20,000 nucleotides of DNA from Chiloscyllium plagiosum (Eukaryota): assembly GCF_004010195.1 (NCBI RefSeq), contig NC_057718.1:81964682-81984681 (forward strand), given 5' to 3'. The notes under the pieces are model-generated. The model worked only from the letters and a program-made list of their open reading frames with translations. It searched no databases and was not told the origin of the DNA. The position numbers were made by a program, and so were the translations under genes. Positions 1 through 20,000 of this stretch are shown one piece after another. Numbering within the stretch: the first letter of the stretch is position 1; each line of letters opens with the position of its first letter.

Positions 1-1620
1 CATAAAGTTCTTCTGCATTTTTTTCTGCTTATCCTTCCTACAACAAGGTGGCCAAAACTGAACATAATACTCCAAGTGCGGCCTCACCAATGTCCTGTAT
101 AACTGCAACATAACTTCCTAACTTCTATACTCAATGCCCTGACTGATGAAGGCCAGTGTACCAAAAGCCTTTTTCACTATGCTGTCCACCTGAGCCTCCA
201 CTTTCAGAGAACTCTGAACCTGAGCTCTAAGATCCTTCTGTTCCACTCTACTCCTTAAGGCCCTACCATTCATCAGGAAACTCTGACCTTGATCTGACTT
301 TCCAAAATGCAATACCTCACATTTATCTATATTAAACTTAATTTGCCATTTCTCGGTCCACTTCCCCAGCTGATCAAAGTCCTGCTGCAATTTCTGATAA
401 CCTTCCTCACTGTCCATGATAGTGCCTATTTTAATGTCATCAACAAAACTTGCTAATCATGCCTTGTACATTCTCATCCAAATCATTGATATAGATAAAA
501 ACAGTAATGGGTCCAGCACCGACCCCTGAGGCACTCCACTACCCACAGGCCTCCAGTCCGACAAGCATCCTTCCACTATTACCCTCCGTTTACTCCCATC
601 AAGCCAATTTTATATCCAATTTGCCACCTCACCCGGGATTCCATGTGATCTAACCTTCCAGAGCAGCCTACCATGTTGGACCTTACCAAAGGCCTTACTG
701 AAATCCATATAGACTATGTCTACCACCTTTCCTTCATCAACCTTCCTGATCACTTCATCAAAGAACTCTAACAAATTTGTATGGCATGATCACCCATGCA
801 CAAAGCCATGCTGACGACTCCCAATCAAACTCTATCTTTCCAAATACATGTAAATCTTGTCCCTCAGAATCTTCTCAAGTAATTTAACTACAACAGATGT
901 TAGGCTTACTGGTCTAGAATTCCCATGCTTTTCTTTGCAGCCCTTCTTGAATATTGGCACAACATTTGCTACCCTCCAGTCTTTTGGGACCTCACACGTG
1001 GCTAACAATGATGCAACAATGATTCCTGAAGGGCTTATGCCCGAAACGTCGATTCTCCTGTTCCTTGGATGCTGCCTGACCTGCTGCGCTTTTCCAGCAA
1101 CACATTTTCAGCTCTGATGCAACAATGTCAACCAGGGTCCCTGCAATTTCTTCTCTCACCTCTTGCAGTGTTCTTGGATATATCTCGTCAGAACCAAGAG
1201 AATTATCTAACTTCATACATTGTAATACATCCAACATCTTCTCTACTGTGATATGGACTGTCCTCAAGATATTACCACTAACTGCCCCAAGTTCCCAAGT
1301 CCCCAGGTCTTCATGTTTTTCTCCATGGTAAACACAGAGGATAAACATTCACTGCGAACCTCACCCATCTCCTGTGGTTCTACGCATTGATCCTGGAGGT
1401 GCCCTATTAACACTCTGGTTGTTCTTTTTCCTTTATAATACCTAAAGTACCACTTTGGATTCACCCTAATATTATCAGCCAAGTGTATTGTGTGACCCCT
1501 TTTTGCCCTCCTGATTTCCTTCTTCAGTAAACCCCTGCATTCCCTGTATACATCCAGTGATTCCCTTGATCCCAGCTGCCTGTACATGAGCCACACCTCC
1601 TTTTTCCTGGTCAAAGCCTC
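1..1620 (-). mobile_element. CR1-clade LINE ORF2 (reverse transcriptase) fragment, degenerate, interrupted by a PLE mini-insertion at 1022-1114
   Basis: Minus-strand ORFs give CR1 ORF2 motifs: LQQDFDQLGKWTEKWQIKFNIDKCEVLHFGK (118-417), GSDEIYPRTLQEVREEIA (992-1348) and LKKEIRRAKR...NPKWYFRY (1264-1614). Frameshifts, stops and internal deletions are present. It runs off the window start. Confidence 0.92.
1022..1114 (+). mobile_element. Penelope-like element terminal (pLTR) fragment, family A, with a hammerhead motif carrying a 3-nt core deletion
   Basis: Sequence attcCTGAAGGGCTTATGCCCGAAACGTC...ttttcagctc is near-identical to the arms at 1957-2161 and 4729-4938. A perfect 13-bp TSD tgatgcaacaatg lies at 1009-1021 and 1115-1127. 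Confidence 0.85.
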
Positions 1621-1956
1621 AATAAAAGCTAGAGTTTGTCAAATACTGTTCATGTCCTAACTTGAAGCAAGTCCTACTCATCCACTACCCCTGAACTGTA
1701 CTTGTTTCCAGTTAAGATATTCTTTAATTTTAAAATACTCATCCTTGTTTACCATGCATGGTCTTGCCTCTCTCTTTCTAGAAATCTCTGCCAGTCTTAC
1801 AATTTTATAAAATAGTTTTAGTCTCCTTCTGGTCTCTTGAGCACTCCGAATTTTTATCATACCATTATTAGTGGCCGTGCCTTTAGCTGCCATGTGCCTA
1901 AGGTCTGGATTTCCCTACTCCTTTAAAATGTGCTTAAATGGTATCTTGTGATGAAA

Positions 1957-2161
1957 GCTGAAAATGTGTTGCTGGAAAAGCGCAGCAGGCCAGGCAGCAT
2001 CCAGGGAACAGGAGAATCGACGTTTCGGGCATAAGCCCTTCTTCAGGCTTATGCCCGAAACGTCGATTCTCCTGTTCCCTGAATGCTGCCTGACCTGCTG
2101 CGCTTTTCCAGCAACACATTTTCAGCTCTGATCTCCAGCATCTGCAGCCCTCACTGTATCC
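1957..2161. mobile_element. Foldback Penelope-like insertion, family A (82-bp inverted arms plus 34-nt tail)
   Basis: Arms 1956-2037 and 2046-2127 are reverse complements with 2 mismatches. The loop is 8 nt and the tail is 2128-2161. A perfect 14-bp TSD atcttgtgatgaaa lies at 1943-1956 and 2162-2175. Confidence 0.9.
2019..2046 (-). ncRNA. Minimal hammerhead ribozyme motif (PLE type), intact core
   Basis: Minus strand reads CTGAAGA-A-GGGC-TTAT-GCCC-GAAA-C-GTC. This gives the CUGANGA and GAAA boxes, a 4-bp stem II, a loopless palindromic stem III (ACGU) and a GUC cleavage triplet. The 5' strand of stem I is largely lost at the inversion junction. Confidence 0.72.
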
Positions 2162-2588
2162 ATCTTGTGATGAAACGTTGGGCATCATCATTCATTTTTC
2201 TTTATGCGAGGCAGTCAAATTTTGCTACATATCACCCATGTGAACAACCTTGGGATGTTTTAGGCATTTTATGAAAACAAGCTGCTGTTGTATGATCATG
2301 GAGATGATTCATAGAAACCAAAAATATATTCACTTAAAAAAAAAGAGGGATACAAGAGAAAAGTACTTTACAACACTAACTGCTATTATTTTATGTGGTC
2401 TGAAGAGATAATCAAGATCTCATGGAATGATGGATATATTAATTAATAGTTAATTGGGTGTGAGTTGGTTCTGTAGATTTGGGGAGCTAGTAGTCAGTGG
2501 GGTATGAATTTTATAGAATGCAGTGAACTGAAATAAAATTCTCATTAAAAGATTGGACTTGGACTCTGCTTCACAACAGTTATTTTCT

Positions 2589-2607
2589 TGTGTAGGAGAG
2601 AATGGTT
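2589..2607 (+). promoter_or_regulatory. Degenerate primer-binding site complementary to initiator tRNA-Met
   Basis: tgtgtaggagagaatggtt versus the expected TGGTAGCAGAGGATGGTT (1 insertion, 2 substitutions). It sits just upstream of the gag-like sequence and downstream of an AATAAA (2532-2537) in a putative LTR. Confidence 0.6.
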
Positions 2608-4728
2608 GAGTCAAAATGTAATGTTTTGGTATATAATTACCTATTCCTCTTTTCTGAACATCAGCCTTGTAATCAGTGAAAGACTTAAGTAACCATGTGG
2701 ACTTGAGTTACTTCTTTCGTAAAGAGGAAAGAAGGTACGGCCTTAGCACTTTTGTTACCCTACAAAAGCAGGATAAAAATCAAAGTTATTTTGAAATTAG
2801 AGCCTGATGATTCGAACCCAGATGAAAATTTAGACAAATTGTCAACTTTCATGGATAAAATTTATCAATAAGATCATTTATTGATTTATGGAGGCCCAGA
2901 CAGATTTTGCTAAATTTTTTAAAAACTGAGGATGGTACTATGGGGGAGTACATAATGCAATTAAGTAGATTGTATGCAAAACCGTGGAATTTTCAAATGA
3001 TATTTCAGTAATCTGATCTGGCATTTAAGTTATTGGACTTTGCCAAAGTATCAAATATGGACAGATTTCTTGGTCAGATAGTTTTGATGAGAGGTAAATT
3101 TGTGGATAAACTTAAGCTGCTTGATCAAATGTCAGGAGCATTACAGATTCCAAGAAAAGGATTCCTTTCCTTCAGCATTCATAGTGCAAAGACAGCAACT
3201 GGCAATACTACTGAAAATGGAATAGATGGGCAACAGTACGAAAGGAAAACCGTAACAAAGAGAAATAAGGACAGAAATGCTATTGGTTGTTTTGGGCAAA
3301 CAGAATTTGGGATTTACAATGAGTGAGCAAACCCCAGAAATCAAATTTTAGATGCAATTCAAAATACCATTACACCATGAACTGTCCCACAGTGTACAAC
3401 AGAGTAATTTAAACTAAATATGAAATGGACGATTTGGAGGAAGAAGTTGAATACACAGATCAAAGAAAGGACATTGTAATGGTCACAGAAAGTTTCAGCT
3501 CAGTGATGGATGTGATGGTGGCAGATTCTTCTACTTGTGTAGTGTTAAACAGTGGGTAGAATAGACTGGATAAACTGCTGCCTAGATTCTTGGTGTAATA
3601 AGAATCAGGACAAAGTTAAAGAATTTGAGGGTTTCACTAGTTTCAAATTTGGAAACGATGACACACTAAAACCTTTGAAAAGGGTGATCATTCTTTGTAA
3701 AATAGCCAAAATCAATAATTTTATGAGTACAAATGCAGTATGCAGTGAAATACTGCTGATATAAAGTAGGCCAGTGATGAAGAAAGCATATCCAGTTTTA
3801 TCAAGCTTTTGTATTTGGAAAAACTGAATTTGTGATTTACATAATCAGGAGACAATTGTACTCCTTTACTAGGACATAAGCCTCTCCACTGAAGAAATTA
3901 AATAAGTGACATTAATATCAATGGTAGAAACTTAGAAGACAAAAAATCAATTGTGTTAAAATTATACTGGTAATTTGCGTATCAAGCCTCCAAAAACATT
4001 AAAACTTTCAGGAGAGAATGCAGTAATAAGGGTTGATAGTAAGACTAACCTTAGCAAGTGATTTCATTGAGGTAATGGTTGAAGGATAAAGGTATAGAAA
4101 AAAATTTATTTTACATTTTGTAGTTTTGGCAACCACATTTTGTCAGACAACAAGAAGTCATCGTAAAGTAACTGTGGTTAAGGTATTGGAAAAGTGAATA
4201 GGAACCAGACATAGACCACTAGCAAAATTTCTCACACATAATAGAAGGGAAGTTGCTAACAATGAATTCTGAGATTCGTGTGAATATGAACATAATAAGC
4301 ACGAATACTGTAGCAGCAATCACTTTTAACAATGGGGGAATTGAAAAGAACCATGCATTACAAAACAAACAACTCTCAAAATTTTGACAAATCGGTTAAA
4401 CCATAAATTATCATCTACACTAGTACAGGCTGTCCATGCTGAGGATTTGTTGCAGATAGTTGGAGGATATAATCTATATCAGTTTGCTTTTAGGTAAGAA
4501 TTCTGAAGTTCCATCACTAATAGGTAAGGGACTACAAGTAGCTCTACTTTTTCCAAGAATGGAGCAGAAAGACATTCATTGAAGCTGAAATTTCAGAAAG
4601 AATTTAGCAAAGCTTAAGGTACAAATTAAGGCTATGAGCAACCAGTTCAATCAGGAGGGTGTGGACTATTGCATGGGTGAGGGACTTAAACAATGGACAG
4701 ACCTGGAGAAGGTTATTGATAAAGACAA

Positions 4729-4938
4729 CTAGCAGAAAGTGAGGACTGCAGATGCTGGAGATCAGAGCTGAAAAATGTGTTGCTGGAAAAGTGCAGCAGG
4801 TCAGGCAGCATCAAAGGAGCAGGAGAATCGACGTTTCGGGCATAGGTCCTGAAGAAGGGCTTATGCCCGAAACGTCGATTCTCCTGCTCCTTTGCTGCTG
4901 CCTGACCTGCTGCGCTTTTCCAGCAACACATTTTCAGC
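4729..4938. mobile_element. Foldback Penelope-like insertion, family A, in opposite polarity to 1957-2161
   Basis: Tail 4729-4765, arms about 4766-4849 and 4857-4939. A perfect 15-bp TSD tattgataaagacaa lies at 4714-4728 and 4939-4953. It interrupts the integrase C-terminal region. Confidence 0.9.
4849..4876 (+). ncRNA. Minimal hammerhead ribozyme motif (PLE type), intact core
   Basis: CTGAAGA-A-GGGC-TTAT-GCCC-GAAA-C-GTC, with a possible short stem I ggtc/gatt using G-U pairs. Confidence 0.72.
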
Positions 4939-5264
4939 TATTGATAAAGACAAGAAAATAATAATTGGACAGCATGGGAGCCTGACTGTTCAGGTATTCT
5001 CTTCAAGACTGCTTGATATAGATTGCAGGTTTGCAAATATTGAAGGAGTTATAGAAAATAACTGGGAACCAAGTATCTCTCCAACCATCTGCAACAAATC
5101 CTCAGCATGGACAGCCTGTATTAGTGTAGAGCTGTCAGAATCAGCTGCAAAGCTCTCAGTGTAGAGCTGCAGAGCTGTCAGAATCAAATTGTGCAATGAC
5201 AATTTGTCTGATGAAGGACAGATCAGTACCGATGGGGCCATTTGAGGCCACTGGTCAAAAAAGA

Positions 5265-5747
5265 GAAAGTGAGAACTGCAGATGCTGGAGAAGTCAAGAG
5301 TCCAAAAGGATAGCGCTGGAAAAGCACAGCAGGTCAGGCAGCATCCAAGAAGCAGGACAGTTGACATTTCAGATGTCAGATGTCTTCTTCCTTGGGATCC
5401 TTCAACCACACGGAGTTAACATCAATCTCACTAGTTTCCAAATCTCCCCTTCCCTCACCTCATCTCATATCCAACTCCGTAACTCAGCTTTTTGACCTGT
5501 CCATCTTCCTTCCCATCTATCCACTCCATCCTCTCCACTGATCTATCACAATTATCCCCCCTATCTGCTGCCACCTATCACCTTCCTACCTACCTTCCCC
5601 TCAGCCCCAGTCCCACCTCCCTATTTATCTCTTATCCCCCTTCCCCCTCCGCATTCCTGATGAAGGGCTTTTGCCCAAAACATCGAATCCTCTGCTCCTC
5701 GGATGCTCCTGACCTGCTGTGCTTTTCCAGCACCATCCTTTTCTACT
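5265..5747 (+). mobile_element. Older, longer Penelope-like element 3' fragment with inverted 5' pLTR, ORF C-terminus, pyrimidine-rich UTR and decayed hammerhead
   Basis: Inverted arm 5265-5370. FFLGILQPHGVNI resembles the PLE GIY-YIG C-terminal LxTLxPxGLN motif. Hammerhead remnant attc-CTGATGA-A-GGGC-TTTT-GCCC-aAAAC-aTC-gaat at 5653-5688. A perfect 14-bp TSD ctggtcaaaaaaga lies at 5251-5264 and 5748-5761. Confidence 0.85.
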
Positions 5748-6103
5748 CTGGTCAAAAAAGACAACTGCCAGATGTGGATACTAAAGTCAAATATTTAGCA
5801 GATGGGTTTAGCCAATGGAGAATGTGACTATTATATGCAGAGCAGGAAAGGGCAGTGGAAAATATAAAAGCTAGATAAATATACTGGATGAGGTGCAGGT
5901 GGTTAGATCCATGAAGATGTTAGGAATATGAAGTACACAAAGGAAAGGCAATAAAACATTTTCTTAGTCCAATAGTGCACCAGAGAGTGAACATGCCTCT
6001 GGAAAGAGATTATATTTTCTTGAAAAACTCCTATTAATATGAGGGGGGGGGGTCAATCAAACAGTAGCAGTCTAGAAAGAGATAGAAGGCAAAATAGTTT
6101 AAA

Positions 6104-6177
6104 TAAAGTCAGAAGTCACATGACACCAAGTTATAGCCGAACAAGTTTATTTGAAATCACAAGCTTTCCTTCGTCAA
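6104..6177 (-). mobile_element. Short remnant of family-B PLE terminus, hammerhead stem II deleted
   Basis: aaagtcagaagtcacatgacaccaagttatagccgaacaagtttatttgaaatcacaagctttc aligns by eye with 13045-13107. Confidence 0.65.
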
Positions 6178-6345
6178 AGCATCTGAAACAATATAGGCAG
6201 AGGGGCCAAGACCTTAGTTCACTTTGAGAGACAGAATGGGTGATTTGGCCCCTTTTGCTGTAAAATTATTTGATTCAACGTACCCATTTTTAACTTATAC
6301 ATAATGAAAACAACAAATACTACACATTTTCTGACTGTAAATTAC

Positions 6346-6468
6346 CTTGATTTCTCTTAAGATTTCACAAAGTATTGGTGAGTCCTGACAGATGTCCTCA
6401 AATACATCACTAAAAACCTGAAGACGTCTCAAATTTGGTCTAGGGAGATGGTCTATCTTCATCAGCTC
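6346..6468 (-). CDS. C6orf118: C6orf118 orthologue, internal coding exon (123 nt, phase 0/0), TSNAXIP1_N-like region
   Basis: The exon reads atgcag|GAG...AAG|gtaatt. It translates to ELMKIDHLPRPNLRRLQVFSDVFEDICQDSPILCEILREIK, colinear with recalled human [41 protein letters not shown]. It is in phase with the upstream exon. Confidence 0.9.
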
Positions 6469-6696
6469 CTGCATTCGTAGTATAATAAATGAAATTACTG
6501 ATTAAAATGGAGGTCAATCATAAGGTAAACTAGGATACTTAGGTAGCACAACAACTTGAAATAAACTTTGACAAATAAGACAAAAATACTTGAACAACTA
6601 TAATAACTGCATCGATAAGTTAAAACATTTGGGAAGTCCTGGTCTATGTAGTCAGATCCTTTCCACTGTTTCAGTCATATTCTTTGTTCTTCATCA

Positions 6697-8460
6697 AAAC
6701 ACAGAAAATAGGAGCAAGTCATTTGGTCCCTCAAGTCTATTCTGCCATTCTTAAGATCATGACCTTCTAAACCTTTTATTTATTCGTTCACAGGATATGG
6801 GCATTGCTGGCTAGGCCAGTATTCGTTGCCCATCCCTAACTGCCAGGATTGTAGTTGAGAGTCAACCACAAATTTAATAGCCTGTTCCTGCTTTAACCCC
6901 ATATCCTTTGATCCTTTTAGCCCCAAGTGCTACATCCAACTCCTTCTTGAAATCATATCATGTTTTGGGCTCAGCTGATTTCTGTGGTAGCTAATTCCAA
7001 AAGCTCACCACTTTGCAGGTGAAGAAATTTCTCATCAGTCCTAAATGTATTATATCAGCCCTGTATCATTACAATGTGACCCTAGAATTAGAACTTAGAA
7101 AGTTCTGGACTTTCCCACTACTGGGAGCATCCTTTCTGCATTTACCCTTTCTAGTCCTGTTAGAATTTTATAGACTTCCATGAAGATCCCCCTCATTCTT
7201 CTGAACTTCTTTGAATACAGTCTTAACTTATTCAACCTCTACCCATATGTCAGTCCCACCATTCTAGGAATCAGTCTGATAAACCTTTGTTGTACTCCCT
7301 CTCTTGCAAGAACATCCTTCCTCAAATAAGGAGGCCAAAACTGCACACATTATTCCAGGTGTGGTCTCACTAAGGGCCTGTATATTTGCAGCAAGATATC
7401 CCTGAGAATCACAGAATCCCTACAATTCAGATAGGAGACCATTTATCCCACTTAGTCTGCACTCTCTGAAGAGCATACCACACCCCTACCCTATCTCCAT
7501 AATCCGGCATTTACCCACCTAACCTAAACAACTCTACTAATAGCTGCACCACGGACAAATTTACCATGGCCAGTTCATCTAACCTGCTGTGGGAGGAAAC
7601 CGGAATACTCAGAGGAAACTCACACTGACATGGGGAAAAGATGCAAATTCCACACAGATAATCACTCAAGGCTGGAACTGAACCTGAGTCCCTGCCACTG
7701 TGAAACAATTGTTTAATCACGGAGCCACCATGCCACCCCACTCCTTACTTGAATTATGAAGACCAATATATTATTTGCCTTCTTTACCACGTGCTGCACC
7801 TTCAGCAACTGGTATATGTGGCCACCCAGGTCTTATTGCACATTCATTGCAATCAGTTTATAGCCATTTAAGTATTAATCTACCTTCCCATTTTGGCTAC
7901 CAAAGTGGATAGCCTTACATTCAACCCCATTATATTCCATCTGCCCATTCACAGAGCTTGTCAAATTACACAGAAACATCTCTGCACTCTCCTCAAAGTT
8001 CAATCTCCCACCCAGCTTTGTGTCATCTGCAAATTTGGAGTTGTTACATTTAGTTCTCTCATCCAAATCATTAATATATATTGTGAACAGCTGTAGTCCT
8101 AGCACTGTTCCATGTGGTACTCCAGTAGTCAATGACTGCCATTCCGAAAAAGATACATTTATTCCTACTCTTTATTTCCTTCCTGCCAACCAGTTCTCTA
8201 TTCATCTCAGTATTAGCCTCTAATCTATAGGATCTGTTCCAGATTCTACAGAATCTTGGAAGATGCCCACCAATGCCTTCACTATTTCTAGAGCCAATTC
8301 CTTAGGTACTCTGAGTTATAGTTTATCGGTGAATTTTTTCGGCCATCAATCCCATCAATTTCCCCAGTACTATTTCCCCACGAAAACTGATTTCCTTCAG
8401 TTTCTTCCGCTCACTAAACCCTGCATTGCCCAACCTATTATTTGTATCCTCCTTTGTAAA
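6697..8460 (-). mobile_element. CR1-clade LINE 3' portion, degenerate, with nested insertions
   Basis: GVPHGTVLGLQLFTIYINDLD...[11 protein letters not shown] (7875-8132) and a CR1-type 3' UTR near 6700-6960. It is split by a SINE at 7405-7740 and a different short repeat at about 6770-6870. Confidence 0.88.
7405..7740 (-). mobile_element. HE1-type V-SINE (tRNA-derived) inserted in CR1
   Basis: Minus strand ggggtggcatggtggctccgtg...ggttcagttcc (A/B-box-like), plus a V-domain core ccggtttcctcccacag. It is homologous to 15181-15497. Confidence 0.85.
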
Positions 8461-8966
8461 CAAAGAATCAAATTATGCATTTAGTTGGTCATCACCCCCA
8501 GCAAAAATTGTTATCTCCCACAACAGAAGTGAAACTATTATTATTTTGCATTCAGAACAATCCCAGTCCTACACTTTCCTATAATGCATTTTAAAAAAAA
8601 AATTGAGATTTTCAACAAGGTTTGGTTAGAATTTAATTCATCAAAATTCTTCATCAATTCCCCACAGTTTGCTTTAAATTACAGCCCTTTATAGTTTAAC
8701 TCCGTTATACCAGCTGCAATTACTTGTTTAAACTGCTTTCCAAATGTGTGCCCAGTTCCAGGTGATAATTCCAAATTTAAAAAAACCTCCCCACAAACTG
8801 TTTCCTGTTGTTGTATAAGGTATAAATTAACTTTTGGATATTGTGTAAAATGGGTGACACTGCATGAACTATCTTTTATAAAACACATGCCATATTCCTT
8901 TTTAATCTAAGTCAATGGTATTTATTTTGCAGAATCTAACGGGCACCAATGCAATACCATTCATTT

Positions 8967-9144
8967 TAGAATCCTAATAGTGCAGTAAGAGGCCATTTAG
9001 CCAATTCAGTCTGCATCAACCCTCCAAAGAGCATTTCACCCAAACCCACCACATCCCCTCACATGGGGATTTTACCAAGAATAATCCACATATCTCTGGA
9101 CATGACAGGGCAATTTAGCATGGCCAATCCATCTAACTTGCACA
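8967..9144 (-). mobile_element. Partial HE1-type SINE (3' half)
   Basis: gggcaatttagcatggccaatccatctaacttgcaca and the tail match the other copies in the window. Confidence 0.7.
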
Positions 9145-9582
9145 GAGAAGGATCATGTGAACATATCAACTACAAAATATTTGAGAGGAAAATATAACCG
9201 TTTGTTTTATTTTACCCCTTTGGATGATGTAGTGTCTACATAATGGCTTGTTTTTTCCTTCCTAAGTCTAATATTCTAAAAGGAGTCACTAAAAAATGTA
9301 AGCACTATCCCATGAGTGAGAACTGAAACATAGCATGCATTGATAAATTGAAATCTGTCTGCTTTTCACCAGGTTAAAAAAAAACACCTTATATTAGAGT
9401 AAATTCACTTTTAACAAAATGAATATTCAATCTAATTATGGGGCTGTGGAATTCCACAAATAGTCAGACATACTTAACTTACAGAATTTGCCACAGCCCT
9501 TATGCTATTTTCCTCCCTATTTTGATCTTCAGGTATGGCATTAGACATGACAGTGCAGCCACAAAATATTACCATCCCTTAC

Positions 9583-10296
9583 ATGAGTTAGCTTCCACTC
9601 ATGCTTTGCTACTGCTTTGTAACCAGTCAGTGCCTCTCTATCTAGAAGATCTTGCTTCATTAGGATATTTTTCTCGAATTCGAGCAGCTTACTGAATTGG
9701 TCCTTCTTCGTCAGCCCAACCAAGTAAGATTCAACAAAATGGTCCTGGCCATGGGCACTATGTGATCTTGTACACTTCTGCAGTCGAGGCTTTATGAGCA
9801 TGAGGTTCGATAGTTCCAATTCCTCTTTGGCAAGACGATCTGGTACAGTTTGTGCCTGTGTGTGTGGGGATTCTGAACATGGCTTGTTTTGTGGGATTGC
9901 TGAATCACTGCAGACATTCTGAGAAGTTCTGGCACTACTCTGGTTGAGATGATTGCAGATAGGGCTCAGACGTGCAGGCTTTATTGGCACCGTACTACTC
10001 ATCAGGTGACAGTCAACAAATGCAGCTGTCATTTTCTGAACATTGGCATCACTTAACTGCTGGAAAGATCTGTACTTTTTATCTTTCTTAAAAGGAGCAG
10101 GTTTTTTTGCACTCTTCCATAACACTGAGGTATCGTGATGCCTTGATATTTTATGCAGGTTCCTATGGTTTAAATGTCCAAAGCTGTAGGCATGAATGTC
10201 AGCTTTCTGAGACTTCTCCAACTGATGGAGTAGCTGTCGGAGTGTTTTCTTTTGTGGGTCAGAATACTCCTTTGAGTTATTCTTCATTGATGTCAT
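9583..10296 (-). CDS. C6orf118: C6orf118 orthologue, large coding exon (acceptor probably at 10315, first in-exon ATG at 10296)
   Basis: Motifs LLHQLEKSQKADIHAYSFGHLN, KEELEL, ESYLVGLTKKDQF...FEKNILMKQDLL...TGYKAVAKHEWKL match recalled human C6orf118 ([35 protein letters not shown]...FQKEVLAKQDLL...TGSKAAAGHERKL). The donor is CAT|gtaagg at 9583/9582 (phase 0). The acceptor is tttttcag|G at 10316/10315. Confidence 0.9.
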
Positions 10297-10465
10297 TGTT
10301 TCAGTGAAGTAAAACCTGAAAAATCTATAACATAAAATAAAATATCAATCTGATACAGAAATTTTACAGTAACTGCTCAATCTGCAAAATATCTATGAAA
10401 AAGTTTCTTGCTAAATCTTGTATTATGTATTATGTCAGAACTTGAACTTGTTCCATTATCCATAT

Positions 10466-12090
10466 TTACATAGAGTCATAGAGATGAAGTAGACCCTTCA
10501 GTCCCTCTCAACCATATCGACCAGAATCAAGTCCCATTTGCTAGCATTTAGCCTATATTCCTCTAAACCCTTCCTATTCATATACCCATCCAGGTGCCTT
10601 TTAAATTTTGTGATTGTATCACCCTCCACCACTTCCTCTGGCAGCTCATTCCATACACGCACCACCCTCTGCGTGAAAATGTTGCCCCTTAAGTTCCTTT
10701 TAAATCTTTCCCCTTGCACCCTAAATCTATGCCCTCGAGTTCTGGATTCCCCCACCCCAGGGAAAAGACCTTGTCTATTTACCCTATCCATGCCCCTCAG
10801 GATTTTATAAACCTCGATAAGGTCACCCCTTAGCCTTCGATGCTGCAGAGCAAACAGCCCCAGCCTCTTCAGCAACTCCCTACACTTCAAACTGGCAACA
10901 TCTTTGTAAATCTTTTCTGAATCCTTTCAAGTTTTACAACATACTTCCTATAGGAGGCAGACCACAATTGCACACAATATCCCAAAAATGGTCTAATCAA
11001 TGTCCTATACAGCCACAACACGACCTCCTAGATCCAATACTTAATGCCTGATCAATAAAGAAAAGCATACCAAACACCTTCTTCCCCATCCTATCTACCT
11101 GCGACTCCACTTTCAAGGAGCTATGAACCTGCATTCCAAGGTCCCTTTGTTCAGCAATACTCCCCAAGACCTTACCATTAACTGTATAAGTCCTGCTCTG
11201 ATTTGCCTTTCCAAAATGCAGCACTTCACATTTATCTAAATTAAACTCCATTTGCCACTCCTCGGCTCATTGGCAAATTTGATCAAGATCCCGTCGTACT
11301 CTGAGATAATCTTCTTTGCTGCCTACAACACCTCCAATTTTGGTGTCATCTGCAAACTTACTAACTATATCTCCTACGTTCATGGCCAAATCATTTATAT
11401 AAATGACAAAAAGCAGTGGACCCAGCACCGATCCTTGTGGCACACCATAGGTCACAGGCCTCCAGTCTGAAAGGTAACCCTCCACCACCACTCTCTGTCT
11501 AATATCTTTGAGCCAATTCTGTATCGAAATAGCATGTTCTCCCTGCATTCCATGTGATCTAACCTTGCTAACCAGTCTTCCATGAGGAACCTTGTTGAAT
11601 GCCTTATTGAAGTCCATATAGATCACATCTACTGCTCTACCCTCATTGATCCTCTTTGTTACTTCCTCAAAAAACTCAATCAAGTTAGTGAGACATGATT
11701 CCCCACGCACAAAGCCATGTTGACTATCCCTAATCAGTCCTTGCCTTTCCAAATACATGTAAATCCTGTCCCTCAGGATTCCCTCCAACAACTTACCTAT
11801 CACTGATGTTAGGCTCACCGGTCTATAATTCCCTGGCACCTTCCTTAAATAGTGGCCCCATGTTAGCCAATCTTCAGTCTTCCGGCACCTCACCTATGAC
11901 TATCGAGAGTAGAAATATCTCAGCAAGGTGCCCAGCAATCATTTCCCTAGCTTCCCACATAGTTCTGGGGTACATCTGATCAAGTCCTGGGTATTTATCC
12001 AACTTTATGCGTCAAGACACCCAGCACTTCCTCCTCTTTCATACAGACATTTTTCAAGATGTCACCATCTATTTCCTCACATTCTATCTG
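10466..12090 (-). mobile_element. CR1/HER1-type LINE, 5'-truncated, RT domain to 3' tail, frameshifted
   Basis: [11 protein letters not shown]...QHGFVRG.SCLTNL...[13 protein letters not shown]...[20 protein letters not shown]...KFADDTK, then RRLRGDLIEVYKI...RTRGH...FTQRVVRVWNELP. The 3' tail is catagagtcatagag on the plus strand. Confidence 0.95.
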
Positions 12091-12189
12091 TAATTGTGAC
12101 ATTAAGTAGAGACAAATTCCAAAAACCACATTCCTACTTATTCATTTGCTTCTGACAGGTAACGGTAAGGTTACGTTTAAGCAACTATG

Positions 12190-12495
12190 TTGGCTCATGC
12201 TTAGCACTGCTACCTCACAGCGCCAGCGACCCGGCTTCGAATCCAGCCTCGGGCGACTATCTGTGTGGCGTTTGTACATTGTCCCCGTGTCTGTGTAGGT
12301 TTGCTCTGGTTTCCTCCAACAAAGATGTGCAGGTTAGGTGAATTGGCCACTCTAAATTGCCCATAATGTTTAGGGATGTGCAGGTTAGGTGCATTAGCCA
12401 GTGGTAAATGTGGAGTAATAGGGGAGTGGGTTACTCTTCCGAGGGTCAGTGTGGAATTGTTGGGCCGAAGGGCCTGTTTTCACACTGTATTCTAA
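12190..12495 (+). mobile_element. HE1-type V-SINE
   Basis: tRNA-like head (ttagcactgct...cacagcgccag...ttcgaatcc), V-domain and the 3' gggccgaagggcctgttt tail shared with CR1/HER1. Confidence 0.88.
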
Positions 12496-13096
12496 AAACT
12501 ACAATCAATAAAAAGCGAACAGTTTTGAGCATATATCAAAATTTAGTACCTAACTACAGTTCTTCCAAGTTATATTTTTGTATCAAGTATTAGGCATATT
12601 GAACAGCCATATCCAAACCTTCAGAAGTTTACCATTTTGCTGGGCAACAGACAAGCTTTAAACAAGTATCTCACAACTTGCTGAAGATAGGGTGATCAGA
12701 AAGTTAAAGTAAACGAGTATTAAAAGAACAGATCTGCCAACTCTGGTTGCCTGTGTTCCTGTAGATTTTGGTATATGACCTCCTGCCTCCAACATATTGC
12801 ACCACTGGGTTCTGGGAACATGTGCTCTGACCATGGATTAACTCTGCATTTTATAATGTATTTCAGCACCAAAGAGTAACATTTGTTATTGCAAGACTCA
12901 TTTCCCAGTGGTTCCTCATCAAAATCAGTTTCACATTTATACTGTCTCGTAATATTCACACACATTGAGGACATAAAATGTCCCGAACTGCTCGATTCAG
13001 TCCGATCTTAATGTGGAGGTGCCGATATTGGACTGGGTTGGACAAGGTCAAAAATCACACAATATCAGGTTACAGTCCAATGGGTTTATTTGAAAA

Positions 13097-13131
13097 CACT
13101 AGCTTTCAGAGCGCTGCTCCGTCATCAGGTG
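13097..13131 (-). ncRNA. Minimal hammerhead ribozyme motif, family B
   Basis: Minus strand reads cac-CTGATGA-C-GGAGC-agc-GCTCT-GAAA-G-CTA-gtg. Stem I is cac/gtg, stem II has 5 bp, stem III is the palindrome AGCU and the triplet is CUA. The partner copy on the plus strand at 13459-13490 lacks 3 nt of the core. Confidence 0.68.
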
Positions 13132-13149
13132 TTAGTGAGACAAGAAGAC

Positions 13150-13235
13150 AAAGTTTGTGAGAAGATTTGTAGCTTGGGTGCTCGTTGTTGTGGTTCTGTG
13201 GCAACACAAATTCCCAGCTCGGCGAACAAACCACA
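13150..13235. mobile_element. Tiny nested insertion, probably the terminus of a third PLE family with an internal inversion
   Basis: It interrupts the left arm of 13008-13535. The TSD is agacaagaagac (13138-13149) / agacaggaagac (13236-13247). It has a short inverted match ttgtggtt/aaccacaa and an unpaired left extension. Confidence 0.6.
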
Positions 13236-13544
13236 AGACAGGAAGACCTGAGACAGAGAATTTATAAGGAAAAGATCAAAGGGTCATGCAACTCATACGA
13301 ACAAATTGAACACACTTAAGATGGCTCTTAAATCTTCAATCTAACTGTTTAAAGATTTAGGTGTCATCTTATGTGTGTCCAATTAGTTTGCATGAGTTGT
13401 ATGACCCTTTCACCTTTTCCTTGTAAATTCTGTGTCTAAGGTCTTCCTCTCTCACTCTCACCTGAAGGAGCAACTCTCCGAAAGCTAGTGTTTTTAACTC
13501 AACCCGTTGAACCTGGTGTCATGTGATTTTTGACCCAGTTCGAT

Positions 13545-14225
13545 CATGGGGGAGCTGTAATTCAATGCCATTTTCCTACCTTCATCCCATACCCATTGAT
13601 ACCATAACCTAACAAAAACCTACATTCTGCAACCTGGAGAGCTCCAAATGTCTACACATCCACAACCTTTTGACTGAGATTTCCATATTTCCATTTCCTT
13701 TTGCATGAAAATAAGCTGCCTTACTTCTTAATGACCACATTTAAACTAGTCCAAGAGTGATTTCCCCAGTGGACATTGTCTCTGTTCACCCTACACTACC
13801 AAATTCTTTAACATCTTAAACACCTTGGCTAAATAAACCCACATTCTCCTAAATCAAGGAAATCCAACCCACATTTATGAAACATCTGTTAATTCTTTAA
13901 AACTCTGCATCATTGCTAAGTCTATGTTGCATCACCTCCAAGACTGATCTGGCTTTATTGAGAGTTGATGTCCAAAACTGAATATAGTCAATTTACCAAA
14001 CAAGAAAAACAGGGAACACAGGAATAGGAGTAGACCATTCAACCCCTCAAGCCTGTTCCACCATTCAACGATAACATGGCTGATCTCTGGCTGAACTCCA
14101 TTTATCGACCCATATCCTTAATACCTTTGCTAATACAAAATGATTTATCTCTTATTTAAAATTAACAACTGATCTAGCATCAACTGCCATTTGTGGATCG
14201 AAAATTCTTCCACCCTTTCAGTGTA
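13545..14225 (-). mobile_element. Two old CR1-type 3'-end fragments (about 13545-13990 and 14010-14225)
   Basis: ggaataggagtagaccattcaacccctcaagcctgttccaccattcaa...atggctgatc resembles the CR1 3' UTR at 19495-19565. The upstream piece is more diverged. Confidence 0.6.
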
Positions 14226-14396
14226 GACTATACACAGGAAGGAAGAAAACCAAATCTTCTATAACTTTTGACAAAGATGACCTGACTTACAATCTAGATA
14301 ACTGAAACATGCATCTATCTAACCAAAGAAAGTACTTTTGTTCACTTAGTACAGTTTTCACTAATCAGTTGTACCAGTGAAAGTCTTTACATATGT

Positions 14397-14700
14397 TAGA
14401 TTAGATTCTCTATAGTATGGAAACAGGGCCTTTGGCACAACAAGTCCATAGTGACCCTCCAAATAGTAACTCACCCAGACCCATTCCCCCACCCTATATT
14501 TACTAATACACCTAACACTATGGGCAATTTAGCATAGTCGATTCACCTGACCTGCACATCTTTGGATTGTGGGAGGAAACTGGAGCACCTGGAGGAAACC
14601 CACACAGACACGGGGAAAATGTGCAAACTCCACATAGACAGAACCCGAGTCCCTGGCGCTGTGAGACTGCAGTGCTATCCACTGAGTCACCATGCCACCC
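14397..14700 (-). mobile_element. HE1-type V-SINE with an internal deletion
   Basis: Homologous to 15181-15497, with a ttagattagatt tail. Confidence 0.88.
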
Positions 14701-14889
14701 AAATTATAACATGGTTTGTATGTGTGTTACCTATCTTTTCACATAAGGTTAATAATTTTATACTTAAGACAGTACTGCTTGCAATTATAAAGTATTTCCA
14801 TAAAGGAATCTGCTTATGGAGGGCATCATTTTAACATTTAAAAAGATAAGTCTAGACCACACTTCTTTGCGTACCCTTCTGCAGCAGGA

Positions 14890-15050
14890 AGAACAAAGCT
14901 CTTGTATTGAATTAGTGCCTTAGATGACAATTGTCCTAAGATACCTGACAGCTAGTTAAGTATTTCTGAAATGTACTTGCTGCTGTAATTTAGAAAATGC
15001 AGAACTTTATTTATGCAGGGCAATTTCCCACAAACAGCAATGTGACATTA
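14890..15050 (-). mobile_element. Ancient DeuSINE/SacSINE1-like 3' fragment
   Basis: aagtatttctgaaatgtacttgctgctgtaatttagaaaa...tcccacaaacagcaatgtga resembles the reverse complement of the Deu-domain/L2-tail region. Recalled consensus only. Confidence 0.45.
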
Positions 15051-15180
15051 TTCATTGAATCATTAAATGATATAGCACACAGAAATATTTTGGCCCACTA
15101 TACCTTGTATGGCCACGGAATGTACTGTGCAATTAGTTATATTTCCTGCCACTTCACAATAGTCTTACAAATGCTTTTTT

Positions 15181-15497
15181 AGATTAGATTACATTACAGT
15201 GTGGAAACAGGCCCTTCGGCCCAACAAGTCCACATCGACCCGCCGAAGCGCAACCCACCCATACCCCTACATTTACATTTAACCCTTACCTAACACTACA
15301 GGCAATTTAGTATGGCCAATTCACCTAACCTGCACATCTTTGGACTGTGGGAGGAAACCGGAGCACCCGGAGGAAACCCACGCAGACACGGGGAGAACGT
15401 GCAAATTTCACACAGTCAGTCGCCTGAGGCGAGAATTGAACCCGGGTCTCTGGCGCTGTGAGGCAGCAGTGCTAACCACTGTGCCACCGTGCCGCCC
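15181..15497 (-). mobile_element. Full-length, young HE1-type V-SINE
   Basis: A box TGGCACAGTGG and B box GGTTCAATTC, V-domain, retained CpGs and a (taatc)n tail. Confidence 0.93.
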
Positions 15498-16289
15498 ACA
15501 AATTCCTTCATTAAACTTGGAACCCGTCAGACATTGCATTTCACAACATAATGGGAAAAGTTTCCCTGATTGGCCTTCCATGGTTAGGTTTAAAACACCA
15601 GGCCATCTTTGCTACTTTTAAGGAACACAAGGTGAATAAGCTGATATGATATCCCGACTGCTTCATGTCCTGACCCATTTGCAGCATGGCAATGTGCTTA
15701 TCCAAAGTTGAATAAATATTTTTGTATATTATGGAATGCCATACACAAAGTCTCTAATATCAGGATAACCTAAAGTCAGTGCTTCCTAAGCTTTCTCTCT
15801 CTGAGATCCCACTTCAAATTTTGAAAATAAATGATGACCCCTCAACGAGAACCATTACAGCAGAATTACTATAAAACTTGGCCAGCACTCCACAGCGGCC
15901 ACTGTTGCCTCAGAACTTTCAGGAGCACATTTGGAACCCTAAGCCTCACTTTGAGAAGCACTGATTTAAGCTCAGTAGGCATTTTATCAATCATATAGAA
16001 TATGAAGTTGGACATTACATGCCAGGCATGTTTTTAGCAGGAGGACATGTAAAATAGGTCAGGTACTCAATCCACAATCTTTCTACACATCCCAAGCTGC
16101 CTGTAATAATATGTTAAGCAGGTCAAGATCACTCACTCAATGTAAATAAAAATTAAAGGTCAATTAGCCTATTGACCAGGATTATACACTTCCAATTCCA
16201 TAATACAAATGGTTTAAATGAAAAAGTGGAGGAAGGAAATGGGCAAGACATTCAGGGGGTGCCCAACATACATCAGGGGAAAATTCCAA

Positions 16290-17235
16290 GATATGCTAGT
16301 TTCTGCGTCTGTAGGTTGCTAATGTGCAAAGATTGCCATCAGTAGAATGATTTGCTCTTTGTGTCGGAATTGGGAGATTAGGAAGAGTTTTCATGTTACT
16401 GATGATTAAGTCTGCAGGAAGTGTGTTTGGTTGTGAATCCTATTGGATTGCATGAAGCATATGGAGCAGCGGTTAGAGGCAATGAGGAATTTATGGGAAC
16501 TCGGGGGTGTGATAGATGGTAATTGCAGAAAGGTAGAAAAATCACAGATACAGTCAGGTAGATGGATAACCTCCAGGAAAGGTAGGAGAGGAAAGAAGGT
16601 AATATAGGAATCTCCTGTGGCTATCCCCATCTCAAACAAGTATGCTGTTTTGGAAAATGTAGGGTGCGATGGACTCTTAGGGGAATGTAGCAATGACAGC
16701 CAGGTTTCTGGAACAGAGATGGCCTCAAAAGTAACATGGGGTACATCAGGTTCCAAGCGATCAATTATCATAGGGAAGTCTCTCGTCAGAGGCACAGATA
16801 GAAGTCACTGTTACGGACAACAAGACTTCAGAACAGTGTGTTGCCTACCTCGTGCCAGAATTAAGGATAACTCAGAGGGTGCAGAGTATTCTTAAAGAAG
16901 AGAGGGAGCAGCAAGAGATCATTGTACACATTGGAGCTAATAACATAGGAAAAGGAAAGATCGAGGTTCTGAGCAGAAAATAAAGGACATTAGGCAGGAT
17001 TTTAAAAGTAGGTTCTCAAGAGTAGTAATATTTGGATTATTCCCAGTGTCATGAGCTAGTGACAGTAGGAATAGAAGGATACAGCAGATGAATGCATGGC
17101 TGATGAGTTGGTGCAGGAGAGGAGGATTCACATTTTTGGATCATTGGAATCTTTTCTGGGATAGAAGTGGCCTGAATAAGAAGGACAGATTGCACTTGAA
17201 TTGGAAGGAGACTAATATACTAGTGAAAAGATTTG
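16290..17235 (+). mobile_element. CR1 LINE ORF1 remnant (Cys-rich N-terminus plus SGNH esterase-like domain)
   Basis: IPISNKYAVL; IIGKSLVRG (from GDS.VRG); VCCLPRARIKD; VHIGANN; NAWLMSWCRRGGFTFLDHW; KDRLHLNWKETN (from DGLHLN). Frameshifted. Confidence 0.85.
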
Positions 17236-18504
17236 AGCACTTTTGTCTTGATCTTTGCAACGTTTTGTGTTTACAAGCTTTAATGTTTTTACAGTACTTA
17301 ATTAAGGATCTTTGTACAATGAAAGGGTTAGGGATTTTGGGCTGGCTGTTTGAGACCCAGATGCTTGACTGAAAAAGGAATTTGACTTGGGTTGTGTGAT
17401 CCCACTCGCTGAGGTTCATAGGATTAAGAGGAGACACTGTGGCCAAGTGGTCAATGGCCTAAATATCTAGGCCCAACTTGAAATTGTCTCAACAGTTTCT
17501 GCAATCAAGGCCTGATGGAATGAAGAGAGGCTAATGTTATCACCGGTGAAAAGCTAAAAATAACCAGTTCAGATCTGTCTTACATATTGAATTAAGGATT
17601 GCTCTCGTTTAATGTTATTTGGATGCTGGAATGATCAAGGTTGGAACAATGCTTGCCTCCTGTACAGCAGAATACATTCAAAATCATGTTCCACACATGT
17701 ATAAGAAGATATTTTCTATACAAGTAAAATATTTTACTATACATTTTTAAAAAGTACACATTTTAGACTGTGATTCAGCTGAACAGCTAAGCAATAAAAA
17801 CTCAGTCTTAAAAATATCAGTAATCACAGAAGTAATTAGCTTCCCTATACTACCCCTCTTGCTCACCCTCTTTCCCCATCACCTATTTTCTGGGATGGGA
17901 AATCCAGGCAAAGTAACAGAAGCTGATATTTAGATGTAACCAGGATTTTTTTACATTACTTTATTTTCATAATAGTGTAGCAAATATATATATATATGAT
18001 CCTTAATTGTAAAAGAAGCACAAACTGCTTGAATAGAACTGTATGTTTTTGTTTAAATTGGGATGCCTCAAAATTCAGGGGAGAAAAATCAACATGATAC
18101 AAATGGTCATGTTAAATTTGTAATAAATTTATTAGGACATAAGTATCATGCAATGAATGCAGAATAAGTCTTTTTTGCTGATTAAGTTAGAGTTTAATTG
18201 CTTGCCAAGGAAACTGAACTTTGAGATCAGTTAAAGTTTACTCATTTTTGAGGCTAGTCAGAAAATGGAATGGTGAATTGCTTGCTCTATCAATTGATTG
18301 CTTCCAAAAGCATATTAAATAGTCTTGGAGACTAATTTCAGTTTCTCTGATGAGTATTCAAATATTGGCTCTTTTCAGTAGTCAGATATTGCATACAGTA
18401 AAATTGTTGTAGAAGTCAAAATCTTTTGCTTTTTGTATGGGTTTGATGTGGACTAAACAGCTTTTAGTGAAATTAAGCAGTCACATATTTCCAAATGACA
18501 ACAG

Positions 18505-18695
18505 ACCAGTCTCTCAGTGTGTGACAAAGGAGGTGAATTTAACCTGAGGGTCATCATGCCTCAGGTGAGGGGTGAAGTTGAGAAGCTGTGCTCTTCATGA
18601 TGACCTCAGCCGGTAAGGGAATTGAACCCCCATGATTTTGGCATCACTCTGCATTGCAAACTACATCTAGTCAGCCAACTGAGCAAACTGATCCC
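18505..18695 (-). mobile_element. tRNA-derived SINE of a non-HE1 family
   Basis: Minus strand ttgctcagttgg (A-box-like) ... gggttcaattccc (B box), followed by a body with the hairpin cctgagg...cctcagg. Confidence 0.65.
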
Positions 18696-18744
18696 AACCC
18701 CAGACAATTCTATTTCTGTGAAGCATCACACAAGAATGGCCATA

Positions 18745-19365
18745 GTTTGGATAGTGAAGGCGGCGTTTGATATGCTTTCCTTTCTTGGTCAGACCATTGA
18801 CTATAGGTGTTGGGAGGTCATGTTGCAGCTGTATAGGACATTGGTTAGGCCACTTTTGGAAGGATGTTGTGAAACTTGAAAGGGTTCAGAAAAGATTCAT
18901 AAGGATGTTGCCAGGGTTGGAGGATTTGAGCTATAGGGAGATGTTGAATAGGCTGGGGCTGTTTTCCCTGGAGCGTTGAAGGCTGACCAGTGACCTTATA
19001 AAGGTTAACATAATCATGAGGGGCATGGATAGGATAAATAGACAAAGTCTTTTCCCTGGGGTGGGGAAGTCCAGAACCAGCGGGCATAGGTTTAGGTGTG
19101 AGGGAAAAGATATAAAAGGGACCTAAGGTGCAACTTTTTCACGCAGAGGATGGTGTGTGTATGGAATGAACTGCCAGAGGAAGTGATGTAGGCTGGTACA
19201 ATTGCAACATTTAAAAGGCACCTGGATGGGTAAATGAATAGGAAGAGTTTAGAGCGATATGGACCAAGTGCTGGCAAATGGGACTAGATTAAGTTGGTAT
19301 ATCTGGTCAGCATGGACCAGTTGGACCGAAGGGTCTGTTTCCGTGCTGTACATCTCTATCACTCC
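18745..19365 (+). mobile_element. CR1/HER1-type LINE 3' end
   Basis: [13 protein letters not shown] and LERVQKRFIRMLPGLEDLSYRE.LNRLGLFSLE, with 3' UTR ggaccgaagggtctgtttccgtgctgtacatctctat. It is the same family as 10466-12090 but in inverted orientation. Confidence 0.92.
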
Positions 19366-19480
19366 AATACAGAGGTGCTTGAAACTCTTTAAGAAGTACA
19401 CTGCCAGAACAATAACGAGAGATATGATGTTTGTGTATTCCCCAGTGTTGGCCAGGCTTCTTGGCACCATGCAGCCATCA

Positions 19481-20000
19481 TATAGACAATAGACAATAGG
19501 TGCAGGAGTAGGCCATTCATTCCTTCGAGCCTGCACTGCCATTCAATATAATCATGGCTGATCATTCCTAATCAGTATCCTGTTCCTGCCTTATCTCCAT
19601 AACCCTTGATTCCACTATCTTTGAGAGCTCTATCCAACTCCTACTTAAATGAATCCAGAGAGTGGGCCTCCACTGCCCTCTGGGGCAGAGCATTCCACAC
19701 AGCCACCACTCTCTGGGTGAAGAAGTTTCTCCTGAGCTCTATCCTAAATGGTCTACCCCGTATTTTTAAGCTGTGTCCTCTGGTTCGGCACTCACCCATC
19801 AGTGGAAATATGTTTCCTACTGCCAGAGTGTCCAATCCTTTCATAATCTTATACGTCTCAATCAGATCCTCTCTCAATCTTCGAAACTCAAGGGTATACA
19901 AGCCCAGTCCCTTCAGTCTTTCAGTGTAAGGTAATCCTGCCATTCCAGGAATTGACCTCGTGAACCTACGCTGCACTCCCTCAATAGCCAGAACGTCTTT
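19481..20000 (-). mobile_element. CR1-clade LINE 3' end, relatively young
   Basis: QRRFTRSIPGMAGLPYTERLKGLGLYTLEFRRLREDLIETYKI...FFTQRVVAVWNALP, with a (tagacaa)n tail at 19482-19497. It runs off the window end. Confidence 0.93.

Follow-up and report, generated by a model that had tools for sequence, protein, structure and literature searches.

We describe two hairpin-shaped inserts of about 200 bases, likely to be cut-short ends of Penelope-like elements, in which the joint between the two inverted arms lies on the core of a hammerhead ribozyme. The inserts are found in a 20,000-nucleotide stretch of the Chiloscyllium plagiosum genome, which is hereinafter called the window. The scenario that we put forward, and to which we assign about an even chance, is that such inserts are made anew at each insertion, through twin priming at the target, stops of reverse transcription close to the ribozyme's front edge and joining of the two cDNA ends via microhomology. 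Window positions are 1-based; family positions are counted from C3 of the CUGA motif (+1), the preceding base being 0. The two inserts, denoted A and B, are organized as follows (TSD, target site duplication).

1943..1956, plus strand: left TSD of copy A, 14 bp, an exact repeat with its partner at 2162-2175
1957-2161: insert of copy A, from the sequence, repeat search and scripts
1957..2047, minus strand: core-bearing, tail-less arm of A, family position +90 back to 0, with C3 of CUGA at 2046
2046..2047: junction of A, a 2-bp microhomology, CC/GG, common to both arms (sequence, alignment and patch list)
2046..2161, plus strand: tail-bearing arm of A, from +10 in the 5' strand of stem II to about +125
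2162..2175, plus strand: right TSD of A, exact repeat
4714..4728, plus strand: left TSD of copy B, 15 bp, exact, with its partner at 4939-4953
4729-4938: insert of copy B, from the sequence, repeat search and scripts
4729..4850, minus strand: tail-bearing arm of B, starting at +8 to +11
4848..4850: junction of B, a CCT/AGG microhomology of 3 bp on either side of the core loop (alignment and patch list)
4848..4938, plus strand: core-bearing, tail-less arm of B, family position 0 to +90
4939..4953, plus strand: right TSD of B, exact; the arm-flank joint is also present in a contig of a related organism (X5 record 1)

Examination of the sequence, together with the repeat search and scripts, confirmed the original prediction that the hairpin loops of A and B fall on the hammerhead core. 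The two copies share one layout in opposite orientations, namely, a tail-less arm that carries the core and spans 0 to +90, and a tailed arm that begins on the 5' side of stem II and ends at about +125 to +128. The loop of A (2038-2045) reads UGAAGAAG on the minus strand; in B, positions 4850-4856 read UGAAGAA on the plus strand, the Watson-Crick loop being 4851-4855, and the motif CUGAAGA (4849-4855) is followed by stem II (4857-4868) and by a predicted cut site after 4876, which was placed by analogy with the minimal hammerhead as described in PMC4209133. The microhomology that had been proposed at the strand joint is indeed there, CC/GG in A and CCT/AGG in B; according to the patch list, a CCT/AGG patch brackets GAAGA, and the joints of both copies lie on this patch. 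The microhomology of A would amount to 3 bp if one G had been lost from the G run of stem II. Only one base in this G run and two transitions set the junction of A apart from that of B, a difference so small that the junction letters of these two copies alone cannot tell variable joints from identical ones. At all three sites that separate A from B (+39, +43 and +45), the two arms of each copy agree, with T, C and G in both arms of A and C, T and T in both arms of B. The family base at +45 is G in 63,079 of the 81,798 X19 reads, the T of B being a minority state.

Three further hammerhead-bearing inserts in the window bear on the origin of A and B, namely, the single arm C, the inverted insert D and the fold-back F.

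1009-1021 and 1115-1127: TSD of copy C, 13 bp, exact
1022..1114, plus strand: copy C, a single tail-less arm (repeat search and alignment)
5251-5264 and 5748-5761: TSD of copy D, 14 bp, exact
5265-5747: insert of copy D
5265..5372, minus strand: tailed inverted arm of D, starting at about +19, with short filler next to it; from a more diverged subfamily
5382..5747, plus strand: long tail-less arm of D, with the putative last codons of a Penelope-type ORF, a pyrimidine-rich 3' region and the hammerhead core at 5657
13010..13535: fold-back F, from a second hammerhead-bearing family, with a tail on the left arm only and a junction at about 13340-13348

As originally noted, copy C starts 4 nt before CUGA (1026) and the TSDs of A, B and C (14, 15 and 13 bp) are mutually different, so the three insertions are independent events. 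The core of C has, in addition, a 3-nt deletion. The further claim that independent insertions break at nearly the same place stands for A, B and C, and for a non-uniform distribution of breaks near the ribozyme, but it overlooked copy D and fold-back F. One break of D is at about +19 and the other is about 270 nt upstream of the core, whereas in F the junction is about 113-120 nt upstream of the core in both arms, with approximate boundaries because the 12-bp TSD of F has 2 mismatches. Thus, among the four inverted inserts of the two families in the window, both breaks fall at the core in two, one break in one and none in one; the events in the window alone are too few for a test against chance, all the more as the two breaks of an insert are not independent of each other. 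The 3' ends of the first family are of two classes, +90 to +92 and about +125 to +128: the tail-less end is at +90 to +92 in all four copies (A-D), and a tail of about 35-38 nt is present on one arm of A, B and D but not on C. A single minus-strand arm of the second family (copy E, 6105-6178), around which no clean TSD was found, starts at the core, cleanly without stem II, as if the hairpin had been skipped.

The assignment to Penelope-like elements draws on a combination of features. A minimal hammerhead motif lies in the terminal repeat at 2046 (minus strand) and 4849 (plus strand); a head-to-head inverted, 5'-truncated copy is present in A, B, D and F; and the hammerhead end, the inverted copy, the tail on one side only and the surrounding TSD are all features of endonuclease-positive (EN+) Penelope-like insertion units. 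In addition, the putative ORF end in the long arm of D, although only 15-16 residues long, is identical at 9 of 15 positions to the end of an ORF with a Pfam GIY-YIG match in another locus (L122) and was the top match when a profile built from 28 such ORF ends was compared with 892 six-frame segments of the window (E 0.001). Taken together, these features fit an EN+ Penelope-like insertion unit of the kind described in PMC8557442, PMC3846280, PMC2377424 and PMC8969392. A reverse transcriptase or zinc-finger-like linker was not found in the window, Pfam alone gave no match, and the Rfam search of the window detected no hammerhead, its 11 matches being sub-threshold microRNA-like hairpins and one snoRNA. 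An exact 22-base motif from the window had no matches in metagenome, genome and viral contigs; when the 37-residue ORF end was compared with 1.84 billion representatives, the three matches, all to repeat proteins, were discarded as spurious.

The insertion units described by Arkhipova (2013; PMC3846280) and Craig (2021; PMC8557442) similarly combine a head-to-head 5'-truncated copy, a TSD around the whole unit, a 30-40-bp tail on one end only and a short palindrome or overlap at the inverted junction. In contrast to those units, A and B are only about 205-210 bp long, contain no ORF and have the hammerhead core at the junction; the accounts of the units in the two papers draw no link between the position of the junction and the ribozyme. 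The motifs in A and B also resemble the minimal type I hammerheads of metazoan Penelope-like elements (Cervera and de la Pena 2014; PMC4209133) in the CUGANGA core, the single unpaired base before stem II, the GAAA, the palindromic remnant of helix III and the predominance of solo truncated copies. That description includes motif pairs with a spacing of 100-700 bp and one member on each strand; the difference in A and B is that the second motif is cut within stem II and the first one is without the stem I 5' strand. The non-LTR retrozymes (Li 2026; 10.64898/2026.07.22.740005) share with the window units the short, non-coding, hammerhead-bearing and pLTR-related character. However, as described there, retrozymes are head-to-tail tandems with at least two whole ribozymes, whereas the window units are head-to-head and TSD-bounded and none of them has a whole ribozyme. 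We therefore rejected a retrozyme identity, the window units being inverted or single.

How common are starts inside the core in the family at large? Mapping of reads of the same species on 4847-5775 at 80% likeness placed 174,940 reads in X19, with a depth on the arm of B of about 73,000, 88,000 and 69,000 per bin and of 0-5 in the flank; as a rough figure from the reads, the genome contains on the order of 100,000 family arms. The 57,414 X19 reads that run over the ends of the reference correspond to 0.65 of the plateau depth, a fraction that was obtained for X20 as well, compared with 0.72-0.83 that is expected, owing to the edge effect, if all arms ran through; hence starts inside the core, such as those of the tailed arms of A and B, are a minority, and by the read depths approximately 78-90% of the family arms reach the base before the core. 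Upstream of the core, the picture is mixed. Among the raw reads, 7,522 that are clipped before 5653 keep a clear family consensus for 30 nt upstream, with an agreement of 0.64, so many copies continue beyond the ribozyme's front edge. The loose-end consensus from contigs of two related organisms (24 listed rows of 2,670), in contrast, resembles the family over only about 6-12 nt before the core, with an agreement of 0.34-0.35. In D, the depth falls from about 23,000 at 5653-5683 to less than 900 just upstream, a drop that is partly due to subfamily divergence and is unusable as proof because the subfamilies differ there.

The joint of A and B is not among the 15 joints listed of 2,459, nor among the 12 linker rows listed of 800, and some other fold-back joints recur in X5 contigs at approximately 10-40 times the single-copy depth. 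One linker row (X5, high depth, a single row) leads from 5357 to 5653 with two letters in between, which fits an arm that starts one base past the predicted cut site and is joined to the stem I 5' strand, the other inverted patch beside CCT/AGG in the patch list. In X5, record 1 reads across the outer joints of both B and D, with at least 31 letters on each side, so these insertions exist in a related organism. Joint positions 5357, 4896 and 4854 were rejected as exact breakpoints, B or D differing from the family there, and so were 4847 and 5652-5653, which are edges of homology.

Penelope families of other animals allow a comparison across a larger set. Searches with a loosened core motif yielded 120 metagenome, 3 genome and 0 viral-contig loci, all from other families; these 123 loci of animal host DNA were reduced to 112 by merging 8 duplicate groups (L107 and L108 may be one locus). 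Head-to-head copies were found in 27 of the 112, with a 12-15-bp TSD in 7 of the 27. Stops could be located at the 76 loci with a long relative at 85% or higher, the remaining 36 being without a usable long relative. Going upstream, the number of stops per 10 nt at these 76 loci is 0.138, 0.074, 0.043, 0.036, 0.013, 0.026 and 0.019; in terms of exposure, there are 25 stops in 1,998 nt from +1 to -29 compared with 21 in 6,241 nt further up, a 3.7-fold excess (p 1e-5), which is spread unevenly over the five larger groups (11/27, 5/13, 7/15, 2/13 and 0/6). Both arms start between -29 and -1 in 8 of the 13 fold-backs that are well resolved among 28 candidates, and the junctions of all 13 differ. 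None of the 13 inverted arms starts at +1 to +40, although a p-value for this empty zone that assumes independence was rejected, the two breaks of an insert being correlated; looser starts downstream were seen in L029, L054, L055 and L012, with partners at +43 to +90. In these families, unlike in A and B, the junctions lie on the upstream side of the core, which is usually retained in both arms.

The 3' ends in these families are bimodal, with medians of 85.5 and 138. Stops before the core are equally frequent in tailed and tail-less arms (16/46 and 10/30, respectively). For 73 of the loci (3 were dropped), a model based on position beats one based on length by 3.05 log-likelihood units, a lead that simulations of the length model attained in 3 of 300 runs and that shrinks to 1.46 units when fold-backs are left out. 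The tailed arms, which have travelled about 50 nt further, show 15 stops in 1,030 nt compared with 10 in 875 nt for the tail-less ones, and tail-less arms of equal length show only 2 in 526 nt, fewer than the tailed arms (p 0.04). Position is thus modestly supported over length in a sample picked by the core; because the core motif served to select the loci, a start inside the core would go unseen on the arm so selected. In one contaminated bin, attempts to find copies by means other than the core yielded little (5, 1, 0 and 0 matches), and a pattern search yielded 9 matches versus 6 in the control. We also considered, and rejected, the possibility that short copies are preceded by a spliced leader exon: 19 short copies have no common upstream sequence, the only sharing among them being one duplicate locus and two pieces derived from the family. 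In L125 (G001:C234, approximately 12164-12306), a fold-back locus that was not picked by the core, the right arm starts at the first base past the predicted cut site; in this one case, the start is the one that run-off on a cleaved RNA would produce.

Under the scenario of fresh synthesis by twin priming, two target-primed cDNAs would be made on RNA of one source, both would end in a zone of stops at the ribozyme's 5' edge, and the two ends would be joined through the nearest short inverted repeat, with a match of 2-3 bp. The stop might be caused by the template RNA's 5' end, which is our first guess, or else by a protein-bound fold. The TSDs, the two classes of 3' ends, the variants common to the arms of a copy, the microhomology and the passage through stem II were all directly seen, as was the fact that the arms are not nested: in A, B and D, each arm holds material that is missing from its partner, as two separate primings predict. 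Conceivably, the common variants of the arms could also stem from later gene conversion, and the breaks of D and F, being far from the core, run counter to a stop at the front edge. Twin priming is in line with the in vitro study of Frangieh (2024; PMC11167929), in which a Penelope protein nicks and extends both target strands, two internal start sites bound the tail and ribozyme cleavage is dispensable for insertion. The Poseidon element of Anolis carolinensis in that study is like the elements described here in having tail-bounding start sites with a minimal hammerhead upstream of them; the difference is that the Poseidon work, as described, maps starts and addresses neither stops nor head-to-head joining. 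Tentatively, and at somewhat less than an even chance, we extend this scenario across animals in the form of a position-locked stop of the Penelope reverse transcriptase at the 5' edge of the hammerhead, due to the template 5' end or a protein-bound fold and not to cleavage, with the CCT/AGG and stem I repeats steering the joining of the twin cDNAs.

Several other explanations were weighed against twin priming. Self-priming by snap-back on the CCT/AGG patch, with one arm's tail trimmed later by the endonuclease, follows the reading of palindromic junctions proposed by Arkhipova (2013; PMC3846280) and would account, with a single template, for the common variants of the arms and for the 5-nt loop closed by a 3-bp patch. 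We nevertheless regard it as unlikely: in A, B and D, it is the core-less arm that carries the tail lacking in the other arm, and with the tail in that place, simple self-copying of a target-primed cDNA needs the extra trimming step, while in D, where filler bases are present, the loop would have to span about 290 nt. Alternatively, there might be no effect of position at all, insertions being mostly very short and a few junctions falling by chance on a ribozyme whose distance from the nearer start site is 60-90 nt. This view would agree with the fall of the read depth just before 5653 in D, the smooth fall of the stop rate elsewhere and the breaks of D and F at other places, but most reads pass from +45 to -1 without stopping, and stops before the core are as frequent in tailed as in tail-less arms and more frequent than in tail-less arms matched in length, so that we consider this, too, rather improbable.

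Chances are poorer still for the two mechanisms of the original prediction. If folded stem II stalled reverse transcription and thereby brought the breaks onto the core, starts of tailed arms at +8 to +11 in A and B and at about +19 in D and the lack of stem II in copy E could be understood, given also that stem II is predicted in single arms with a probability greater than 0.97. A hairpin stall, however, is expected at the 3' base of the hairpin, that is, at +20 for stem II, and not on its 5' side. Moreover, stem II has only 4 base pairs, the core-bearing arms of A, B, C and D were copied through it, as were those in some 78-90% of the reads, and none of the 13 inverted arms in the other families starts at +1 to +40; we find such a block quite doubtful. 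As for a 200-bp palindromic, non-autonomous master that is mobilized as a unit, the common outer end of A and B at +90, the difference of just one base between their junctions in the G run and the recurrence of other joints at 10-40 times the single-copy depth could be taken in its favor. Yet A and B differ at three sites in both arms at once, so that the two arms of each copy share variants absent from the other copy, and a single master would require concerted change. Their tail ends differ as well, the A/B joint is absent from the listed 15 joints and 12 linker rows, and in other animals junctions differ even within subfamilies, all of which makes a master very improbable.

With regard to the ribozyme itself, the original prediction held that the antisense arm would sequester it in a transcript as a built-in off state. 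The sequestration part agrees with the folding predictions, in which A and B form near-complete hairpins (-176.2 and -172.0 kcal/mol), with a pairing probability of 0.0 for stem II and a cost of about 26.6 kcal/mol to free the core. The off state does not fit, because A and B have lost the stem I 5' strand, so that the ribozyme in them is broken rather than switched off. None of A-D is predicted to be a working ribozyme, half of stem I being lost in A and B, the core being shortened in C and G12 being changed to A in D; the stem I 5' strand, intact core and free stem II of a functional minimal type I hammerhead do not occur together in any of the four copies. In A and B, the product is predicted to be a dead copy whose ribozyme is truncated and fully paired. 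Even whole minimal motifs are described in PMC4209133 as cleaving weakly, in a dimer-dependent manner and not as monomers.

The type of element and its layout are already known, so the stop at the front edge is mostly a refinement, albeit a testable one, of a known insertion pattern. What is new here is the limit, at the level of reads, on starts inside the core and a first cross-family test of position versus length. Our search of the openly accessible literature text found no paper on the clustering of breakpoints at the hammerhead; how Penelope-like elements finish insertion and what the hammerhead does are described as open questions in PMC8557442 and PMC11167929. Should the ribozyme's front edge set the place of both the 5' ends and the inversion joints in distant animals, the step that follows priming would become testable in the in vitro system already available. 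The same stop, if real, would explain the abundance of solo ribozyme motifs in such genomes and would mean that the hammerhead shapes the commonest product of insertion, so that a motif that need not cleave in vitro would have a function.

Some additional observations were made in the window. A 3-nt core deletion of the kind seen in copy C is also present in the right arm of F. A tiny insert nested in F (13150-13235), with a 12-bp TSD (1 mismatch) and a short internal inverted overlap, may, we presume, represent an inverted end, very short, that belongs to a third family. Diverged dispersed repeats with 70-86% identity, which we take to be LINE-like, occupy 31-1000 (copy C lies inside one of these repeats), 10525-12000 and 18750-19290, and dispersed repeats on both strands at 7550-7740, 12200-12500, 14410-14700 and 15190-15500 are presumably SINE-like. 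Copy B is flanked on both sides by an inverted repeat of 52-57 bp (4414-4465 and 5079-5130, 95-96%), for which no TSD was found; a contig of a related organism skips 5082-5165. Finally, a long pyrimidine tract directly before the core of D (5560-5652), together with the AG that comes next inside the core, looks similar to a 3' splice site; a 3' splice site near helix I of Drosophila Penelope is reported in PMC4209133.
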